A stretch of 64,000 bases of DNA from an uncultured Bacteroides sp. (GTDB lineage Bacteria; Bacteroidota; Bacteroidia; Bacteroidales; Bacteroidaceae), in contig UQVZ01000015.1 of the NCBI GenBank assembly GCA_900544675.1, positions 4,433 through 68,432 of the forward strand. The letters are read 5' to 3'. Below are positions 1 to 64,000 of the stretch, one piece after another; the stretch's first letter is position 1; each line of letters starts with the position of its first letter. Made by a program: the position numbers and the translations under genes. The notes under the pieces were generated by a model. That model was not told where the DNA came from, ran no database searches, and was given only the letters and a program-made list of their open reading frames with translations.

Positions 1-450
1 GCGTCCATCATCATCTGGTTCCTCGGCTACTATCCGAACCATAACCGATACGAAACCACCGCCGAACAACAGGAGAACTCTTACATCGGTCAGATAGGCA
101 AAGCCATCGAGCCCGCCATCGAGCCGCTGGGCTTCGACTGGAAGATGGGCATCGGTATCCTCTCGGGCATCGGAGCCAAAGAGCTGGTAGTAAGTACGCT
201 GGGTGTGCTCTATACCAATGAGGAGGACATCGAGAACGTCAACCTCTCCGAACGTATCCCCATCACCCCGTTGGTAGCATACGGCTACATGCTCTTCGTG
301 CTGATATACTTCCCGTGTATCGCCACGATAGCCGCCATCAAGAACGAGTCGGGAAGCTGGAAATGGGCAGCCTTCGCCGCCTGCTATACCACGGCATTAG
401 CCTGGATAGTCTCTTTCCTGACCTATCAGATAGGAAGCCTGTTTGTGTAA
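1..450 (+). CDS. feoB: Ferrous iron transporter FeoB, C-terminal part (5' end cut by the window edge)
   Basis: Frame 1 is open from nt 1. The translation ...NSYIGQIGKAIEPAIEPLGFDWKMGIGILSGIGAKELVVSTLGVLY...IKNESGSWKWAAFAACYTT... matches the conserved FeoB C-terminal membrane domain. A FeoB-associated small Cys-rich ORF follows. Confidence 0.85.
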   Translation, partial: ASIIIWFLGYYPNHNRYETTAEQQENSYIGQIGKAIEPAIEPLGFDWKMGIGILSGIGAKELVVSTLGVLYTNEEDIENVNLSERIPITPLVAYGYMLFVLIYFPCIATIAAIKNESGSWKWAAFAACYTTALAWIVSFLTYQIGSLFV

Positions 451-634
451 ACAGGTGACAAGGTATCAGGTGACAAGTTGACAAGGTATCAGGTGAAACA
501 CAGATTACACAGATTAAATAATTTAGTTCTCTGTGTCTCCGTGTCTCTGTGTTTATTTTAAAAAAACCTTGTCAACTTGTCAACTCGTCAACTTGTCAAC
601 TTAAAAACTCAAAAACTTAAAAACTCAAAACCCC
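451..634. repeat. Nested inverted-repeat / hairpin element downstream of feoB (punning low-complexity repeat families)
   Basis: The outer arm ggtgacaaggtatcaggtgacaagttgacaagg (455-500) has its reverse complement ccttgtcaacttgtcaac... at 568-602. The inner pair is aaacacagattacacagatt vs ttctctgtgtctccgtgtctctgtgttt. A tandem ttaaaaactcaaaaac follows. Confidence 0.6.
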
Positions 635-793
635 ATGAACATTCAGAATATCCTTGTATACATCATCGTAGCGCTTTGCGTCATTTATGCAGGACGGCAT
701 TTCCTGAAGTTCTTCAAGAAGAAGAAACCGGGACAGACCGATTGCGGATGTGGATGTGGATGCGCAGGATGCCGGAAAGCGAAAAAGAAATGA
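635..793 (+). CDS. FeoB-associated Cys-rich membrane protein (52 aa; below the ORF-track size cutoff)
   Basis: ATG at 635. Translation MNIQNILVYIIVALCVIYAGRHFLKFFKKKKPGQTDCGCGCGCAGCRKAKKK*. It has an N-terminal TM helix and a CGCGCGC motif, and sits immediately 3' of feoB. Confidence 0.7.
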   Translation: MNIQNILVYIIVALCVIYAGRHFLKFFKKKKPGQTDCGCGCGCAGCRKAKKK

Positions 794-946
794 ATCAGAC
801 GCCCGTGTATAGATATTTCCCCGTAAGCATCTGATTCTCACTACGGGTTTGTCTATATCTGAAATCTATGTCTCTTTTTCCATTTCAGGCAAAATCATTA
901 ATTTTGGCTCCGGATTTTATATACCGACAGACCAAACACTGAAGTT

Positions 947-2623
947 ATGAAGCATACGGCGTTTTTCATTTGTCTGCTTTTTCTTGTCTCCGCTATCGGA
1001 TGTAGCAGACACGGGACGTACTCCGAAAAGACATTAGACCGGGCAAGCCTATTGCTGGCAGACAATCCGGACAGTGCCTATACTCTTATCGCGGCATTAG
1101 AGCGGGACACACTAAGCGACGAAAGCTTCGCACGCTGGTGCATGATTTACGGCAAGCTATCCTATCACATCCCCTTAAACCCACTCCCGGTATTCGACTG
1201 GAAATATGCGGCAGACTGGTACGGGAAGCACGGCACCCCCGAAGAGCAGGGACAGGCAAAACTGTTCTTAGGAGAAGCCTACGCCAACGAGCAAGAACCC
1301 GACTCTGCCATCAAAGCCTATACCGATGCTTTCATGCTCGCCGAACGGAGCCGGGAATACAACGTCATGGGATATGCCTGCTCGCACATGGGCAGCCTGT
1401 ACGAATTGCAGTTCCATTTCCCGCTCTCTATCGAGAAGTTCAGACAAGCAGCCACCTATTTCCACGAAGCAGGGAACGAGCGGAGCCATGCCTGCGCCTT
1501 AAGGGACTTATCCCGCCAATATGTTCAGCTCGATTCCCTTGCATTGGCTTTCCGGACCCTCCGCGAAGCCGACTCCATCGCTTCTGCCCTGAATGACAAC
1601 GAAGTGTACAGCTCCATACTCAACGTATACGGAAACCTGTATCTGATAAACAAGGACTATAAGCAAGCGGAAAAATACCTCTCCCGGTCAATAAGACAAG
1701 CAAAAAATAATTTACCCAATTACATTACCTTGATTGATATGTACATCGAGTTGGGGGCACTACACAAAGCAAAGAAGATTTTGCAGGAAATTTACCCGCA
1801 AAATACCCGGTCGTACACACTAAACTACCAATACTATCGAATTGCAAAAAAAGAAAAGAACTATGAGCAAGCTTTAGAATTCCTGGAGAATACGGAAGAG
1901 CTTTATGATTCCATCTCCTCCTTCGGTGCTAATTCACATGCGGCAGAACTGGAACAGCGGTACACTACCGTCCGCTTGAAAAACGAAAACACCGAGTTGA
2001 AACTGAAATACACGACCCTCGTCCTTATATCGCTTGCCTTGGTGTTCTGCTCCGCCTTTATCGTCTACCGGCAGAAAAAGCAAAACGAAAAGAAACTTGT
2101 CCGCCAACAGGCTGAAACCATCCAACTGAAAAGACAGACCCAACAGTTGTTTCTGGACATCCGGCAAAAGGAGGCTTTGCTGAAAGACTCTGAAAAGGGA
2201 AAGGAACAGATAGGACGATTGCAGACAGAAATCAGCCTGCTGAAAGAGATGCACGTCAAACTGAAAAGAGACATCCTGACCCGTTCCGCCATGTATAAAA
2301 AGCTGCAGAAGCTTACCCGTACACATACCAACGAAAAGCTCCTGCTCAACAAAGAACTCTGGACACAAATCACAAGCGAAGTGAACGAAATCTATCCCAA
2401 TCTCAAAAGTTATGTGCTGGAACGGTATCCCGACATCAGCGAATCCGAATGGAACTATTGCTGCTTCTACCTGCTGGGATTCGACGGAAACGACTCGGCA
2501 AAGCTCTTAGGAGTAAACCCCAATACGATTTACACCAAGAACCTGCGCCTGCGGCAGAAGCTGAATATCACCCTGCCGCCACAAACCAGCCTGTTAGACT
2601 ATCTGATCGGGGAATTAAACTGA
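947..2623 (+). CDS. TPR-repeat transmembrane one-component regulator with C-terminal LuxR-type HTH
   Basis: Lipoprotein-like signal (MKHTAFFICLLFLVSAIGCS), TPR-like repeats, one TM helix (LVLISLALVFCSAFIVY), a coiled coil, and a C-terminal ...NDSAKLLGVNPNTIYTKNLRLRQKL HTH. Confidence 0.65.
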   Translation: MKHTAFFICLLFLVSAIGCSRHGTYSEKTLDRASLLLADNPDSAYTLIAALERDTLSDESFARWCMIYGKLSYHIPLNPLPVFDWKYAADWYGKHGTPEEQGQAKLFLGEAYANEQEPDSAIKAYTDAFMLAERSREYNVMGYACSHMGSLYELQFHFPLSIEKFRQAATYFHEAGNERSHACALRDLSRQYVQLDSLALAFRTLREADSIASALNDNEVYSSILNVYGNLYLINKDYKQAEKYLSRSIRQAKNNLPNYITLIDMYIELGALHKAKKILQEIYPQNTRSYTLNYQYYRIAKKEKNYEQALEFLENTEELYDSISSFGANSHAAELEQRYTTVRLKNENTELKLKYTTLVLISLALVFCSAFIVYRQKKQNEKKLVRQQAETIQLKRQTQQLFLDIRQKEALLKDSEKGKEQIGRLQTEISLLKEMHVKLKRDILTRSAMYKKLQKLTRTHTNEKLLLNKELWTQITSEVNEIYPNLKSYVLERYPDISESEWNYCCFYLLGFDGNDSAKLLGVNPNTIYTKNLRLRQKLNITLPPQTSLLDYLIGELN

Positions 2624-2782
2624 CCGTTCAAAAGCATTTGTATAGACATTTCCTTATAAACCATTGATTATCAACACGGGCTTGTCTATATCTAAAACGG
2701 ATATTCCTTTTCTCCTATCAGGAAAAGCCATTAATTTTGCCACACAAATTTATGAGAACAAACCATTTAAACAACAATCAAA

Positions 2783-3403
2783 ATGAAAAAGTTATTATTC
2801 TTATTACTTGTGGCATTCTCCGTATCTGCCTTCGCGCAGAAGATGGAGCACGGCGTGTTAATCGGCGGAGGTATAGGCTTCCCCATGCAGGACAACAAAC
2901 AACTGCTTCCGCCTACCGACGAACTGAGGTACGACCATAACCTGAAGGGAAACGGAATGATAGGATACCGCCTGCGGTTCCTCCCCGAAAAGAAATCGTT
3001 CTTCGACCTCGACTTCACTATCGGGTTCCAAGGGATGACGACAAACAGGTATGCGCCGTTCTACAACCAAAAGTCTAACAGCGGATATGACAATGCGGGA
3101 GAAGGCAAAGAGTTCAGCGAGTTCATCATGCCCGTATCCGTAGCCGCAAGCTGGAACTACCGCATCACCGAGAAGTTCTTCTTCGGACTGGGTGTAGCGC
3201 CTACGCTCTATGTACGCCCACAAGCCGTATTCGACCTTCCCGTACTGGCAAGGATAGGATACCGCGCCGGAAAACATTGCGAACTGGGACTCACTTACCA
3301 ATACGGATGCCTCGACGTGCTGAAGCACTTCAATAAAGGCGCCGCCAACGGAAGGACCGGACACTTCTCCGACCTGACTTTCTCTGTATATGTACCCTTT
3401 TGA
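2783..3403 (+). CDS. Outer-membrane beta-barrel protein (PorT/OmpA-like small barrel)
   Basis: Signal peptide MKKLLFLLLVAFSVSAFAQ, alternating beta-strand pattern, C-terminal ...TFSVYVPF ending in Phe. Confidence 0.6.
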   Translation: MKKLLFLLLVAFSVSAFAQKMEHGVLIGGGIGFPMQDNKQLLPPTDELRYDHNLKGNGMIGYRLRFLPEKKSFFDLDFTIGFQGMTTNRYAPFYNQKSNSGYDNAGEGKEFSEFIMPVSVAASWNYRITEKFFFGLGVAPTLYVRPQAVFDLPVLARIGYRAGKHCELGLTYQYGCLDVLKHFNKGAANGRTGHFSDLTFSVYVPF

Positions 3404-3420
3404 TGCACACCGATAAGCAA

Positions 3421-3458
3421 GCGCAGCCCGCTCCATAAACCGAAAGGGCGGGTTGCGC
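3421..3458 (+). terminator. GC-rich hairpin 3' of the OMP gene (weak T tract)
   Basis: gcgcagcccgc...gcgggttgcgc stem 18 nt after the stop, followed by cttttacg. Confidence 0.3.
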
Positions 3459-3906
3459 TACCCTTTTACGACTCAAATACGACCCCTCCCCCTCCCTTTT
3501 GAATTACCCGGCACAACGCCCTAAGTTTCAGACTTTAATAGGTAAGAAACATTTTTTTAAAGATACAACTCGTCGGTTGTGCTTTCTCAGATAATTATAT
3601 TACTTTTGCGTCTAGACAAGATAAGGTAATCTTTCAATAAATACTGGGGATTGTATAATTTTGATTGAAATATTGGAAATCGCATTTTGCGACATCCAAT
3701 TCCATTATAATGGGGGCAAGGAAATTACCCTATGCTTTTACTGAAAATGGAGTGGCAATGTTAAGCAGCGTCCTTTAGGTCATTCAAATATTTCAACTAC
3801 TCTCTACCTTTATGTCCATCCAAATATAGAACAAAAGAAACGCTTCATCAGCAGAATGTTCAAATTTTCGGATAAATAAGAATGTCTCTGTAGACAGCTT
3901 ACTTTT

Positions 3907-3994
3907 ATGTCCTCCATACGGAGGACGTACGTCCCACGTATGGAAAACGTATATCCCCCGATTGGAGGACGTACGTTTTCCGATTGGAGGACAT
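3907..3994. repeat. Palindrome / direct-repeat cluster (IR-bounded ~88 bp)
   Basis: atgtcctcc (3907-3915) and ggaggacat (3986-3994) form a 9-bp terminal inverted repeat. The internal perfect palindrome ggacgtacgtcc occurs twice. The direct repeat ccgattggaggac occurs twice, 22 bp apart. Confidence 0.5.
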
Positions 3995-4262
3995 AAAAAT
4001 AACATAGCCTGCAAACAGAATATAATAAAGTAATATATGCTTCTTAATTACCTGTCAATAAAAACAAATACAGAGGTATAGAGTTTCATTCACGTAATAC
4101 ATTATCGCAACACCAACTCTTTACCGGTTGTATGCCGGTCTGTCTTTCGGACGATTATTTTAGGAAAAACGAAAAAAAACAGCGAAAAGTATTGCAGATT
4201 CAAAAAATAGTCCTACCTTTGCAACGCATTTGAGAAACATAGTGCAAGAACATAATCAGAAT

Positions 4263-4336
4263 GGTTCCTTGGATGAGTGGCTTAGTCAGCGGTCTGCAAA
4301 ACCGTGCACGGCGGTTCGAATCCGCCAGGGACCTCA
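4263..4336 (+). tRNA. tRNA-Cys (anticodon GCA)
   Basis: Cloverleaf: acceptor ggttcct/agggacc with one G-U pair, anticodon stem gcggt/accgt, loop cTGCAaa, T-arm ggcgg-TTCGAAT-ccgcc, discriminator U73 (a Cys identity element). CCA is not encoded. Confidence 0.8.
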
Positions 4337-4339
4337 ACA

Positions 4340-4378
4340 AGAAAGGCTGGTTGAAACATCAACTAGCCTTTCTTATTT
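4340..4378 (+). terminator. Rho-independent terminator after tRNA-Cys
   Basis: Stem gaaaggct / agcctttc followed by ttatttcc. Confidence 0.5.
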
Positions 4379-4480
4379 CCTGTAACGACATGCATCCGGC
4401 ATTCAACTTAGAACCGATATAAATTATTGACATTAAGAAAGTTTTAATTCTACCCTTGTATCACAAAAAGCAAATTCTTC

Positions 4481-4488
4481 TATTTTTG
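4481..4488 (+). promoter_or_regulatory. Bacteroidetes sigma-A -7 box (TAttTTTG) for the polyferredoxin operon
   Basis: tatttttg sits 30 nt upstream of the ATG at 4518. The phylum consensus is TAnnTTTG. Confidence 0.45.
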
Positions 4489-4517
4489 CAATCGGAAATT
4501 ACATAAAACACATCATC

Positions 4518-6026
4518 ATGTTGCAAAAAATCAGACAGGTAGTAGCCGTTCTGTCTATCTGCGCGTTGACCTTGCTGTTTCTCGACTTTACCGGAACCTT
4601 GCACACGTGGCTGGGATGGATGGCTAAAATTCAATTTTTGCCGGCTGTATTGGCTCTCAATGCCGGTATCATTCTTTTTTTATTGATTCTCACCTTCGTG
4701 TGCGGACGGGTGTATTGCTCGGTCATTTGCCCGCTGGGCATTTTTCAAGACATCGTGGCACGCCTGGGACGCGGAAAGAAAAAACTTCCTTACACGTATT
4801 CGAAAGCTAAGAACGTACTGCGTTACGTGATGCTTGCCGTACTGGTCGTGGCGCTTGTCGCAGGCATTCATGCCCTCGCGGCGTTGCTCGACCCCTATGC
4901 CACTTACGGCCGCATGGCAAACCAGTTCTTCCAACCCGTATGGATCGGAGCGAATAACGTGCTTGCCTATTTTGCCGAACGCATGGACAGTTATGCCTTA
5001 TACAGCACAAGCACGTGGCTGAAAAGCCTTCCGACATTCATCGTGACGCTGCTGATGGTTGTCGCCATCGGCATCCTGGCTTGGAAAAACGGACGCACCT
5101 ATTGCAACACCATCTGTCCGGTGGGCACGGTGCTGGGGTTCGTCTCGCGTTTTGCCTTGTTCCGCATAATAGTAGACAAGGAGAAGTGTAAGAAATGCAC
5201 GCTGTGCGCCCGCCATTGCAAAGCCGCCTGCATCGATATCCCGAACATGAAAGTAGATTACAGCCGGTGCGTCACCTGCTTCGATTGCCTCGGCCAGTGC
5301 AAGCACGATGCTATCCACTACCGGTTCGCTTACGGGAAGAAAACAGACGCTACAGAACAGCCCGCCTCTTCGCAACCGAAGGACAAGGGACGCCGTGAGG
5401 TGCTGGCAGGCTCGTTGCTGCTGCTGGCAGCCTCGGCAAAGGCACAGGCCGTGAAGAAAGCCGAAATCATCAAGCTGGACGGCGGACTGGCAGACATCAT
5501 CGACAAACAAGCACCCAAACGGCAGACTCCCATCACCCCGCCGGGTTCGCAAAGCGCACGCCACATGTATCAGCACTGCACCGCCTGCCAGCTTTGCGTA
5601 TCGGCATGTCCCAATGAAGTGCTGCGTCCTTCGAACTCGCTCGACACGTTCATGCAGCCCACCATGTCGTACGAACGCGGTTATTGCCGCCCCGAATGTA
5701 CCCTGTGTGCCGACGTATGTCCGGCAGGTGCCATCCTGAAGATAGACAAGGCAGAAAAGTCCGCCATCCAGATAGGCCATGCCGTATGGGTGAAAGAGCG
5801 GTGCATCCCGCTTACCGACGGACAGGAATGCGGCAACTGCGCCCGCCACTGCCCGACGGGAGCCATCATGATGATAGCTTCCGACCCGTCCAATCCCGAA
5901 TCGCCCAAGATTCCGGCAGTAGACACCGAGCGTTGCATCGGATGTGGAGCTTGCGAGAACCTGTGTCCCGCCCGTCCGCTCAGCGCCATCTATGTAGAAG
6001 GTCACGAAGTGCACCGAATCATTTAA
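4518..6026 (+). CDS. Membrane-bound polyferredoxin (multiple 4Fe-4S clusters; NapH/MauN-like)
   Basis: N-terminal TM helices, then at least 8 Cys clusters (CSVICPLG, CNTICPVG, CKKCTLCARHCKAAC, CVTCFDCLGQCKHDA, CTACQLCVSACP, CTLCADVCP, CGNCARHCP, CIGCGACENLCP). Confidence 0.8.
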   Translation: MLQKIRQVVAVLSICALTLLFLDFTGTLHTWLGWMAKIQFLPAVLALNAGIILFLLILTFVCGRVYCSVICPLGIFQDIVARLGRGKKKLPYTYSKAKNVLRYVMLAVLVVALVAGIHALAALLDPYATYGRMANQFFQPVWIGANNVLAYFAERMDSYALYSTSTWLKSLPTFIVTLLMVVAIGILAWKNGRTYCNTICPVGTVLGFVSRFALFRIIVDKEKCKKCTLCARHCKAACIDIPNMKVDYSRCVTCFDCLGQCKHDAIHYRFAYGKKTDATEQPASSQPKDKGRREVLAGSLLLLAASAKAQAVKKAEIIKLDGGLADIIDKQAPKRQTPITPPGSQSARHMYQHCTACQLCVSACPNEVLRPSNSLDTFMQPTMSYERGYCRPECTLCADVCPAGAILKIDKAEKSAIQIGHAVWVKERCIPLTDGQECGNCARHCPTGAIMMIASDPSNPESPKIPAVDTERCIGCGACENLCPARPLSAIYVEGHEVHRII

Positions 6027-6053
6027 CCGACAACGTAAACATTTCAAGCAATT

Positions 6054-7430
6054 ATGGAGAAACAAGATAACCGCATGAACCGAAGGGATTTCCTGAAAAT
6101 AGTCGGCATCAGTACCGCAGGTACGGCCGTAGCCCTGTCGGGATGCAAACCCAAAGAAACGACCGAAACCTCAGCCGAAAGCCCTGTGCCGACCGGCAAG
6201 ATGACTTATCGTAACTTCCCGCCTTCGGAAGACCATGTGTCCATATTAGGCTACGGCTGTATGCGCTGGCCTACGCTTCCGGCTCCAGAAAAGGGCGGAA
6301 ACGTCATCGACCAGGAAGAAGTGAACCGCCTGATAGACTATGCCATCGAACACGGAGTGAACTACTTCGATACGGCTCCAGTATATGTGCAGGGATGGTC
6401 GGAAACTTCTACCGGCATCGCGCTGAAACGCCATCCGCGTGACAAGTATTTCATCGCGACCAAGATGTCGAACTTCGACCGCTCGGATTTCGAATCGAGC
6501 GTAAAGATGTATCACGACTCGATGAAGAAACTGCAGGTGGACTACATCGACTATTACCTGCTCCACTCGCTGGGCAATACGGGCAAGCGGAGTTTCCAGA
6601 CCCGTTTCCTCGACAACGGCTTGCTGGACTATCTGGTAAAAGAGCGGGAAGCCGGACGCATCCGCCACTTGGGCTGGTCGTTCCACGGCAGCAAGGAAGA
6701 ATTCGACAAGATACTGGCATACCACGAACAGGTGCACTGGGATTTCATCCAGATTCAGCTGAACTACTCCGACTGGCTGCATGCCACCCCCGGCAACGTC
6801 AATGCCGACTACCTGTATGCCGAAATCGCCAAACGCCATATCCCGATGGTCATCATGGAACCACTGCAAGGAGGCCGCCTGTCAAAGGTGCCTGAGCACA
6901 TCGTGGCACGTCTGAAGACACGCAACCCGGAAGGAAGTGTGGCCTCGTGGGCATTCCGCTTTGCCGGCACACCGCCCATGATTCTGACCGTACTAAGCGG
7001 CATGACTTACATGGAACACCTGCAAGACAATATCCGCACTTACTCGCCACTGGTGCCGCTTACGCAGGAAGAACAGCAGTTCCTGCTGGATACAGCCGAG
7101 CTGATGCGTGAATACCCCACCATCCCGTGCAACAACTGCCAGTACTGCATGCCTTGCCCCTATGGTATCGACATTCCAGGTGTATTGCTGCATTATAATA
7201 AATGTGTGAACGAAGGCAATATCCCGCAAAGCAAACTGGATGAGAACTACGCCAAGGCACGGCGTGCTTTCCTGATAGGATACGACCGCAGTGTGCCCCG
7301 CCTGCGCCAGGCATCCCACTGTATCGGATGCAAGCAATGCAATCCGCACTGCCCGCAATACATCGACATCCCCCACGAGATGCAGCGCATTGACGCGTAT
7401 GTGGAAAAACTGAAACAGGAAACCCTATGA
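6054..7430 (+). CDS. Tat-exported aldo/keto reductase with C-terminal 4Fe-4S ferredoxin domain
   Basis: Twin-arginine signal MNRRDFLKIVGISTAGTAVALSGC, an AKR core (GVNYFDTAPVY...), and C-terminal CNNCQYCMPCPYG / CIGCKQCNPHCP motifs. Confidence 0.8.
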   Translation: MEKQDNRMNRRDFLKIVGISTAGTAVALSGCKPKETTETSAESPVPTGKMTYRNFPPSEDHVSILGYGCMRWPTLPAPEKGGNVIDQEEVNRLIDYAIEHGVNYFDTAPVYVQGWSETSTGIALKRHPRDKYFIATKMSNFDRSDFESSVKMYHDSMKKLQVDYIDYYLLHSLGNTGKRSFQTRFLDNGLLDYLVKEREAGRIRHLGWSFHGSKEEFDKILAYHEQVHWDFIQIQLNYSDWLHATPGNVNADYLYAEIAKRHIPMVIMEPLQGGRLSKVPEHIVARLKTRNPEGSVASWAFRFAGTPPMILTVLSGMTYMEHLQDNIRTYSPLVPLTQEEQQFLLDTAELMREYPTIPCNNCQYCMPCPYGIDIPGVLLHYNKCVNEGNIPQSKLDENYAKARRAFLIGYDRSVPRLRQASHCIGCKQCNPHCPQYIDIPHEMQRIDAYVEKLKQETL

Positions 7431-7843
7431 TGAAAGAACTGATTGACCGGCTCCATGCCGGAAACTATTCGTGCGTCATCGCCAATCAGGGCGAGACGCG
7501 CACCTATACGCAGCGTGGTGTAGCCGACTTGTTCGAGCTTTATCAAACCGACCCTGCCTTTATGAAAGGAGCTTCCATTGCCGACAAGGTTATAGGCAAA
7601 GGCGCTGCCGCCCTGATGATACTGGGCGGGATGAAGGAAGTCTATACCGATGTAGTGAGCACGCCAGCCCGTAACCTGTTCGGGCAATACGGAGTGAAAC
7701 TTTCATTCACACAAGAAGTGCCTCATATCATCAACCGCCAGCAGACAGGATTCTGCCCGCTGGAAACCGCTTGTGGAGAAGAAACCGACCTGAAGAAGCT
7801 TTATCAGATTATTTGCCACTTCATCGCAACAATGAAAAAATAA
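7427..7843 (+). CDS. DUF1893 (TM1506-like) domain protein
   Basis: Motifs NYSCVIA, ADKVIGKGAAALM, NRQQTGFCPLE. The start overlaps the upstream stop (ATGATGA), so it is translationally coupled to the AKR gene. Confidence 0.5.
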   Translation: MMKELIDRLHAGNYSCVIANQGETRTYTQRGVADLFELYQTDPAFMKGASIADKVIGKGAAALMILGGMKEVYTDVVSTPARNLFGQYGVKLSFTQEVPHIINRQQTGFCPLETACGEETDLKKLYQIICHFIATMKK

Positions 7844-7948
7844 CCACAGCTTACACAGATACGGGAACCGAAAAAGGATTTCCCCAATCTGTGTAAGCTG
7901 TGGCGACAAACTCTTATCTATAATAATATATGTATAGCGGGAAAAGAG

Positions 7949-8650
7949 TTACCCGATTTTACTGATTTTCTTCAGCTTCTCTTCGTCTACAATCTTGATT
8001 TTACGTCCATCGATGATAATCAGCTTCTCGGCAGCGAAGTTCGACAACGTACGGATAGCATTCGAGGTAGTCATGTTCGACAGATTGGCAAGGTCCTCAC
8101 GCGACAGGTAAATGCTCAGCGTACATTGGTCTTCTTCCAGTCCGTAGGTATCTTTCAAGAACAAGAGCGATTCGGCAAGACGCCCGCGGATATGCTTTTG
8201 TGTCAGGTTTACCGTACGCGCATCAGAAATCCCCAAGTCTTTAGACAGCTGCCGAATGAAAAACATCGCCAGTTCCGAGTTCTGCCTTACCAGGTCTTCG
8301 ATAACCGTCATGGGTACCAAACACATTGTACAAGGTTCAAAAGCAGCTGCTGCCGTTACAAAATTCTCTTTGGCAAAATAAGCACGGTAAGCAAAGTATT
8401 CCTTATTCTTTACTACACGGATAATCTGACTACGCCCGCCGACGCCGTCCTTATAAATCTTCACTTTACCATTCAGCAGACACATCATGTATTGCGGAGT
8501 CTCACCTTCACAATAGATGACTTCGTTTTTCTTGTATTTCTGAATCGTAAAGTTCTGCGCAAGATATTCACGTTGCGCCTCTGTTAGAGGTTGCCATAAA
8601 TCGGGGATACTTTCGGCAATCTCTGCTTCTGTAAGTTCCTTCTTTACCAT
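7949..8650 (-). CDS. Crp/Fnr-family transcriptional regulator (cNMP-binding domain + HTH)
   Basis: cNMP-binding-like beta-roll region and C-terminal HTH (...SREDLANLSNMTTSNAIRTLSNF...). I chose the internal ATG (MVKKELTEAE) as the start. Divergent from the polyferredoxin operon. Confidence 0.7.
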   Translation of the reverse strand: MVKKELTEAEIAESIPDLWQPLTEAQREYLAQNFTIQKYKKNEVIYCEGETPQYMMCLLNGKVKIYKDGVGGRSQIIRVVKNKEYFAYRAYFAKENFVTAAAAFEPCTMCLVPMTVIEDLVRQNSELAMFFIRQLSKDLGISDARTVNLTQKHIRGRLAESLLFLKDTYGLEEDQCTLSIYLSREDLANLSNMTTSNAIRTLSNFAAEKLIIIDGRKIKIVDEEKLKKISKIG

Positions 8651-8769
8651 AGATGCTATAAAACGATGTTGTGGAGCACAAAGGTAGTAAGAAAAAATGA
8701 AAATCTTTATTTTAATCCTTAAAAAATCATCCGATGACACGTGGATTTATTATATATTTGCCTTTATAA

Positions 8770-10977
8770 ATGGCAAATATAAAAATTATATATGGTTTCA
8801 TACGCTGGATGGGACTTTTATTGCTGTGTGCAACATGTCCGGTGTGGGGAGAGAATACTTATTCTGCCAAGGAATCTTTACCACCCAAAACCTTTGCTCC
8901 CGACTCCATCCTGACACATATATTCCAGGCTGCTACTCTTTATGCCACCGAAGTGGAAGAATATAAAGCCGACCTCTACCTGAAAGGCATGCTGCAGATT
9001 CATAAGCAAAACCGCATCATCAAATACATCCCGTCGATGTTCCGCTTCGAGAAAGGCGTAAACACCTATATCCACGAATCTATCAGCAAACTGCATTACA
9101 CCGCTCCCAATATCTACGACCGGAAAGTGCAAGCCATGTCAACAACCTTCCCGGGAAGCGAAAGCCGCTTTTTTGACATCCTGGATTTCCTGAAATTCAA
9201 CCTCTATGCCCCTTCCATCATGGAAGACAAGGTACTTTCTCCGCTCAACGAAGAGTCGAGCATACACTATCATTACCTGCTCGACTCGATTGCTTACCGG
9301 CGTAACGGGAAAATCTATAAACTGCGCATCATCCCACGCTATCCCAGTACCCAACTGCTGGAAGGCTCGTGCTGGGTATCTTCCGACGACTGGACCATCC
9401 GTTACCTGGACTTCCGGGGGAAATATGACCTGATAACTTTTCATGTCACCATGCACATGGGCGATACGCCCGAGACCAAATACCTTCCCCGCACAATGAA
9501 TCTGGATGTCATATTCAAGTTCCTGCGGAATAACCTGGAAATGAATTATACAGGCTGGCTCGATTATGAAGAAATCAAGTTCAAGGACAAACAAACGAAT
9601 CCCCAAAAATGGCTGTCGAAAGACCAAAAGTATTATAACCTTACCGACTCGTACACACTGACCTGCGACACAACCCGCCTGATGCATAACCGCGATTCGT
9701 TTGCCCGCATACGTCCCTTGCCGCTTAGCGACCAGGAAGACAGCCTTTACCGGGCATACGACGCACGTCACCGGATAAGCCCGGAAGATACCCTAAAGGC
9801 TCCCCCGACCAAATTCAAGAAGAACCTGGTATTGCTCGGACAAATGGGAGACGCCTTGATAAGCAGCTACAACATCGATTTTAATAAGGTAGGAAACATA
9901 TCCTGCTCACCGCTTATCAATCCGCTATTGATAAGCTACAGCCACCGAAACGGCATTTCATACCGACAAGAATTCAAGTACAACAAACTTTTCCACAACG
10001 GCAAACTGCTTCACTTGGTGCCGCAAATCGGTTATAACTTTACCAAAAAAGAATTTTATGCCAAAATCGACGGCGAATATGTCTACAATCCCCGCAAACA
10101 CGGTTCCATCTATTTAAGTGCAGGAAACGGTAACCGCATTTACAGTAGTGTCGTGCTCGACCAGCTACAGGCACAACCCGACAGCACCTTCAGTTTCGAC
10201 GGACTGAACCTGGACTATTTTAAGGATGTGTATCTCAATATCTCGCACAACATTGAAATCATCAACGGACTGACGCTTTGGACCGGTATTTCGATGCACT
10301 GGCGTCATGCCGTCAACGGAACCCCTGAAGTGGCAGAACGGGTACGCCTGCACTACAACAGCTTTGCGCCCCGCCTGCGCATCGAATGGACACCGGGCAT
10401 GTATTATTACTACGCCAACGGCAACCGTAAGGTAAATGTCGGTTCACGCTATCCGACTTTCCTTATCGACTACGAACGAGGCATCCGCGTACTTGATGAT
10501 TCGGGGGAATATGAACGTTTCGAAATCTCCGCCGAACAGGAAATCCGCATACGCGGCTTGCATACCATCGCTTACCACATAGGGGGAGGATTCTTCAGCA
10601 ATCAAGAAAATATGTACTTCGTAGATTATGTTAATTTTGCCAACCGCAACCTACCGCAAGGATGGAACGACGATATCGGAGGCACTTTCCAGATGCTCGA
10701 CTCGCGCTGGTACAATGCTTCACGTCATTATATCCGTGGCAACATGACCTACGAAACGCCTTTCCTACTGCTTTATCCCGTAGGTCGCCTGCTTTCTTTC
10801 ATCCAAAAAGAACGTATCTACGCAGGCATCCTCTTCATGCCTCACCTTAATCCGTACATCGAATTAGGCTATGGAATAGGCACACATCTTTTCGATTTCG
10901 GTGTATTTATCGGCAACGAACAAGGCAAGTTCACTTCCGTGGGCTGCAAATTCACCTTCGAGCTCTTCAACCGGTAA
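8770..10977 (+). CDS. Large hypothetical secreted / outer-membrane protein (Tyr/aromatic-rich, beta-rich)
   Basis: 735-aa ORF with an N-terminal hydrophobic segment (WMGLLLLCATCPVWG) and C-terminal ...FTFELFNR. No catalytic motif recognised. Confidence 0.5.
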   Translation: MANIKIIYGFIRWMGLLLLCATCPVWGENTYSAKESLPPKTFAPDSILTHIFQAATLYATEVEEYKADLYLKGMLQIHKQNRIIKYIPSMFRFEKGVNTYIHESISKLHYTAPNIYDRKVQAMSTTFPGSESRFFDILDFLKFNLYAPSIMEDKVLSPLNEESSIHYHYLLDSIAYRRNGKIYKLRIIPRYPSTQLLEGSCWVSSDDWTIRYLDFRGKYDLITFHVTMHMGDTPETKYLPRTMNLDVIFKFLRNNLEMNYTGWLDYEEIKFKDKQTNPQKWLSKDQKYYNLTDSYTLTCDTTRLMHNRDSFARIRPLPLSDQEDSLYRAYDARHRISPEDTLKAPPTKFKKNLVLLGQMGDALISSYNIDFNKVGNISCSPLINPLLISYSHRNGISYRQEFKYNKLFHNGKLLHLVPQIGYNFTKKEFYAKIDGEYVYNPRKHGSIYLSAGNGNRIYSSVVLDQLQAQPDSTFSFDGLNLDYFKDVYLNISHNIEIINGLTLWTGISMHWRHAVNGTPEVAERVRLHYNSFAPRLRIEWTPGMYYYYANGNRKVNVGSRYPTFLIDYERGIRVLDDSGEYERFEISAEQEIRIRGLHTIAYHIGGGFFSNQENMYFVDYVNFANRNLPQGWNDDIGGTFQMLDSRWYNASRHYIRGNMTYETPFLLLYPVGRLLSFIQKERIYAGILFMPHLNPYIELGYGIGTHLFDFGVFIGNEQGKFTSVGCKFTFELFNR

Positions 10978-12135
10978 TCATTTCCGCAAGAAGACTTCTT
11001 TCCGGCAAAAGGCGAAACGAATATGACGGATAAAGCTCCAGTACGGACGCAATACATCGAATACAGGCAAGAACAACCCGAACTTTTCTCCCAAATCCCA
11101 TGCCGTATGATACCACACGTGCATCACCGTAAGGAAACGGACCAGCCATAAAGCGACCGCCATGCCTGCAACAATCCATTCTTCATGCATCACGCCTATA
11201 ACCAAAGCCGCGACACAAGCCAGATGGAACAAGGCGCACGTTCCTGTCTCCAAGGCATTGAACAAAGGCATCATGCCCCGATAGAAATGTGCCGTAGCCA
11301 AAGCGCCCATCTTCTCTTCCCGCCAAGTCTGCTTGAAAGCCGGCACCGGCAAACGCACAATGCTCTCCTTGTCTCGTGCCACACGGGTATTCCTTCCGTT
11401 GGCAATGGCATTCACCAGCAAATCGTCGTCCCCCCGCTGTAATTTCAAGTGGTCGCTGAAACCCTTGTGCAACTGATAGGCTTGCTTACGGTAAGCCAGA
11501 TTATCGCCAACACCCATGTAGGGATGTCCGGCAAGTGCCATACTAAGGTAACGCAAGGAATGAAAAAACGAATCGGCAATGACGCGACGGGCAAAACATC
11601 CTTTTTTATACCGATAATTACTATACCCCAATACAACATCGGTTTCGGGTGTCATCTCCCGGGCAAGGCTTTTCAACCACTCTTTACTTTCGGGACGGGC
11701 ATACGGACTGGTGACTACTATCCATTCATAACGGCTGGCACGGATGCCCATTGCCACTCCCAATTTCTTCCGGCTCACATAACGGGCTGTTTCGGGAATA
11801 AAGGTTATATACAGATTGGCATACGCGGCAGACAGACGCTTCAGTATCAAATCGTCTTCACCAGCCGACTGGTCGTTGACGACGATAACTTCAAACACCG
11901 GATAATCCTGCTCCAACAGAGCTATCAGATTCTCTTCCAATGCCTCACCGGTATCTTTGGTCACGACTATCACCGAAAGCGGAGGCCATTCAGTAGGTTC
12001 CGGATTTTCCTTTCGACGGAAATGCCGATGCAGACGACTGTACAAACCTAACACATACAACATCTGAATCACCCAAAAGATACCACTTATCCCAACCAGC
12101 ACAGCGGCAGTAGAAGTAAAGTCTATCGCAATCAT
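10978..12135 (-). CDS. Membrane-anchored family-2 glycosyltransferase
   Basis: GT2 core (LSVIVVTKDTGEALEENL...VIVVNDQSAGEDD) and C-terminal TM helices. I chose the internal ATG (MIAIDFTS...) as the start. Confidence 0.7.
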   Translation of the reverse strand: MIAIDFTSTAAVLVGISGIFWVIQMLYVLGLYSRLHRHFRRKENPEPTEWPPLSVIVVTKDTGEALEENLIALLEQDYPVFEVIVVNDQSAGEDDLILKRLSAAYANLYITFIPETARYVSRKKLGVAMGIRASRYEWIVVTSPYARPESKEWLKSLAREMTPETDVVLGYSNYRYKKGCFARRVIADSFFHSLRYLSMALAGHPYMGVGDNLAYRKQAYQLHKGFSDHLKLQRGDDDLLVNAIANGRNTRVARDKESIVRLPVPAFKQTWREEKMGALATAHFYRGMMPLFNALETGTCALFHLACVAALVIGVMHEEWIVAGMAVALWLVRFLTVMHVWYHTAWDLGEKFGLFLPVFDVLRPYWSFIRHIRFAFCRKEVFLRK

Positions 12136-12358
12136 ATCGTCTCTTCTTTGAATAACGCTGCAAAAATAGGGTAAAATCCGTTTCGATATAAACATCGGGA
12201 ATGGAAAATTAAAAATTACTTGCCGCCCTATGTAAGGGAACCAGTCGGGCAAATCCCTATCAGCTATAGGAAATTTCCTATCCCGAAATAGCGGTTATCC
12301 TTGGGACAATAGCCTCGTTTTGATTAGCTTTGCACTCATAAAAATAAAAACCGAAGAT

Positions 12359-13018
12359 ATGAGACAAACATTAAGCAAAGGATTATTGATAGGAGCACTG
12401 TGCATACTGACCTGCGGATGTGGTTCCTTGTTTACAGCATCAAACAAAGAAAAAGTGAGCAACATACGCCCGGGCATGTCGCAAAACGAAGTACAAGCCA
12501 TGCTGGGAAAACCTGACTATACCCGTTTCAACGGAGGCATAGAGCAATGGGAATACCGGAACTGCTATTATGCATACGGCAATCAGCCGGTCAATGTAAC
12601 CGTCGACTTCAGCAACGGGAAAGTCATTGCTATGGATTCGTTCGATACACCCGTATATCCGACACATCCTACCCCTCCCAGAGTAGTGTGCCCTCCTTCT
12701 TATCCCAATATACCGACGCCGGAACGTCATACCATGACTCTGAACGAGAAACAATTCAATACGTTCTATAAAAGGATGAAAGAAGAACCCTTCGAAGACG
12801 ACCGGCTCAAGCTATTGAAAGAAGAAACGGAACGTACGGACTTTACATGCGGGCAATGCGCACGCTTGCTCCAACTGAACAGTTTCGATGATGACAAGCT
12901 GACTATGCTGCGTGTACTGGCTCCAGCAATAACCGACAAGGAAAACCTTCGGGAAATTCTGGACACACTGACATTCGATTCATCCAAACAAAAGGCAATG
13001 CAACTCTTGCGGAACTAA
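12359..13018 (+). CDS. Lipoprotein with BamE/SmpA-OmlA-like N-domain and DUF4476-like C-domain
   Basis: Lipobox ILTCGC. RPGMSQNEVQAMLGKPDY resembles BamE. The C-terminal pattern FEDDRLKLL...FTCGQCARLLQLNSFDDDKLTMLRVL resembles DUF4476. Confidence 0.55.
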   Translation: MRQTLSKGLLIGALCILTCGCGSLFTASNKEKVSNIRPGMSQNEVQAMLGKPDYTRFNGGIEQWEYRNCYYAYGNQPVNVTVDFSNGKVIAMDSFDTPVYPTHPTPPRVVCPPSYPNIPTPERHTMTLNEKQFNTFYKRMKEEPFEDDRLKLLKEETERTDFTCGQCARLLQLNSFDDDKLTMLRVLAPAITDKENLREILDTLTFDSSKQKAMQLLRN

Positions 13019-13051
13019 CAGGAGCAACGGTCTTTCTATCCGGCTCTGCTC

Positions 13052-13798
13052 TTAATTCTTAATCGGCAAACGTTTCCATAACCAGCGTGGAATCATTCGC
13101 CAAAACAATACAAGCAAACGGTATCGCCAATCGATAACCACTACACGTTGCTTGCGATGGATGGCGCGGACTATATGCCGTGCCACCTTTTCGGGATGCA
13201 TCAGCAAAGGATAATGTTTCCCATCGTTCAGCAAGTCGGTCTTGACAAAACCGGGACGAATATCCGTAAAGCAGACATGCGTTTTTCCATGCATCCGGGC
13301 AAGCTGTTCAAGCGCATCCAGATAGGTATTCTGAAAACGTTTAGTCGCCGAATAGGCAGGAGCAATCCCCAATCCCTTTGTTCCGGCAATGGAACTGATA
13401 ACGGCAATGTGCCCTTTCCCTTGCCGGATAAAATAACGGAACGCCACTCCTACGGCACGGATAAACCCGGTCACATTGGTTTCGGCAGTATCAACCTCAA
13501 CATCTGACGACAAATCAAAATTCTGATGTCCGATACCCGAACAATGCACATACAAGTCCATCCCTCCTGTTTCTGCCATCAAAGCTTCCAGCTCGGACTC
13601 GGCATTCTCTTTCCGGATATCAAGCACCCGATAGCAGATGCGGGAAGGAGACTGACGCTGGAAAGCTTTCAACAAGCCTTCCCTGCGTCCAGCTATCCCC
13701 AGCATCCAGCCTTCTTTCAACAATAAGCGGGCGATTTCATACCCGATACCGGAAGTTGCTCCGACAATAATGGCACGTTTCTGCATGGTTACATTCAT
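13052..13798 (-). CDS. Short-chain dehydrogenase/reductase (SDR) family oxidoreductase
   Basis: Rossmann TGxxxGIG motif (KRAIIVGATSGIGYEIA) and the SDR catalytic S...YxxxK region (YSATK). Start set at the internal ATG MNVTMQK. Confidence 0.8.
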   Translation of the reverse strand: MNVTMQKRAIIVGATSGIGYEIARLLLKEGWMLGIAGRREGLLKAFQRQSPSRICYRVLDIRKENAESELEALMAETGGMDLYVHCSGIGHQNFDLSSDVEVDTAETNVTGFIRAVGVAFRYFIRQGKGHIAVISSIAGTKGLGIAPAYSATKRFQNTYLDALEQLARMHGKTHVCFTDIRPGFVKTDLLNDGKHYPLLMHPEKVARHIVRAIHRKQRVVVIDWRYRLLVLFWRMIPRWLWKRLPIKN

Positions 13799-13811
13799 AG
13801 TTCGTTTTTTT

Positions 13812-16800
13812 TCAATGATTGGTCCGTACTTCATATACAAAGGTTTCAGCAAGCGGGACATGGGCTGTCCTTCGGTTATAATAAAACAATCCATCCAATG
13901 GCATACACTCGTTGAGCGGAACAAGTGCCGGAGTCAAGCGGGTGCAAAAAGCCTGATACGAATGATTATTGGCACACTCTCCGGTATCATCCCGGTAAAA
14001 CACAGCATATTGATTGAGCGGGTAAGCGGCTATCAAGCGATTCAATTGCATAGCCAACTGATGTGCTTCACGGGGAGAAATGCGGTCGAACAGACTGGAT
14101 ACATTAAAGATTACCAGTTCCGACACGACTGCATGTGTTTTCCAAAACGTATGGGGAATATCTTCTACTTGTGGATAGAAATTAGCCTGAACATGCCGGT
14201 ATGCCTCCGACCGGAACAGACTACGGGCTACCTGCCTCATTTCTTCTACCGGATTGACGCACACATACGTGCAATCGAGATGTGGTAAACGCCGGCATGC
14301 ATCTGCAAAAGCGATGCCTGAAGCTCCGCTCTCGTATGCCCAATCGCAAAAGACAACCCGTCCCGACGCATTGCGTATGGATGAAAACAGCCAGCTTCCT
14401 ATCACTTCGTAGAAAGCACGGGCAGCACTATAACTACGGCGCATATAATAAAAGGTGTGGAACTGCACCCGGTGTGCCAACTCATCGGTCTGCCTGAAAT
14501 CGTATCGTCCATAAGCTATCTGCTCACGGATACGGGCATCATCGGTGACTGTATTGGTTCCGGCAGGAAGCAGGTCTGCCACCAAAGCATCGAACGCCTG
14601 GGCAAACGTAGGGGCAAGCGGATAATTATCCGAACACAACTCCCATCCCGGCTCCGCATCGGGCAAGTCAAAGTCGCCCCGGCAAAAGCGGTCAAACGGG
14701 ACATGGATATAACCGTTATGGATACGGATGTATTCCATCAGCTTATAAAATGTAAGATTGGCTCCCAGCACGTGCGGATTGCCTACCAGGAAAAGCTGCT
14801 TGCGGGCACGGGTAATGGCTACATTCAGCTTGCGGTCAATCAACGAGTCTCCTTCACGGAAGGTATTGGCGGTCAGGAAATTCAGTTGGTTAAAATCACG
14901 CACGGTAAACGAATAGATAATCACATCACGTTGGCTTCCCTGATAACGCTCGACGGTATCGATGGAAATCTCCTCAAGTGCCGGAATGCCCAAAGCAGCA
15001 ATCTCACGCCGAATCATGGCAATCTGGTTCCGATAAGGCACAATAACACCGACCGTCTTGCCGGCATCGAAATCTTTTCCGGCAAAACGATGGATACGAC
15101 GGAGCAAGGCGGCAACAATGCGTGCTTCTTCCAGATTACTTTTATCAGAATGCTGTATGTCGGAAGGCGTTTCGGAAGCAATGAATACCATCCGCCGGTG
15201 CAACATCAAGCGGTCGAGATTGTCTTCCGGCTCTACGGAAGTGTATGGCAAAGTTTCTTGCTGGTGCGGAAGCGGTACTGGTTCCAATTGCTCACGAAGG
15301 TAAAACGCATGGTCGGGAAACTCGGCAATGGCGGGATGCATGCGTCCTTGTTTCTGAAGCACGCTACGGAACTCCGGCTTGCTTTGCCTGTACAATCGTT
15401 CGAAAAGCGAATTGCGGCAATCCTCCAGTCCGATACCGAGCAATAAAGGGTCGGTCACCCGGGCTTCTTCCTCGCCCTGCAAGGCTATGGCAGGCAATTG
15501 CTTGTAATCGCCTACCAGAATGAACTTGCCGATGGCATGCTTTCCCTGATGCTGTGCCGAAAGGATACCGACCAGGTCAGGTTCCAATATTTGCGAAGCC
15601 TCATCAATGATGGCGAGGGTGAAAGATTTCAACTCAAACAGGTAAGGACGGCTGCTGATGGCGGTTGTAGTCCCGACAAAGATACGGGTACGAAGTATCT
15701 TGGCACGGATATCTGCCAGCTTGGGGCACTCTGCCAGGCTATTCTTCAACAGATAAGGCACAAAACGCTTGTCGCAAGCCAACTCGTTGCCGATACGGAT
15801 AAAGGGATGGCACTCGGCAATGCCCGAACTGACCAGCATGTTGCAGATTTCATCAACGGCACGGTTCGTGTACGACAGGAGCAACAAGGTGCTATCGGGC
15901 TCGGTCAACGCCTCTTCTACCATATAACGCAAGGCACACGAGGTCTTGCCCGTACCCGGAGGCCCGACCAGCAGAAAATAGTCATCGCATTGTTTTTCTT
16001 TCAATATCAAGTCATCAAACCTTCCGTACGAACCGTTCAGCGTGCGCGAAGTGTCACGCGTCGGGATACGCTTTCCCAACAACAAGGCTTTGCGCTCGGC
16101 AGAAGCAGAAAGAAACGTATAAAGTCCACGGAAAGCATTGGAAGCCGAAATGTCCGAATAATCGTGCTCAATGGCAAAAGTGTCTGTATCCGAACCGATA
16201 AGGTCCGGATTCTGTTGCCCGTTGCGCAATTGCACAAGTATCCGTTCGGGATGTATTTCCATCAAGCTTCCTTTCATCAGGATATGACGGCGCACATCGG
16301 GCAAATCATGATAAGCATACAGAATCACGATATCCCCGGTACGGAAATTGGGCAGGAAATCATCGCCTTGCCTCGGAACGTTCAGTTCGATGAGGTCATA
16401 TCCCTTGCCGGGTGCACTTTGGCGGCGGGAAGCAATCTGCAAGCCCAGCAAGATATTGCCTGCCTCAATCTTTTCGGCAAGCGGAGTATGCCACAATCCG
16501 GCAAAGCCGCGCGAAGAATCAGTGTTTCCTCCGGTCTTGCCCAGCAATTGCTCTTTTGCCACAAAGGTGAAGAATCGCCGGAAATAAGCTTGCTCCAGCG
16601 GGTCGCCTTCTTTGAGGGGAAGAATCAAACGGCTCAACTCGGGTTCCTGATAACGGGTCCAGAGTGTGCCGTAGTCTTTCTTTTCATTCAATGTCTCTAC
16701 ATCTAACTGGTCGATAATGGCATCTATGTGTCCGTTCGCCAATGCCACTTCACCGGTCACAATGTAATTGCGCAAACGGATGCACTCGCGGAACAAGTTC

Positions 16801-18068
16801 TCCGAGAAATGTTCCAGCATCAATCCGTCCTGATACTTCGAGTAAAGCAAGAGGGTCTGCACATCGTCGGCACCCAGCCCGAAGTTGTACATCAGCACGC
16901 CCTGATAGAGCATCATCTGCACGAAATGGTCTTCTTTATGGCGATGGTTATATTCATCCCGCTTGCCCGACTTCTGCTCGATAAGCACCTTCAAGTCTTT
17001 TTGCAACAAGTCGGCACGCCCTTGAATCCCCAGACTCTCGCAGATGAAAGAAGCCTCCAGAAGGGTATGCTTCCGGTCGAAATGTTCCAGGTTATGCGGC
17101 AGGATATCGTGTACGAACGAACGGATGTTCATCATCTGCGTCTGTGCCAGGGAATGGAAATTATCCGGAAGCTCGCACGTACAGAACTCCAATGCTGATG
17201 AAGCGAAAAATTTCTTCATCGTATGGGCATAGGTGACGGGAGCGTTTTCCTCCTCATTGATGTAATCATCCAGGAACCGCCCGGCAAGGTTTCCCAATAA
17301 GATGTGATAAGTGTTTGCCTTCGGCTTGATTTTATGAATGAAATAGTTGAGCGGATGATGGCCGTACTCGCGGAAACAGGCAGCCAGCGCACTGATGTCA
17401 ATCAGATAATCGGGATGGACCACCACCAGTTTGGGCACATACTCGTGATGTTCGTTGATGCGCACATCCAACAGGTTCAATTGCACATTCTCGGCAAGCA
17501 GGTCACGCAAGTATGTCAAGTCGCCATCATATCCCCCTTGCATATAGTCGATAACGATAAACGGGTCTTCCTCGTTATCGGTCGCGGCATAGATTTTTTC
17601 TTCGGTCCAACTGGAAACAACCGCACGCACATAGGGCACATGCTTCAATAAGGAGTCATGATAAGGGCGGTTCTGATGGGGAAGTTCTGTCAAGAGCGAC
17701 ACCGGTATGTCCTCGCCAAAAGCCAAGGATACAAACCGGCACAAGGCGCGCAAATCAGCGAGGTATGTCTCTTTATCGGCTGATTCGCCATTTCCCATAG
17801 CCTTCTTGCCATTACGACGCATGGTCTGGACGGCAAAACGGTCGGAAGGGGTCATGCCTTTCTCCTTGCATACATAGTCCAACCGCGAGAACAAGTTGGA
17901 GAACGAAAGAGTGACCTCACGCGTCAGCTCATAACACGCTTCTTCCAGTACCTTATATAAAGCCGCATATTTAGCCGGTATATTTTCGGGAGCCAACGGC
18001 GGCTTGCGGTGTATCTCTTCGATTCGCCGGAACAAATCGAATGCCTGAAGTTCGATGCGTTCCGTCAT
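13812..18068 (-). CDS. RecB/Cas4-like PD-(D/E)XK nuclease fused to Upf1-like SF1 helicase (Dna2/Nhi-like), plus unknown C-terminal domain
   Basis: 1418 aa. Nuclease motifs are GRADLL (II), LIEQKSGK (ExK, III) and QMMLYQ (QxxxY) at about aa 340-400. Helicase motifs are VGPPGTGKTS (Walker A), ILVGDYKQLP and LNVAITRARKQLFLVGN (AAA_11/AAA_12). A 380-aa C-terminal region has no recognisable motifs. Confidence 0.85.
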   Translation of the reverse strand: MTERIELQAFDLFRRIEEIHRKPPLAPENIPAKYAALYKVLEEACYELTREVTLSFSNLFSRLDYVCKEKGMTPSDRFAVQTMRRNGKKAMGNGESADKETYLADLRALCRFVSLAFGEDIPVSLLTELPHQNRPYHDSLLKHVPYVRAVVSSWTEEKIYAATDNEEDPFIVIDYMQGGYDGDLTYLRDLLAENVQLNLLDVRINEHHEYVPKLVVVHPDYLIDISALAACFREYGHHPLNYFIHKIKPKANTYHILLGNLAGRFLDDYINEEENAPVTYAHTMKKFFASSALEFCTCELPDNFHSLAQTQMMNIRSFVHDILPHNLEHFDRKHTLLEASFICESLGIQGRADLLQKDLKVLIEQKSGKRDEYNHRHKEDHFVQMMLYQGVLMYNFGLGADDVQTLLLYSKYQDGLMLEHFSENLFRECIRLRNYIVTGEVALANGHIDAIIDQLDVETLNEKKDYGTLWTRYQEPELSRLILPLKEGDPLEQAYFRRFFTFVAKEQLLGKTGGNTDSSRGFAGLWHTPLAEKIEAGNILLGLQIASRRQSAPGKGYDLIELNVPRQGDDFLPNFRTGDIVILYAYHDLPDVRRHILMKGSLMEIHPERILVQLRNGQQNPDLIGSDTDTFAIEHDYSDISASNAFRGLYTFLSASAERKALLLGKRIPTRDTSRTLNGSYGRFDDLILKEKQCDDYFLLVGPPGTGKTSCALRYMVEEALTEPDSTLLLLSYTNRAVDEICNMLVSSGIAECHPFIRIGNELACDKRFVPYLLKNSLAECPKLADIRAKILRTRIFVGTTTAISSRPYLFELKSFTLAIIDEASQILEPDLVGILSAQHQGKHAIGKFILVGDYKQLPAIALQGEEEARVTDPLLLGIGLEDCRNSLFERLYRQSKPEFRSVLQKQGRMHPAIAEFPDHAFYLREQLEPVPLPHQQETLPYTSVEPEDNLDRLMLHRRMVFIASETPSDIQHSDKSNLEEARIVAALLRRIHRFAGKDFDAGKTVGVIVPYRNQIAMIRREIAALGIPALEEISIDTVERYQGSQRDVIIYSFTVRDFNQLNFLTANTFREGDSLIDRKLNVAITRARKQLFLVGNPHVLGANLTFYKLMEYIRIHNGYIHVPFDRFCRGDFDLPDAEPGWELCSDNYPLAPTFAQAFDALVADLLPAGTNTVTDDARIREQIAYGRYDFRQTDELAHRVQFHTFYYMRRSYSAARAFYEVIGSWLFSSIRNASGRVVFCDWAYESGASGIAFADACRRLPHLDCTYVCVNPVEEMRQVARSLFRSEAYRHVQANFYPQVEDIPHTFWKTHAVVSELVIFNVSSLFDRISPREAHQLAMQLNRLIAAYPLNQYAVFYRDDTGECANNHSYQAFCTRLTPALVPLNECMPLDGLFYYNRRTAHVPLAETFVYEVRTNH

Positions 18069-18070
18069 GC

Positions 18071-18874
18071 TCAGATGCCTTCACTCGGAATGTGTTGCAC
18101 GCAATAAGCCTTCTCCAATGCCGGATAAAGCGAACGGTACGTCTCGGTCACGTCTTGCCACAACACACGTGCCGGTATGATATCCGTACGGCTTCCGATA
18201 GGAACGGACGCTGCAGAAGCCACCTCTAGGATGTAATTGTACGTACTTCCGTCGGTTAGTTCGATATGTATCTCGCTCTGTTGAAGCGCTATCTTCTCCG
18301 TAAAGATGCCATGCAACGTATTGCCCGATGAAGCTGAAGGGTAAATCGTCACAATACCCGACGTGCCTCCTTTATCGGTATAAGTAAATACATACTTGCC
18401 TCCAGCCTGTACCGGTGCATTGGCTTCAATATCCGTACGGATGGCGAGGGTTTGGCTTTGTGTCAGGTCTGCCCCATATACCACTCCCTCAACATCTCCT
18501 ATCTCGTAGATTGTTTCGGGATAAGCTACGGAAACTTGCAACGTGTATTTATTCCATTCATGGTCAGTAATAAGCAGTTCCGCATCGCCCAGCCCTACCG
18601 GAATCACGGTCAGTTCATCTCCGTTATAACGGTAATCAATCACCGCCGTATCCGGATTGTTGATGAGATACATACCGTCACCTCCCGAAATGTGAAAGGT
18701 AACTCCGGCACTGTAAGGGCTCATCACCAAAACCTCATCCGTAAAACTTATGCTATTACCATCCAAAGATACTGCCAGCGAAATGGGAGGATAATCATCC
18801 TTGCACGAAGCAAGCGAAACGATGCCTGCCAGCAGAACTGTATATAATAAACTTTTCAATAGGGTCTTTTTCAT
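18071..18874 (-). CDS. Hypothetical beta-rich surface lipoprotein
   Basis: MKKTLLKSLLYTVLLAGIVSLASC lipobox. The ORF-track start at 18892 is a TTG, so I used the in-frame ATG at 18874. Its stop lies 2 nt from the helicase ATG. Confidence 0.6.
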   Translation of the reverse strand: MKKTLLKSLLYTVLLAGIVSLASCKDDYPPISLAVSLDGNSISFTDEVLVMSPYSAGVTFHISGGDGMYLINNPDTAVIDYRYNGDELTVIPVGLGDAELLITDHEWNKYTLQVSVAYPETIYEIGDVEGVVYGADLTQSQTLAIRTDIEANAPVQAGGKYVFTYTDKGGTSGIVTIYPSASSGNTLHGIFTEKIALQQSEIHIELTDGSTYNYILEVASAASVPIGSRTDIIPARVLWQDVTETYRSLYPALEKAYCVQHIPSEGI

Positions 18875-18907
18875 ATTTTCTCCTTGTTTCAAACATAATC
18901 AATGAGA

Positions 18908-18915
18908 CAAAGATA
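18908..18915 (-). promoter_or_regulatory. -7 box TAtcTTTG upstream of the lipoprotein / nuclease-helicase operon
   Basis: The reverse complement of caaagata is in the 72-bp gap between the copA stop and the lipoprotein start. Confidence 0.4.
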
Positions 18916-18964
18916 CGATTTTATTTTAAACGACCAAATGCCCGATACCACAAAATAGAGAATC

Positions 18965-21514
18965 TTATCCCTCACTGATCGTATAATCGCCTGCCTTTTC
19001 GCTTATCACCTGCTGCAAGGTTTCCAGCGGAAGCACCTTGCCGTCGGTATAGGTAAGGGTCGCCACAGGAGGGTCTAGCGTGACTTGGGCTTCGACACCT
19101 GCGATGGAATTCAACGCCTTTTCCACATACGTGCGGCAATGGTTGCACATCATTCCTTCTACGTGATAAGTACGGGTCACACCTTGAGCGGCAGGTGTTT
19201 CTTTCGTTTCGGGCTGAGCATTCGCTACGGTTTCCTTGACTTCCGGAGCAGGCTCCGACACAATCTGGGCGGTTTCCGCTTCCTTCCCGATACGTTTCCG
19301 GTGCAGGCGCAAGCTATTGGTCACCACACTTACACTACTCATCGCCATAGCTGCTCCGGCTATCATCGGATTGAGCAGGAATCCGTTAATCGGATACAGG
19401 ATACCGGCGGCAATGGGCACGCCTATCAGGTTATAGATGAACGCCCAAAACAGATTCTCGCGGATGGTACGGGTGGTGAATACCGAAAGACGGATGGCGT
19501 CGCTTATCTTGCTCAGGTCGGACGAAATCAAGGTCATTTTAGCTACATCCATCGCCAAATCACTTCCTTGCCCCATCGCGATGCTGAGGTCGGCTTGTGC
19601 CAACGCCGAACTGTCGTTGATGCCGTCACCCACCATCGCCACATGCTTGCCTTCCGCCTGAAGCTGCTTGACGACCTCCGCCTTGTCTTGCGGAAGCATC
19701 TCGGCACGATACTCCCCGATACCTGCCTGGCGGGCGATGGTCTGTGCCGTCACCCGATTGTCTCCGGTCAGCATAATGACCGAAATGCCTTGGCGTTGCA
19801 GGTCCTCGATAGCGGCTTTCGAAGTCGGCTTGATGCGGTCGGCTATGGCAAATACGCCCAATGCCTCTCCGGCATCGGCAAACCAGATAACCGTCTTGGC
19901 TTCGGAAGCGAACGCCTCCGCCTGCTTTTGCAATGCCTCCGGAATGCGGATACCGTTATCTGTCAACAAACGGAGATTTCCCGCATAATACATTTTGCCG
20001 TCCACACTTCCGCGGATACCTTGCCCTGTCAGGCTTTCCACCTGACTTACCGAGGGTACGCTATCTACTGAAGGTTGGCTTTCGAAATAATGCACCACGG
20101 CACTTGCCAGCGGATGTTCGGAATGTCTCTCCAGCTCACAAAGCACGGCTTGCATACGGACATCCGCGGTATGCCATACCGCATCGGTCACTACGGGCTT
20201 GCCTTCGGTGATGGTACCTGTCTTGTCGAGCACAATGGTATCTATCTTGCGGGCTATCTCCAGGCTTTCGGCGTCTTTTATCAAAATGCCCTGTTCGGCT
20301 CCCTTACCGATACCCACCATGATAGCGGTCGGGGTAGCCAGTCCCAAGGCACAGGGACAAGCGATAATCAATACCGTCACGGCGGATAGCAGGCCGTGGG
20401 TGAAACCGTTCTCTCCGTCCAGTACCATCCAGAGGATAAAGGTCAGCAAGGCGATGCCCATAATCGTAGGCACAAAAATACCGGCTATCTTGTCGACCAG
20501 TTTCTGTACCGGAGCCTTGCTTCCCTGGGCGTCCTGAACGGCACGGATAATGTGTGCCAGCATCGTGTCGGCACCTACCTTTTCGGCACAGAAGCGGAAA
20601 CTTCCTTTCTGGTTGATGGTACCGGCATAGACCTTGTCGGCTTCCTTCTTCCACACCGGAACAGGCTCCCCGCTCAACATGCTTTCATCGACATACGAAC
20701 TTCCCTCGCTCACCTTACCGTCTACCGCAATACGCTCGCCCGGCTTCACTTCCAGGACATCGCCCGGCATCACCTGAGCGATATCCACCACCTGCATCGT
20801 ACCGTCGGCATTCACACGGGTCACGGTGCGAGGTTGCAATCCCATCAGTTTCTTGATGGAATTGGAGGTCTGCCCCTTGGCACGTTCCTCCAGAGTGCGC
20901 CCCAATAAGATAAAGGCGATGATGACGCTTGCCGCCTCGAAATAGACATGAGGCGTCACGCCACGCTCCAGCCAGAAATCGGGGAAGAACAGGTTGAACA
21001 GGCTGAACAGGTAAGCAATGCCGGTACTGTTTGCCACCAGCGTATCCATATTCGCCGAACGGTGCTTCAGTTGTTTCCAGGCATTGATGAAGAATCCTCT
21101 CCCCAACCAGAAAACCACGGGCGTGGAAAGTATCCACATAATCCAATCGGCATAGGGCATATTCATAAAGAACATGCCGATGACCGCCACGGGCAAAGCC
21201 AGGGCAATGGCGCACAAGGTGCGGAAGCGCAAATGCCTGTAGCGCTCGGTATGTGCGCTCTCCGCCACCTCCACACTGTTCTTTTCCGTATCGGTCACTA
21301 GGTCATAGCCCGCATCCTGCACGGCTTGCTTCAACCGGGCAGGCGAGCAAAGCTCCGCATCATATTCTACGGTAGCGGTAGCCGCCGCATAATTCACACT
21401 TGCCGAACATACGCCGGGCTGGCGGTTCAAGGTCTTGTCTACCCGTGCGGCACAAGCGGCACAACTCATGCCCAGCACCGGAAAGGTCTGCTTCTTGGTA
21501 TTCGGATGGTCCAT
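18965..21514 (-). CDS. copA: Copper(I)-translocating P1B-type ATPase
   Basis: N-terminal HMA (GMSCAACAARV), CPC motif (ACPCALGLATP), DKTGTITEG phosphorylation site, GDGINDS, and a second HMA at the C-terminus (GMMCNHCRTYV). Confidence 0.9.
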   Translation of the reverse strand: MDHPNTKKQTFPVLGMSCAACAARVDKTLNRQPGVCSASVNYAAATATVEYDAELCSPARLKQAVQDAGYDLVTDTEKNSVEVAESAHTERYRHLRFRTLCAIALALPVAVIGMFFMNMPYADWIMWILSTPVVFWLGRGFFINAWKQLKHRSANMDTLVANSTGIAYLFSLFNLFFPDFWLERGVTPHVYFEAASVIIAFILLGRTLEERAKGQTSNSIKKLMGLQPRTVTRVNADGTMQVVDIAQVMPGDVLEVKPGERIAVDGKVSEGSSYVDESMLSGEPVPVWKKEADKVYAGTINQKGSFRFCAEKVGADTMLAHIIRAVQDAQGSKAPVQKLVDKIAGIFVPTIMGIALLTFILWMVLDGENGFTHGLLSAVTVLIIACPCALGLATPTAIMVGIGKGAEQGILIKDAESLEIARKIDTIVLDKTGTITEGKPVVTDAVWHTADVRMQAVLCELERHSEHPLASAVVHYFESQPSVDSVPSVSQVESLTGQGIRGSVDGKMYYAGNLRLLTDNGIRIPEALQKQAEAFASEAKTVIWFADAGEALGVFAIADRIKPTSKAAIEDLQRQGISVIMLTGDNRVTAQTIARQAGIGEYRAEMLPQDKAEVVKQLQAEGKHVAMVGDGINDSSALAQADLSIAMGQGSDLAMDVAKMTLISSDLSKISDAIRLSVFTTRTIRENLFWAFIYNLIGVPIAAGILYPINGFLLNPMIAGAAMAMSSVSVVTNSLRLHRKRIGKEAETAQIVSEPAPEVKETVANAQPETKETPAAQGVTRTYHVEGMMCNHCRTYVEKALNSIAGVEAQVTLDPPVATLTYTDGKVLPLETLQQVISEKAGDYTISEG

Positions 21515-21771
21515 AACTTCTGAGTTTTTATCTGATTCGTATTTATTTTTCTTGATACAAAGTTAGCAAGCTTGCGCCATATTCCTTTATATTATTATGG
21601 ATATAATTTATATTTCAGCCTAAAACAAGAGGACGAGTCATCCCCCTTATCACGTCCTTCCATTTAACTTTGGTTTAAAATTTAAGTAAAAATAGAAAAA
21701 AAGCACACAAAATCTGACATATATTAGCAAAAATATAAAGAAGTGATGCGTGGCTTCTATGAAAATTTAAT

Positions 21772-21779
21772 TACCTTTG
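21772..21779 (+). promoter_or_regulatory. -7 box TAccTTTG for the maoC-like gene
   Basis: tacctttg sits 35 nt upstream of the ATG at 21814. Confidence 0.45.
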
Positions 21780-21813
21780 CTCATCATAACAGGATTTAAA
21801 AGATATAAGGTAT

Positions 21814-22278
21814 ATGAGTAAAGTTGTTATCAATTCGTACGAAGAATTCGAAAAATTATTAGGACAGACCATCGGTACCTCCGACTGGCTGGAAGTAACG
21901 CAAGAACGCATCAACCAGTTTGCCGATGCCACATTAGACCACCAATGGATTCATGTAGACGTGGAACGTGCCAAGGCGGAAAGCCCCTTCAAGAGCACCA
22001 TCGTACACGGATACCTGACCTTGTCATTGCTCCCGTACTTCTGGAACCAGATTATTGAAGTGAACAACCTGAAGATGATGGTGAACTACGGCATGGACAA
22101 GATGCGTTTCGGCCAAGCCGTATTATCGGGGCAACGCATCCGCCTGACGGCTGTCTTGCACTCGCTGGTCAACCTGCGCGGCACGGCAAAGGCTGAAATC
22201 AAATTCCAAATCGAAATAGAAGGACAGAAGAAAAAAGCGCTGGAAGGCATCGCTACATTCCTCTACTACTTCTGCTGA
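21814..22278 (+). CDS. MaoC-like (hot-dog fold) dehydratase
   Basis: Motif ...DHQWIHVDVERAKAESPFKSTIVHGYLTLSL... typical of the MaoC / R-specific enoyl-CoA hydratase fold. Confidence 0.75.
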   Translation: MSKVVINSYEEFEKLLGQTIGTSDWLEVTQERINQFADATLDHQWIHVDVERAKAESPFKSTIVHGYLTLSLLPYFWNQIIEVNNLKMMVNYGMDKMRFGQAVLSGQRIRLTAVLHSLVNLRGTAKAEIKFQIEIEGQKKKALEGIATFLYYFC

Positions 22279-22312
22279 TAGCGGAAAAGTCCTTTAAATA
22301 CAATCATATCAA

Positions 22313-22370
22313 AGCGCAAAGTTTCCCGGGCATGAACCCCGAGGGCTTTGCGTTTTTTTATTTACAGCAG
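22313..22370. terminator. Bidirectional rho-independent terminator (maoC-like gene and PAP2 gene converge here)
   Basis: gcgcaaag...cccggg...ctttgcg hairpin, with ttttttta on the plus side and A-rich on the minus side. Confidence 0.6.
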
Positions 22371-22385
22371 GATGGAAGGCAATCC

Positions 22386-22946
22386 TTAGAAGCGCATAGA
22401 GGCATAAAGCCCGTAACACCCTTCGCCGGCTACAGGATGAACGGCAAGCTGATGTTTCTTGGCAAACGGACGGGTGAACAGGTACGAACATCCGGCTCCG
22501 ATAGCCGCCCCCGCCAATACATCCCAAGCGTCGTGTTTCTTTCCATATACCCGGCTCCAACCCACATACGTGGAAAGGACGTATGCCGGAAGCCCCCACT
22601 TCCAGCCATAGCGGCGCTGGATAAAGGCAGCCGCTGCAAACGAGGTGGCTGTATGCATCGAGGGGAAAGAATGTCGGTCGCTATGGTCGGGGCGGTCTTT
22701 CTTGATGCTGTATTTCAAGGCATACGTGATGCCCGCCGTAGCTACGGCAGAGAACACGCCCTGTTTCAATCCCTGCCAGTCTTGTTGAATCAACACGGCG
22801 GCCAGCCCCGCCACAGGCAATACGATGGCACCCACATCGCCCGAGGTGCGTACCGCCTTGCGCGCACCGCCGATTTCCACTTGCTGGGCGGATAAAGAAA
22901 GCAGTCCGACCCACCAAGCCAAAAAGACAAGTAAAAACTTTTTCAT
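22386..22946 (-). CDS. PAP2-family phosphatase (lipid phosphate phosphatase)
   Basis: Signal/TM helix, then the KDRPDHSDRHSFPSMHT ... SRVYGKKHDAWDVLAGA PAP2 motifs. Confidence 0.75.
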   Translation of the reverse strand: MKKFLLVFLAWWVGLLSLSAQQVEIGGARKAVRTSGDVGAIVLPVAGLAAVLIQQDWQGLKQGVFSAVATAGITYALKYSIKKDRPDHSDRHSFPSMHTATSFAAAAFIQRRYGWKWGLPAYVLSTYVGWSRVYGKKHDAWDVLAGAAIGAGCSYLFTRPFAKKHQLAVHPVAGEGCYGLYASMRF

Positions 22947-22956
22947 CCGTTTCCCG

Positions 22957-23325
22957 TTATATCAATTTAGGGACAAATATCAACATCCCGACCACGACCG
23001 AAGCCATCGCCAGAAGCAGGACGGCACCTGCAGCTAAATCCTTCGTGCGCTTGATAGCCTCATCATACTCTTCCGATACGCGGTCGGCAAGGGCTTCGAG
23101 GGCGGAATTGACCGCCTCCGCCGCCAGCACCATGCCAATGCACAGGCAAACCGCTATCCATTCCGTGACAGAAATCTCCAGCAAGACACCTGCCACCAGC
23201 ACGCAAACCGTGATAAAGCAATGTATCCGCGCATTCGGCTCATGGCGCACCAGCAGGTAAATGCCGTGGAAAGCATACCTGAAGCTCTTTATCCGCTTAC
23301 GGAACGTAAACCCGTCGTTTTTCAT
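22957..23325 (-). CDS. dgkA: Diacylglycerol / undecaprenol kinase (DgkA family)
   Basis: Three TM helices and a DgkA-like sequence (...EAVNSALEALADRVS...GAVLLLAMASVVVG). I chose the ATG that overlaps the xth stop (ATGA). Confidence 0.7.
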   Translation of the reverse strand: MKNDGFTFRKRIKSFRYAFHGIYLLVRHEPNARIHCFITVCVLVAGVLLEISVTEWIAVCLCIGMVLAAEAVNSALEALADRVSEEYDEAIKRTKDLAAGAVLLLAMASVVVGMLIFVPKLI

Positions 23326-24077
23326 AACTTCACGCAAACTTCTACCGGGCAATGGTCGGAACCGAATATCTCGGTATGGATGGTCGCGCTCTCCAGCTTA
23401 TCGGCAAGGCGGGCAGAGGTCAGGAAATAATCGATGCGCCACCCCGCGTTCTTCTCGCGTGCCTTGAAGCGGTACGACCACCACGAATAAATGCCCGTCT
23501 GGTCGGGATAGAAATAGCGGAACGTGTCGATAAACCCGGCATCCAGCAATGTCTGGAACTTCTCGCGCTCCTGGTCGGTAAAGCCCGCATTCATCCGGTT
23601 GGTCTTCGGATTCTTCAGGTCTATTTCTTTATGCGCCACATTCAGGTCGCCGCACACCAGTACCGGCTTCTTGGCATCCAGTTCCAACAGGTATTGGCGG
23701 AAAGCGTCTTCCCACGTCATGCGGTAATCCAGGCGTTTCAGCCCGTCTTGCGAGTTGGGGGTATAGACCGTCACCAGATAGAAATCTTCCATCTCCAGGG
23801 TGATGACCCGCCCTTCGCGGTCGTGCTCGTCGATACCCAAACCATAGCTCACGTTCAAAGGCTGATGGCGGGTGAATATGGCTGTCCCCGAATAGCCTTT
23901 CTTCTCGGCATAGTTCCAATACGAAGTATAGCCGTCGAAAGCCAAGTCGAGTTGCCCTGCCTGCATCTTAGTCTCTTGCAGGCAGAAAAAGTCTGCGTCC
24001 AATTGCAGGAATGCTTCGCGGAATCCTTTGTCGCAACAAGCGCGAAGACCGTTTACGTTCCAAGATATGAATTTCAT
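23322..24077 (-). CDS. xth: Exodeoxyribonuclease III
   Basis: MKFISWNVNGLRA..., FCLQETK, WWSYRF, GSDHCPV motifs of Xth/APE1-family endonucleases. Confidence 0.9.
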   Translation of the reverse strand: MKFISWNVNGLRACCDKGFREAFLQLDADFFCLQETKMQAGQLDLAFDGYTSYWNYAEKKGYSGTAIFTRHQPLNVSYGLGIDEHDREGRVITLEMEDFYLVTVYTPNSQDGLKRLDYRMTWEDAFRQYLLELDAKKPVLVCGDLNVAHKEIDLKNPKTNRMNAGFTDQEREKFQTLLDAGFIDTFRYFYPDQTGIYSWWSYRFKAREKNAGWRIDYFLTSARLADKLESATIHTEIFGSDHCPVEVCVKL

Positions 24078-24078
24078 T

Positions 24079-24237
24079 GTGAGTTTTTAAGTTGGTGAGT
24101 TTTTAAGTTGGTGAGTTTTCACCACAGATTACACAGATTTATTCTTTAATTAATAGTTAATAATTAAAAAATTAATAACGGAGAGATTCTTCATTCTTCA
24201 TTCTTCATTTCCCCCGTTCTTCATTTTTAATTATATC
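24079..24237. repeat. Composite low-complexity repeat block (gagtttttaagttggt x2; caccacagattacacagattt; cattcttcattcttcatt)
   Basis: Tandem and punning repeats. The last 30 nt are read through as the C-terminal 10 codons of the OMP gene at 24205-24924. Confidence 0.6.
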
Positions 24238-24924
24238 AAACAGGTACGTCAGGCGGGCGGTGATGTACGAGTGGCCCGAACGGGAGAACGGATCTTTCTT
24301 CGAATTGCTGTAGAAGTCGGACAAACCGTAATAGTAACGTGCCTCCAGAATAAAGTTGCCGATGCCGGTACGCACCTCCATGCCTCCTCCGCCTACGATG
24401 CCGTAATCAAATTTCCGGTCTGCCATCTTGCCGTACTGCTCGTTGGGAGAACGTCCCGAAGGGTCCCAGTTTTCGCTCATGTGTTCGCTCTCGCCTATCA
24501 GGTAGGCTACTTGCGGACCCAGGTTCAGCACGAAACGTACGCCGTTGCCCTTGTCCTTGCCGAAAGCCAGATGGGCAAGCAACGGCACTTCCAGGTAATT
24601 CATCGCACGGTGATACGTATTGCCCGTACCGTCCTCGATGACTTCTTTCCACCCGCGCTGGGAGAAGTTCACTTCGCCCTGAATGCCACAAATCATGCTG
24701 AAATATTTCTCGCCGATGTAACGCACCGTCACACCGAATGCCGGACCTATCAGCTTGCTTTGCTTGAACCCCGGAGTGATGCTGATGGAGCTGAAATTGA
24801 CTCCTCCGCTCACACCCAAGGCAAGGTTATGGCGCTGGTCCTGCAACTGGGCTTGGACGGGCAAAGCGCACAACGCCAGTCCCACGACAAGGAATAGACA
24901 GAATCGTTTCATACCGTTGCTCAT
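24205..24924 (-). CDS. Outer-membrane beta-barrel protein (PorT-like)
   Basis: Signal MKRFCLFLVVGLALCALPVQAQ and a beta-strand pattern. A canonical ...ARLTYLF terminus is followed by a 10-aa extension (DIIKNEERGK) encoded by the repeat. The start overlaps the upstream stop (ATGA). Confidence 0.6.
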   Translation of the reverse strand: MSNGMKRFCLFLVVGLALCALPVQAQLQDQRHNLALGVSGGVNFSSISITPGFKQSKLIGPAFGVTVRYIGEKYFSMICGIQGEVNFSQRGWKEVIEDGTGNTYHRAMNYLEVPLLAHLAFGKDKGNGVRFVLNLGPQVAYLIGESEHMSENWDPSGRSPNEQYGKMADRKFDYGIVGGGGMEVRTGIGNFILEARYYYGLSDFYSNSKKDPFSRSGHSYITARLTYLFDIIKNEERGK

Positions 24925-26720
24925 TCGAAATCGAGTTTAATCAGTTCATAATCTTGCGAGAAATGCACAAAGAATATCTTGCGGTTGATAAAGCCGCCCC
25001 AATTGTTGACCCGCTCAAACTTGAACCCCGTCTGGATAGGAACCGCCTTCAGACGGCTCAGGTTGTCCTCCAGCTTGTTGCCGTATTGCGACAAGCCTTT
25101 CAGGAAATAATACCCGATGTCGAATCCCAACATCCCGTATTTCGGATAAATGTTCGCCATGTCCTTGCTGTACCAGTGGCGGTAGGCATGGGTGAAACGG
25201 ACCGCTGCCGGAAACAGGTTGTTGGTATAGAACGACGAGTAGAAATACGTGTCCAGCTCATAGAAGTTCGCCAGGAAATCCTGCGTATAGGTCTGCCATT
25301 CAGGGTAGCCGAACAGGTGCATGTCGAAGTGCGGATGTTCCTTGCGCACCAGGGTCAGATGGGGCACCAGCTTGGTGAGTGCCGTGCTGCGGGCGGATAT
25401 CGGGATAAAGACGTTTTCCCGAAGGGTGTCCATCGCGCCGATGACCTTGGCGGGGTCGATTTCCCCTTCCAGCCGTATCTGGCTGAAACGCATCCCCTTG
25501 TCCTTCAGTTCCGCTTTCATCCCCTTGATGAAATCGGCTTTCTCAGGGTCGGGCGTACCGTCATCGAGAAACACGACATTGCTCTTGCCGAATTTGCGGA
25601 GGAAGTGGTCGTACACCTCCGAGTACAGATACGACTGGGGCGTATTCACCTGATAAAGCAACGGGCTGTTGAACACCTGGTCTACCTTCGGAGCGAAAGG
25701 CACTACCAGACGGATGCCGTGTTGCTGCGCGAAACTTGCCAGCGGAGCGATGGAAGCCCCGTTCACCGGTCCTACAATCAGGTCCATATCCTTCATCGCG
25801 CTTTTGGCAAGCAGGCTTTCCGTTCCCGCTTTCGTGCCTTTGGTGTCGTAAGTGTAGATATCCATCGACACGCCTTGGCGTTTCAAGCTGTCGGCGGCGA
25901 TAAGGAAGCCTTCGTAAAACTCCACGATGCGGGTCTGGGGCTCACGCCGTCCGCCTTCCTCCTGCGAGAACGGCAACATCAGCGCCACCTTGATGGTATT
26001 GATGGGCTTCTTTTCCGCCTCACTTCGGTTGAAAAGTTCTTCGTTGGTCGGCTCGACGGCTGCCTGTTCCGCCTCCTTCACCTGCGCCTGCCGTTCGGAC
26101 TTCGAATAGGGAATGAACAGGAACGTCCCCCGCTTCAGCTTGCCGTTCTTCAGTTCGGGATTCGCCGCCAGCAGCTCTTCCTCGGTGATGCCGTACTCCT
26201 GGCAAATGCTGAAGATAGTTTCGCGACGTTGCACCTTGTGCATCGTTTTCCAGTCGTCCTGCTTCTCTTCTGCTACGTTCTTCTCCGTTGCAGCCGGAGC
26301 TTCTGCTACCGGTGTACTGTCTGCCGCAGGAATCACGATGACCTGTCCGATGCGGAAATTATCGGCGCTCAGCCCCGGATTGGCAGCGCAAATGGCTTGT
26401 GCCGTGATGCCGTATTTCACCGTCAGCTGATACAGTGTCTCGCCTGCCTGGATGGTGTGGTATCGGGGGCCGTGGGCGTCCGCCGCCACAGCCTGCGGAA
26501 TCTTCAATGCCTCGCCCGCACGGATAGTCCGGTCGCTCCCCGGATTCAGCCGCACGATGTCGTCGACCGACACATTATACATGCGCGAGATGGAATAAAG
26601 GCTTTGTCCTTTGGCGACGGTATGCAGAAAGAATCCCGCATTTTCCGTGGTCTGTGCCGTCAAGGTAGGCTGGGCTGTCCATAATGCAGCCGCAAAGCAA
26701 AGGATATGAATGAATTTCAT
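24921..26720 (-). CDS. Secreted protein with three LysM domains and a periplasmic amino-acid-binding (Peripla_BP_6-like) domain
   Basis: Signal MKFIHILCFAAALWTAQP. Three LysM repeats (HTVAKGQSLYSISRMYNV..., HTIQAGETLYQLTVKYGI..., HKVQRRETIFSICQEYGI...), then a ligand-binding-like fold. Start set at the internal ATG. Confidence 0.7.
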   Translation of the reverse strand: MKFIHILCFAAALWTAQPTLTAQTTENAGFFLHTVAKGQSLYSISRMYNVSVDDIVRLNPGSDRTIRAGEALKIPQAVAADAHGPRYHTIQAGETLYQLTVKYGITAQAICAANPGLSADNFRIGQVIVIPAADSTPVAEAPAATEKNVAEEKQDDWKTMHKVQRRETIFSICQEYGITEEELLAANPELKNGKLKRGTFLFIPYSKSERQAQVKEAEQAAVEPTNEELFNRSEAEKKPINTIKVALMLPFSQEEGGRREPQTRIVEFYEGFLIAADSLKRQGVSMDIYTYDTKGTKAGTESLLAKSAMKDMDLIVGPVNGASIAPLASFAQQHGIRLVVPFAPKVDQVFNSPLLYQVNTPQSYLYSEVYDHFLRKFGKSNVVFLDDGTPDPEKADFIKGMKAELKDKGMRFSQIRLEGEIDPAKVIGAMDTLRENVFIPISARSTALTKLVPHLTLVRKEHPHFDMHLFGYPEWQTYTQDFLANFYELDTYFYSSFYTNNLFPAAVRFTHAYRHWYSKDMANIYPKYGMLGFDIGYYFLKGLSQYGNKLEDNLSRLKAVPIQTGFKFERVNNWGGFINRKIFFVHFSQDYELIKLDFE

Positions 26721-26749
26721 CTTTTTTCTCTTGGTTTTGATTTGGCAGA

Positions 26750-26757
26750 CAAAAATA
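26750..26757 (-). promoter_or_regulatory. -7 box TAttTTTG for the LysM gene
   Basis: caaaaata on the plus strand, which is TATTTTTG on the minus strand, 30 nt upstream of the start at 26720. Confidence 0.4.
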
Positions 26758-27152
26758 CGTATTTTTATCGGTAGACTAATGAATATTACGAAGAAATTGC
26801 CTTCCGCATAAGAATTTTTGGGAAATGTGCGGCCTCCTCCCTCTTTTTGCCGCCCATTCTCCGCGTCTGCCTCGCATCTCTTTATCCTTCCTGCCACAAC
26901 ATTTCACAGAACTAAGAACCTGTACCGCTTTCCTCACCCGACAAAGATAAAAATTTCCTTCCGCATAGCAATGGATTTCAGACCGGCGAATGTAAAAATC
27001 CGTTAACAACCGTAGGGAAATTGCATCAACTAGTCTTTAATCAATTAAATCACAAACACTTACAAAGCACCCATTTTACCCTGAATGGGCAGTAGAAATT
27101 TAGCAAGGAGTGCCAATCATTCTTCACATCCGTGTCTCCGTATCCGTTCTTG

Positions 27153-27350
27153 CCATAACAATAACAGTATAACAGTATAACAGTATAACAGTTATCTTTT
27201 TTCATTTTCGCTTTCTGCCCAAAAAAAGAGTAGTATTTATACTATATATATATTATATATTATATAATATATATATAGAATTATATATTACACTCTTTCC
27301 ATGAGAACGCAATTTCATTTTTCATAACTGTTATACTGTTATTGTTATGG
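27153..27350. repeat. IR-bounded AT-rich element (MITE-like or cruciform): 25-bp perfect terminal inverted repeats, internal (ataacagt)n and a (TA)n tract
   Basis: Left end ccataacaataacagtataacagt[ataacagt]x2t and right end aactgttatactgttattgttatgg are reverse complements. The interior holds tatatatatattatatattatataatatatatata. Confidence 0.55.
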
Positions 27351-27581
27351 TTATTTATTGCATATAAATGCATAAGCTATTCCTTCTATTTCCGTTGGTA
27401 AGAAGATATAGCTGCGCGCGCGCACGCAAACAGATGCATTTTCCGCGCGGCAGGGGAGGAAAACATTTGGATATTTCAAAAATTTTGCTTACCTTAGTGG
27501 AGTAATTGAAACCCTCTCCTCCTCCCTTGCCGCATGCGGATGCTCCTCCCTGTATCCGGAGAAATACGGCAGGCGTTTTCC

Positions 27582-28808
27582 TTACAGTTTGCCGATGCGC
27601 GCAATGGCTTCTTCGCAATCCTCCCGCTTGCCGAAAGCCGTAAGGCGCAAATAGCCTTCGCCGCTGGGACCGAAGCCTACACCCGGTGTGCTGACGATAT
27701 CGGCGCGGTAAAGCAGCTCGTCGAAGAACTTCCAGGAAGTCATTCCTTCGGGAGCCTTCACCCACAGGTAAGGCGCGTTGACGCCTCCATACACCTGATA
27801 ACCGGCACGTGCCAGCCCCTCGCGCATGATGCGGGCGTTTTCCATATAGTAGGCGATGGTCTCCTTCACCTGGCGCTGGCCTTCGGGAGAATAGACCGCC
27901 TCGGCGCCGCGCTGGGTAATGTAACTGGTGCCGTTGAACTTGGTGCACTGGCGGCGGTTCCACAAGGGATTGAGCGGGACGCGCTTGTCGTCCAACGTCC
28001 CTGCGGTCACCTCCTTGGGCACTACGGTATAGCCGCAACGCACGCCCGTGAAGCCCGCGGTCTTCGAGAAACTGCGGATTTCGATAGCCACTTTCTTCGC
28101 GCCGCGTATCTCGTAGATGGAATGGGGCACGTCCTCATCGTGGATATAAGCCTCGTAGGCGGCATCGAAAATGATGAGTGTATCGTTTGCCAGCGCATAG
28201 TCGACCCATTGCTTCAACTGGTCGCGGGTGAGCGTGGTGCCCGTAGGGTTGTTGGGATAGCACAGGTAAAGCAGGTCGATGCGGTGGTCGGGGATGGCGG
28301 GGATGAAGCTGTTTTCGGCGGTGCAAGGCAGGTAGGTGATGTTGCTCCAGCGTCCGTCTTCGCCCAGCGTGCCAGCCCGTCCGCACATCACGTTGCTATC
28401 GATGTAGGCAGGATAAACGGGGTCGGTAATGCCCATGCTGTTGTCCCACCGCAAGAGTTCGCCGATGTTGCCCGTATCGCTCTTCGCCCCGTCGCTGATG
28501 AATACTTCCGAGGGGCTGAGCTGGATGCCGCGCGAGGCGAAGTCGTGCTTGATGATGGTTTCTATCAGGAAATCGTATCCCTGTTCGGGTCCGTATCCGT
28601 GGAAGGTTTCCGCCGATGCCATTTCGTCTACGGCACGGTGCATCGCTTCGATGGAAGCCTGTGGAAGGGGACGGGTCACGTCGCCGATGCCCAAACGGAT
28701 AATCCGTTCGTTCGGATGAGTCACCTGATAAGCTTTTACTTTTTTCGCTATATCCGAGAAGAGATAACTTCCCTTTAATTTCAAGAAATGTTCGTTGAGT
28801 AAGGCCAT
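27582..28808 (-). CDS. dapL: LL-diaminopimelate aminotransferase
   Basis: MALLNEHFLKLKGSYLFSDIAKKV...IRLGIGDVTRPLP is the DapL signature. It is a PLP aminotransferase fold and sits next to dapF. Confidence 0.9.
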   Translation of the reverse strand: MALLNEHFLKLKGSYLFSDIAKKVKAYQVTHPNERIIRLGIGDVTRPLPQASIEAMHRAVDEMASAETFHGYGPEQGYDFLIETIIKHDFASRGIQLSPSEVFISDGAKSDTGNIGELLRWDNSMGITDPVYPAYIDSNVMCGRAGTLGEDGRWSNITYLPCTAENSFIPAIPDHRIDLLYLCYPNNPTGTTLTRDQLKQWVDYALANDTLIIFDAAYEAYIHDEDVPHSIYEIRGAKKVAIEIRSFSKTAGFTGVRCGYTVVPKEVTAGTLDDKRVPLNPLWNRRQCTKFNGTSYITQRGAEAVYSPEGQRQVKETIAYYMENARIMREGLARAGYQVYGGVNAPYLWVKAPEGMTSWKFFDELLYRADIVSTPGVGFGPSGEGYLRLTAFGKREDCEEAIARIGKL

Positions 28809-28951
28809 AAAAATGAAGAATTAAAAATTAAGAATGAAGAACCTTTTAAATTAAGAATGAAGAATGAAGAATGAAGAACCTTTGAAATGAAGAACTAAGA
28901 ATGAAGAATGAAGAATAGCACACATCCTTATTCTTCATTCTTAATTCTTCA
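28809..28951. repeat. aagaatgaagaa-type tandem / inverted repeat block filling the dapF-dapL intergenic region
   Basis: ttaagaatgaagaatgaagaatgaagaacc... followed by the inverted ttattcttcattcttaattcttcattattcattc. It abuts the dapL start and overlaps the last codons of dapF. Confidence 0.6.
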
Positions 28952-29758
28952 TTATTCATTCTCCTCGATTGTTCCGTCGAATACTTTTACCGCGGGACCT
29001 GTCATGAAAAGGTGGTCGCCTTCGCCCATCCAACGGATGTGAAGGGTGCCTCCGTCCATCACGACGTCCGACTCATTGGGGCAACGGGCGGTGTAAGCGG
29101 CGGCTACGGCGGTAGCACATGCCCCCGTGCCGCAAGCCATCGTAATGCCCGAACCGCGTTCCCATACGCGCATGCGGATTTTTCCCGGAGCCAGCACTTG
29201 GGCAAACTCCACGTTCACACGGTCGGGGAAAAGCGGATGATGCTCCAGCAACAGTCCTACAACAGGCAAATCCACCTTTTCCATATCATCGACAAAAATC
29301 ACCAGGTGCGGATTGCCCATCGATACGGCGATGCCTTCGCGATAGGGAGCGCTTTCGCCCAGACTGACCGGATGAATCTCCGAAGGGATGCCCATATCGA
29401 CCGTCACGGCACCGACTTTTCCGTCTTCCACTTGCAGGCGAAGGGTCTTGACGCCCGAAAGGGTATCGAGGGTGATTTCGGTCTTGTCGGTCAGACCATA
29501 TTCGTACACATACTTCCCGATGCAACGGCTGGCGTTTCCGCACATCTTCGCTTCCGAACCGTCGGCATTGAAGATGCGCATGCTGAAGTCCGCCTTGTCG
29601 GACGAGCCAATCAGCACCAGTCCATCGCTTCCGATGCCTGTATGCGGACGGCTCCACGCAATGGCGCACGCTTCGGGATGCTGTATGGGGTATATCAGGG
29701 TGTTGACGTAAATGTAGTCGTTCCCTGCCCCTTGCATTTTAGTAAATTCTATTTTCAT
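28952..29758 (-). CDS. dapF: Diaminopimelate epimerase
   Basis: [19 protein letters not shown]..., two catalytic Cys ([15 protein letters not shown]). Confidence 0.9.
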
Positions 29759-29815
29759 TTTCCAACTATCAAGACGGTGTTTTTTGGGAAAACCACCGTT
29801 ATTAACTATTAATTA

Positions 29816-31489
29816 TTAACTGTTTGCATATGCTTCTTCGTGCACCCCCGCTACGGCACGTCCGCTGGGCTCGTTCATATTCTTGAACGACTCGTCCCAG
29901 GCAAGCGCTTCGGCGGTAGAACAAGCCACGCTGGGCACACTGGGCACGCTGCGGGCAGCACTCTCGCTGGGGAAATATTCCTCGAAAATGCTCCGGTAAT
30001 AATATTCCTCCTTGTTCATCGGGGTGTTGATGGGGAAACGTTCGGCGGCATGCGCCATCTGCTCGTCGCTCACCGCCTGTGCGGTAAGGGCTTTCAGCGT
30101 ATCAATCCAGCTATATCCCACCCCGTCGCTGAACTGTTCTTTCTGACGCCAAGCCACGCTCTCGGGAAGCATATCCTGAAACGCCTCGCGCACGATTTTC
30201 TTCTCGATGGTCTTTCCAGGACACATCTTGGCGGCAGGATTGAGCCGCATAGCCACATCGAGGAACTCCTTGTCGAGGAAAGGCACACGCCCCTCTACGC
30301 CCCATGCTGCCAACGACTTATTGGCACGCAGGCAATCGTACAGGTAAAGCTTCGAGAGCTTGCGCAGGGTTTCTTCGTGGAACGCCTTCGCATCAGGCGC
30401 CTTGTGGAAATAAAGGTATCCGCCGAATACCTCGTCGGCTCCTTCACCGCTCAGCACCATCTTGATGCCCATACTCTTGATGACACGCGCCAAGAGATAC
30501 ATCGGGGTAGAGGCGCGCACGGTGGTCACATCGTAAGTCTCGATGAAGTAAATCACGTCGCGCACGGCATCTAGCCCCTCCTGGATGGTATAGTTGATTT
30601 CGTGGTGTACCGTCCCGATAAAGTCTGCCACCTCGCGCGCTTTTGCCAGGTCGGGCGCACCTTTCAGCCCGATGGCGAACGAGTGCAGCTGGGGCCACCA
30701 TGCCTCCTGGCTTCCTCCCGTCTCCACCCGGCGGGAAGCGTATTTCTTCGCCACGGCAGAGATGACCGAGCTGTCCAGCCCGCCCGAAAGCAGCACGCCG
30801 TAGGGCACATCGCTCATCAGCTGGCGGCGTACGGCGGCTTCGAGCGCCTCACGCAATTCGGACACCGAAGCCGGATTGTCTTTCACGGCCTCATACGACA
30901 TCCAGTCGCGGGTGTACCAACGCGTCATCTTGCCTTCTTTGCTATAATAATAGTGTCCGGGCAAGAAAGGCTCGTAGCGTTCGCAAAATCCTTCGAGCGC
31001 CTTCAGCTCGCTGGCGCAATACACTTTCCCGTCGGCATCATACCCGATGTAGAGGGGAATGACGCCTATCGGGTCGCGGGCAATGAGAAACTCGTCTTTC
31101 TCCTCGTCGTAGAGGGCAAAGGCGAAGATGCCATTCAGTTCTTCCAGGAAACGGATGCCTTTATCACGATAAAGGGCAAGAATCACCTCGCAATCGCTTC
31201 CCGTCTGAAACTGGTATTTCCCGGCATAGCGTTTCCGGATGTCCTGATGGTTATAGATTTCACCGTTTACGGCAAGCACCTGCTTGCGGTCGGGCGCGAA
31301 CAAGGGTTGTTTGCCGCTTTGGGGGTCGACGATAGACAAACGCTCGTGGGCAAGGATGGCCGTCGGACCGCAATAGATTCCGCTCCAGTCGGGTCCGCGA
31401 TGGCGGATTTTCTTAGCCATAGCAAGCGCTTTGTCCCGGAGCGAGGGGGTCTGCTCTTTTATATTGAATATGCTGACAATTCCACACAT
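29816..31489 (-). CDS. asnB: Asparagine synthase (glutamine-hydrolysing)
   Basis: N-terminal MCGI nucleophile, the SGGLDSS PP-loop, and AsnB-length C-terminal synthetase domain. Confidence 0.9.
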   Translation of the reverse strand: MCGIVSIFNIKEQTPSLRDKALAMAKKIRHRGPDWSGIYCGPTAILAHERLSIVDPQSGKQPLFAPDRKQVLAVNGEIYNHQDIRKRYAGKYQFQTGSDCEVILALYRDKGIRFLEELNGIFAFALYDEEKDEFLIARDPIGVIPLYIGYDADGKVYCASELKALEGFCERYEPFLPGHYYYSKEGKMTRWYTRDWMSYEAVKDNPASVSELREALEAAVRRQLMSDVPYGVLLSGGLDSSVISAVAKKYASRRVETGGSQEAWWPQLHSFAIGLKGAPDLAKAREVADFIGTVHHEINYTIQEGLDAVRDVIYFIETYDVTTVRASTPMYLLARVIKSMGIKMVLSGEGADEVFGGYLYFHKAPDAKAFHEETLRKLSKLYLYDCLRANKSLAAWGVEGRVPFLDKEFLDVAMRLNPAAKMCPGKTIEKKIVREAFQDMLPESVAWRQKEQFSDGVGYSWIDTLKALTAQAVSDEQMAHAAERFPINTPMNKEEYYYRSIFEEYFPSESAARSVPSVPSVACSTAEALAWDESFKNMNEPSGRAVAGVHEEAYANS

Positions 31490-31523
31490 AGTTGTATTTG
31501 TATTTTAGGGTTTACCACACAGA

Positions 31524-32864
31524 TTACGATTTCAGGAAACGGTCGACGGACTCAGCCGCCTTTCTTCCTCCGGCAATGCATTTCACCACGAGACTGGCTC
31601 CTGTAGCGGCATCGCCTGCCAGGAAAGCGTTGGACGGGAGCTGGGGCGCTTCGGGCTTCAGGAATCCCATCGCGAGCAAGACCAAATCGGCTTTGATGAC
31701 CTCTTTCTTGCCGGTGGGCTTCATCACGGGGCGTCCTCCGTCAGGTGCAGGTGCCCATTCCACTTCTTCCACTTCCACTCCGCACACGTGTCCGTTCTTG
31801 CCCAGGAACTGGGTAGACGACAAGCTCCAGCGGCGGATGCATCCTTCTTCGTGGCTGCTGCTGGTCTTCAACACGATGGGCCATTGGGGCCAGGGCGTAG
31901 CGGGATTATGGCCTACAGGCGGCTTGGGCATAATCTCTATCTGTGTCACGCTGGCAGCTCCCTGCCGATTGCTGGTACCGATGCAGTCGCTTCCGGTATC
32001 GCCTCCACCGATGACCAACACGTGTTTGCCTTTGGCGCTGATACGCTCTTCCTTGCCGAAGGTCTGTCCGGCAAGCACCCGGTTCTGCTGTGCCAGCATC
32101 TCCATCGCGAAATGAATGCCTTTCAGTTCACGTCCGGGGATGGCGAGGTCGCGTGCCTGGGGCGTTCCGGTGCATACGCAATAGGCATCGAAGCCTTCGG
32201 GCAATTTCTGCACATCAATTTCGGTATTAGGCTTGAACACCACGCCTTCTTCTTCCATCAGCTTCACACGGCGGTCGATGATGTTCTTTCCCAGCTTGAA
32301 GTTAGGGATGCCGAAACGGAGCAAGCCGCCGATGTATTCCAGTTTCTCGAATACGGTCACTTCGTATCCCATCTTGTTCAGGCGGTTGGCGGCGGCAAGC
32401 CCCGTAGGTCCCGACCCGATAACCGCCACCCGTTTCCCGTTGCGCACGGGCTGTACGGGCTTGATGTATCCTTCGCGAAATGCCGCTTCGATGACCGCAG
32501 CCTCATCCTCGCGGATGGTGACGGGAGCGTCTATCGTCAGCTTCAGCACACAACTCTTCTCGCACAAGGCGGGACAGATGCGTCCGGTGAACTCCGGAAA
32601 GTCATTGGTCTGGCTCAATATCTGATAAGCCTCTTTCCAGCGGCCTTTATACATGGCGTCCTGAAATTCGGGAGGACGGTTGCCCAAGGGGCATGCCCAG
32701 TGGCAGAAGGGCACGCCGCAGTCCATGCAACGCGAGGCTTGCAATTTGCGGTCGCTGGTGTTCAAGGTCTGTTCTACCTCGCTGAAATCGGTGATACGGT
32801 CGTGTATCGGGCGGTACCCGGCTTCTTGCCGGGGTATAGTCAAGAATGCTTTAGGATTTCCCAT
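31524..32864 (-). CDS. gltD: Glutamate synthase (NADPH) small subunit
   Basis: N-terminal Cys cluster (CMDCGVPFCHWACP), FAD/NAD Rossmann motifs (VAVIGSGPTGL, VLVIGGGDTG). Confidence 0.9.
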   Translation of the reverse strand: MGNPKAFLTIPRQEAGYRPIHDRITDFSEVEQTLNTSDRKLQASRCMDCGVPFCHWACPLGNRPPEFQDAMYKGRWKEAYQILSQTNDFPEFTGRICPALCEKSCVLKLTIDAPVTIREDEAAVIEAAFREGYIKPVQPVRNGKRVAVIGSGPTGLAAANRLNKMGYEVTVFEKLEYIGGLLRFGIPNFKLGKNIIDRRVKLMEEEGVVFKPNTEIDVQKLPEGFDAYCVCTGTPQARDLAIPGRELKGIHFAMEMLAQQNRVLAGQTFGKEERISAKGKHVLVIGGGDTGSDCIGTSNRQGAASVTQIEIMPKPPVGHNPATPWPQWPIVLKTSSSHEEGCIRRWSLSSTQFLGKNGHVCGVEVEEVEWAPAPDGGRPVMKPTGKKEVIKADLVLLAMGFLKPEAPQLPSNAFLAGDAATGASLVVKCIAGGRKAAESVDRFLKS

Positions 32865-33020
32865 TTTTGTTTAAGTTTTTAAGTTTTTGAGTTCTTTAGT
32901 TTTTAAGTTTGTGAGTTTGTAAGTTCGTGAGTTTCTAAGCTTATCAGTTTTTGAGTGGATAATATATATATTTATACAATAACTCAAAAACTCAAGAACT
33001 TACAAACTTAAAAACTAAAA
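32865..33020. repeat. Imperfect long inverted repeat (agtttttaagtttgtgagtttgtaagtt... / ...aacttacaaacttaaaaact) between gltB and gltD
   Basis: Arms at about 32868-32935 and 32975-33020 flank tggataatatatatatttatacaat. Same word family as 24079-24130 and 601-630. Confidence 0.55.
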
Positions 33021-36000
33021 TCAATAGTCTCTCTGCACTTCGGCAATCTTTTGCTGGAGCTTACGCATCTGCTCTTCGGCAAGCACCTTCTTGTACTCGA
33101 TAGGTGTCACCTGGATAAACTCGTCTACGTAGCGGTTCCAATTATCGAGCATCGTGCGTGCCAGTTTCGACCCCGTGTACAGGTAGTGCTGGCGCACCAG
33201 CTCGTGCAATTCCTTGCGGGCGGTAGCGTCTTCGAGCAAGGACAGTTCCACCATCTCCATATTACAGAAGTAATCGAAATCGTGGTTCTTGTCCCACACG
33301 TATGCCACACCGCCGCTCATACCTGCCGCAAAGTTGCGTCCGGTCTCGCCCAATACGACGACCCGTCCGCCCGTCATATACTCGCAACAATGGTCGCCTA
33401 CTCCTTCTACCACGGCTATGGCTCCCGAGTTGCGCACGGCAAAACGCTCGCCGGCACGCCCGTTGATATATACCTCGCCGCTGGTAGCTCCGTAAAGCAA
33501 TGTATTGCCCACAATGGTATTCCGTTCGGCATCAAAATCGCTCCGCACAGGAGGCTGGACCGAAATGTGTCCGCCGCTCAATCCCTTACCCAGGTAATCG
33601 TTGGCCTCGCCTTCCAGCTTGAAGCTGATGCCGTGTGTCAGGAAAGCGCCGAAACTCTGCCCTGCCGAGCCTTTGAACTTCACGTTGATGGTCTGGTCGG
33701 GCAAGCCTGCCTCGCCATATTTCAACGCCACGGCACCCGAAAGCATCGCGCCTACCGAACGGTCGGTATTGGCTATGGCATATTCCAGCGACACTTCTTT
33801 CTTGTTTGCCAATGCCTCGCGGGCGGCGGAGAGCATCGCCACATCCTTCACATGCTCGATATCGTGCTTTTGCGAAGTGACATTGTGCAATGCCGAACCG
33901 TTCTTCACCTGATACAGGATATGGCTGAAGTCGAGCAAAGACGCCTTGCTTCCCGCTTCTCTCGGCTTAATCTCAATCAGGTCGGTACGTCCTATAATAT
34001 CATCCAGGCGCGTAAAGCCCATATCGGCAAGGTATTCGCGTACCTCTTGCGCCAGGAAATGGAAGAAATTGACCACATACTCGTATTTCCCCCGGAAATG
34101 GTCGCGCAACTCGGGGTTCTGGGTAGCGACACCTACCGGACACGTGTTGGCGTGACACTTGCGCATCATCACACATCCCAATACAATCAGTACCGCCGTG
34201 CCGAACCCGAACTCTTCGGCTCCCAGCAGGGCCATGCTGATGATGTCGCGTCCCGTCTTGAGCTGTCCGTCGGTCTGCAAACGCACCTGCCCGCGCAAGC
34301 CGTTCAACACCAGGGTCTGCTGGGTTTCACTTAACCCGATTTCGGGCGGGATACCGGCATAACGCATCGAAGAGGCAGGCGAAGCACCCGTACCGCCTTC
34401 GGCACCCGAGATGACTATCAGGTCGGCCTTGGCTTTAGCCACACCGGCGGCGATAGTACCGATACCGCTCTCCGCCACCAGCTTGACACTGATTTTCGCC
34501 TTCGGATTTACATTCTTCAGGTCGAAGATGAGTTGCGCCAGGTCTTCTATCGAGTAAATATCGTGATGGGGCGGAGGCGAAATCAGCGAGATGCCCGGTA
34601 TGGAGTGACGTGTGCGGGCAATGATTTCGTTCACCTTAAAGCCCGGCAACTGGCCTCCTTCTCCCGGCTTGGCTCCCTGAGCCACCTTGATTTGTATTTC
34701 CTCGGCATTCACCAGGTATTCGGCGGTAACTCCGAAACGTCCCGAAGCCACCTGCTTGGTCTTGCTGCATAGCGAAATGCCGTCGAATGTATCGTGGAAA
34801 CGCGAAGAGTCCTCGCCTCCCTCGCCGGTATTGCTCCGTGTGCCCAGCTTGTTCATCGCAAGGGTCAAGGCTTCGTGCGCCTCCTTGCTGATGGCTCCGA
34901 ACGACATGGCACCGGTGACGAAGTGTTTCACGATTTCCTCTACCGGCTCTACCTGGTCAATCGGAATCGGGTTGCGCTTGAAGCTGAAGAAGTCGCGCAA
35001 GAAGATGGGATGTTCTTTCTCGTCCACCTTGCGGGTGTATTCCTTGAACTTGGCATAGCTTCCCAGGCGGGTAGCCAGCTGCAACGAACTGATGGTTTCG
35101 GGGTTCCAGGCATGTTTCTCCCCGTCTTTCCGGTAAGAGAACTGCCCGATATGAGGCAAGAGCGGTTCCACCTCGTCGGGACAAAAGCCGTTATCGTGGA
35201 ACGTGATATAGTCTTTGGCAATCTCCTGAAGCCCGGCTCCGCCGATGGTGGAAACGCTGGTGCCGAAATAAGCCTTCAGCAATTCCTCGCTCAAGCCTAC
35301 CGACTCGAATATCTTGGCGCCGCGATACGAACGGATGGTGCTGATACCCATCTTGCTCATCACCTTATAAAGCCCCTTGCAGATGGCTTTGATGTAATTC
35401 TTCTCGGCGGTCTCATAGTTCATCTGGATATATTTGTCCTTCACCAGGCTGTCCAGCACGGCAAACGCCATATACGGATTGAACGCGCTCGCGCCGTAAC
35501 CCAAGAGCAAAGCGGCATGCATCACCTCGCGCACCTCGCCACTCTCTACTATCAGGGCGGTCTGCACACGCTTCTGCACGCTTATCAGATGATGGTGTAC
35601 GGCACTCACGGCAAGCAGCGAAGGGATAGCGGCATGTTCCTTGTCGATGCCTCTGTCCGAAAGGATGATGTAGTTCACCCCGTCATCCACCGATTGTTCG
35701 GCTTTCCGGCACAGGTCCGCCAATGCCTCGCGAAGCCCTGCCTTGCCCCGGCTCACCTCGAACAAAGTGGGGAGCTTCACCGTATTAAATCCCTTATAAC
35801 GGATGTTGCAAAGGATGTCCAGCTCGGTATTGGTCAGAATGGGGTGTGGCAAGCGCACCATCTTGCAATGGCTCTCGCTGGGCAAGAGGATGTTGGTGCC
35901 TACCGCGCCGATATATTCGGTGAGCGACATCACCAGTTCCTCGCGAATCGGGTCGATGGCAGGGTTGGTGACCTGCGCGAATTGCTGGCGGAAATAGTTG

Positions 36001-37538
36001 AACATCAACTGAGGCATATCGCTCAACACGGCGAGCGGGGTATCGTTACCCATGGATGCCGTAGGCTCGGTCCCGTTGGTGCACATCGGCGTCAACGTGC
36101 GCTCTACGTCCTCGCGCGTATAGCCGAAGGCACGGAGCTTGCGCTCGAAATCGGGAACGGTGTTCTCCACTTTACGCCCGCTGCGCAAGGTGTTCAGCTC
36201 GATACGGTTGGTGGAAAGCCATTGGCGGTAAGGCTTGGCGGCGGCAAGTTGCTCCTTGATTTCCCCGTCGTAATAGATTTTCCCTTCCTGCGTATCTATC
36301 AGCAGGAGCTTGCCCGGTTGCAAACGTCCTTTTTCCTTGATGGTTTCGGGCTCGAAGCTGATGACTCCCGCTTCGCTCGCCACCACCATCATATCGTTCT
36401 TCGTAATGAGATAACGTGCCGGACGAAGCCCGTTGCGGTCGAGCATACCGCCCGCATAACGCCCGTCGCTGAAGAGAAGGGCGGCAGGTCCGTCCCAGGG
36501 TTCCATCAGGATGGAATGGTATTCATAGAAGGCTTTCAGGTCTTCGCTGATAGGGTTCTTGTCGTTGAACGATTCGGGCACCAGCATCGCCATCGCATGC
36601 GGAAGGCTCAAGCCCGACATCACGAAGAACTCCAGCACATTGTCCAGCGAAGCGCTATCGCTCATGCCCGGCTGGATGATAGGGCGGATATCCTTCACAT
36701 TGCCCAAAGCCGGTGTAGAGAGCACGCTTTCGCGCGCCTCCATCCAGGCACGGTTTCCGCGGATGGTATTGATTTCGCCGTTATGCGCCAGGAAGCGGAA
36801 GGGCTGGGCAAGGCTCCACGTGGGGAACGTATTCGTACTGAAACGCGAATGCACGATGGCAAGGCCGCTCGTGAAATAAGGTTGTGTCAGGTCCAGAAAA
36901 TACTCCCGCAACTGTACCGACGAGAGCATACCTTTATAAACAATGGTCTTGCTGGACAACGACACTATGTAGAAGTCTTTGTGTTGTACGCGCTTTTCTA
37001 TTTTCTTGCGGATAATATATAAGGTGCGCTCCAGGTTCTCCACGTCCGTGGCACCGGTAATGAACACCTGCTTGATGGCAGGTTCGGTCTCCTGCGCGCT
37101 CTTTCCCGGGACGGATGAGTTGACCGGCACGGCACGCAAGTGCATCAGGGTAAGCCCCTCGCGTTCGATTTCCTCAATCATGATGCTCAGAATCCGCGCC
37201 TGTTCCTGCTCGTCTTTGGGCAGGAAGACCAGTCCTGTGCCGTACTTTCCTTTCTCGGGCACCGGGATGCCTTGCAACAAGATAAATTCGTGAGGAATCT
37301 GTACCATAATGCCGGCACCGTCTCCAGTCTTGTTGTCGGCACCTTCCGCTCCTCGATGTTTCATATTCTCCAGCACCTTCAGTGCCGAATCCACCAGTTC
37401 GTGCGACTTGTTGCCATGAATGTCAACAATCATACCCACACCACAAGCATCGTGCTCGTATGCAGCATCATAAAGTCCCGTTTGTTGTCTGTCTGTAGCT
37501 GCGCTGCTTTTCATTCTGATAAAAGTTTCCTCTTTCAT
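33021..37538 (-). CDS. gltB: Glutamate synthase large subunit
   Basis: The N-terminal amidotransferase Cys follows the start (ACGVGMIVD). Length is about 1500 aa with FMN/Fe-S and GXGXG domains. Start set at the internal ATG (MKEETFIRMKSS...). Confidence 0.9.
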   Translation of the reverse strand: MKEETFIRMKSSAATDRQQTGLYDAAYEHDACGVGMIVDIHGNKSHELVDSALKVLENMKHRGAEGADNKTGDGAGIMVQIPHEFILLQGIPVPEKGKYGTGLVFLPKDEQEQARILSIMIEEIEREGLTLMHLRAVPVNSSVPGKSAQETEPAIKQVFITGATDVENLERTLYIIRKKIEKRVQHKDFYIVSLSSKTIVYKGMLSSVQLREYFLDLTQPYFTSGLAIVHSRFSTNTFPTWSLAQPFRFLAHNGEINTIRGNRAWMEARESVLSTPALGNVKDIRPIIQPGMSDSASLDNVLEFFVMSGLSLPHAMAMLVPESFNDKNPISEDLKAFYEYHSILMEPWDGPAALLFSDGRYAGGMLDRNGLRPARYLITKNDMMVVASEAGVISFEPETIKEKGRLQPGKLLLIDTQEGKIYYDGEIKEQLAAAKPYRQWLSTNRIELNTLRSGRKVENTVPDFERKLRAFGYTREDVERTLTPMCTNGTEPTASMGNDTPLAVLSDMPQLMFNYFRQQFAQVTNPAIDPIREELVMSLTEYIGAVGTNILLPSESHCKMVRLPHPILTNTELDILCNIRYKGFNTVKLPTLFEVSRGKAGLREALADLCRKAEQSVDDGVNYIILSDRGIDKEHAAIPSLLAVSAVHHHLISVQKRVQTALIVESGEVREVMHAALLLGYGASAFNPYMAFAVLDSLVKDKYIQMNYETAEKNYIKAICKGLYKVMSKMGISTIRSYRGAKIFESVGLSEELLKAYFGTSVSTIGGAGLQEIAKDYITFHDNGFCPDEVEPLLPHIGQFSYRKDGEKHAWNPETISSLQLATRLGSYAKFKEYTRKVDEKEHPIFLRDFFSFKRNPIPIDQVEPVEEIVKHFVTGAMSFGAISKEAHEALTLAMNKLGTRSNTGEGGEDSSRFHDTFDGISLCSKTKQVASGRFGVTAEYLVNAEEIQIKVAQGAKPGEGGQLPGFKVNEIIARTRHSIPGISLISPPPHHDIYSIEDLAQLIFDLKNVNPKAKISVKLVAESGIGTIAAGVAKAKADLIVISGAEGGTGASPASSMRYAGIPPEIGLSETQQTLVLNGLRGQVRLQTDGQLKTGRDIISMALLGAEEFGFGTAVLIVLGCVMMRKCHANTCPVGVATQNPELRDHFRGKYEYVVNFFHFLAQEVREYLADMGFTRLDDIIGRTDLIEIKPREAGSKASLLDFSHILYQVKNGSALHNVTSQKHDIEHVKDVAMLSAAREALANKKEVSLEYAIANTDRSVGAMLSGAVALKYGEAGLPDQTINVKFKGSAGQSFGAFLTHGISFKLEGEANDYLGKGLSGGHISVQPPVRSDFDAERNTIVGNTLLYGATSGEVYINGRAGERFAVRNSGAIAVVEGVGDHCCEYMTGGRVVVLGETGRNFAAGMSGGVAYVWDKNHDFDYFCNMEMVELSLLEDATARKELHELVRQHYLYTGSKLARTMLDNWNRYVDEFIQVTPIEYKKVLAEEQMRKLQQKIAEVQRDY

Positions 37539-37892
37539 TGGCGTTTGCTTTCTTTTTACACTGTTTAGTTCTTTGTATCTATCTATTTGTCCGCAAAGAT
37601 ACAGATACTGCAAACATTATGTATAGATAACATGTAATTTTATTTCAAAAAATATCGCATCGGGCGCCAACAGCTTACTATCACGCACAAAACAACGCAT
37701 ACAATATGAGAAATTATAAGCAAAACAATCTATTTTAATTACAGAATAAAAGAATAGTGTTTTTATTTTGAGCAAAAAGGAACGGGTCAGGAGCCTCGTC
37801 TTGCTTCCCGAAACCGGCATCGGAAGCGGAAGAATGAAAGCCTTCATCCGGGCAAATTTACCAAGGAAACCGGTCGTACCGATACACTCACC

Positions 37893-38008
37893 CAGTTGTT
37901 TCAGGAGTTTCAGTTAAGTGAAACACTTGTTTCACCTAGGTAAAACACTTGTTTCAGCCTGCTGAAACAGTTGTTTCAACTTTTTAAAACAGGGTGAAAC
38001 TGTTATTT
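37893..38008 (+). repeat. Dispersed ~115-bp element made of tandem GTGAAACA-NN-TGTTTCAC palindromes (copy 1, upstream of rnf)
   Basis: Units gtgaaacacttgtttcac, gtaaaacacttgtttcag and ctgaaacagttgtttcaac are spaced 22-23 bp. An inverted second copy is at 62759-62875 and a partial copy at 45207-45230. Confidence 0.6.
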
Positions 38009-38201
38009 AACGGTTTGGGTTGACTGAATATCTTCTTCCAGATAAGACAGGTTGACTCAAGTTCCGAATTGTCCGCCCCTACCACACCCACCACATCCCG
38101 ACTTCAGCCCAACAGATGATAAAGAACATAATTATAGAATACTTTTGCATTTTTTAGCATATAATTCCTCCGTTTGCGTTACCGGGAATAGAATTTTATC
38201 G

Positions 38202-38209
38202 TATTTTTG
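38202..38209 (+). promoter_or_regulatory. -7 box TAttTTTG for the rseC-rnf operon
   Basis: tatttttg sits 30 nt upstream of the ATG at 38239. Confidence 0.4.
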
Positions 38210-38238
38210 CCCTATATTGTAAAGTACAGTTTGCAAAT

Positions 38239-38658
38239 ATGACAAATAACATAAAACACCTGGGTATTGTGGAAAGCATCAACGGTTCTCACCTGAAAGT
38301 GAAAATCATGCAGACATCGGCGTGTGCCTCCTGCAGCGCACAAGCACATTGTCATGCGTCCGAATCAAAAGAAAAAATCATTGATGTGTACAACCGGCAA
38401 AACCTGCCTTGCCAGGTAGGCGGACAGGTATGGATTGCGGGCACCGTCTCGATGGGTATGAAAGCAGTATGCCTCGCCTTTGTGATTCCTTTCCTTGTCG
38501 TATTCCTGACTCTGGTCATCGCATTGCAAGTGACCGGAAGCGAAGTCACCTCTGCCCTTATCTCCCTCTGTGCCTTGGTTCCTTATTACCTTATTATATA
38601 TATGTGCCGCAAACGGCTAAGCCGCTCGCTCGTCTTTACTTTGGAAAGCGTACTATAA
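38239..38658 (+). CDS. RseC/MucC-family (SoxR-reducing-system-like) membrane protein, first gene of the rnf operon
   Basis: N-terminal Cys-rich segment (SACASCSAQAHCHAS) and two TM helices. Positioned immediately 5' of rnfB. Confidence 0.65.
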   Translation: MTNNIKHLGIVESINGSHLKVKIMQTSACASCSAQAHCHASESKEKIIDVYNRQNLPCQVGGQVWIAGTVSMGMKAVCLAFVIPFLVVFLTLVIALQVTGSEVTSALISLCALVPYYLIIYMCRKRLSRSLVFTLESVL

Positions 38659-38699
38659 TAACCCAACTTTTATACTTTAATAACCTAACTTTTATACTT

Positions 38700-39551
38700 A
38701 TGAATCTCATTCTAATTGCGGTAATCTCATTGGGCGCCATCGGATTGGTTTCTGCCATCGTCCTGTATGTGGCTTCGAAGAAGTTTGCCGTGTATGAAGA
38801 TCCGCGCATTGCCCAGGTGGCAGAAGCGTTGCCCCAAGCCAATTGCGGCGGATGTGGATTCCCGGGATGCTCGGGCTTTGCCTCCGCATGCGTGAAGGCA
38901 GGCTCGCTCGACGGAAAGCTCTGCCCCGTAGGCGGACAACCGACGATGGAGAAAATAGCTGCTATCCTGGGACTGGAAGCCACGGCATCCGAGCCGAAAG
39001 TGGCGGTAGTGAGATGTAACGGCACGTGTGCCAACCGTCCGAAGCTGACCCAATACGACGGAGTACGCTCGTGCACAGTAGCAAACACCGCAGGCGGAGG
39101 AGAAACGGGATGTTTCTTCGGGTGCCTGGGATATGGCGATTGCGTAAGCGCATGCCAGTTTGACGCCATCCGGGTGAACCCCGAAACAGGGATTCCCGAA
39201 GTGGATGAAGCGAAATGTACGGCGTGTGGAGCCTGTGCCAAGGCTTGTCCGCGGAACATCATCGAAATCCGCCCGAAGGGCAAGAACAACCGCCGTGTGT
39301 ACGTGCAATGCGTCAACAAAGACAAGGGAGCCCTTGCCCGGAAAGCCTGCTCGGCGGCATGCATCGGGTGCGGAAAATGCGTGAAGGTATGTCCCTTCGA
39401 AGCCATCACGCTCGAAAACAACCTCGCCTACATCGACCCTGCCAAGTGCAAGGCGTGCCGCAAGTGCGAGCTGGAATGTCCGCAAGGGGCCATCACCGCG
39501 GTCAATTTCCCTCCCCGCAAGCAAAAAGAAACGCCGCAAGGCGAAGCTTAA
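38700..39551 (+). CDS. rnfB: Rnf electron-transport complex subunit B (polyferredoxin)
   Basis: N-terminal TM helix and several 4Fe-4S motifs (CGGCGFPGCSGFASAC, CTACGACAKACP, CIGCGKCVKVCP...). The ORF-track start at 38409 is an upstream extension, so I used the ATG at 38700 (MNLILIAVISLG). Confidence 0.85.
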   Translation: MNLILIAVISLGAIGLVSAIVLYVASKKFAVYEDPRIAQVAEALPQANCGGCGFPGCSGFASACVKAGSLDGKLCPVGGQPTMEKIAAILGLEATASEPKVAVVRCNGTCANRPKLTQYDGVRSCTVANTAGGGETGCFFGCLGYGDCVSACQFDAIRVNPETGIPEVDEAKCTACGACAKACPRNIIEIRPKGKNNRRVYVQCVNKDKGALARKACSAACIGCGKCVKVCPFEAITLENNLAYIDPAKCKACRKCELECPQGAITAVNFPPRKQKETPQGEA

Positions 39552-39587
39552 CCAACCCAAAGTAGAACTCTAAAAAATATAGATAAA

Positions 39588-40925
39588 GTGAAGACATTCA
39601 GCATTGGTGGAGTACATCCAGCACCAAACAAATTGTCGGAAGGCAAAGCCATCGAGACGCTTGCGCTTCCCCGGCAAGCCATATTCCCTTTGTCGCAACA
39701 CATCGGCGCACCTGCCACCCCTATCGTCAAGAAAGGCGATACGGTGAAAGTGGGCACCAAGATTGCGGAAGCAGGCGGCTTTGTCTCTGCGCCCATATTC
39801 TCTTCCGTATCCGGAAAGGTGAACAAGATAGATACCGTAATCGACGCGAGCGGCTATCGGAAGCCCGCCATCTACATCGATGTGGAAGGCGACGAATGGG
39901 AACCTTCTATCGACCGCAGCCCTGAACCGGTCAAGGCGTGCGACCTTACCCCCGAAGAAATCGTAACCCGAATCAAGGAAGCCGGCATTGTGGGCATGGG
40001 CGGAGCCTGTTTCCCTACCCACGTCAAGCTCACTCCTCCGCCGGGATGCAAGGCAGAATGCGTCATCGTAAACGGAGTAGAGTGTGAACCTTACCTTACC
40101 GCCGACCACCGGCTAATGCTGGAGAAGTCCGACGAAATACTCATCGGCGTAAGCATCCTGATGAAAGCCGCTAAGGTGAGCCGCGCCTACATCGCCATCG
40201 AGAACAACAAACCCGACGCCATACGCCTGCTTTCCGAAAAAGCCTCAGCCTATACGGGCATCGAGGTAGTGCCCTTGAAAGTGAAATATCCGCAAGGAGG
40301 CGAAAAGCAACTGATTGACGCCGTTATCGGCCGCCAGGTGCCCGCTCCTCCTGCCCTGCCCATTCACGTAGGCGCCATCGTGCAAAACGTAGGCACGGTG
40401 TTCGCCATCTATGAGGCGGTGCAGAAGCACAAACCTCTTTTCGAGCGGGTAGTGACCGTCACGGGCAAATCTCTGAAAAACCCGTCGAACTTCCTGACCC
40501 GCATGGGCACACCGATGAGCCAACTGATAGAAGCCGCAGGCGGAATGCCCGAAGATACCGGCAAGGTCATCGGCGGAGGGCCGATGATGGGAAAGGCACT
40601 GATGAGCACCGAAGTCCCCGTATGCAAAGGAAGTTCGGGCATCCTGCTGATGAACGAACACGAAGCGAAACGCACGGCTCCCCAGCCTTGCATCCGGTGT
40701 GCGAAGTGTGTAAGCGTGTGTGCGATGGGACTGGAACCTTACCTGCTTGCCACCTGCTCGGCACACGGAGACTGGGACCGCGTGGAGCACGAAATGATTA
40801 TGTCGTGCATCGAATGCGGCTCATGCCAGTACACGTGTCCTTCACACCGCCCGATACTCGACAACATCCGTTTAGGGAAAGGCAAGGTGGGCGCCATCAT
40901 CCGGGCACGGAACGCCAAGAAATAA
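39588..40925 (+). CDS. rnfC: Rnf complex subunit C
   Basis: (M)KTFSIGGVHPAPNKL..., C-terminal ferredoxin motifs (CIRCAKCVSVCAMG, CIECGSCQYTCPS). The apparent start codon is GTG, in frame with the rnfB stop. Confidence 0.85.
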   Translation: MKTFSIGGVHPAPNKLSEGKAIETLALPRQAIFPLSQHIGAPATPIVKKGDTVKVGTKIAEAGGFVSAPIFSSVSGKVNKIDTVIDASGYRKPAIYIDVEGDEWEPSIDRSPEPVKACDLTPEEIVTRIKEAGIVGMGGACFPTHVKLTPPPGCKAECVIVNGVECEPYLTADHRLMLEKSDEILIGVSILMKAAKVSRAYIAIENNKPDAIRLLSEKASAYTGIEVVPLKVKYPQGGEKQLIDAVIGRQVPAPPALPIHVGAIVQNVGTVFAIYEAVQKHKPLFERVVTVTGKSLKNPSNFLTRMGTPMSQLIEAAGGMPEDTGKVIGGGPMMGKALMSTEVPVCKGSSGILLMNEHEAKRTAPQPCIRCAKCVSVCAMGLEPYLLATCSAHGDWDRVEHEMIMSCIECGSCQYTCPSHRPILDNIRLGKGKVGAIIRARNAKK

Positions 40926-40973
40926 GAACCATACATTAATTCATTCGTTAACCATTAATAATTGTCAATCGTT

Positions 40974-41981
40974 ATGGCAAATAAACTGATTGTATCTTTA
41001 TCGCCCCACGTGCATAGCGGAGACAGCATCCAGCGCAACATGTACGGCGTGCTGATTGCGCTAATACCCGCCCTGCTCGTATCGTTCTTTGTATTCGGAC
41101 TGGGGGCGCTCATCGTCACGCTCACCTCGGTCGCGGCGTGCCTCTTCTTCGAATGGGCTATCACAAAATACATTCTGAAACGTGAACAGAACACTATTAT
41201 GGACGGGTCGGCGGTCATCACGGGCGTATTATTAGCATTCAACCTGCCTTCCAACCTGCCCGTATGGATTATCATCATCGGCGCGCTGGTGGCTATCGGC
41301 ATCGGCAAGATGACCTTCGGCGGACTGGGCTGCAATCCTTTCAATCCCGCACTTATCGGTCGTGTGTTCCTGCTTATCTCCTTCCCCGTACAGATGACCT
41401 CGTGGCCACAGGCGGGACAATGGGGAGCTTACCTGGATGCCGAGACCGGAGCCACTCCACTGGCGTTGATGAAGCAAGCCATCAAGTCGGGAGACCCCTC
41501 TGTATTAAGCGAACTTCCCAGCAGCCTGAGCCTGCTGATAGGCATTCCGGACAGTTGCCAGATGGGAGCCGGATGCATAGGCGAAATCAGTGCCCTGGCC
41601 TTGCTCCTCGGCTTGGCATACATGCTCTGGAAGAAAATCATCACGTGGCACATCCCGGTATCCATCCTCGTCACCGTATTCGTATTTGCCGGTCTGATGC
41701 ATTGGGCTAATCCTATTTATGCCTCGCCCGTGCAACACCTCTTTACCGGAGGTCTGATGCTGGGCGCCATCTTTATGGCGACCGATTATGTCACCTCGCC
41801 GATGAGCCACAAGGGCATGCTGATATACGGTGTATGCATCGGTTTCCTCACCGTGGTCATCCGTACCTTCGGAGCATATCCTGAAGGAATGTCGTTCGCC
41901 ATCCTGATTATGAATGCGTTCACTCCTTTAATTAATACGTATTGTAAACCCAAACGCTACGGGGAGGTAGCTAAAAAATGA
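40974..41981 (+). CDS. rnfD: Rnf complex subunit D
   Basis: Polytopic membrane protein (...LIVSLSPHVHSG...) of RnfD/NqrB type. The ATG at 40974 is preferred over the TTG at 40962. Confidence 0.85.
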   Translation: MANKLIVSLSPHVHSGDSIQRNMYGVLIALIPALLVSFFVFGLGALIVTLTSVAACLFFEWAITKYILKREQNTIMDGSAVITGVLLAFNLPSNLPVWIIIIGALVAIGIGKMTFGGLGCNPFNPALIGRVFLLISFPVQMTSWPQAGQWGAYLDAETGATPLALMKQAIKSGDPSVLSELPSSLSLLIGIPDSCQMGAGCIGEISALALLLGLAYMLWKKIITWHIPVSILVTVFVFAGLMHWANPIYASPVQHLFTGGLMLGAIFMATDYVTSPMSHKGMLIYGVCIGFLTVVIRTFGAYPEGMSFAILIMNAFTPLINTYCKPKRYGEVAKK

Positions 41982-42583
41982 AAAAGCTGGAATCATCACT
42001 GAAGAATATGGTCCTGTCGCTGACAGGTTTTTCCATTGTTGCAGGCGGCTTGCTGGGCTGGGTCAATGCCGCTACGGTCGAACCTATCGCCCAAGCCAAC
42101 GCCCAAGCGTTGAGCGATGCCATCGCCGTCGTAGTTCCGGGATTCGATAACAATCCCGCCGAAGAAGCCGAGACCATCGAACTGGAAGGCACTACCTACA
42201 CCATTTATCCCGCCACAAAAGACGGAGAGCCCATCGGAGCCGCCGTAGAAGCTTCGGCAAACGGATTCGGAGGCACACTCACCGTGCTGGTAGGCTTCGA
42301 CACCGAAGGAAACATCATCGACTATTCCCTGCTCAGCCATTCGGAAACACCGGGACTCGGCTCGAAAGCCGCCGACTGGTTCAAGAAAGGAGGCAAGGGA
42401 GACATTACCGGCAAGAATCCGGGCGAAAAGCCTTTGACGGTAAGCAAGGACGGAGGCGAAATAGACGCCATCACCGCCTCTACCATCACCTCGCGCGCTT
42501 TCCTGCAGGCGGTGAACAATGCCTACTCCGCCTATATGGAGGGAGAGGTAGACGCCACCAGCGGCGCATCGCCCCAACATTAA
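41978..42583 (+). CDS. rnfG: Rnf complex subunit G
   Basis: N-terminal TM helix and an FMN-binding-domain-like region (...ETPGLGSK...ITASTITSRA). The ATGA start overlaps the rnfD stop. Confidence 0.85.
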   Translation: MKKLESSLKNMVLSLTGFSIVAGGLLGWVNAATVEPIAQANAQALSDAIAVVVPGFDNNPAEEAETIELEGTTYTIYPATKDGEPIGAAVEASANGFGGTLTVLVGFDTEGNIIDYSLLSHSETPGLGSKAADWFKKGGKGDITGKNPGEKPLTVSKDGGEIDAITASTITSRAFLQAVNNAYSAYMEGEVDATSGASPQH

Positions 42584-42596
42584 TCAAGAAAGGAGA

Positions 42597-43187
42597 ATGC
42601 TTATGAACAACTTTAAAGTACTGATAAACGGAATTGTCAAGGAGAACCCTACGTTTGTCCTCCTTTTAGGCATGTGTCCCACGCTGGGAACAACGTCTTC
42701 TGCCATCAACGGAATGGGAATGGGACTCGCCACAATGTTTGTCCTCATCTGTTCCAACTTCGCCATCTCTGCCATCAAGAACCTGGTGCCAGACATGGTG
42801 CGGATTCCTATCTTCGTCGTAGTCATCGCCTCGTTCGTCACCGTCTTGCAAATGTTGATGCAGGCCTATGTACCGGGGCTTTATGCCACATTGGGTCTGT
42901 TCATCCCCCTTATCGTGGTGAACTGCATCCTGTTGGGACGTGCCGAAGCTTTTGCCTGCAAGAATTCTCCCGTAGCTTCCCTGTTCGACGGACTGGGCAT
43001 CGGGCTGGGCTTCACCATCGCCCTTACCTTGCTGGGCAGTGTACGAGAGTTGCTGGGAACAGGCAAGCTGTTCGGCATCACCATCGTACCCGAACAATAC
43101 GGAATGCTGGTCTTTGTGCTGGCTCCGGGAGCTTTCATCGCCCTGGGATACCTCATCGCCATTGTCAACCGATTAAAAAAGAATTAA
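42597..43187 (+). CDS. rnfE: Rnf complex subunit E
   Basis: RnfE/NqrD-type membrane protein (MLMNNFKVLINGIVKENPTFVLLLGMCPTLG). Confidence 0.85.
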   Translation: MLMNNFKVLINGIVKENPTFVLLLGMCPTLGTTSSAINGMGMGLATMFVLICSNFAISAIKNLVPDMVRIPIFVVVIASFVTVLQMLMQAYVPGLYATLGLFIPLIVVNCILLGRAEAFACKNSPVASLFDGLGIGLGFTIALTLLGSVRELLGTGKLFGITIVPEQYGMLVFVLAPGAFIALGYLIAIVNRLKKN

Positions 43188-43198
43188 ACTGAATCATT

Positions 43199-43798
43199 AT
43201 GGAATATATCTTGATATTCATCACCGCCATCTTTGTGAACAACATCGTGTTGTCGCAATTCCTCGGCATCTGTCCTTTCCTGGGCGTATCGAAAAAAGTG
43301 GAGACCGCCATGGGCATGGGAGCGGCCGTAGCCTTCGTGCTGACGCTTTCCACCATCGTCACTTACGTTATCCAGAAGTTCGTGCTCGACCCCTTCGGCC
43401 TTGCCTACTTGCAAACCATCGCTTTCATTCTCGTCATCGCCGCACTGGTACAGATGGTCGAAATCATCCTGAAGAAGGTGTCTCCCGCGCTTTATCAGGC
43501 ACTGGGCGTATTCCTTCCGTTGATTACCACCAACTGCTGCATCCTGGGAGTAGCCATTCTGGTCATCCAGAAAGATTTCGATTTGCTTACAGGAGTCATC
43601 TATGCCTTCTCTACTGCCCTGGGCTTTGCCCTTGCCTTGATTATCTTTGCCGGCATCCGCGAACAGCTCAGCCTGGTCAACATCCCCAAGGGAATGCAAG
43701 GGATGTCCATCGCCCTAGTCACCGCCGGACTGCTGGCCATGGCATTCATGGGCTTCTCGGGAGTAGACAAGGGACTTGCCGCACTGATGGGACTCTAA
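43199..43798 (+). CDS. rnfA: Rnf complex subunit A
   Basis: RnfA/NqrE-type membrane protein (MEYILIFITAIFVNNIVLSQFLGICPFLG). Confidence 0.85.
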   Translation: MEYILIFITAIFVNNIVLSQFLGICPFLGVSKKVETAMGMGAAVAFVLTLSTIVTYVIQKFVLDPFGLAYLQTIAFILVIAALVQMVEIILKKVSPALYQALGVFLPLITTNCCILGVAILVIQKDFDLLTGVIYAFSTALGFALALIIFAGIREQLSLVNIPKGMQGMSIALVTAGLLAMAFMGFSGVDKGLAALMGL

Positions 43799-43822
43799 GA
43801 AGCAAGTTTTTATAGCACTAAA

Positions 43823-43856
43823 AAAGCTGCCTCTCCACCACGGAGAAGCAGCTTTA
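43823..43856. terminator. Bidirectional terminator hairpin between rnfA and fba
   Basis: agctgcctctcc-acca-c-ggagaagcagct stem, flanked by aaaaa on one side and tttaca on the other. Confidence 0.55.
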
Positions 43857-43904
43857 CATTTATAGTTATAGGTGTATAAAGTTTCCTTTTATCTCATCAA
43901 ACGA

Positions 43905-44912
43905 TTATTGTTGAGCCAACTTGCCGTCTGAACCCAATACGTTGATGATTTTGTGCTTGTACATCTTTTCCATTTCGTCGCGAGCCGGACCCAGGTATTT
44001 ACGCGGGTCGAATTCTGCCGGTTTTTCAGCGAATACCTTACGAACAGCAGCAGTCATAGCCAAACGAGAGTCTGAGTCGATGTTAATCTTGCAAACTGCT
44101 GATTTAGCAGCCTTACGCAATTCTTCTTCGGGGATACCGATAGCAGCTTCCAACTTGCCGCCATACTGGTTGATCATGTCTACATATTCCTGAGGAACTG
44201 AAGATGATCCGTGCAATACGATGGGGAATCCCGGGAGTTTTTCCATTACAGCGTCCAATACGTCGAATGCCAAAGGAGGAGGAACCAGACGACCAGTCTT
44301 CGGGTCTACGTGGCATTGTTCGGGTTTGAACTTGTAAGCACCGTGAGAAGTACCGATTGAGATAGCCAGCGAGTCGCAACCTGTACGGGTAGCGAAGTCG
44401 ATAACTTCTTCAGGGTTGGTATAAGTGTGATGTTCAGCAGAAACTTCATCTTCTACACCAGCCAATACACCCAGTTCGCCTTCTACAGTTACATCATATT
44501 GGTGAGCATATTCAACAACTTTCTTAGTCAAAGCAACGTTTTCTTCGTAAGGCAGGTGAGAACCATCGATCATTACTGAAGAGAAACCGAGGTCTACGCA
44601 AGACTTGCAGAGTTCGAAAGAATCTCCGTGGTCGAGGTGAAGAACGATTTCAGGATGTTCGCAACCCAATTCTTTAGCGTATGCTACAGCACCTTCTGCC
44701 ATGTAACGCAGCAAAGTCTGGTTTGCATAGTTACGCGCACCTTTTGAAACCTGCAAGATAACCGGAGATTTAGTTTCTACAGCAGCTTTGATGATAGCCT
44801 GCAACTGCTCCATATTATTGAAGTTGAAAGCCGGGATAGCGTATCCACCTTTAATTGCTCTGGCAAACATGTCTTTGGTGTTCACCAAGCCTAAGTCTTT
44901 GTAATTAACCAT
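43905..44912 (-). CDS. fba: Class II fructose-1,6-bisphosphate aldolase
   Basis: MVNYKDLGLVNTKDMF...GYAIPAFNFNN..., and the HLDHG and HGSSSVP motifs of the class II FBA family. Confidence 0.9.
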   Translation of the reverse strand: MVNYKDLGLVNTKDMFARAIKGGYAIPAFNFNNMEQLQAIIKAAVETKSPVILQVSKGARNYANQTLLRYMAEGAVAYAKELGCEHPEIVLHLDHGDSFELCKSCVDLGFSSVMIDGSHLPYEENVALTKKVVEYAHQYDVTVEGELGVLAGVEDEVSAEHHTYTNPEEVIDFATRTGCDSLAISIGTSHGAYKFKPEQCHVDPKTGRLVPPPLAFDVLDAVMEKLPGFPIVLHGSSSVPQEYVDMINQYGGKLEAAIGIPEEELRKAAKSAVCKINIDSDSRLAMTAAVRKVFAEKPAEFDPRKYLGPARDEMEKMYKHKIINVLGSDGKLAQQ

Positions 44913-45372
44913 TGTTGTACGTTTTATAATTGTTAGTGAATTAATTCCACTGCAAATGTAAAAATAAAAGCGACAACATCACACATTCTCATCCAAAAAA
45001 AGCAAGCCGAATTAAGGTGTTTTATTAAAATTCACACCTTTTTTTTAAGAACTCCCAAGGATGCAAAGTAAAGGTTGCAAAACAATTCCCTGCCCGCAAG
45101 GGCTCAAAAACAAGAAACCGCCCATTGCCTTACTATATTATATAAAATAGGTATGTCCGTACACCGCCAGAACAAGGACTGTCCAAACGAAGATATACTT
45201 TACCAGCTGTTTCAATATAGATGAAACACGCAACGGATATAACTGCATCTGCCCATGAAGTATATATTCATTTCAAAGCAATGTATATCCCCTTTGACCT
45301 GCAACCGGCTGGCAAATTGCAGATAGGCATAAAAAATAATCCTAAAACGTTTTCTATTTCAAGGAAAAGCCG

Positions 45373-45380
45373 TATCTTTG
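45373..45380 (+). promoter_or_regulatory. -7 box TAtcTTTG for rpmE (about 110-nt leader)
   Basis: tatctttg sits 112 nt upstream of the ATG at 45492. Confidence 0.4.
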
Positions 45381-45491
45381 CACCCCGAAACGAACCATTA
45401 CACACGCAAAAGATACCCGAGAGGGTGTCTGGAGAGTTACAGAGTTACCAGGTATTATTTGCAAACAATAACAATAAAAGTATATACTGAA

Positions 45492-45743
45492 ATGAAAAAA
45501 GGCATTCATCCTGAAAACTACCGTCCGGTAGTATTTAAAGACATGTCAAACGGTGACATGTTCTTGTCTCGTTCAACTTGTGCAACCAAGGACACTATCG
45601 AATTCGAAGGTGAAACTTATCCGTTGGTAAAGTTGGAAATCTCCAGCTCTTCTCACCCGTTCTATACCGGTAAATCAAAACTGGTTGATACAGCAGGACG
45701 TGTGGATAAGTTCATGAACCGTTACAAAGGCATCAAGAAGTAA
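45492..45743 (+). CDS. rpmE: 50S ribosomal protein L31 type B
   Basis: [61 protein letters not shown]... It lacks the Cys4 zinc ribbon, so it is type B. Confidence 0.85.
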
Positions 45744-45762
45744 GATTCACTTTTCACAACAT

Positions 45763-45807
45763 AAGACCGGGCATTTCCTCACACAGGAAGTGCCCGGTCT
45801 TGTTTTT
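45763..45807 (+). terminator. Rho-independent terminator after rpmE
   Basis: aagaccgggca...tgcccggtctt stem followed by gttttt. Confidence 0.7.
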
Positions 45808-45819
45808 CAGCCTGACTTG

Positions 45820-47577
45820 TCAGAGTTTCCACCCTTCCGTTTCCATCTGTACAGTCCAAAGACGGTGATACAAGCCGTGTAAAGCCAACAGTTCGTCGTG
45901 AGTGCCCTCTTCGACCACTTCCCCGTGATTGAGCACCACAATGTGATCAGCATTGCAAATCGTTTTCAACCGATGGGCAATGACAATGACCGTGCGCCCA
46001 CTGATCAACGAATCGATGGCTTTCTGCACCTCCACTTCATTTTCGGGGTCAAGCGATGCGGTCGCCTCATCCAATAAAATGATAGGAGCGTCTTTCAAGA
46101 TAGCACGCGCTATGGAGATACGCTGTTTTTCACCGCCCGACAACGTACAACCGCCTTCGCCCACCGGTGTGTCATAGCCTTGCGGAAGCCGCATAATGAA
46201 ATCATGGCAACAGGCGCGACGGGCAGCTTCTTCTATCTCGGCATCGGTGGCATCGCTGCGTCCGAAGCGGATGTTGTTGCGTACGGTATCCTGAAACAGA
46301 TAAACATCCTGAAAGACCATGGATATGCGCCGCATCAGACTTTCCGGCTCTATCTCGTTCAGCGGAATGCCGTCGAGGCAAATACGCCCGTGCTGCGGGT
46401 CGTAAAAACGGGCGCAGAGCTTCATCAGCGTACTCTTACCGCTCCCCGACGGACCTACAAGCGCCGTCAGTGAATTTTTGTGCAAGGTGAGAGAAACGTC
46501 ATGCAATACCTCCTTATCTTGATAGGCAAAAGAGACATGCTCTAAGGTCAAGTCACCGTCGGCGGGCGCTTCCCGATTGCCTTTCATTTCCGGTTCGTTC
46601 ATCAAAGACAGAATACGCCCTCCGGCAATGGAGAAATAGCGGAACTCGGCAAAGTTGGTGAGCGCGGAAGTCAAAGGGTCGAATACACGGGAACCAACCA
46701 CCAAAAACAGGACGAATGTCAGCAACGAAAGTTCGCCTCCCAGCAACAGATATGTACCGCAAAGCACCATCAGTGTAAGACCGGCACGTACCAGCGTAAT
46801 GGACAATAAGACAAAAGGTCCCAACAAAGCCTCTTGCCGGATACAGGCACGGCGCAGCTCGGCAAAAGCATCCCGCAGACGGACAAATCGGTCGCCCAGC
46901 AAGTTGTAAGCCTTCATTACGCGAATGCCCTGCAAATATTCTTCCAGCCGGTTGCCCGCATTAATCTTGGCGGCAATCTGACGCCCGCTCAGCTTTTGCT
47001 GCACACCGGTACTGACCCACAGCACCAACAAGGCAAGAGGAACGGAAACAAACATGGCTACCGCCATCCGCCAGTCTATCCATACTAAAGAAAGAAAAGC
47101 CAGCAACGGCATGACCAGCGCGCCCATCAGCTGAGGCAGGTGATGCGATATGCCTGTCTCGGCCATGGTAAAGTCGGTGATAAGCATAGACGAAAGGTCG
47201 CCGGGGTCGCGTCGGGACAAAAATCCCAACGACAGCTTGCGCAAATGTTCGGCCAGAGAAATACGTCCCGACGCGCTCATTTCGTAAGCACCCCGGAAGT
47301 TGGCGCGATAAGAAGCGCGTTCGGCCAAAGCCATAAGCGCCATATATCCTGTCAATATGCCGAAAAGGCACCATAATTTAGGTGTATCCAGCGGTGTCCC
47401 GCTACCGTCGAAAGCACTGAAGAGGATACGTATAGCCTCGATGGAAAGGCAGAAAGGAACGATGTTCACCAAATTGGCCAACATCGTATAGCCAACGGGC
47501 TTGTTCAGTCGTTCCGTATGGCCGATGGTTATGTTTCGGATTGCGTTCATAAGTTTATAGTTCTTTATAATTATCAC
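45820..47577 (-). CDS. ABC exporter, fused permease/ATPase (heterodimer partner 2)
   Basis: Six-TM N-domain; Walker A GPSGSGKST, signature LSGGEKQR, Walker B ILLDEATASLD. Confidence 0.85.
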   Translation of the reverse strand: MIIIKNYKLMNAIRNITIGHTERLNKPVGYTMLANLVNIVPFCLSIEAIRILFSAFDGSGTPLDTPKLWCLFGILTGYMALMALAERASYRANFRGAYEMSASGRISLAEHLRKLSLGFLSRRDPGDLSSMLITDFTMAETGISHHLPQLMGALVMPLLAFLSLVWIDWRMAVAMFVSVPLALLVLWVSTGVQQKLSGRQIAAKINAGNRLEEYLQGIRVMKAYNLLGDRFVRLRDAFAELRRACIRQEALLGPFVLLSITLVRAGLTLMVLCGTYLLLGGELSLLTFVLFLVVGSRVFDPLTSALTNFAEFRYFSIAGGRILSLMNEPEMKGNREAPADGDLTLEHVSFAYQDKEVLHDVSLTLHKNSLTALVGPSGSGKSTLMKLCARFYDPQHGRICLDGIPLNEIEPESLMRRISMVFQDVYLFQDTVRNNIRFGRSDATDAEIEEAARRACCHDFIMRLPQGYDTPVGEGGCTLSGGEKQRISIARAILKDAPIILLDEATASLDPENEVEVQKAIDSLISGRTVIVIAHRLKTICNADHIVVLNHGEVVEEGTHDELLALHGLYHRLWTVQMETEGWKL

Positions 47578-47582
47578 TCCTG

Positions 47583-49436
47583 TTATTGTTTGTTCTTGTC
47601 AAATTGCCAGTGGAATGCATGGGTATACGCGTCCCACATGTTTTTGTAGACACCCTCTGTAACGGACAGAACGGCGTGTTGTCCGGTCTGCACGATTCTT
47701 CCTTCTTTCAGCACGACAATCTGGTCTGCCGACACGATGGAAGAAAGGCGATGTGCAATGACAATGACCGTTTTATTCCGAATCAAGGACTGCAAAGCCT
47801 GCTGCATCTTGTGCTCGTTCTCCGCATCGGCAAAGGCGGTGGCCTCATCCAATACTAAAATGGGAGCATTCTTCAGGATAGCCCGTGCCACACAAACACG
47901 CTGTGCCTCGCCGCCGGAAAGATAAACTCCTCGGTCACCTATCTTCGTGTCATACCCTTGCGGAAGTCGTTCGATGAAATCATGGCACTGAGCCGCACGG
48001 GCTGCCGCCACTACCTGCTCACGAGTGGCTTGAGGCGAACCGACCGCAATGTTCTCATACAATGTATCGTAGAACAGAAACGTGTCCTGAAAGACAAAAG
48101 ACACAAGGTCCATCAACTGTTCCGTGCCAATGGAGCGTATATCGATGCCGCCGATACGAATCTCGCCTTGTGTCACATCCCAAAAACGGGGAATCAGATT
48201 GGCGACCGTACTCTTGCCCGAGCCCGAAGGACCGACTATGGCCGTTATCTTTCCTTGCGGAGCCGTAAAACTGACGTTCCGCAAAGCCTCAGTACGCGTC
48301 CCTTGTTCGGTATTCTCGTAAGCGAAGCTGACGTTACGGAACGCTACGTCATAGTTCAAGGGGATTTGCGGATGTGCAGGTTCGGGCACCGGCGTCCGCT
48401 CCAGAATGTAGTCGATACGTGTCACACCTTCATCTATCTCACGCGTGCCGCCGCCAAGAAACATCAGCTTGTACACCGGTGAAGCGACTCCCGACCCCAT
48501 GACTATGAAAAACAGCCACACGACAGCCGCAGCCAGACTTTGTCCGCTTCCTTCCATCAACAGGATGCCTACAGGCAGAAGAAAAGTCACAAGCGAATTG
48601 AGCAGCACCGTAAAGGCAATCATCCCGTTCTGATAGGTATCGCAACATTTCAAGGCAAAAGTCTTATAAGCCTCTATCTCGGCATGAAAGCGGCGGAACG
48701 AAAGAACACTCTGCCCGAAGATTTTCACTACAGGCATTCCGCGCACGTATTGCACCGCCGAAGCACTCATCCGCTCCTGGGCGTCATAATAAATATGCAT
48801 GAACTCACGCGACTTCTTTCCCATGAAATTAGAAAACTGTAAAAACAGACTAACGATGATGACAATCAGGCAAACCAAAGCCAAACCGACGTCTAAAGTA
48901 AAGAAAATGGCAAACATCACCACTACTGTAGCCGCCACATTCACCATGTCGGGAATGGTGTGAGCGATGAACGTCTCTATTTTCTCGATATTCTGTTCCA
49001 TCGTCTTCTTTATGGCACCGGTGGACGTATTCGTCAAATAGCCCAACGGCAAACGACCGATGTGTTCCGACAAACGCACGCGCAATCCGTAAAGAATACG
49101 GAAAGCCGCCACATGCGATGCCATCAGTGCAGCGTAGAGTAATATCAGTCCTGCCACCAGACCTCCGAAAGCCGTCCATCCCCAATGAATCATTCCGGCT
49201 CCGTCAACCGCCGAGACATCGCCTCCATGCGTCATCAGTTCGCTCAATATCTCATAAACGGACCAATAAGGTATCAGCATACACACGGCACTTCCAACCG
49301 ACAACAGGCTTGCCAATATCAGCAGTCCTCGTCTCTGTCCCGCTATTTCCAGCAAACGGGACAATCCTTGTTTTTTCTTTGTTGTTTCCATACACTCTAT
49401 ATCTATTTTATCTGATTCTTGATTCGTTATCGACAT
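47583..49436 (-). CDS. ABC exporter, fused permease/ATPase (heterodimer partner 1)
   Basis: TM domain; GPSGSGKST, LSGGEAQR, LVLDEATAFAD. Confidence 0.85.
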   Translation of the reverse strand: MSITNQESDKIDIECMETTKKKQGLSRLLEIAGQRRGLLILASLLSVGSAVCMLIPYWSVYEILSELMTHGGDVSAVDGAGMIHWGWTAFGGLVAGLILLYAALMASHVAAFRILYGLRVRLSEHIGRLPLGYLTNTSTGAIKKTMEQNIEKIETFIAHTIPDMVNVAATVVVMFAIFFTLDVGLALVCLIVIIVSLFLQFSNFMGKKSREFMHIYYDAQERMSASAVQYVRGMPVVKIFGQSVLSFRRFHAEIEAYKTFALKCCDTYQNGMIAFTVLLNSLVTFLLPVGILLMEGSGQSLAAAVVWLFFIVMGSGVASPVYKLMFLGGGTREIDEGVTRIDYILERTPVPEPAHPQIPLNYDVAFRNVSFAYENTEQGTRTEALRNVSFTAPQGKITAIVGPSGSGKSTVANLIPRFWDVTQGEIRIGGIDIRSIGTEQLMDLVSFVFQDTFLFYDTLYENIAVGSPQATREQVVAAARAAQCHDFIERLPQGYDTKIGDRGVYLSGGEAQRVCVARAILKNAPILVLDEATAFADAENEHKMQQALQSLIRNKTVIVIAHRLSSIVSADQIVVLKEGRIVQTGQHAVLSVTEGVYKNMWDAYTHAFHWQFDKNKQ

Positions 49437-49450
49437 GCCGCCTTCATCCT

Positions 49451-50314
49451 TTACGAATGCGGTCCGACATGATAAATGTCATCGGCATCTTGCCGGATGC
49501 GGTATCCCAGCAACGAGCTGAAGCGGTAACACAAGCGGGGAAACCAGCCCAGCACAAAACCGAACAGCCCCCAGCGCAGACGGAAGAACTTCATGTAATT
49601 GGCCTGGTCTATCAAGGAAAGGCGAGGTTCCCAGCCTTCCACCTCATGTCCATTGTCAATGCCCGAACGTATCTGCGCCTCATGCCCTTTCAGCGAATCA
49701 GGCTTGACACTGTGTTTCGACATCATCGTGCCACACACATCAAACCACAGTTCGCCTCCTCCGAAACGTTCCGCAATGCGGGAAACGAACTGACGCACCT
49801 GACGCTCATAGAAATACATCAGCACTCCTTCGACTACAAAGATGAAAGCCGACTCGGGATGCCTGGCTTTCAAGTCGTTCATCCACTCCACGTCCAGCAA
49901 CGAAGCGGACAGATAGCGGTCTCCTTCCGGTTCGGGAATCAGTTCCCGGCGCAACTCAATCACTTCCGGCAAGTCAAGTTCGTAGAATACCGCCTGTTTC
50001 CCTTGCTTCTTCAGACGCTGGTAACGGGTATCAAGCCCACACCCGACGTTCACAACGACCACATGAGGGTGCGTATCGATGAACCGGCACACGGCACGGT
50101 CGAAATACCAGCCTCTGACTACGCAACCCACTTCACTGAGCTTCGCCCCGTCGAAACGGCTGTAATCGTAATCAATGCTCTCTACCAGCCGCTCGGCAAA
50201 GTCATCCCGTAATATTGCCTTTTCTCCTCTGCGGCTTTCTTTTGCCCGCATGTAGAGCGGAATCAACAAGGTTTCCGCCACAATGCTCTTGAATGGATGT
50301 TTCTCTTTCATCAT
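49451..50314 (-). CDS. Class I SAM-dependent O-methyltransferase (LCM/TcmP-like)
   Basis: VVNVGCGLDTRYQRL...YELDLPEVIELR... pattern of PF04072-type methyltransferases. Confidence 0.6.
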   Translation of the reverse strand: MMKEKHPFKSIVAETLLIPLYMRAKESRRGEKAILRDDFAERLVESIDYDYSRFDGAKLSEVGCVVRGWYFDRAVCRFIDTHPHVVVVNVGCGLDTRYQRLKKQGKQAVFYELDLPEVIELRRELIPEPEGDRYLSASLLDVEWMNDLKARHPESAFIFVVEGVLMYFYERQVRQFVSRIAERFGGGELWFDVCGTMMSKHSVKPDSLKGHEAQIRSGIDNGHEVEGWEPRLSLIDQANYMKFFRLRWGLFGFVLGWFPRLCYRFSSLLGYRIRQDADDIYHVGPHS

Positions 50315-50395
50315 GTTTTTTTCGTTTTTATGGTTGTTCTATCAAAGTCCTCAAAAACGAACACCTTTCCGAAAGTGTTCAAAAAAAGAGCGAGC

Positions 50396-51007
50396 TTATA
50401 AATTCATAAGCTCGCTCCAACCGTAGATTTCACCGGTGATGTACTCGGTGACTATCTGTTCTATTTCGTCAGGCTTTATCTTCTGCCTAAGTATTTCCTC
50501 GAATAAGGCAAACATCCACACCGTGTGCAGACGGATGACAAAATCGGATATATGAATGTTCAGTTCGGGATGCCGTGCCTTCATCCGCACCAGATACTCC
50601 TTGAACACTTGCGTGGCGCGGTCAGCATACTTTTCCTTGAAGTTTTCGAAAGAAGACCCTTGGGCATGGAAGAAGAGCAGTTCCAGTCCTCTGCGGTTCC
50701 GGCTCAGCAAATCCCGATACTCATTTACTACCAAACGGAAGTAATCCGCCGAATACATTTCGCGGATATCCATGCTCTGCCTGCCGTGATGTTCGTCAAG
50801 CATCCGCTCAATAGCCGTGACAGCCGGAGCCACAAGCTCGCTGAAAAGCGCGTCCTTTCCTGTGTAATAATTATAGATATTGCTCAGACTCACGCCCGAC
50901 TTGACAGCGATGTCGCGCATCGATGCCTTGCGGAAGCCTTTCTCCAGGAAGAGACTTTCCGCTCCTTCGGCTATCTGCCGCTGTATGTCGTCTTTCAAGC
51001 GTTGCAT
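50396..51007 (-). CDS. TetR/AcrR-family transcriptional regulator
   Basis: N-terminal HTH (FLEKGFRKASMRDIAVKSGVSLSNIYNYYTGKDALF). Start set at the internal ATG MQRLKDD. It is the first gene of the TetR-methyltransferase-ABC-ABC operon. Confidence 0.75.
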   Translation of the reverse strand: MQRLKDDIQRQIAEGAESLFLEKGFRKASMRDIAVKSGVSLSNIYNYYTGKDALFSELVAPAVTAIERMLDEHHGRQSMDIREMYSADYFRLVVNEYRDLLSRNRRGLELLFFHAQGSSFENFKEKYADRATQVFKEYLVRMKARHPELNIHISDFVIRLHTVWMFALFEEILRQKIKPDEIEQIVTEYITGEIYGWSELMNL

Positions 51008-51102
51008 GGTGGTACATATATAAAAAAGGTATTGCAAAGGTAGTCCGTCAGACTTTCCCTTGCAATACCTATTTTTAGTGATTTTTATTAAATGAAGAAT
51101 CC

Positions 51103-51290
51103 GTGTTTAAAATAAAATCAAACGCAGAGACGCTGAGACGCAAAGTTTTCTATTTTGAGAAAGCAAAGCACACGAAGATTTTTTCTTATTTGAACACAGA
51201 GGCACAAAGAAATAAATTTGTTAATCTGCGTAATCCATTGAAGAAAAAAATCTGTGTAATCTGTGGTGAAAAGAAAACATCAACTGATTC
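51103..51290. repeat. Dispersed intergenic repeat element B (inverted copy of 63843-63990)
   Basis: Its reverse complement reads ttttcaccacagattacacagatttttttcttcaatggattacgcagattaacaaatttatttctttgtgcctctgtgtt..., nearly identical to 63843-63930. It carries an extra ~60-bp internal segment. Confidence 0.65.
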
Positions 51291-51295
51291 TTCAT

Positions 51296-52951
51296 TTAAC
51301 CATTGTCTTTCTCCCGAATCTCCACACGGCGGATTTTTCCGCTGATGGTTTTCGGAAGTTCGTCTACAAACTCGATGACGCGCGGATACTTATAAGGAGC
51401 GGTCACACGCTTCACGTGGTCTTGCAGTTCCTTTATCAAATCGGGTCCTGCCTTTGCCTTATAATCCTTCGCCAACACGATAGTAGCCTTCACCACTTGT
51501 CCGCGAATCTCGTCGGGCACACCGGTAATGGCACATTCCACCACTGCCGGATGAGTCATCAAAGCGCTTTCCACTTCGAAAGGACCAATGCGGTAACCCG
51601 AACTCTTGATAACATCGTCGGCACGACCCACGAACCAATAATATCCGTCTTCGTCACGCCAAGCCACATCACCCGTATAATATACACCGTCGTGCCAAGC
51701 CTCGCGGGTCAACTCGGGCGCACGGTAGTATTCCTTGAACAGTCCCAAAGGTTTCCCCTTATCGGTACGGATAACGATTTGACCCTGCTCTCCGTCTTCA
51801 GCCGAACGCCCGTCGGGTTTCAGCAAGTCTATCTGATATTGCGGATTGGGCACACCCATACTTCCCGGTTTCGGTTCCATCCACGGGAAGGTAGCCAAGG
51901 TAAGGGTGGTTTCGGTCTGTCCGAAACCTTCCATCAGCCGGATGCCGGTAATCTTCAAGAAGGTTTCATAAACCGAATAATTCAACGCCTCGCCTGCCGT
52001 CGTGCAATATTCCAGCGATGACAGGTCGTACTTGCTCAAGTCCTCGCGTATCAGGAAACGATAGATGGTAGGAGGAGCACACAAGGAAGTGATATGATAA
52101 TCGTGTATCTTCTTCAGAATGTCGGCAGGGGTGAACTTTTCGTGGTCGTAGACAAAGATATTCGCACCGGCTATCATCTGCCCGTAGAGTTTTCCCCACA
52201 CGGCTTTTCCCCAACCGGTATCGGCGATGGTGAAGTGCAAGCTGTCTTCGTGCAGGTTGTGCCAGAAGCTTCCGGTCGAGATGTGACCCAAAGGATACGT
52301 GAAGTCATGTGCCACCATCTTCGGCTCGCCGGTAGTTCCCGATGTGAAATACATCAGCATGATGTCGTCGTTCGTATTCACTTCTGCCGGACGCACGAAA
52401 GGTGCCGCCTGCTCGATGCCTTTATGGAAATCCTCGAATCCTTCCGGATATTCCGGTCCTACACTGACCAGTTTCTCCACACTGGGCGATTCGGGCATCG
52501 CGTCAACGATATGTTTCAGGATAACCCCCTCGCCTGCAGCCACAATTAGCTTGATGGTAGCCGCCTGGCAACGGTAAACAATGTCTTTCTTGGTCAGCAA
52601 ATGGGTGGCGGGAATAGCTATCGCACCTATCTTATGCAGAGCAATGATGGAAAACCAGAATTCGTACCGGCGCTTCAGAATCAGCATCACCTTGTCACCT
52701 TTTCCGATGCCTAAGCTTTGGAAATAGGAAGCGGTCATATCGGTATATTTCTTCAGGTCACCGAAAGTGAACTGAATGCACTCGCCTTTGTCGTTTGTCC
52801 AAAGCAACGCATTCTTGTCAGGGCGTTCGGCTGCCCAGGCATCTACCACGTCATATCCGAAATTGAAGTTTTCGGGAACTTTTACCTTGAAATTCTTTAT
52901 GAAATCCTCCTGCGAGGAAAAACTTGTCTGACTTACAAATCTTTCTAACAT
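51296..52951 (-). CDS. AMP-forming acyl-CoA synthetase (medium-chain / ACS-like)
   Basis: AMP-binding motifs [42 protein letters not shown], and the terminal ISGKIRR lysine. Confidence 0.85.
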
Positions 52952-53043
52952 TTTGCTTATGTTTTCTGTTCCACCCCAGCAGGATACACCTTTCTTAAGC
53001 CTTTCCCACAGCGGTGACTGATATTACTCCTTATTTATATATA

Positions 53044-53601
53044 TTATTGCATTACCACTGCCAAGAATTTTACGGTCTTTCCGTCAAGTGCCAACATACC
53101 GTGTGGCTTGCTCGAATCAAAATACAGGCTGTCTCCCGGATTCAATATCAATTCCTTCCCGTTGATGTTCAACAGCAGACGTCCTTCTATCACTAAATTA
53201 AATTCTTGTCCCACGTGCGTATTGAAATACACCGGTGTCCCTTCCGGTTTTGGTTCTACTGTTACGATAAATGGGTCAGCTATCCTGTTCTTAAAACCCG
53301 AAGCCAACGATTCGTATTTATAAGCCTTCGTACGCTCTACCGAAACGCCCGTCCCTTTGCGTGTCAAGAAATAGGCTTTCATCTTCGGCTCTTCGCCAAA
53401 CATTAACTCATCTAATGTCACACCATATTTGTGGGCTATACGTTGCAAAAGGCTAACCGAAAAGTCGTTTTCTCCCGATTCGAGCGCACGATAGGTTTCT
53501 GCCGGGAGATTGCAATCAGCAGCTACTTCTTCTACACTTAAATCCAAAGCGTCGCGCAAACCTCGCAAACGCTCAGCAATTTGTTTTATCTGTTCGTCCA
53601 T
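53044..53601 (-). CDS. XRE-family HTH + cupin-domain transcriptional regulator
   Basis: HTH_3 (LRDALDLSVEEVAADCNLPAETYRALESG) and a C-terminal cupin (...GDSLYFDSSKPHGM...). Start set at the internal ATG. It lies upstream of the acyl-CoA synthetase on the same strand. Confidence 0.7.
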   Translation of the reverse strand: MDEQIKQIAERLRGLRDALDLSVEEVAADCNLPAETYRALESGENDFSVSLLQRIAHKYGVTLDELMFGEEPKMKAYFLTRKGTGVSVERTKAYKYESLASGFKNRIADPFIVTVEPKPEGTPVYFNTHVGQEFNLVIEGRLLLNINGKELILNPGDSLYFDSSKPHGMLALDGKTVKFLAVVMQ

Positions 53602-53860
53602 ATCTGTTATTCTGTTTATTCTTGCCAAATTTACGAAAGATTTTGATACGAGAAACCGGAAAAGCCGGAAAAGTTTTAGAAAGTAGAAATAAATCTAACC
53701 ATCATAAGGTTAAACAAACTTTAAGACAAAATGAAACAAAATAACGGACAAAATGAAAGCCCCATGCGATATGCCTCTTTTAGCTATCAGTAGAAATCGG
53801 TACTTTTGTTAAATGTTATAAAACGGGAAATTTCAACTCTATAATATAATAAAAGGAAAC

Positions 53861-54742
53861 ATGAAACTACGAGTCATCTTATTAGCGACATTGTTTTTGC
53901 TGCCTGCCTTGCAAAGCATACAGGCACAAGTAGAACGGAACACCATCTACAAAGTAGGTATAGGCGATTTTAGCTATACGCCTAAAGACGAAACGCCCAA
54001 TGCAGGGAATGTCTTGAAAAATATGGCTATATCCTTCGTAAAAGGGACTAATACCCATCAATTGTCCAACTATGCCGATGATGTAAGAGCCAATATACGC
54101 AAAGGATTCAGCAATGTTATCCGTTTTGAAACCATTGACGGACGGACATTCCAGGAAGAAAGGCTCAGAAACGACCGTCTTTTCTATGTAGACGGAACCA
54201 TCATCAACATCAGTGCTACTACTGACGGACCTTCGCTCAAAGAAAGGAAAAGACTGAAAAACTCTTCTTTCACACCATCAACCACTATCAAAGCTACGAT
54301 TAGCGTCACCGTCAACCTGAAAAACGTATCTACCGGCGTAATGGAAGACAGCCGTACCTTTAATGCCAGCGGCAGTGATGCTGCCAGCGAAGATAAAGCC
54401 GTAACACAAGCTCTAATCAATCTTTCGGGAATTATCACGGATTATTACAATCGAAAATTCCCGATCAACGCTTCGATTGTAGAACGTGGCGAAGTGAAAA
54501 AAGAAAAACAAAAAACCGTCTACATCGACTTAGGCACCGCACTGGGAGCTTATGAAGATCAGCAATTCAATATCTATTCCGTAAAAACCATTGCTGGAAA
54601 AGAAGCACGGATTGAAATCGGCCGGCTGAAAATAGAAGAAGTATTGGGTGAAGAATTAAGCCTTTGCAAAGTAACAAAAGGGGAAAAAGAAGTAAAGACA
54701 GCATTAGACAGCGGAAGCACGCTGGTAGTAACTGTCAGATAA
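53861..54742 (+). CDS. Hypothetical secreted protein (signal peptide)
   Basis: MKLRVILLATLFLLPALQSIQAQ signal. Ser/Thr-rich, no recognised motif. First gene of a four-gene plus-strand cluster. Confidence 0.5.
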   Translation: MKLRVILLATLFLLPALQSIQAQVERNTIYKVGIGDFSYTPKDETPNAGNVLKNMAISFVKGTNTHQLSNYADDVRANIRKGFSNVIRFETIDGRTFQEERLRNDRLFYVDGTIINISATTDGPSLKERKRLKNSSFTPSTTIKATISVTVNLKNVSTGVMEDSRTFNASGSDAASEDKAVTQALINLSGIITDYYNRKFPINASIVERGEVKKEKQKTVYIDLGTALGAYEDQQFNIYSVKTIAGKEARIEIGRLKIEEVLGEELSLCKVTKGEKEVKTALDSGSTLVVTVR

Positions 54743-54791
54743 CGCAAGCTGCCCATACTATCGAATATTTCTTTAATAAACATATATTATA

Positions 54792-55505
54792 ATGATGAAA
54801 AAACTTAGAACTTTCATTCTCTTGCTGCTGGCAGCCTGTGCAGTTATTCCGGCATCGGCACAGTGGCGTATAGGTATACAGGCTGGTTACACCCGCAATT
54901 CGCTTTCTACAAGTTCCGGCTATTTCTACGACCGCCGTTATGTGGACCTCGGCGGACTCACGGTAGGCATACCCGTGCAATATGGTTTCACCGACTGGTT
55001 TGCCGTGGGTGCGGAAGTCGATTACATCCAAAAGAACTACGGCCAACGCCGTTCCGGTTTCTATGCCCCGCTGCATGAAGACATGACCAACCATTATCTT
55101 TCCGTACCCATCTATGGCCGCTTCTCATTCGGCGGTTCGCACCTTCGCGGATTCGTTGATGCTGGTGTGTATGGTGGCGGATGGCTATCCGCCCATCGGA
55201 AGGGTACTCATTTCTCCATGTTCGGTACGCCCGATGATGACAGCTACAATGATGTCGGTTCCAGCTACCGTCTCTACTCCTACGATGAAAAGTATGAATT
55301 CGACTCCCGCCGCGACAACCGTTTCGAAGCTGGTGCACTTATTGGCATCGGTCTTGAGTATCGGTTTACGCCGGTATGGGCGTTGCAAGCCAACTTCCGC
55401 TACTACCGCAGCCTGACCGACATGCAGAAAGACTACATGAAAGAGCGGATGCCACGCTATCTTGACACCTTTGCTTTCCAACTCGGAGTAATGGTTAACT
55501 TATAA
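54792..55505 (+). CDS. Outer-membrane beta-barrel protein (PorT/OmpA-like)
   Basis: Signal MMKKLRTFILLLLAACAVIPASAQ, alternating aromatic beta-strands. Its stop overlaps the next start (TAATG). Confidence 0.6.
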   Translation: MMKKLRTFILLLLAACAVIPASAQWRIGIQAGYTRNSLSTSSGYFYDRRYVDLGGLTVGIPVQYGFTDWFAVGAEVDYIQKNYGQRRSGFYAPLHEDMTNHYLSVPIYGRFSFGGSHLRGFVDAGVYGGGWLSAHRKGTHFSMFGTPDDDSYNDVGSSYRLYSYDEKYEFDSRRDNRFEAGALIGIGLEYRFTPVWALQANFRYYRSLTDMQKDYMKERMPRYLDTFAFQLGVMVNL

Positions 55506-56773
55506 TGACTTTCTCAAACGTTTACATGATGAATACAATCCTAAGAAAAGTTTTCCTTGCAGCCATAGCCGTATTGATTCTGACAGGCTGCCGTGACGAT
55601 ATTTTCGGAACACAGAATCCGCGCACTCAATATAATATATACAATTGGTCGCAACTCTTTGATGCCTACTGGAAAGGCATGAACAACAACTATGCCTTCT
55701 GGGACATCGACCCGACTGACTGGGATGCAGTCTACGACGAATACAAACCCCAGTTTGATGCATTATCCTCTGCCGGCTTTTCAGATTCCCTCACTAATGT
55801 GAAAGCATTCGGCATGTTTGACGAGATGACTGCCAACTTAATTGACGGACATTATAAGTGTACAATTCAGCTTCCAGGTATGAGTAGTTATATTATAAGC
55901 CCTTCTTGGGAACGAATTTATTCCCGTCCTGGATATCACGAAAGTAATGCAACTTGGTGGCAACAACTTTATGCATTGCAAAAAATGTATGCAGAGAAAC
56001 GACTCTTTATCGATCCTTATTATGGAAATTGTCCTGTAAACGACACTATAACCCTAGAGTCTAACCGCTATATTTGTGGAATAATTGAAAACGACATTGT
56101 CTTTTTAAAATTCGCTCAATTCACAATATCTGCACACTTAGATACAGGTGATAACGTTGATTCCTTATTCAAATATTGCTACTATCATTATCTTGACAGT
56201 CTACCGAATATAAAAGGAGTTATCATTGATGTCAGAAGTAATGGCGGCGGCTATCTCAATGATTTATCTTTGTTACTTGGCAAATTCGTCAATGAAGACC
56301 ACCTTGTGTTCTACACCCGCCAAAAGAATGGCTATGACCGCTTAGACTATACTCCGTGGATTCCGGAAATACTTGAACCGACAGAACGCAACCGTGAACT
56401 CAACGTACCGATTGTGGTATTAGCCGACATGAATTCTGTCAGCATGGCTGAAATGACAGCAATGTCAATTCTCTCTATGCCTAACGGTTGTGTCATTGGT
56501 GAACGCACACATGGAGGTATTGGACAGTTAAGTAATTCAAATGCTGCTTTTGACGATTACTATGGCGGCTATTTCTTGATTCCTGGACCATATAATAATC
56601 CATTAATGGAAGTCTACACCACCATGACCATGACCAAAGATATCAACGGCAATATTTACGAAGGCGTGGGTGTGCCTCCCACCATCGAAGAGCCTTATGA
56701 TGCACAGAGTCTGGCAAACGGCGTAGACAATCAGTTGGAGCGCGCCATCGAATATATAAGAACAAGAAAATAA
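55505..56773 (+). CDS. S41-family C-terminal processing peptidase (lipoprotein)
   Basis: Lipobox LILTGC and the S41 signature IIDVRSNGGGYLN. The real start may be the ATG at about 55526 (MMNTIL...). Confidence 0.75.
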   Translation: MTFSNVYMMNTILRKVFLAAIAVLILTGCRDDIFGTQNPRTQYNIYNWSQLFDAYWKGMNNNYAFWDIDPTDWDAVYDEYKPQFDALSSAGFSDSLTNVKAFGMFDEMTANLIDGHYKCTIQLPGMSSYIISPSWERIYSRPGYHESNATWWQQLYALQKMYAEKRLFIDPYYGNCPVNDTITLESNRYICGIIENDIVFLKFAQFTISAHLDTGDNVDSLFKYCYYHYLDSLPNIKGVIIDVRSNGGGYLNDLSLLLGKFVNEDHLVFYTRQKNGYDRLDYTPWIPEILEPTERNRELNVPIVVLADMNSVSMAEMTAMSILSMPNGCVIGERTHGGIGQLSNSNAAFDDYYGGYFLIPGPYNNPLMEVYTTMTMTKDINGNIYEGVGVPPTIEEPYDAQSLANGVDNQLERAIEYIRTRK

Positions 56774-56798
56774 TAATCTATTTAACACTAAAAGAACA

Positions 56799-57278
56799 AT
56801 GAAAACAATGAAAGAACAAAGCATTTATTGGATGAAAAAAGTTAAGAACCGCTGTTTCTTATTGGCATTGGCAGTCTGCAGCATGTTGCCTTTGCTCTCT
56901 TCCTGCTCCTCGGAAGAAAACGTTACCGTTAACTTCAAGGTTAAATTCGACGGTTATCTCCCTTTAAACCCCGACTATGAACCTCTTGTAACAGCCATTT
57001 TGGATTACCAGAAAGCCAACGGGATAATAGATCGGAACATATCTATTACTAAAGAAGGAAGTGATCTGACCGATGAAGATTTCAATGAAATGAAAGAGCA
57101 GGCAATTTCACAAGTTTTCAGTGAAATGAACGAACCCGACTACGGTGAAGTGATAAGAGAAGCCGGCATCAGTATATCCGAGCCGGTCAATCTGCTACTC
57201 GTTTACGAACTAGGACCTACAGGACCTAATGGAGAAATAAGCGGAGGTACAGAGTTTACACTGGAACTTCATCTTTAA
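56799..57278 (+). CDS. Small hypothetical lipoprotein
   Basis: LLALAVCSMLPLLSSC lipobox, acidic 130-aa body. Confidence 0.5.
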   Translation: MKTMKEQSIYWMKKVKNRCFLLALAVCSMLPLLSSCSSEENVTVNFKVKFDGYLPLNPDYEPLVTAILDYQKANGIIDRNISITKEGSDLTDEDFNEMKEQAISQVFSEMNEPDYGEVIREAGISISEPVNLLLVYELGPTGPNGEISGGTEFTLELHL

Positions 57279-57318
57279 CAAAGCTATGAATATCAGCAAT
57301 CTGTTAATGTAAACACAT

Positions 57319-57361
57319 GGCCCTCCGTTTGTCAAGCCTCAGACGGAGGGTCGTTTTTTTC
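57319..57361. terminator. Bidirectional rho-independent terminator
   Basis: ggccctccgt...acggagggtc hairpin followed by gttttttt. It overlaps the last codons of the convergent TPR/AraC gene. Confidence 0.65.
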
Positions 57362-59098
57362 TCCTTGAGCTTTCATGTATTGTGCCGGAGTCATGCCACA
57401 CACCTTATAGAAAGCACGATAGAAAGTACTGTGACTATTGAAACTCGCCTCTTTGGATATCGCGTCGAACGACAAGTAAGGCTTTTCCTTCATCAACTTG
57501 ATGGCATATTCCACACGCAGACGATTCAAATAAATGCTTACATTGTCGGCATTGGCATATTTACGGAGAATGCGGGGCAAATCATTCTTTCCGATACTGC
57601 CAAGCTCCATCAATTCATCACGGCCGAAATTAGGCTGAAGGAAAAGACGGTCTTTGATGACTGCATTTTCCAAACGCAGGAAACGTTCGTATTCTACCTT
57701 ATTAATATTGTTTTCACCGGCATCGGGCTGTTCGGGCAATTGCACCGTGTTTTCCAAAAATTCCGGACTAACCGGCTGCAACACCTCATCTTTCTGACAA
57801 CAAGAGTTACGCACTTCTTCCCGTTTCGCCATCAGTTCATCTATCTGCTTGACTGCGACCCGGTTTCTGCGACGCATCACGCGCAGATTATACCATATTA
57901 TTCCCGAGAAAGCAATCAGAAATACCAACAACAAAGATAAGCCGCCCAACAAGAAATTACGGCGTTGCATTTCAGTCTTCGCATTGGCTATCTGCAAGTC
58001 TTTTTCATGCAAACGGAACACCGTGGCATATTCATGCGCCCGGCTTCTCTGTTCGCGACTGAAGATGCTGTCATACAACCATGTCACACGTTGCTGATAA
58101 GCATCCGCCTGCTTGTAATCCTGAAGCCCGCGGTATGCCTGCGCAAAGCGGTCCAGGATAATCCAATAACCATAATTCACTGTATCTTCACCGTATGATT
58201 TCTGAAAAGAAGCCATGTCATCCCGATTGATACGCAAAGCCTCTTCATAGCGTCCGGCTTGCAACAGATAAGGAATGATTTGACCCACCTCATCTCGCGA
58301 AGCTGCAAAGTCGGTCTGCATAAACCGCCGGTAATACCCCTCTGCTTCCTTCTTCTGCCCTGCCAACATCAGCGCGTATGCCAACTTCGAATAAGCGTAA
58401 CCATACTGACTGTCAATATATCCGGGAGGAGGGCCCGGCTTTTCGCTCATCCGTGCAATCAACTTCACACGTTTTTCACCGATACCGATAGCTTCTTCCA
58501 GATGTCCTACTTCCATCAGTATTGCCATCAGTTCGCCGTACGCATACGAAAGGTCTGCCATCACCCGCACATTTTCCGAATCCTTTATCAAGTCAATTCC
58601 CTGACGATAGCATTTTAAAGCTTCATCCATGAGATTGATTTTCTTATACATCCGTCCCACATCGAAATATACAAAAGCCTCTTTCTCTGTTTTCCCCAAT
58701 TGACGTGCCAAGTCGAGTGCCTCCCGACTGTAACCGAGTGCCTCCTCATTCTTTCCCTGCGTAACCAAAGAATTTATCAGTTTAGTCAACATATTCAATT
58801 TCCGGGAAGGCACCAAGCGCACCGAATCCGAAGTAAGCGCCCTGCGCACATACCTCTCATTCAATATCTGTTCACCTTTTATCTCATAACACATCGTGCG
58901 CAACATGTCTATTTCAAAAGACTGCAACCCTGGCAGATGATTTTGTTCTGCCGAATCCAGCAACTGCAAAGCATAATCAGGATGCTGTATATGAATCTTT
59001 TGTATATACGCAAAGTTTATGAGTGAATCGTGCGGTTCCGTCATCGACCAGCATCTGCCGATTCCACACAAAAAAAGGAAAAAATAAAATAATCTCAT
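57332..59098 (-). CDS. TPR-repeat transmembrane one-component regulator with C-terminal AraC-type HTH
   Basis: Signal, TPR repeats, TM helix (FLLGGLSLLLVFLIAFSGIIWY), coiled coil, and an AraC HTH (YLNRLRVEYAIKLMKEK...FNSHSTFYRAFYKVCGMTPAQYM). Confidence 0.7.
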   Translation of the reverse strand: MRLFYFFLFLCGIGRCWSMTEPHDSLINFAYIQKIHIQHPDYALQLLDSAEQNHLPGLQSFEIDMLRTMCYEIKGEQILNERYVRRALTSDSVRLVPSRKLNMLTKLINSLVTQGKNEEALGYSREALDLARQLGKTEKEAFVYFDVGRMYKKINLMDEALKCYRQGIDLIKDSENVRVMADLSYAYGELMAILMEVGHLEEAIGIGEKRVKLIARMSEKPGPPPGYIDSQYGYAYSKLAYALMLAGQKKEAEGYYRRFMQTDFAASRDEVGQIIPYLLQAGRYEEALRINRDDMASFQKSYGEDTVNYGYWIILDRFAQAYRGLQDYKQADAYQQRVTWLYDSIFSREQRSRAHEYATVFRLHEKDLQIANAKTEMQRRNFLLGGLSLLLVFLIAFSGIIWYNLRVMRRRNRVAVKQIDELMAKREEVRNSCCQKDEVLQPVSPEFLENTVQLPEQPDAGENNINKVEYERFLRLENAVIKDRLFLQPNFGRDELMELGSIGKNDLPRILRKYANADNVSIYLNRLRVEYAIKLMKEKPYLSFDAISKEASFNSHSTFYRAFYKVCGMTPAQYMKAQGEKNDPPSEA

Positions 59099-59265
59099 AT
59101 CTTACTAAACAATAATATGCGGCAAAGATAAGAAAAATTACAATAACAATACCCCCGTAAACAAATATCCACAATCCTTTGCAATAAAAAACAAGAAACA
59201 GATACAGGAACCAGCTTCACCTGCTTGCCCTGTACCTGTTTCTTTTACGCTTAATCTAAATGCAC

Positions 59266-60528
59266 TTAGTCTTCTACCCGTATAATCTCGCCTTCGGCAC
59301 TGAGATATACCTCTATTTCATCCCATACCTCTACTTCATAGAAAGTTCCTTGAGGAGTCTCTACACACTCGCAATCATCGTCTCCCCAATAAGCGTGTTC
59401 GCCAAACCTTTCTCTCAACGCCGCTTTTACGGCATCGGGCAATTCATCCGGATATACCTCATACGTTGTGCGCAACCATTCTTCGTTAAAGTTAAACACC
59501 ACGTCTTTTTCACGGCGGTCGTGTATGATTTCCACCTCGATACGGCCGTCATCGTAATCGCGTTCTTTCACGTATGCACCTGGATACCGCTCTTGCAGGA
59601 ATGCTTCGATGCCTGTAGTCACTTGGGTATCTCCGCCCGAAGGAACATCGATATCCGTCGAAGGACGGCCTATCTCTTCTCCGTTTTCATTCAGATACAC
59701 CTTCTTTTCACGGTCACCCCGCTCCAGTTCCACGCAATAATACACATCGGTCGTAGTCTCATAACGGTCTACATCGTCAATGCGGTAATCCGGATAATTC
59801 GCCTCAACAAATGTCCGGACCACATCGGGCGCATTCCGCCATCCGTATTCCGTCTTAGTACGCACCCACGATGAAGAAGCGTCGAACCACACTTCATGTT
59901 TCAAACCTTGATAAATGATTTCTATCTCCGTCCCGTTGCGCTCCATATCCACATCCACAATCCGTGCTCCGGGGAAATGTTGCGTAATCCAGGCATCGAT
60001 GCCGGTAGCCGGAGCCTGAGGCAGATAACCGGTATAATCGTTTTCCTTACCGTCCGAGTCCACTTGCTCGTTTACCAAGACACCGCTCTCTGTATAATAA
60101 AGGTCGACTTCCACTCCTTCGTGCTTCAACTCTACCACATAAAGTTTCTCCGCACCGTTACGCTCGAGCACATCTACCCGGTCATCTACCGTCCAGTTGG
60201 CATACGCACTTTCACTGATAGCCGTCTGTATGGCTTGGGGCAGCGCAGCGTATGGAATTTCGGTTTCGGTCATGCCCCAGTTGGCATTATCCAAAGCATA
60301 CCAAGCTACTGTCTCGCCATTCTCTCCGGGAAACTCTGCCACCGCATATCCATCTTTCACCGACCATTCGGCACGGGTGTTTCCATACTGGCTTTGAAAA
60401 GCATCCAACACAGCTTGTGGCACTTCCCCATTCCCGCCTGTCGGTTCATTCTCGTCATCACTACACGACACCATGAAAAGCATCCCGCTAATCAACAGTG
60501 CCCAAAAAGGCAAATACTTTCTCTTCAT
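59266..60528 (-). CDS. PepSY-like (putative beta-lactamase-inhibitor-like) repeat lipoprotein
   Basis: Lipobox MVSCSDD. Repeated ~80-aa modules with acidic E/D-rich strands (..RIVDVDMERNGTEIEIIY.. / ..RIDDVDRYETTTDVYYCVELE..) typical of PF11396. Confidence 0.55.
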   Translation of the reverse strand: MKRKYLPFWALLISGMLFMVSCSDDENEPTGGNGEVPQAVLDAFQSQYGNTRAEWSVKDGYAVAEFPGENGETVAWYALDNANWGMTETEIPYAALPQAIQTAISESAYANWTVDDRVDVLERNGAEKLYVVELKHEGVEVDLYYTESGVLVNEQVDSDGKENDYTGYLPQAPATGIDAWITQHFPGARIVDVDMERNGTEIEIIYQGLKHEVWFDASSSWVRTKTEYGWRNAPDVVRTFVEANYPDYRIDDVDRYETTTDVYYCVELERGDREKKVYLNENGEEIGRPSTDIDVPSGGDTQVTTGIEAFLQERYPGAYVKERDYDDGRIEVEIIHDRREKDVVFNFNEEWLRTTYEVYPDELPDAVKAALRERFGEHAYWGDDDCECVETPQGTFYEVEVWDEIEVYLSAEGEIIRVED

Positions 60529-60589
60529 AATTGTCTTCTTTTTTAGGGTTATGCTCCAAAACTAACAGGCAATTCTGAAAAGATTCTGA

Positions 60590-60720
60590 AATTTCAGATT
60601 TTAATCAAGAAAGCATGTCAAATTATTTCCAAACACAGAGACACAAAGGCACAGAGTTTTATATGCTTATCTCTGTCAAATTAATTCTCTGTGACTCTGT
60701 GTTTCTGTGTTCAATTCCTT
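60590..60720. repeat. Hairpin-forming cacagag-type repeat between proB and the PepSY gene
   Basis: aaacacagagacacaaaggcacagag pairs with ctctgtgactctgtgtttctgtgtt. Same family as 520-565 and 63900-63925. Confidence 0.55.
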
Positions 60721-60740
60721 AAATCCTACAACTCCACTAA

Positions 60741-61826
60741 CTAAAACTCCAAATACAAATAATCGTAATGCACCAGCGGGCGTTTCCCGTGCTTGCCCAA
60801 CATCTGCCGGGCTTCTTCCGAGCTTACCCCGATACGCCCCACGCCGATTTGGTTCTCTTCCTCATCCATAATCCGGACAATATCATCTTTCTCGAAATCA
60901 CCTTCGATGCGCGTTACGCCTACGGGCAGGATGCTCACCGCCTTCTTGCCTTTCACCGCCTTCGCCGCCTCAACATTCAGATGCAGTTCGCCTTTAGCGA
61001 AACCTTCGCTATGCGCTATCCATTTCTTTACGCTCGACACACCTTCGGGCGCAGGCACAAAGCGTGTGCAGACCGTATCGGCAGGACGTTCCAGCAAGTC
61101 TATCAGGATATTGTCACGCTTCCCGTTGGCAATAATCACCGTAATGCCTTCGTCCGCCACCTTGCGTGCAATCGTAGTCTTGGTAAGCATACCTCCCCGT
61201 CCGAAGCCCGACTTCTCGATCTGGATATAGTCGGAAAGGTCCTTTCCTTGCTCCACTTCCCGTATCACCGAAGTGCCGGGTTCGGAAGGCGAGCCGTTAT
61301 AAATACCGTCAATATTGCTCAGGATAATCAATGCCTGCGCGTCAAGCATCGAAGCCACCAGCCCCGAAAGCTCATCGTTATCGGTAAACATCAGTTCGGT
61401 CACCGATATGGTATCGTTCTCATTGACGATGGGAATCACCCCGTTCTCCAGCATCACCTCCATGCAATGCCGCTGGTTGAGGTAATGCCGGCGTGTGCCG
61501 AAGCTTTCCTTCGTAGTCAACACCTGTCCCACAGCCATCCCATGCTCGCGGAACAATTCGTAATAACGGTTAATCAGCTTGGCTTGCCCCACGGCTGAAT
61601 AGAGCTGGCGCTGGTCTACGCTATCCAGTTTGCGCGACACCTTTATCTCACTACGTCCCGAAGCCACCGCTCCCGAAGAAACCAGAATGACTTCCACACC
61701 TGCCTTGCGCAGCTCTGCCACCTGGTCGACCAATGCCGACATACGGGTCACGTCCAGTGTCCCGTCCTTACGAGCCAGCACATTGCTGCCTATCTTTACC
61801 GTTATCCGCTTGAATTGATATTCCAT
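60741..61826 (-). CDS. proB: Glutamate 5-kinase (with C-terminal PUA domain)
   Basis: RITVKIGSNVL...VILVSSGAVASG kinase N-terminus and a PUA-like C-terminus. Confidence 0.9.
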   Translation of the reverse strand: MEYQFKRITVKIGSNVLARKDGTLDVTRMSALVDQVAELRKAGVEVILVSSGAVASGRSEIKVSRKLDSVDQRQLYSAVGQAKLINRYYELFREHGMAVGQVLTTKESFGTRRHYLNQRHCMEVMLENGVIPIVNENDTISVTELMFTDNDELSGLVASMLDAQALIILSNIDGIYNGSPSEPGTSVIREVEQGKDLSDYIQIEKSGFGRGGMLTKTTIARKVADEGITVIIANGKRDNILIDLLERPADTVCTRFVPAPEGVSSVKKWIAHSEGFAKGELHLNVEAAKAVKGKKAVSILPVGVTRIEGDFEKDDIVRIMDEEENQIGVGRIGVSSEEARQMLGKHGKRPLVHYDYLYLEF

Positions 61827-61840
61827 TTTTCAGTTTATTT

Positions 61841-62167
61841 TCAGCTTGTAATACGTTGTGATTCTTTCCGTTTATAAACTACAACGCCTCGACGGTTTAT
61901 ATGGTCAATCAAGTCTTTATTGCCTAAAGCATGATATAAGGACAAATCAACTTGATAAGGAAGCAGCAAGTCATCTATCGCCAACGATAACCGAATCAGG
62001 TCTTTTCGTGATAAGTCCTTTCCCATCAAAGTTATATCAACGTCAGAAAAAGGCTTGAAGTTACCTTTTGCGCGCGAACCATAAAGGATTGCCTGTTCGA
62101 TACAGCCGTTTGCTGCAAACACGTCAAGCAAACCCTTCCATTCTTTATCTGTCAATCCGTAATGCAT
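61841..62167 (-). CDS. Pol-beta-superfamily nucleotidyltransferase (MNT-type antitoxin-like)
   Basis: GSRAKGNFKPFSDVDITL is the GSx(n)DxD minimal NTase motif. 108 aa. Confidence 0.75.
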   Translation of the reverse strand: MHYGLTDKEWKGLLDVFAANGCIEQAILYGSRAKGNFKPFSDVDITLMGKDLSRKDLIRLSLAIDDLLLPYQVDLSLYHALGNKDLIDHINRRGVVVYKRKESQRITS

Positions 62168-62220
62168 ATATCACAATATTTTATTAGCAAGCCAAGTTTC
62201 ACAAATTACAGAAACATGAC

Positions 62221-62670
62221 TTATAATTCAACCAGTTCCGACATTTTTTCTTTAAAACGGACAAACAACGGATAATACACATGCACAATGGCTTCGTAAA
62301 TTTCCTCTGCCGTTTCGGCATCATAATTATGAGAAGTCAGATTACGGTCGCCAATGGAATCCATCCACCGTTTATCCTCTATCAATCCCATACCGAAAGC
62401 CATCCGCAAAGCGTCACGCGAACCTCTTACTTCCGTATATCCTTGATACTCCGCGTAATCCTTCATCACTTTCCACGCCAATTCATGCGTATATTCAAAA
62501 CGCTGTATCAAGCCCTCTTTCAACAAATAATCGACTTCCTCTTCCTTTCCTTCCTGCCGTGAAACAATCTCCACAGCCTGTTTCAGACGCTCTACAGCTT
62601 TACGGTAATTGTTGAAACGCTGTATCCAACGTATGTCATTGTCTGTTGCTTTATCCATAATTGTCTGCAT
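62221..62670 (-). CDS. HEPN-type nucleotidyltransferase-substrate-binding protein (HI0074 family; HepT-like toxin)
   Basis: RNLTSHNY matches the HEPN Rx4HxY motif. 149 aa, 53 bp upstream of the MNT gene. Confidence 0.75.
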   Translation of the reverse strand: MQTIMDKATDNDIRWIQRFNNYRKAVERLKQAVEIVSRQEGKEEEVDYLLKEGLIQRFEYTHELAWKVMKDYAEYQGYTEVRGSRDALRMAFGMGLIEDKRWMDSIGDRNLTSHNYDAETAEEIYEAIVHVYYPLFVRFKEKMSELVEL

Positions 62671-62758
62671 TTATACCAAGACCTGTGTAGCAAATGTACG
62701 GATTTTCTTTGGAATAACTGCATAAGTAACATAACAAAATAAGTTCTTTCTTTAAGGC

Positions 62759-62875
62759 AATAACAGTTTCACCCTATTTCAATATAGTGAAACAAGTGTT
62801 TCACCTATAAGAAACAGTTGTTTCACCTAGCTGAAACACTTGTTTCAACTATAAGAAACTGCCTGAAACTACTGG
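62759..62875 (-). repeat. Dispersed GTGAAACA-NN-TGTTTCAC palindrome-array element (copy 2, inverted relative to copy 1)
   Basis: Its reverse complement aligns with 37893-38008: cagtagtttcagg...gtgaaacaactgtttc...gtgaaacacttgtttcac...agggtgaaactgttatt. Confidence 0.6.
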
Positions 62876-63025
62876 TTGCATCAGGGAAGCAGATAAAAGA
62901 CCTTGTCTGAAGAGACAGATCCAGGCAGGAAATCGGATGGGTTCATTCCTTACACAGATAGGGAATGCAAGAAAATGCAGAAACGGAACTACGGAACTCA
63001 ACTTGTAATTTTCCGCAAAAAATTC

Positions 63026-63033
63026 TACCTTTG
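63026..63033 (+). promoter_or_regulatory. -7 box TAccTTTG for the Cof-type hydrolase gene
   Basis: tacctttg sits 24 nt upstream of the ATG at 63057. Confidence 0.45.
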
Positions 63034-63056
63034 CGCACGAAAATATAAGTCAGATT

Positions 63057-63839
63057 ATGGTCAAAGCAATCTTTTTCGATATAGACGGCACACTCGTCTC
63101 ATTCAAGACACATACGATTCCCCAATCTACCCGTGACGCTTTGGCACAGCTCCGCGAAAAGGGAATCAAGGTATTCATTTCTACAGGACGGCCTAAGATA
63201 TTGATGATGAAAGCGGTGGGCGACCTGCCTTTCGATGGCTATATCACCCTGAACGGCGTGCATTGCTTCACCTCTACCGGGCAGGACATTTACAAAGACC
63301 GTATTCCGGCAGATGATATCGAACGCCTCATCCGGTTCAACAAGCAGCGTCCGGATATCCCGTTTGTCTTTGTACACGATGATACCTGGTTCATTACTGG
63401 CGTAAACGAAGCGGTGCAGGAAGTAGCCGACCTGATTGAAATCACCATTCCTCCCGTCCGTCCCATCGAATATGCACGCGACAAGGAAATCATGCAAATC
63501 ATGGGCTACTTCAAGGCAGGCGACGACGATGAAGTATTTGCCAACGTACTGAAACATTGCGAGCCGATGCGCTGGTATCCGCTCTTTGCCGACATCATCG
63601 CGCGAGGGAACAGCAAGAGCCACGGCATCGACAAGGTCATCGCACATTATGGCATCGACCTGAAAGATACCATGGCGTTCGGCGATGGCGGCAATGACAT
63701 CCCTATGCTCCGTCATGCAGGCATCGGTGTGGCTATGGGCAACGCTGCCCCCGAAGTGCAGAATGCCTCCGACTTCGTAACCACCTCGGTAGACGAGGAC
63801 GGCATCCTGAACGCCTTGAAGCATTTCGGCGTGTTGTGA
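63057..63839 (+). CDS. Cof-type HAD-IIB phosphatase/hydrolase
   Basis: MVKAIFFDIDGTLV (motif I), FISTGRP (motif II), GDGGNDIPM (motif IV). Confidence 0.8.
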   Translation: MVKAIFFDIDGTLVSFKTHTIPQSTRDALAQLREKGIKVFISTGRPKILMMKAVGDLPFDGYITLNGVHCFTSTGQDIYKDRIPADDIERLIRFNKQRPDIPFVFVHDDTWFITGVNEAVQEVADLIEITIPPVRPIEYARDKEIMQIMGYFKAGDDDEVFANVLKHCEPMRWYPLFADIIARGNSKSHGIDKVIAHYGIDLKDTMAFGDGGNDIPMLRHAGIGVAMGNAAPEVQNASDFVTTSVDEDGILNALKHFGVL

Positions 63840-63842
63840 TTG

Positions 63843-64000
63843 TTTTCACCACAGATTACACAGATTTTTTTCTTCAATGGATTACGCAGATTAACAAATT
63901 TATTTCTCTGTGCCTCCGTGTCTCTGTGTTCGATTTTATTTGAAACGCAGATTCACGCAGATTATTCTTTTCACCACAGATTACACAGATTAAATAAATT
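63843..64000. repeat. Dispersed intergenic repeat element B (copy 2; runs to the window edge)
   Basis: ttttcaccacagattacacagatttttttcttcaatggattacgcagattaacaaatttatttctctgtgcctccgtgtctctgtgtt..., then a second caccacagattacacagattaaataaatt unit as in 500-520. Confidence 0.65.

What the first reader, a model, noticed from the sequence alone, without database searches (positions are those of the whole stretch)
13812..18874. Giant nuclease-helicase fusion (RecB/Cas4-like PD-(D/E)XK + Upf1-like SF1 helicase) translationally coupled to a lipoprotein: a Dna2/Nhi-like candidate defence module
Seen in sequence: the 1418-aa ORF carries the complete RecB-family nuclease signature GRADLL ... LIEQKSGK ... 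QMMLYQ (motifs II, III and QxxxY) in its N-terminal third. An Upf1-like helicase core follows (Walker A VGPPGTGKTS, VGDYKQLP, LNVAITRARKQLFLVGN). Its ATG lies 2 nt after the stop of a beta-rich lipoprotein gene. That lipoprotein gene has its own TAtcTTTG -7 box just after the copA terminator, so the two look like a two-gene operon. Established knowledge: nuclease plus Upf1-like helicase is the Dna2 architecture, and it is also the architecture of the single-protein anti-phage Nhi enzymes. The unknown 380-aa C-terminal domain and the coupled lipoprotein are not part of any described system I know of. Inference: this is an accessory nucleic-acid-targeting immunity or repair module, possibly a novel variant.
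Basis: partly seen in the sequence, partly recalled or inferred. Interest (0 to 1): 0.72.

Follow-up and report, generated by a model that had tools for sequence, protein, structure and literature searches.

The report
Dna2-like nuclease-helicase in gut Phocaeicola
The big gene encodes a bacterial look-alike of the eukaryotic DNA-repair enzyme Dna2 with a decayed methyltransferase-like tail; it is a stably inherited chromosomal gene among housekeeping genes, and nothing found here marks it as phage defence or ties its function to the neighbouring lipoprotein.

Summary
The sequence observation holds: a 1418-aa ORF (13812-18068, minus strand) has intact RecB-type nuclease motifs and an Upf1-like SF1B helicase, and starts 2 nt after a 267-aa lipoprotein gene.

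The defence reading is not supported:
- The gene sits at the same place in 52 Phocaeicola-clade species.
- It diverges in step with copA and the downstream dehydrogenase (SDR) gene.
- Its neighbours are housekeeping genes.
- The N-terminal query gave no true plasmid match, and one viral contig turned up in a pattern-limited scan.
- Defence-model matches cover only the helicase core.

The lipoprotein is a fast-evolving neighbour, probably surface-exposed. It is absent from 12 of 50 clade loci and from all other clades.

Verdict: an uncharacterised, Fe-S-less, Dna2-like enzyme, probably for DNA-end or flap processing. It is a new variant of a known kind, of moderate interest.

The parts
18908..18915 (-). 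TATCTTTG, a Bacteroides-type -7 promoter-like element 33 nt upstream of the lipoprotein ATG. A second copy, TATGTTTG, lies at 18890-18897.
   Evidence: The motif is enriched in the window (57 found, 35.9 +/- 5.1 expected). None lies directly upstream of the helicase or SDR start. Promoter function is inferred.
18071..18874 (-). 267-aa lipoprotein: signal peptide, lipobox Cys24 followed by KDD, an Ig-like N-terminal domain (sub-threshold match), then a beta-rich domain of unknown function. It is a clade-specific upstream neighbour.
   Evidence: Cys24 is invariant in 17 orthologues, whose consensus is SCxDDDY. There is no Pfam, PDB or PADLOC match above threshold.
13812..18068 (-). 1418-aa nuclease-helicase ORF (stop codon included).
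17679..18068 (-). aa 1-130: N-terminal helical bundle with invariant R84. It is probably the part that gives the HEPN-fold matches; there is no Rx4-6H motif.
   Evidence: (helices 9-21, 27-48, 59-69, 74-91, 99-117). Assigning the HEPN-like matches to this segment is an inference.
17409..17657 (-). aa 138-220: five-stranded OB-like beta-barrel placed before the nuclease, as in Dna2.
16803..17408 (-). aa 221-422: PD-(D/E)XK RecB/Cas4-type nuclease core. Motif I is E338, motif II is D353, motif III is E364-x-K366, and the QxxxY motif is Q384/Y388. There is no CX2CX5C Fe-S motif.
16161..16802 (-). aa 423-636: helical stalk region and beta-barrel (the Upf1/Dna2 '1B' module).
14709..15998 (-). aa 691-1120: SF1B Upf1-like helicase core. 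It has Walker A with K708, DEAS at 822-825, and motifs III, V and VI.
   Evidence: AAA_11 and AAA_12; the best solved-structure sequence match is the Dna2 helicase, E 9e-21..
13815..14708 (-). aa 1121-1418: class I SAM-methyltransferase-fold domain, closest to Rsm22/METTL17. The SAM loop is non-canonical (D1242..E1246-S-G-A-S-G) and the beta2 acidic residue is replaced by Asn.
13052..13798 (-). 248-aa short-chain dehydrogenase (SDR) gene, 13 nt downstream of the helicase stop. It is the most constant neighbour, present in 45 of 52 clade loci.

Best explanation
The 1418-aa gene encodes a cytoplasmic, Dna2-like nuclease-helicase that lacks the Fe-S cluster.

**Domain order**
1. N-terminal helical bundle.
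2. OB-like barrel.
3. RecB/Cas4-type PD-(D/E)XK nuclease.
4. Stalk and beta-barrel.
5. Upf1-like SF1B motor.
6. C-terminal Rsm22/METTL17-like methyltransferase-fold domain. In this Phocaeicola clade it has lost the canonical SAM-binding residues.

**Mechanism, inferred by analogy with mouse Dna2 and Geobacillus Bad.** A free single-stranded end threads through the nuclease and barrel into the motor. The motor translocates 5'->3', and the nuclease cuts the single strand. This would serve to process DNA ends, flaps or stalled-fork intermediates.

**Genetics.** It is a vertically inherited chromosomal gene, probably transcribed as lipoprotein-helicase-SDR from the promoter-like element upstream of the lipoprotein. 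The lipoprotein and the SDR are operon neighbours, not functional partners.

**Shown versus inferred.**
- Shown: the motifs and their invariance, the predicted folds and domain order, the synteny and the co-divergence.
- Inferred: the catalytic activities, the DNA substrate, the cellular role and the operon structure.
For: **Architecture**
- Nuclease residues E338, D353, E364, K366, Q384 and Y388 are invariant in 114 members down to 29% identity.
- Nine of 16 members touch Pfam Dna2 (best E 2.6e-5) and one touches PDDEXK_1.
- The model of aa 1-690 has pLDDT 91 and pTM 0.85.
- Foldseek gives Dna2 E 2.7e-14, TM 0.52 over 663 columns; the next hit is at 2e-4.
- The helicase's best solved-structure sequence match is Dna2, E 9e-21.
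- The domain order equals that of Dna2 (PMC4716839).

**C-terminal domain**
- Relatives keep 'DhGCGP' and 'GID'. The window has 'DWAYES' and 'CVN' at those positions.

**Housekeeping behaviour**
- The gene sits at the same locus in 52 species of the clade.
- 37 of the 38 SDR-anchored metagenome contigs closest by SDR identity carry it.
- Helicase identity tracks SDR identity (rho 0.74) and copA identity (rho 0.60). Mean identities: N-terminal part 66%, helicase core 74%, SDR 66%, copA 70%.
- No defence or mobile genes lie among the ten flanking ORFs scanned with PADLOC or anywhere in the 64-kb window.
- The N-terminal query gave no phage-record match and only three 'plasmid' records, whose size or gene content marks them as chromosome pieces.
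Against: - No experiment has been done on any family member.
- The Fe-S staple that defines Dna2, Bad, AddB and Cas4 nucleases is missing, so the tunnel geometry may differ.
- Upf1-like motors are often RNA helicases, and the closest folds to the C-domain are rRNA-associated, so the substrate could be RNA.
- A crude neighbour-joining tree is not congruent with the species tree.
- Domains come and go in the family (NERD gained, methyltransferase domain lost).
- One member sits on a putative phage contig beside a Dam methylase, a thymidylate synthase and a reverse transcriptase.
- These last three features are also typical of defence or mobile genes.
- One natural contig has the gene disrupted, so it is not strictly essential.
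Confidence: 0.6

Rival explanations
1. It is a single-protein anti-phage or anti-plasmid enzyme, working like Nhi. It would recognise and degrade foreign replication intermediates using its nuclease and SF1B helicase.
For: - The nuclease plus SF1B helicase architecture is shared with Nhi (10.1101/776245).
- PADLOC helicase models match the motor (MkoA E 5.6e-53; MkoC and DpdJ also).
- Relatives gain NERD domains or carry a methyltransferase domain.
- The family tree is not congruent with the species tree.
- One phage-borne member exists.
- The gene can be lost.
Against: - All defence-model matches cover only the helicase core (aa ~700-1115). No hit is named Nhi and there is no DUF2075 match.
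- Nhi homologues are in fewer than 1% of genomes, are often on plasmids, and 72% have a defence neighbour within 20 genes.
- This gene has a fixed position in 52 species and co-diverges with its neighbours.
- The ten flanking ORFs scanned with PADLOC gave no defence match, and Pfam found no defence or mobile genes in the window.
- The N-terminal and helicase-core parts are as conserved as, or more conserved than, copA.
Confidence: 0.15
2. The lipoprotein and the nuclease-helicase form a two-component module. An envelope sensor would be translationally coupled to a cytoplasmic effector.
For: - The gap is 2 nt here.
- The lipoprotein lies upstream in 38 of 50 clade loci, and the gap is 15 nt or less in 24 of those.
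- In other Bacteroidales a different lipoprotein, of the SLT/MltF type, also sits directly upstream.
Against: - The helicase persists without the lipoprotein in 12 of 50 clade loci, and in all Prevotella and Bacteroides clades.
- Upstream genes elsewhere are unrelated: an SLT transglycosylase, UPF0227, GH20 and tatC.
- The lipoprotein evolves about twice as fast and correlates only weakly with the helicase (rho 0.39).
- The acidic residues after the lipid-modified Cys (SCxDDDY) resemble the Bacteroidota surface-export signal. That signal is recalled from memory, not tested here. If it applies, two membranes separate the lipoprotein from a cytoplasmic enzyme.
- The SDR gene is just as tightly linked.
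Confidence: 0.05
3. It is an RNA-directed surveillance or processing enzyme. An Upf1-like RNA helicase would work with a nuclease and an rRNA-methyltransferase-like RNA-binding module.
For: - Sen1, Upf1, IGHMBP2 and SETX are strong helicase matches.
- The C-domain's closest folds are the ribosome-assembly factors Rsm22 and METTL17.
Against: - Dna2, a DNA enzyme, is the best match for both halves, by ten orders of magnitude for the N-terminal 690 aa.
- The nuclease's nearest folds are DNA nucleases: AdnAB, Cas4, RecE, MGME1 and Exo5.
- The HEPN-like bundle has no Rx4-6H motif.
- The methyltransferase-like domain is dispensable. It is absent from most clades and deleted in Ca. P. merdavium.
Confidence: 0.12

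Closest known systems
Eukaryotic Dna2 nuclease-helicase (mouse Dna2, PDB 5ean/5eax; PMC4716839)
   Same: - It has the same domain order: OB, PD-(D/E)XK nuclease, stalk and beta-barrel, then SF1B helicase 1A/2A.
- It is the best solved-structure sequence match for the helicase (E 9e-21).
   Different: - This protein has no 4-Cys Fe-S cluster.
- It has an extra N-terminal helical bundle of about 130 aa.
- It has a C-terminal methyltransferase-fold domain.
- Sequence identity is only 13-15%.
- It is bacterial, so no RPA partner exists.
Bad, the bacterial DNA2-like helicase-nuclease of Geobacillus stearothermophilus (PMC7430649)
   Same: It is a bacterial single-chain enzyme with an N-terminal RecB-type nuclease and an SF1B 5'->3' motor. 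It is the biochemical precedent for ssDNA-dependent ATPase, ssDNA endonuclease and 5'->3' translocase activities.
   Different: - Bad contains an Fe-S cluster held by four cysteines.
- Bad is described as rare and sporadically distributed, and it lies next to a Type III-like methyltransferase gene.
- This family lacks the cluster and is widespread in Bacteroidales.
- In some branches this family has a methyltransferase-fold domain fused in cis.
Nhi (SERP2475) anti-phage nuclease-helicase (10.1101/776245)
   Same: It is a single polypeptide with an N-terminal PD-(D/E)XK nuclease and an SF1B helicase.
   Different: - The Nhi helicase is DUF2075/Dda-like.
- Nhi is patchy (fewer than 1% of genomes), often plasmid-borne and close to defence genes.
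- No Nhi or DUF2075 profile match was found here, and the context here is syntenic and housekeeping.
Rsm22 / METTL17 class I methyltransferase-fold proteins
   Different: - Sequence identity is 9-11%.
- Here the domain is fused to a helicase.
- In this clade the glycine-rich SAM loop and the beta2 acidic residue are replaced.
Mokosh MkoA/MkoC helicases (PADLOC)
   Same: The Upf1-like helicase core matches (E 5.6e-53 and 2.3e-24).
   Different: The matches cover only the motor. No PLD nuclease domain or partner gene is present, and the N- and C-terminal domains are unrelated.

Membership tests
Dna2 / Bad-type nuclease-helicase | RecB-family PD-(D/E)XK nuclease motifs I-III plus QxxxY, N-terminal to the helicase | tested here: met
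   E338, D353, E364-x-K366 and Q384/Y388 are present and invariant in 114 members.
Dna2 / Bad-type nuclease-helicase | SF1B Upf1-like helicase core with intact ATPase motifs | tested here: met
   AAA_11 E 3.8e-19 and AAA_12 E 2.4e-32. The Dna2 helicase is the top PDB sequence hit, E 9e-21.
Dna2 / Bad-type nuclease-helicase | Domain order OB - nuclease - stalk/beta-barrel - helicase, with a fold that superposes on Dna2 | tested here: met
   [not shown]
Dna2 / Bad-type nuclease-helicase | Four conserved cysteines (C...CX2CX5C) holding an Fe-S cluster that staples the nuclease domain | tested here: not met
   Only C429 follows QxxxY, and it is not conserved. No Cys is invariant across the 114 members; only C45, C67 and C343 reach 90% or more.
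Dna2 / Bad-type nuclease-helicase | Pfam Dna2 (PF08696) match above the gathering score | tested here: inconclusive
   The window protein scores 14.5-16 bits against a cutoff of 22.4. Nine of 16 members match at E <= 1, best 2.6e-5. One member matches PDDEXK_1.
Dna2 / Bad-type nuclease-helicase | ssDNA-dependent ATPase, 5'->3' translocation and ssDNA/flap endonuclease activity | not testable with these tools
   This needs purified protein.
Nhi anti-phage nuclease-helicase | Profile match to Nhi, or a DUF2075 (PF09848) helicase domain | tested here: not met
   None of the 23 PADLOC hits is named Nhi. There is no PF09848 hit at E <= 0.1. I did not confirm that this PADLOC version holds an Nhi model.
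Nhi anti-phage nuclease-helicase | Sporadic, horizontally spread distribution with defence-gene neighbours | tested here: not met
   The gene has a fixed locus in 52 species and co-diverges with copA and the SDR. The neighbours are housekeeping genes. There are no true plasmid copies.
Nhi anti-phage nuclease-helicase | Protection against phage | not testable with these tools
   This needs an infection assay.
Mokosh (MkoA + PLD nuclease) | PLD-family nuclease domain or partner gene | tested here: not met
   No PLD family appears in Pfam for the protein or its neighbours. The MkoA match is limited to aa 790-1115.
Class I SAM-dependent methyltransferase (C-terminal domain) | Seven-stranded Rossmann-like methyltransferase fold | tested here: met
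   [not shown]
Class I SAM-dependent methyltransferase (C-terminal domain) | Motif I glycine-rich SAM loop (hhDhGxGxG) and an acidic residue at the end of beta2 | tested here: not met
   The window has FCDWAYESGASG and CVN. Most of the 26 distant relatives aligned have FIDFGCGPLTSG and GID. No Pfam methyltransferase hit for the window protein; relatives give weak hits.
Bacteroidota surface lipoprotein (upstream gene) | Signal peptide with a lipobox cysteine, followed by acidic residues | tested here: met
   The sequence reads MKKTLLKSLLYTVLLAGIVSLASC-KDD. Cys24 is invariant and the consensus is SCxDDDY in 17 orthologues. Reading the acidic stretch as a surface-export signal rests on my recollection of published work and was not tested.

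The most novel reading that the evidence does not exclude
The family may descend from an old bacterial single-chain enzyme that joined a Dna2-type nuclease, an SF1B motor and an active SAM-methyltransferase. Some members add a NERD domain. Such an enzyme could couple a methyl mark to nucleic-acid degradation, either as a restriction-modification-like self/non-self device or as a mark-guided repair enzyme. The Phocaeicola form would then be a domesticated version with a dead methyltransferase module.

It may also be the nearest widespread prokaryotic relative of eukaryotic Dna2, showing that the Dna2 domain architecture does not need the Fe-S cluster.
Probability: 0.15. Interest if true: 0.7.

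Novelty: new variant of a known kind. Interest (0 to 1): 0.42.

Why it matters
Dna2-type enzymes were long thought to be eukaryotic. The one characterised bacterial example, Bad, is described as rare and dependent on an Fe-S cluster.

This family has the full Dna2 domain order but no Fe-S cluster. It is common in Bacteroidales, the dominant gut bacteria, across Phocaeicola, Bacteroides, Prevotella, Alloprevotella and Paraprevotella. Databases label it only 'AAA domain-containing protein'.

It would be a tractable model for three questions:
- What the Fe-S cluster contributes to Dna2.
- How gut anaerobes process DNA ends and flaps alongside AddAB.
- What a methyltransferase module fused to a nuclease-helicase does.

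The result also warns against reading every nuclease-helicase fusion as phage defence.

Tried and rejected
- **Third homologue search.** Using a divergent C-terminal domain (L032) as query returned nothing. The C-domain alignment therefore had only 20 sequences.
- **Profile search of the N-terminal 690 aa against PDB sequences.** No hit, even at E <= 10. Only fold comparison revealed Dna2.
- **AFDB50 library.** Not available, so I have no UniProt-wide taxonomic picture.
- **Lipoprotein profile against PDB and Pfam.** Only sub-threshold Ig-like hits.
- **Cluster look-up of ten tri-domain relatives.** It gave almost no taxonomy.
- **Literature search for 'PLuB'**, the NCBIfam helicase model that matched below its cutoff. 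It found nothing.
- **SDR-anchored metagenome scan**, meant to test whether the gene sits in a variable island.
  - 37 of the 38 closest contigs carry the helicase.
  - Contigs without it come from other lineages (SDR identity 65% or below). The two I examined (L117, L123) have rearranged neighbourhoods (pseudouridine synthase, AraC, MatE and others).
  - The scan therefore does not measure strain-level presence or absence.
- **A clade-specific Fe-S site from C231, C296, C298 and C343.** Rejected, because C296 and C298 are not conserved outside Phocaeicola.
- **A catalytic HEPN RNase at the N-terminus.** Rejected, because there is no conserved Rx4-6H.
Full report
**1. The observation**

ORF 13812..18068 (minus strand) encodes 1418 aa.
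- All six quoted motifs are present: GRADLL 350-355, LIEQKSGK 362-369, QMMLYQ 384-389, VGPPGTGKTS 701-710, VGDYKQLP 852-859 and LNVAITRARKQLFLVGN 1081-1097.
- The upstream ORF, ATG 18874 to the stop at 18071-18073, encodes a 267-aa protein with a signal peptide and lipobox (…SLASC-KDD).
- The junction reads TGA-GC-ATG, a 2-nt gap.
- TATCTTTG lies at 18908-18915 on the coding strand, 33 nt before the lipoprotein ATG. A second TAnnTTTG lies at 18890-18897. The motif is enriched in the window (57 found, 35.9 +/- 5.1 expected).

- No terminator-like hairpin was found between copA and the lipoprotein gene.
- The non-helicase C-terminal part is about 300 aa, not 380.
- A short-chain dehydrogenase (SDR) gene, probable ATG at 13798, follows the helicase stop after 13 nt. 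The tight co-directional string therefore has three genes.

**2. The helicase**

- Pfam gives AAA_12 (E 2.4e-32) and AAA_11 (E 3.8e-19) for aa ~695-1100.
- The best solved-structure sequence match is the helicase half of mouse Dna2 (E 9e-21), ahead of Sen1, SETX, Upf1 and IGHMBP2.
- PADLOC matches (MkoA E 5.6e-53, MkoC, DpdJ) cover only this motor. So do the NCBIfam matches (PLuB_AAA, IGHMBP2 family), which are also far below their cutoffs.

**3. The N-terminal 690 aa**

Sequence evidence:
- On its own the window protein gives only a sub-threshold Pfam Dna2 hit at aa 208-326.
- Across 16 orthologues from Phocaeicola, Prevotella, Paraprevotella and Alloprevotella, 9 touch Pfam Dna2 (best E 2.6e-5) and 1 touches PDDEXK_1.
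- In a 114-sequence alignment reaching 29% identity, E338, R351, D353, E364, K366, G368, Q384 and Y388 are invariant. These are motifs I-III and QxxxY.

Structure prediction from that alignment gave pLDDT 91 and pTM 0.85.
- Foldseek gives Dna2 E 2.7e-14 (TM 0.52, 663 columns); the next hit is at 2e-4.

The order of secondary-structure blocks in the model is:
- helical bundle, aa 1-130;
- five-stranded barrel, 142-217;
- alpha/beta nuclease, ~221-420;
- helices, 423-536;
- barrel, 539-635.

This equals the OB - nuclease - stalk/beta-barrel - helicase order described for Dna2 (PMC4716839), apart from the extra N-terminal bundle.

The HEPN-like matches probably come from that extra bundle, but the tool does not report aligned ranges. 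R84 is invariant, yet there is no Rx4-6H motif.

The Fe-S staple is absent. It has four cysteines, three of them in a CX2CX5C after QxxxY. It defines the Dna2, Bad, AddB and Cas4 nucleases (PMC7430649; PMC4716839). Here only non-conserved C429 follows QxxxY, and no cysteine is invariant in the family.

**4. The C-terminal domain**

- A search of 1.84 billion representative proteins found only 49 relatives. Apart from short fragments and one leucine-rich-repeat protein (P0276, 2628 aa, not followed up), they are the C-termini of 1420-1680-aa proteins.
- Those proteins share the same N-terminal and helicase parts: 22-40% identity for the N-terminal part, 40-52% for the core and 21-30% for the C-domain.
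- The 1620-1680-aa relatives I scanned also carry an N-terminal NERD domain.
- The AlphaFold model (pLDDT 87.5) has the seven-strand class I methyltransferase topology.
- Most of the 26 distant relatives I aligned carry a canonical motif I (hhDhGCGPxTxGhAF) and a GID at the end of beta2. The window has FCDWAYESGASGIAF and CVN. Both SAM-binding hallmarks are gone, although the new loop is itself invariant within the clade.
- The domain is missing from all Prevotella, Alloprevotella, Paraprevotella and Bacteroides forms (1100-1170 aa) and is cleanly deleted in the Ca. Phocaeicola merdavium lineage (1137 aa).
- It evolves much faster than the rest of the protein: mean 45% identity, against 65-74%.

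I infer a pseudo-enzyme or regulatory appendage in this clade.

**5. Genomic behaviour**

The window:
- The 64-kb window is housekeeping throughout: DUF5686, GT2, BamE-like, SDR, copA, MaoC, an xth-like EEP nuclease, an OMP, LysM, asnB, gltBD, ABC exporters and proB.
- PADLOC finds nothing in the ten flanking ORFs scanned.
- GC content is unremarkable.

Species survey:
- A scan of species-representative genomes returned 73 loci.
- 52 belong to the window's clade: P. plebeius, coprocola, coprophilus, barnesiae, intestinalis, faecicola and others, at 55-83% identity.
- The SDR gene follows in 45 of those 52, mostly within 30 nt.
- The lipoprotein precedes in 38 of 50 loci, with a gap of 15 nt or less in 24 of them. 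It is absent from the P. coprocola group and others.
- Helicase identity co-varies with SDR identity (rho 0.74) and copA identity (rho 0.60).
- Mean identities to the window's proteins: N-terminal part 66%, core 74%, SDR 66%, copA 70%, lipoprotein 36%.

Metagenomes:
- Anchoring on the SDR in metagenomes, 37 of the 38 closest contigs carry the helicase.
- The exception (L106) keeps only the last ~25 codons next to an opposite-strand AAA ATPase gene.
- Contigs with more distant SDR copies have no helicase upstream. The two I examined (L117, L123) have rearranged neighbourhoods.

Other clades:
- The gene follows unrelated genes: an SLT/MltF-like transglycosylase (gaps from a 4-nt overlap to 55 nt), UPF0227, GH20, or tatA-tatC in B. 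finegoldii and P. massiliensis.

Mobile elements:
- The N-terminal query gave only three 'plasmid' records. Their size or gene content marks them as chromosome pieces.
- It gave no match in phage records.
- One of 2.9 million viral contigs matched, in a scan limited to two peptide patterns. There the gene sits beside a Dam methylase, a thymidylate synthase and a reverse transcriptase.

**6. Interpretation**

- The nuclease-helicase reading is right, and it can be sharpened: this is a Dna2-architecture enzyme without the Fe-S cluster.
- The most likely mechanism is that of Dna2 and Bad. A free ssDNA end threads through the nuclease and barrel to a 5'->3' SF1B motor and is cut endonucleolytically. 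This is an inference from homology.
- The most likely role is processing of DNA ends, flaps or stalled forks. That is suggested by stable vertical inheritance, neighbour-like evolutionary rates and the housekeeping context.
- The lipoprotein is best explained as an operon neighbour. It is clade-restricted, dispensable for keeping the helicase and fast-evolving. Its SCxDDDY start suggests export to the cell surface; that signal is my recollection of published work and was not tested here.

**7. What speaks for defence or another role**

- A crude neighbour-joining tree does not follow the species tree. The window's clade groups with Prevotella, whereas P. massiliensis and B. finegoldii carry a 33%-identical, tatC-linked form.
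- Domains are gained and lost across the family, and one phage-borne member exists.
- Upf1-like motors and Rsm22-like folds also leave an RNA substrate open.
- I rate housekeeping DNA metabolism at about 0.6, stand-alone defence at 0.15, an RNA role at 0.12 and a lipoprotein-coupled module at 0.05.

**8. Comparison and novelty**

- Against Dna2 and Bad, the architectural and motif criteria are met and the Fe-S criterion is not. I file it as working like Dna2, not as a strict member of the Fe-S nuclease-helicase family.
- It fails the testable Nhi criteria: profile match, DUF2075 helicase, and sporadic distribution with defence neighbours.
- It lacks the PLD component of Mokosh.
- Sources label the family only 'AAA domain-containing protein', 'AAA family ATPase' or 'ATP-dependent helicase'.
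- My two literature searches found no paper that describes it.
- Verdict: a new variant of a known kind, of moderate interest.

Noticed in passing
L106:1-1100 (metagenome contig): Only the last ~25 codons of the helicase ('...FVYEIRMN*') remain in front of the SDR gene. An opposite-strand AAA ATPase ORF (GPRGVGKTTLM...) occupies the rest. This is a natural disruption, seen in 1 of the 38 closest SDR-anchored contigs.
   Followed up: partly
L021:8001-11414, L030:3926-7339, L081:6531-9890: In the Ca. Phocaeicola merdavium lineage the helicase is 1137 aa. The whole methyltransferase-like C-terminal domain is cleanly deleted and the SDR gene follows about 55 nt later.
   Followed up: partly
Proteins P0250 and P0272 (1621 and 1680 aa), from the representative search: The two large relatives I scanned with Pfam carry an N-terminal NERD nuclease-related domain, in addition to the Dna2-like nuclease, the helicase and a methyltransferase domain with an intact SAM motif. 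Several other 1620-1660-aa relatives were not scanned.
   Followed up: partly
L065, L070, L072, L073, L078:6604-7992, L080:4692-6068: In Alloprevotella, Paraprevotella and other Bacteroidales the family gene lies directly downstream of an SLT/MltF-like lytic transglycosylase gene; three of these have a lipoprotein-type signal. Gaps run from a 4-nt overlap to 55 nt. In B. finegoldii (L074) it follows tatA-tatC, and P. massiliensis (L076) shares that neighbourhood.
   Followed up: partly
L075:5977-9333 (IMG/VR contig, 52.7 kb): One family member (1118 aa, 39% identical in the N-terminal part) sits on a putative phage contig. Nearby are a Dam-type methylase, a thymidylate synthase, a reverse transcriptase and several ORFs with no Pfam match.
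   Followed up: partly
[not shown]
   Followed up: partly
whole window: The Bacteroides-type -7 motif TAnnTTTG is enriched (57 found, 35.9 +/- 5.1 expected by shuffling). Many copies lie just upstream of gene starts, for example 21558-21565 before copA.
   Followed up: no
L117:2446-10744, L123:5016-10726: SDR copies at 64-65% identity sit in other neighbourhoods, with neither copA, the lipoprotein nor the helicase. L117 keeps MaoC nearby and has a pseudouridine synthase, a BspA-type LRR protein, AraC and MatE. L123 has a pseudouridine synthase, an RNA methyltransferase, EamA and FKBP. The copA-SDR interval is lineage-specific.
   Followed up: partly
window 4263-4334: The only Rfam match at gathering threshold in the window is a single tRNA gene.
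   Followed up: no
window 23322-24077: An exonuclease III-like EEP-family gene (DNA repair) lies about 5 kb from the helicase. In L080 an Ogt-type methyltransferase gene lies just downstream of the family gene. This is weak circumstantial linkage to DNA repair.
   Followed up: no

Follow-up and report, generated by a model that had tools for sequence, protein, structure and literature searches.

The array lies within a 64 000-nucleotide stretch of DNA, referred to here as the window, from an uncultured species of the Bacteroidaceae. The window is identical to a contig from a human-gut metagenome (ERZ919634 k127_80864), and its RseC is 68% identical to that of the nearest named relative, a Phocaeicola sp. 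The array is found in a 700-bp gap between gltB on the minus strand, the coding region of which ends at ~37538–37613, and rseC on the plus strand, which starts at 38239 and is followed by rnfBCDGEA. The divergent arrangement of gltB and rseC–rnf is as stated in the initial annotation of this DNA. An open reading frame of 76 amino acids at 37617–37847 appears to be non-coding. A lone sequence resembling a −7 box (TAAATTTG, 37853–37860, minus strand) lies 33 bp to the left of the array. Its function is doubtful, because there is no TTTG at −33 and the RNA downstream has no significant fold.

The heart of the array comprises three palindromes of the form GAAACA-NN-TGTTTC that recur with a period of 22 bp and span 37918–37979. 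Unit 1 (GTGAAACACTTGTTTCAC, 37918–37935) is a perfect 18-bp palindrome with no mismatches. Unit 2 (GTAAAACACTTGTTTCAG, 37940–37957) follows 22 bp after unit 1, and unit 3 (CTGAAACAGTTGTTTCAA, 37962–37979) follows 22 bp after unit 2. The palindromes are flanked by modules in which the half-sites are degenerate. The left end module (CAGTTGTTTCAGGAGTTTCAGTTAA, 37893–37917, plus strand) contains two such half-sites in the same orientation, TGTTTCA at 37897–37903 and AGTTTCA at 37906–37912. The right end module (TAAAACAGGGTGAAACTGTTATT) occupies 37985–38007 of the plus strand. It is followed by a tail at 38008–38058, also read on the plus strand (TAACGGTTTGGGTTGACTG...AGGTTGACTC), containing two direct repeats of GGTTGACT at 38018 and 38050, and the flanking sequence diverges beyond it. 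The array of palindromes reported initially is therefore real, with three units at 22-bp period, degenerate end modules and one perfect 18-mer per copy, and it forms the central part of an element in which n 22-bp units stand between a left and a right module, sometimes with a 51-bp tail behind the latter.

Each unit can be written as TGAAACA-NN-TGTTTCA-N6, and both GAAACA-NN-TGTTTC and TGTTTCAC-CTAG-GTAAAACA are dyads. Since every unit carries both TGAAACA and TGTTTCA, each half-site can pair with either of its neighbours, giving two pairing registers, GAAACA-NN-TGTTTC or TGTTTCA-N6-TGAAACA. A possible reading of GAAAC as the −35 box of a promoter for an ECF sigma factor was dropped, as inspection of the unit sequence showed that the spacing to a −10 element of the CGT type is unfit.

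The window contains a second copy. A search for GTGAAACANNTGTTTCAC with up to two mismatches gave six matches in the window, at 37918, 37940, 37962, 62787, 62809 and 62831, where 0.01 are expected; six matches were reached in none of 100 shuffles. The 14-bp core GAAACANNTGTTTC with up to one mismatch selects the identical six sites, against 0.35 expected. In each copy only one unit is a perfect 18-bp palindrome, the remaining units having two mismatches that fall in the outer bases, and the period of 22 bp is returned by Tandem Repeats Finder for both. Copy 2 (62759–62875, minus strand) aligns best with copy 1 as its reverse complement, as a 102-nt inverted repeat that is 76% complementary. 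The inverted recurrence that had been noted at this position is thus confirmed, but the full element is longer than the 115 bp proposed; copy 1 is a long form that reaches 38058, and from its homology with copy 3 (below) the complete element is ~165 bp. The two copies have asymmetric ends in common, a left one reading CCAGTnGTTTCAGG(n)AGTTTC and a right one reading AGGGTGAAACTGTTATT, from which it follows that the element has polarity and that copy 2 is inverted. Copy 2 is of the short form, and is located between a divergent HEPN–MNT pair, of which the HEPN member is NTase_sub_bind, and the gene of a Cof-type HAD hydrolase. It was seen in all 10 of the 10 metagenome contigs that contain this locus, and both copies are present on all contigs and strains of the species. 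In a strain that is 97% identical the whole intergenic region is 98% identical, a comparison that is uninformative at such a distance.

The source organism has at least three copies, counting the window and the contigs fetched. The third was found with a subfamily-specific pattern on another contig (L094, 6417–6540) of the same sample with the same coverage, between the 3′ end of a gene for a coiled-coil protein on one side and the start of a Fur-family gene on the other. The three copies align over 113–120 nt with nhmmer scores of 117–121 bits. The left module is present in all three (in copy 2 as the reverse complement), with flanks that diverge to its left, and the right module is near-identical between them. 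Copies 1 and 3 have a further 51 bp in common, including both GGTTGACT repeats, before they too diverge; this tail (~6541–6592 in copy 3) is not present in copy 2. The shared asymmetric ends and tail could not have arisen by convergence on an operator, and this shows that copies 1–3 are paralogous DNA. A related species carries a fourth copy at another locus (L111, 6485–6597; nhmmer E = 4.5e-11), 13 bp past an HTH_34 gene and again with a discernible right end module. The Fur protein of that species is 85% identical, and the region upstream of its gene is without the element. In the JGI metagenomes a scan with the subfamily pattern gave one additional locus only. With two copies in the 64-kb window and one in 8.4 kb fetched for another purpose, the tally suggests a density of about one copy per few tens of kilobases, as an extrapolation from these stretches and not from a whole genome. 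All three of the source copies lie in intergenic regions that have at least one gene start, and none adjoins a stop codon.

The ends of the element consist only of the inverted half-sites AGTTTCA and TGAAACT. No direct repeats flank copies 1, 2 or 3, and so there is no target-site duplication. There is no terminal inverted repeat matching that of an insertion sequence, no terminus of the IS5 type (GAGACC), and no insertion sequence in the fetched DNA. Synteny with relatives breaks at all three source copies, as would fit repeats that gather at rearrangement junctions, or that cause them. Each comparison of filled and empty orthologous sites met such a break, and for this reason no clean pair of sites was obtained that would fix the exact limits of an insertion or reveal a target duplication.

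What is the relation of the element to the rnf operon? Two −7 boxes of the Bacteroidetes type lie on the plus strand upstream of rseC, at 38140–38147 (TACTTTTG) and 38202–38209 (TATTTTTG), and neither is part of the element. The last ~95 bp before rseC (38143–38238), including a −7 box TAnnTTTG, align across all the relatives. The conservation of this block between species, including relatives that do not have the element, indicates that the rnf operon has its own promoter, and the array lies 130–200 bp upstream of it. Phocaeicola/Bacteroides-type relatives have lepA, an ECF sigma gene and rseC–rnf in that order, with a gap of 57–155 bp before rseC, and in five such loci the element is absent upstream of rseC. 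Two further species (L085 and L090) lack the ECF sigma gene, as does the source, and have a different upstream neighbour, and here we find degenerate relics of the element upstream of rseC–rnf (E = 1.3e-4 and 3e-3), which are the only significant matches in 56 kb. They are short and have the same end modules in the same relative place, with the right end module still discernible, and they have lost their palindromy. Our reading is that these are an old insertion that is now decaying. Three species whose upstream neighbours differ therefore have an element or relic ahead of rseC, and this could be taken as weak evidence for a local role, in the sense of function rather than shared ancestry. The distance from element to the nearest −7 box is not fixed, being ~60 bp for HEPN and ~130–200 bp for rnf, and there is no −7 box in the region of copy 3. 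Most likely the element has little or no role in the control of rnf at this locus. The proposal that the array is an rnf operator is not supported, given the separate promoter block, which is retained in relatives without the element, and the decay of the relics. The suggestion that each copy points at a downstream gene also fails, since the right end of copy 3 is turned toward a gene's 3′ end.

The pattern of substitution between the copies is informative. In pairwise comparison of copies 1–3 the half-site columns differ in 9 of 162 comparisons (5.6%), and the other columns in 59 of 175 (34%; Fisher p = 3e-11); the mask of half-sites was taken from the consensus and the test is to that extent circular, although the ungapped 22-bp register is unambiguous. 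Conservation of the half-sites while the spacers have diverged makes recognition by a protein likely, and the comparison of these sequences thus suggests that the GTTTCA half-sites are read by a sequence-specific protein. The initial annotation regarded the array as typical of binding by a dimeric regulator. Recognition of the half-sites is a likely part of that proposal; as the reader, a transposase or ParB would fit no less well than a transcription factor. The half-sites are conserved in sequence without compensatory change, and this argues for a protein that reads them rather than for a hairpin alone.

Hairpins probably form nonetheless. The predicted folds have z-scores of −3.3 to −7.2 relative to shuffled sequences, with both strands folding about equally well. 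In 39 Parabacteroides copies (see below) the outer spacers have a within-copy complementarity of 4.82 of 8, against 3.82 in shuffled sequences, a level reached by none of 2000 shuffles. A further indication comes from two orthologous copies (L015 and L017), between which the central 24 bp is inverted, such that eight mismatches are reduced to two when it is turned round. This inversion is the mark that template switching would leave at a quasi-palindrome. In the two units the 2-nt centres repeat directly instead of mirroring each other, and this fits growth of the arrays by tandem duplication of 22 bp.

How general is the element in the Bacteroidales? We searched a GTDB collection comprising one genome per species with a strict 23-base pattern corresponding to two units at 22 bp. 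This gave 73 loci, where ~0.02 are expected by chance as estimated from the size of the collection. The inner half-sites were fixed by the pattern, so that their conservation between lineages is partly a matter of ascertainment. Parabacteroides gordonii, P. goldsteinii, P. leei and an uncultured species have ~7–11 loci each, and P. faecis, P. segnis and three other Parabacteroides genomes have 1–3 each. The metagenome-assembled genome (MAG) W1P18.013 of the Bacteroidales has 21 loci on 16 contigs with a total length of ~480 kb, consisting of 4–6 direct units together with a conserved flank, and a MAG of Bacteroides caecimuris has one array of ~9 units. Taking all the copies, the number of units ranges from 1 to ~9. 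Counting copies in related genomes, as had been proposed, thus gives 7–21 loci per genome in several Parabacteroides species and one Bacteroidales MAG.

The Parabacteroides elements are uniform, with a length of 62–64 bp and the structure TGTTTC-N8-GAAACA-NN-TGTTTC-N8-GAAACA-NN-TGTTTC-N8-GAAACA. Their spacers resemble ACCTAGGT, and the context CACCTAGGTG is also found in the window copies. They are scattered through the genome, the P. gordonii loci being dispersed over 0.65–3.93 Mb of the scaffold and those of P. goldsteinii likewise being scaffold-wide. There is a marked bias toward the ends of genes. Facing stop codons lie at a median distance of 26 bp and facing start codons at one of 128 bp, and 14 of 27 facing 3′ ends lie within 30 bp of the element compared with none of 31 facing starts. 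Parabacteroides members lie 2–26 bp past stop codons, and they frequently abut intrinsic terminators. In five species one copy is read in frame inside the gene for a heavy-metal P-type ATPase. None of the 73 loci is near rnf, HEPN–MNT or HAD genes. Two matches in Planctomycetota were rejected as members of the family; they are a double palindrome lying across a TetR/CecR start codon, and as such an ordinary operator. Recurrence in other phyla was likewise rejected as an argument for a universal reader protein, the cases being this TetR/CecR operator and a coding repeat in Lachnospiraceae.

The source organism has three copies, a related species has a fourth site, and other Bacteroidales have families of the same grammar. 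The earlier view of the array as a duplicated or mobile module, rather than an operator specific to one locus, is thus borne out. The elements approach what would be expected of a plain selfish repeat, with many copies and no tie to genes, but strictly they differ from it in that those of the other lineages are biased to the 3′ ends of genes. We consider it likely that the array is one copy of a dispersed, non-coding and non-autonomous palindromic repeat, the half-sites of which are read by a protein. The best reading is of a non-autonomous repeat resembling either REP/BIME sequences or BrickBuilt.

REP sequences have a conserved GT[AG]G or CGTC at the foot of the palindrome, and are extragenic, mostly just downstream of genes (PMC3733652). 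They are elements of Proteobacteria that RAYT (TnpA-REP) mobilizes, and its gene is itself flanked by them. The present element resembles REP and BIME in comprising clustered, short, imperfect palindromes in alternating orientation that can form hairpins, with conserved sequence beside variable parts. Its palindromes of 18 bp (GTGAAACAnnTGTTTCAC) and 20 bp (TGTTTCACCTAGGTAAAACA) correspond to the imperfect 20–40-bp palindromes of that class. REP and BIME are further characterized by tens to hundreds of extragenic copies with a bias to 3′ ends, and by occasional intragenic copies in frame; many extragenic copies with such a bias are found in Parabacteroides and the relatives in W1P18.013. In contrast to REP, the units have no GT[AG]G or CGTC foot, and they are AT-rich with a fixed period of 22 bp. 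The sole occurrences of GTAG are in the left modules of copies 2 and 3 (AGTAGTTTCA), and copy 1 has GTTG instead. A Bacteroidetes-specific subclass of RAYT, 2.6, is associated with atypical REPs that lack GTAG (PMC6006769). The supplement of that study contains no REP sequence matching the element.

BrickBuilt, a MITE of Porphyromonas gingivalis, which is in the same order, has a leader, n tandem units of 22–23 nt and a tail, with a variable number of units. It is intergenic, with ~19 copies, some of which are without leader or tail (PMC4596501). Its units differ from those of the present element in being direct repeats and not palindromes (PMC4596501). It also has terminal inverted repeats of the IS5 type (GAGACC...) and some target duplications, neither of which is found here. 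The likeness of the two is one of architecture.

The BOX elements of Streptococcus pneumoniae and the Correia and ERIC elements are also modular, with an A-Bn-C arrangement, variable central units and stable predicted hairpins. They are intergenic, near promoters or gene ends, and may have side effects on expression. The present element differs from them in sequence and phylum; they have longer units (boxB is ~45 bp) and are not known to have periodic dyad half-sites. The Rickettsia palindromic elements (RPE) are palindromic repeats that occur in frame within protein genes without destroying them. They are 100–150 bp in length, do not consist of 22-bp units and belong to a different lineage. 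The in-frame copy in the P-type ATPase gene of Parabacteroides resembles an RPE in this respect, and the copies in the window are intergenic. RPE-4 and RPE-6 have been equated with the CGTC REPs (PMC3733652).

If the array is a dispersed repeat, new copies would be generated by an enzyme acting in trans, or by recombination that recognizes either the half-sites or the hairpins that they might form in single-stranded DNA. Slippage by 22 bp would lengthen and shorten the arrays, and extrusion of hairpins could lead to template switching. The strict sequence of the half-sites would be maintained because a protein reads it. Candidates for that protein include a transposase, for example of the Bacteroidetes-specific RAYT subclass, the chromosomal ParB and a transcription factor; of these a transposase is equally possible as ParB. 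Neither the window nor any of 104 fetched loci (~0.6 Mb of flanking sequence) yielded an open reading frame with RAYT or HuH-Y1 motifs. With no transposase, RAYT-like open reading frame, IS-type terminal inverted repeat or target-site duplication, the mechanism of spread is an inferred one. An origin as the iteron or centromere of a plasmid or phage is unsupported, as no relatives were found among viral contigs, PLSDB plasmids or GenBank phages.

Other explanations of the array have to be set against this one. Recognition of half-sites would also be explained if a dimeric transcription factor of the Crp/Fnr, TetR or Fur type bound the 14–18-bp palindromes cooperatively on one face of the helix, in which case rnf, the HEPN–MNT pair and the fur-like gene would form a regulon wired together by spread of the module. 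The 22-bp spacing, corresponding to two helical turns, and the strict conservation of half-site sequence fit such a scheme, as do the location of all three source copies in regions that have gene starts and the occurrence of an element or relic upstream of rseC in three species. The double palindrome of the Planctomycetota overlaps the TetR/CecR start codon in the manner of a typical autoregulatory operator, and thus the motif is a workable site for a helix-turn-helix dimer. The core AACAnnTGTT is also present in the PrfA box, bound by a protein of the Crp/Fnr family, and we count this in favour of an operator. Yet the distances to the −7 boxes and the orientation are inconsistent, no such box is present in the region of copy 3, and there the corresponding end of the element is directed at a gene's 3′ end. 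Moreover, an operator has no need of homologous flanks and a tail. It would not be expected that members of the family in Parabacteroides should lie just past stop codons or inside an open reading frame, scattered across the genome, nor that relatives should keep the rnf promoter without the element while the relics decay. We therefore regard an array of operators as improbable. It is more unlikely still, indeed very much so, that the array is transcribed to function as a small RNA, a leader, a terminator or a 3′ hairpin that stabilizes mRNA. Long hairpins are predicted (z-scores as above), and the Parabacteroides members that lie just past stop codons, ahead of or beside intrinsic terminators, are probably within transcribed 3′ UTRs. 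But the two strands fold about equally well, and it is the sequence of the half-sites that is conserved, and not their pairing through compensatory changes. There is no promoter box within the element and no run of T after it. In the window both copies precede the mapped −7 boxes of divergent promoter regions, and are thus probably not transcribed. Using Rfam 15 at the gathering score the window contains just one tRNA, the best score for the element being 18–20 bits and far under the cut-offs, and nothing relevant was found in 37600–38300 at E values up to 10. A small RNA or leader in the flanking sequence was rejected, as 37745–37850 (minus strand), 37760–37895 and 38005–38125 fold no better than shuffled sequences.

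The relationship of the half-site to parS deserves separate consideration, because ParB is also a possible identity for the reader protein in the preferred explanation, and the two overlap to that extent. The canonical parS, TGTTTCACGTGAAACA, has TGTTTCAC and GTGAAACA as its arms, one of which has the very sequence of the half-site TGTTTCA(C). Unit 2 and the right half of unit 1 together provide TGTTTCAC-CTAG-GTAAAACA, in which the parS half-sites keep their native order but are parted by 4 bp. Of 17 GTTTCAC heptamers in the 64-kb window, 7 fall within the 233 bp of the two elements, with 3–4 perfect in each copy. Jalal and colleagues are said to have found in 2020 that two bases distinguish parS from the Noc site, and the GTTTCA that is always conserved here includes both. 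Bacteroidales families whose spacers and flanks are unrelated have this half-site in common, as would fit a very conserved reader. The TGTTTCACGTGAAACA consensus finds origin-proximal clusters of parS in Bacteroides caecimuris (PMC10197239), and in Pseudomonas aeruginosa ParB binds hundreds of isolated half-parS heptamers in vivo (PMC10419367). From these sequence matches the arrays might be clusters of half-parS that bind chromosomal ParB outside the origin region and serve either as nucleoid-associated platforms for binding or as selfish DNA that takes advantage of ParB, but this seems unlikely. The arms are never abutted in the element and there is no full parS, the halves being either swapped with a 2-bp gap or separated by four extra base pairs. 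No match to TGTTTCACGTGAAACA with up to two mismatches was found in the window or the loci; the best in the window has three, and lies elsewhere (485–500). Only about half of the half-sites have C at position 8. The copies are scattered and do not cluster at the origin, as seen on the P. gordonii and P. goldsteinii scaffolds, their identity between lineages was partly imposed by the search pattern, and an ordinary operator of the TetR type can carry the identical sequence, as in the Planctomycetota. The ParB box II motif gave no match in all of the fetched DNA, and so there is no local par locus. We are correspondingly doubtful of the more specific proposal that arrays of parS half-sites with a fixed 22-bp period recruit ParB away from the origin in gut Bacteroidales, whether as a selfish handle or as domesticated landing pads. 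Were they pads, they would shape nucleoid organization and local transcription, for example upstream of rnf. Were they selfish, the handle would be the most conserved DNA-binding specificity in bacteria.

If the array is indeed a dispersed palindromic repeat, it should not be annotated as a regulatory site for rnf, and a previously undescribed family of repeats is added for the gut Bacteroidales; our searches of the literature found no description of the motif for Bacteroides or Parabacteroides. The strict conservation of its 6–7-base half-site, identical to an arm of parS, raises the question of whether ParB or another conserved helix-turn-helix protein is bound at repeats scattered over Bacteroidales chromosomes. 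The organization of these chromosomes is poorly understood, and in the OMM12 Hi-C study it was remarked that the SMC complexes by which Bacteroides aligns its chromosome arms are yet to be identified. Given that all three source copies lie at breaks of synteny, the element is a probable source of assembly breaks and rearrangements. It would also be usable as a marker for strain typing, and the copy within the P-type ATPase gene provides an example of a palindromic repeat that is tolerated in frame.

Outside the window, one copy of the palindromic element family lies inside a protein-coding gene. A 64-bp copy of the family is in frame within the gene for a 660-amino acid heavy-metal P-type ATPase in five Parabacteroides species (L036 1617-1680, and the same in loci L013, L054, L055 and L057). 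It codes for approximately LFPPNETSVSPYRNNCFIRRKQ, placed in the loop preceding the TVVV.AIDR motif, and alignment against the structures of ZntA and CadA revealed no large net insertion at this loop. Seventeen Parabacteroides loci (L041, L045, L060, L072 and 13 more; a raw count) have sets of genes encoding ECF sigma factor, FecR anti-sigma factor, SusC and SusD within 8 kb. In L041, L045 and L060 the element lies between the sigma and anti-sigma genes, and in L072 it precedes the sigma gene by 90 bp.

Comparison of orthologous copies bears on how the sequence changes. The copies of P. gordonii (L015 1391-1454) and P. leei (L017 902-965) have near-identical flanks, yet the central 24 bp is inverted between them, and inverting it reduces the mismatches from eight to two. 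This suggests that the inversion arose by template switching via a hairpin.

The same palindrome, or the 22-bp unit, is also present in other lineages. Two MAGs of Planctomycetota each contain two GAAACAnnTGTTTC palindromes 22 bp apart (L018 2776-2811 and L058 2490-2525), and in both the pair overlaps the start codon (ATGAAACAGCTGTTTCA, encoding MKQLF) of a gene of the TetR/CecR family. The pair is likely to be an operator by which that gene is autoregulated. In the Bacteroidales MAG W1P18.013 the 22-bp arrays lie inside a larger repeat (e.g. L050 3880-4140 and L076 790-1010) that has a conserved flank of ~50 nt (…GGATTTTGCAACGGAAAAGCCCCATAAATAAACGGGGAGTCGGCA). Some 21 loci are distributed over 16 contigs, indicating a high-copy composite element.

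The surroundings of both copies in the window vary between relatives. The order lepA, ECF sigma gene, rseC-rnf is common in the Bacteroidaceae (L088, L092 and L105-L107). Comparison of these loci with the window (37539-38238) and with a 97%-identical strain (L082 15799-17580) indicates that the sigma gene has been lost from the rnf locus in the source lineage, and in L082 lepA is inverted and lies downstream of rnfA. Taken together, these differences mean that the rnf neighbourhood has undergone repeated rearrangement. At copy 2, comparison of the HEPN-MNT region (61841-62670) with L098 shows that in this one strain the HEPN gene (154 amino acids) has no MNT partner gene, with the element still there.

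The window contains several other repeats. Long inverted repeats at 568-630, 24079-24119 and 32870-33020 are made up of arrays whose units are 8 bp long (AACTTAAA / TTTAAGTT), and the three sites are mutually related (repeat families D1, D2 and I4-I14). The last starts directly 3′ of the stop codon of gltB (33021) and resembles a terminator hairpin built from repeats. A second hairpin-forming family has 7-bp units (AATGAAG / ATTCTTC; 24186-24232 and 28811-28962), with a 37-bp higher-order repeat at 28811-28921, and a third is of the TCTCTGTG / CACAGAGA type (498-552, 60631-60711 and 63880-63992). At 3899-4002, ~260 bp upstream of a tRNA (4263-4334), a gap of 32 nt separates the arms of a 36-nt inverted repeat that has GGACGTACGTCC cores. 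The core resembles ARACGTWCGT, the repeat of invertible promoters in Bacteroides, but the spacing is much too small for a segment that could invert. Lastly, 51194-51275 and 63840-63921 are the arms of an 82-nt inverted repeat; they are 96% complementary, and one of them begins immediately 3′ of the stop codon of the HAD gene.
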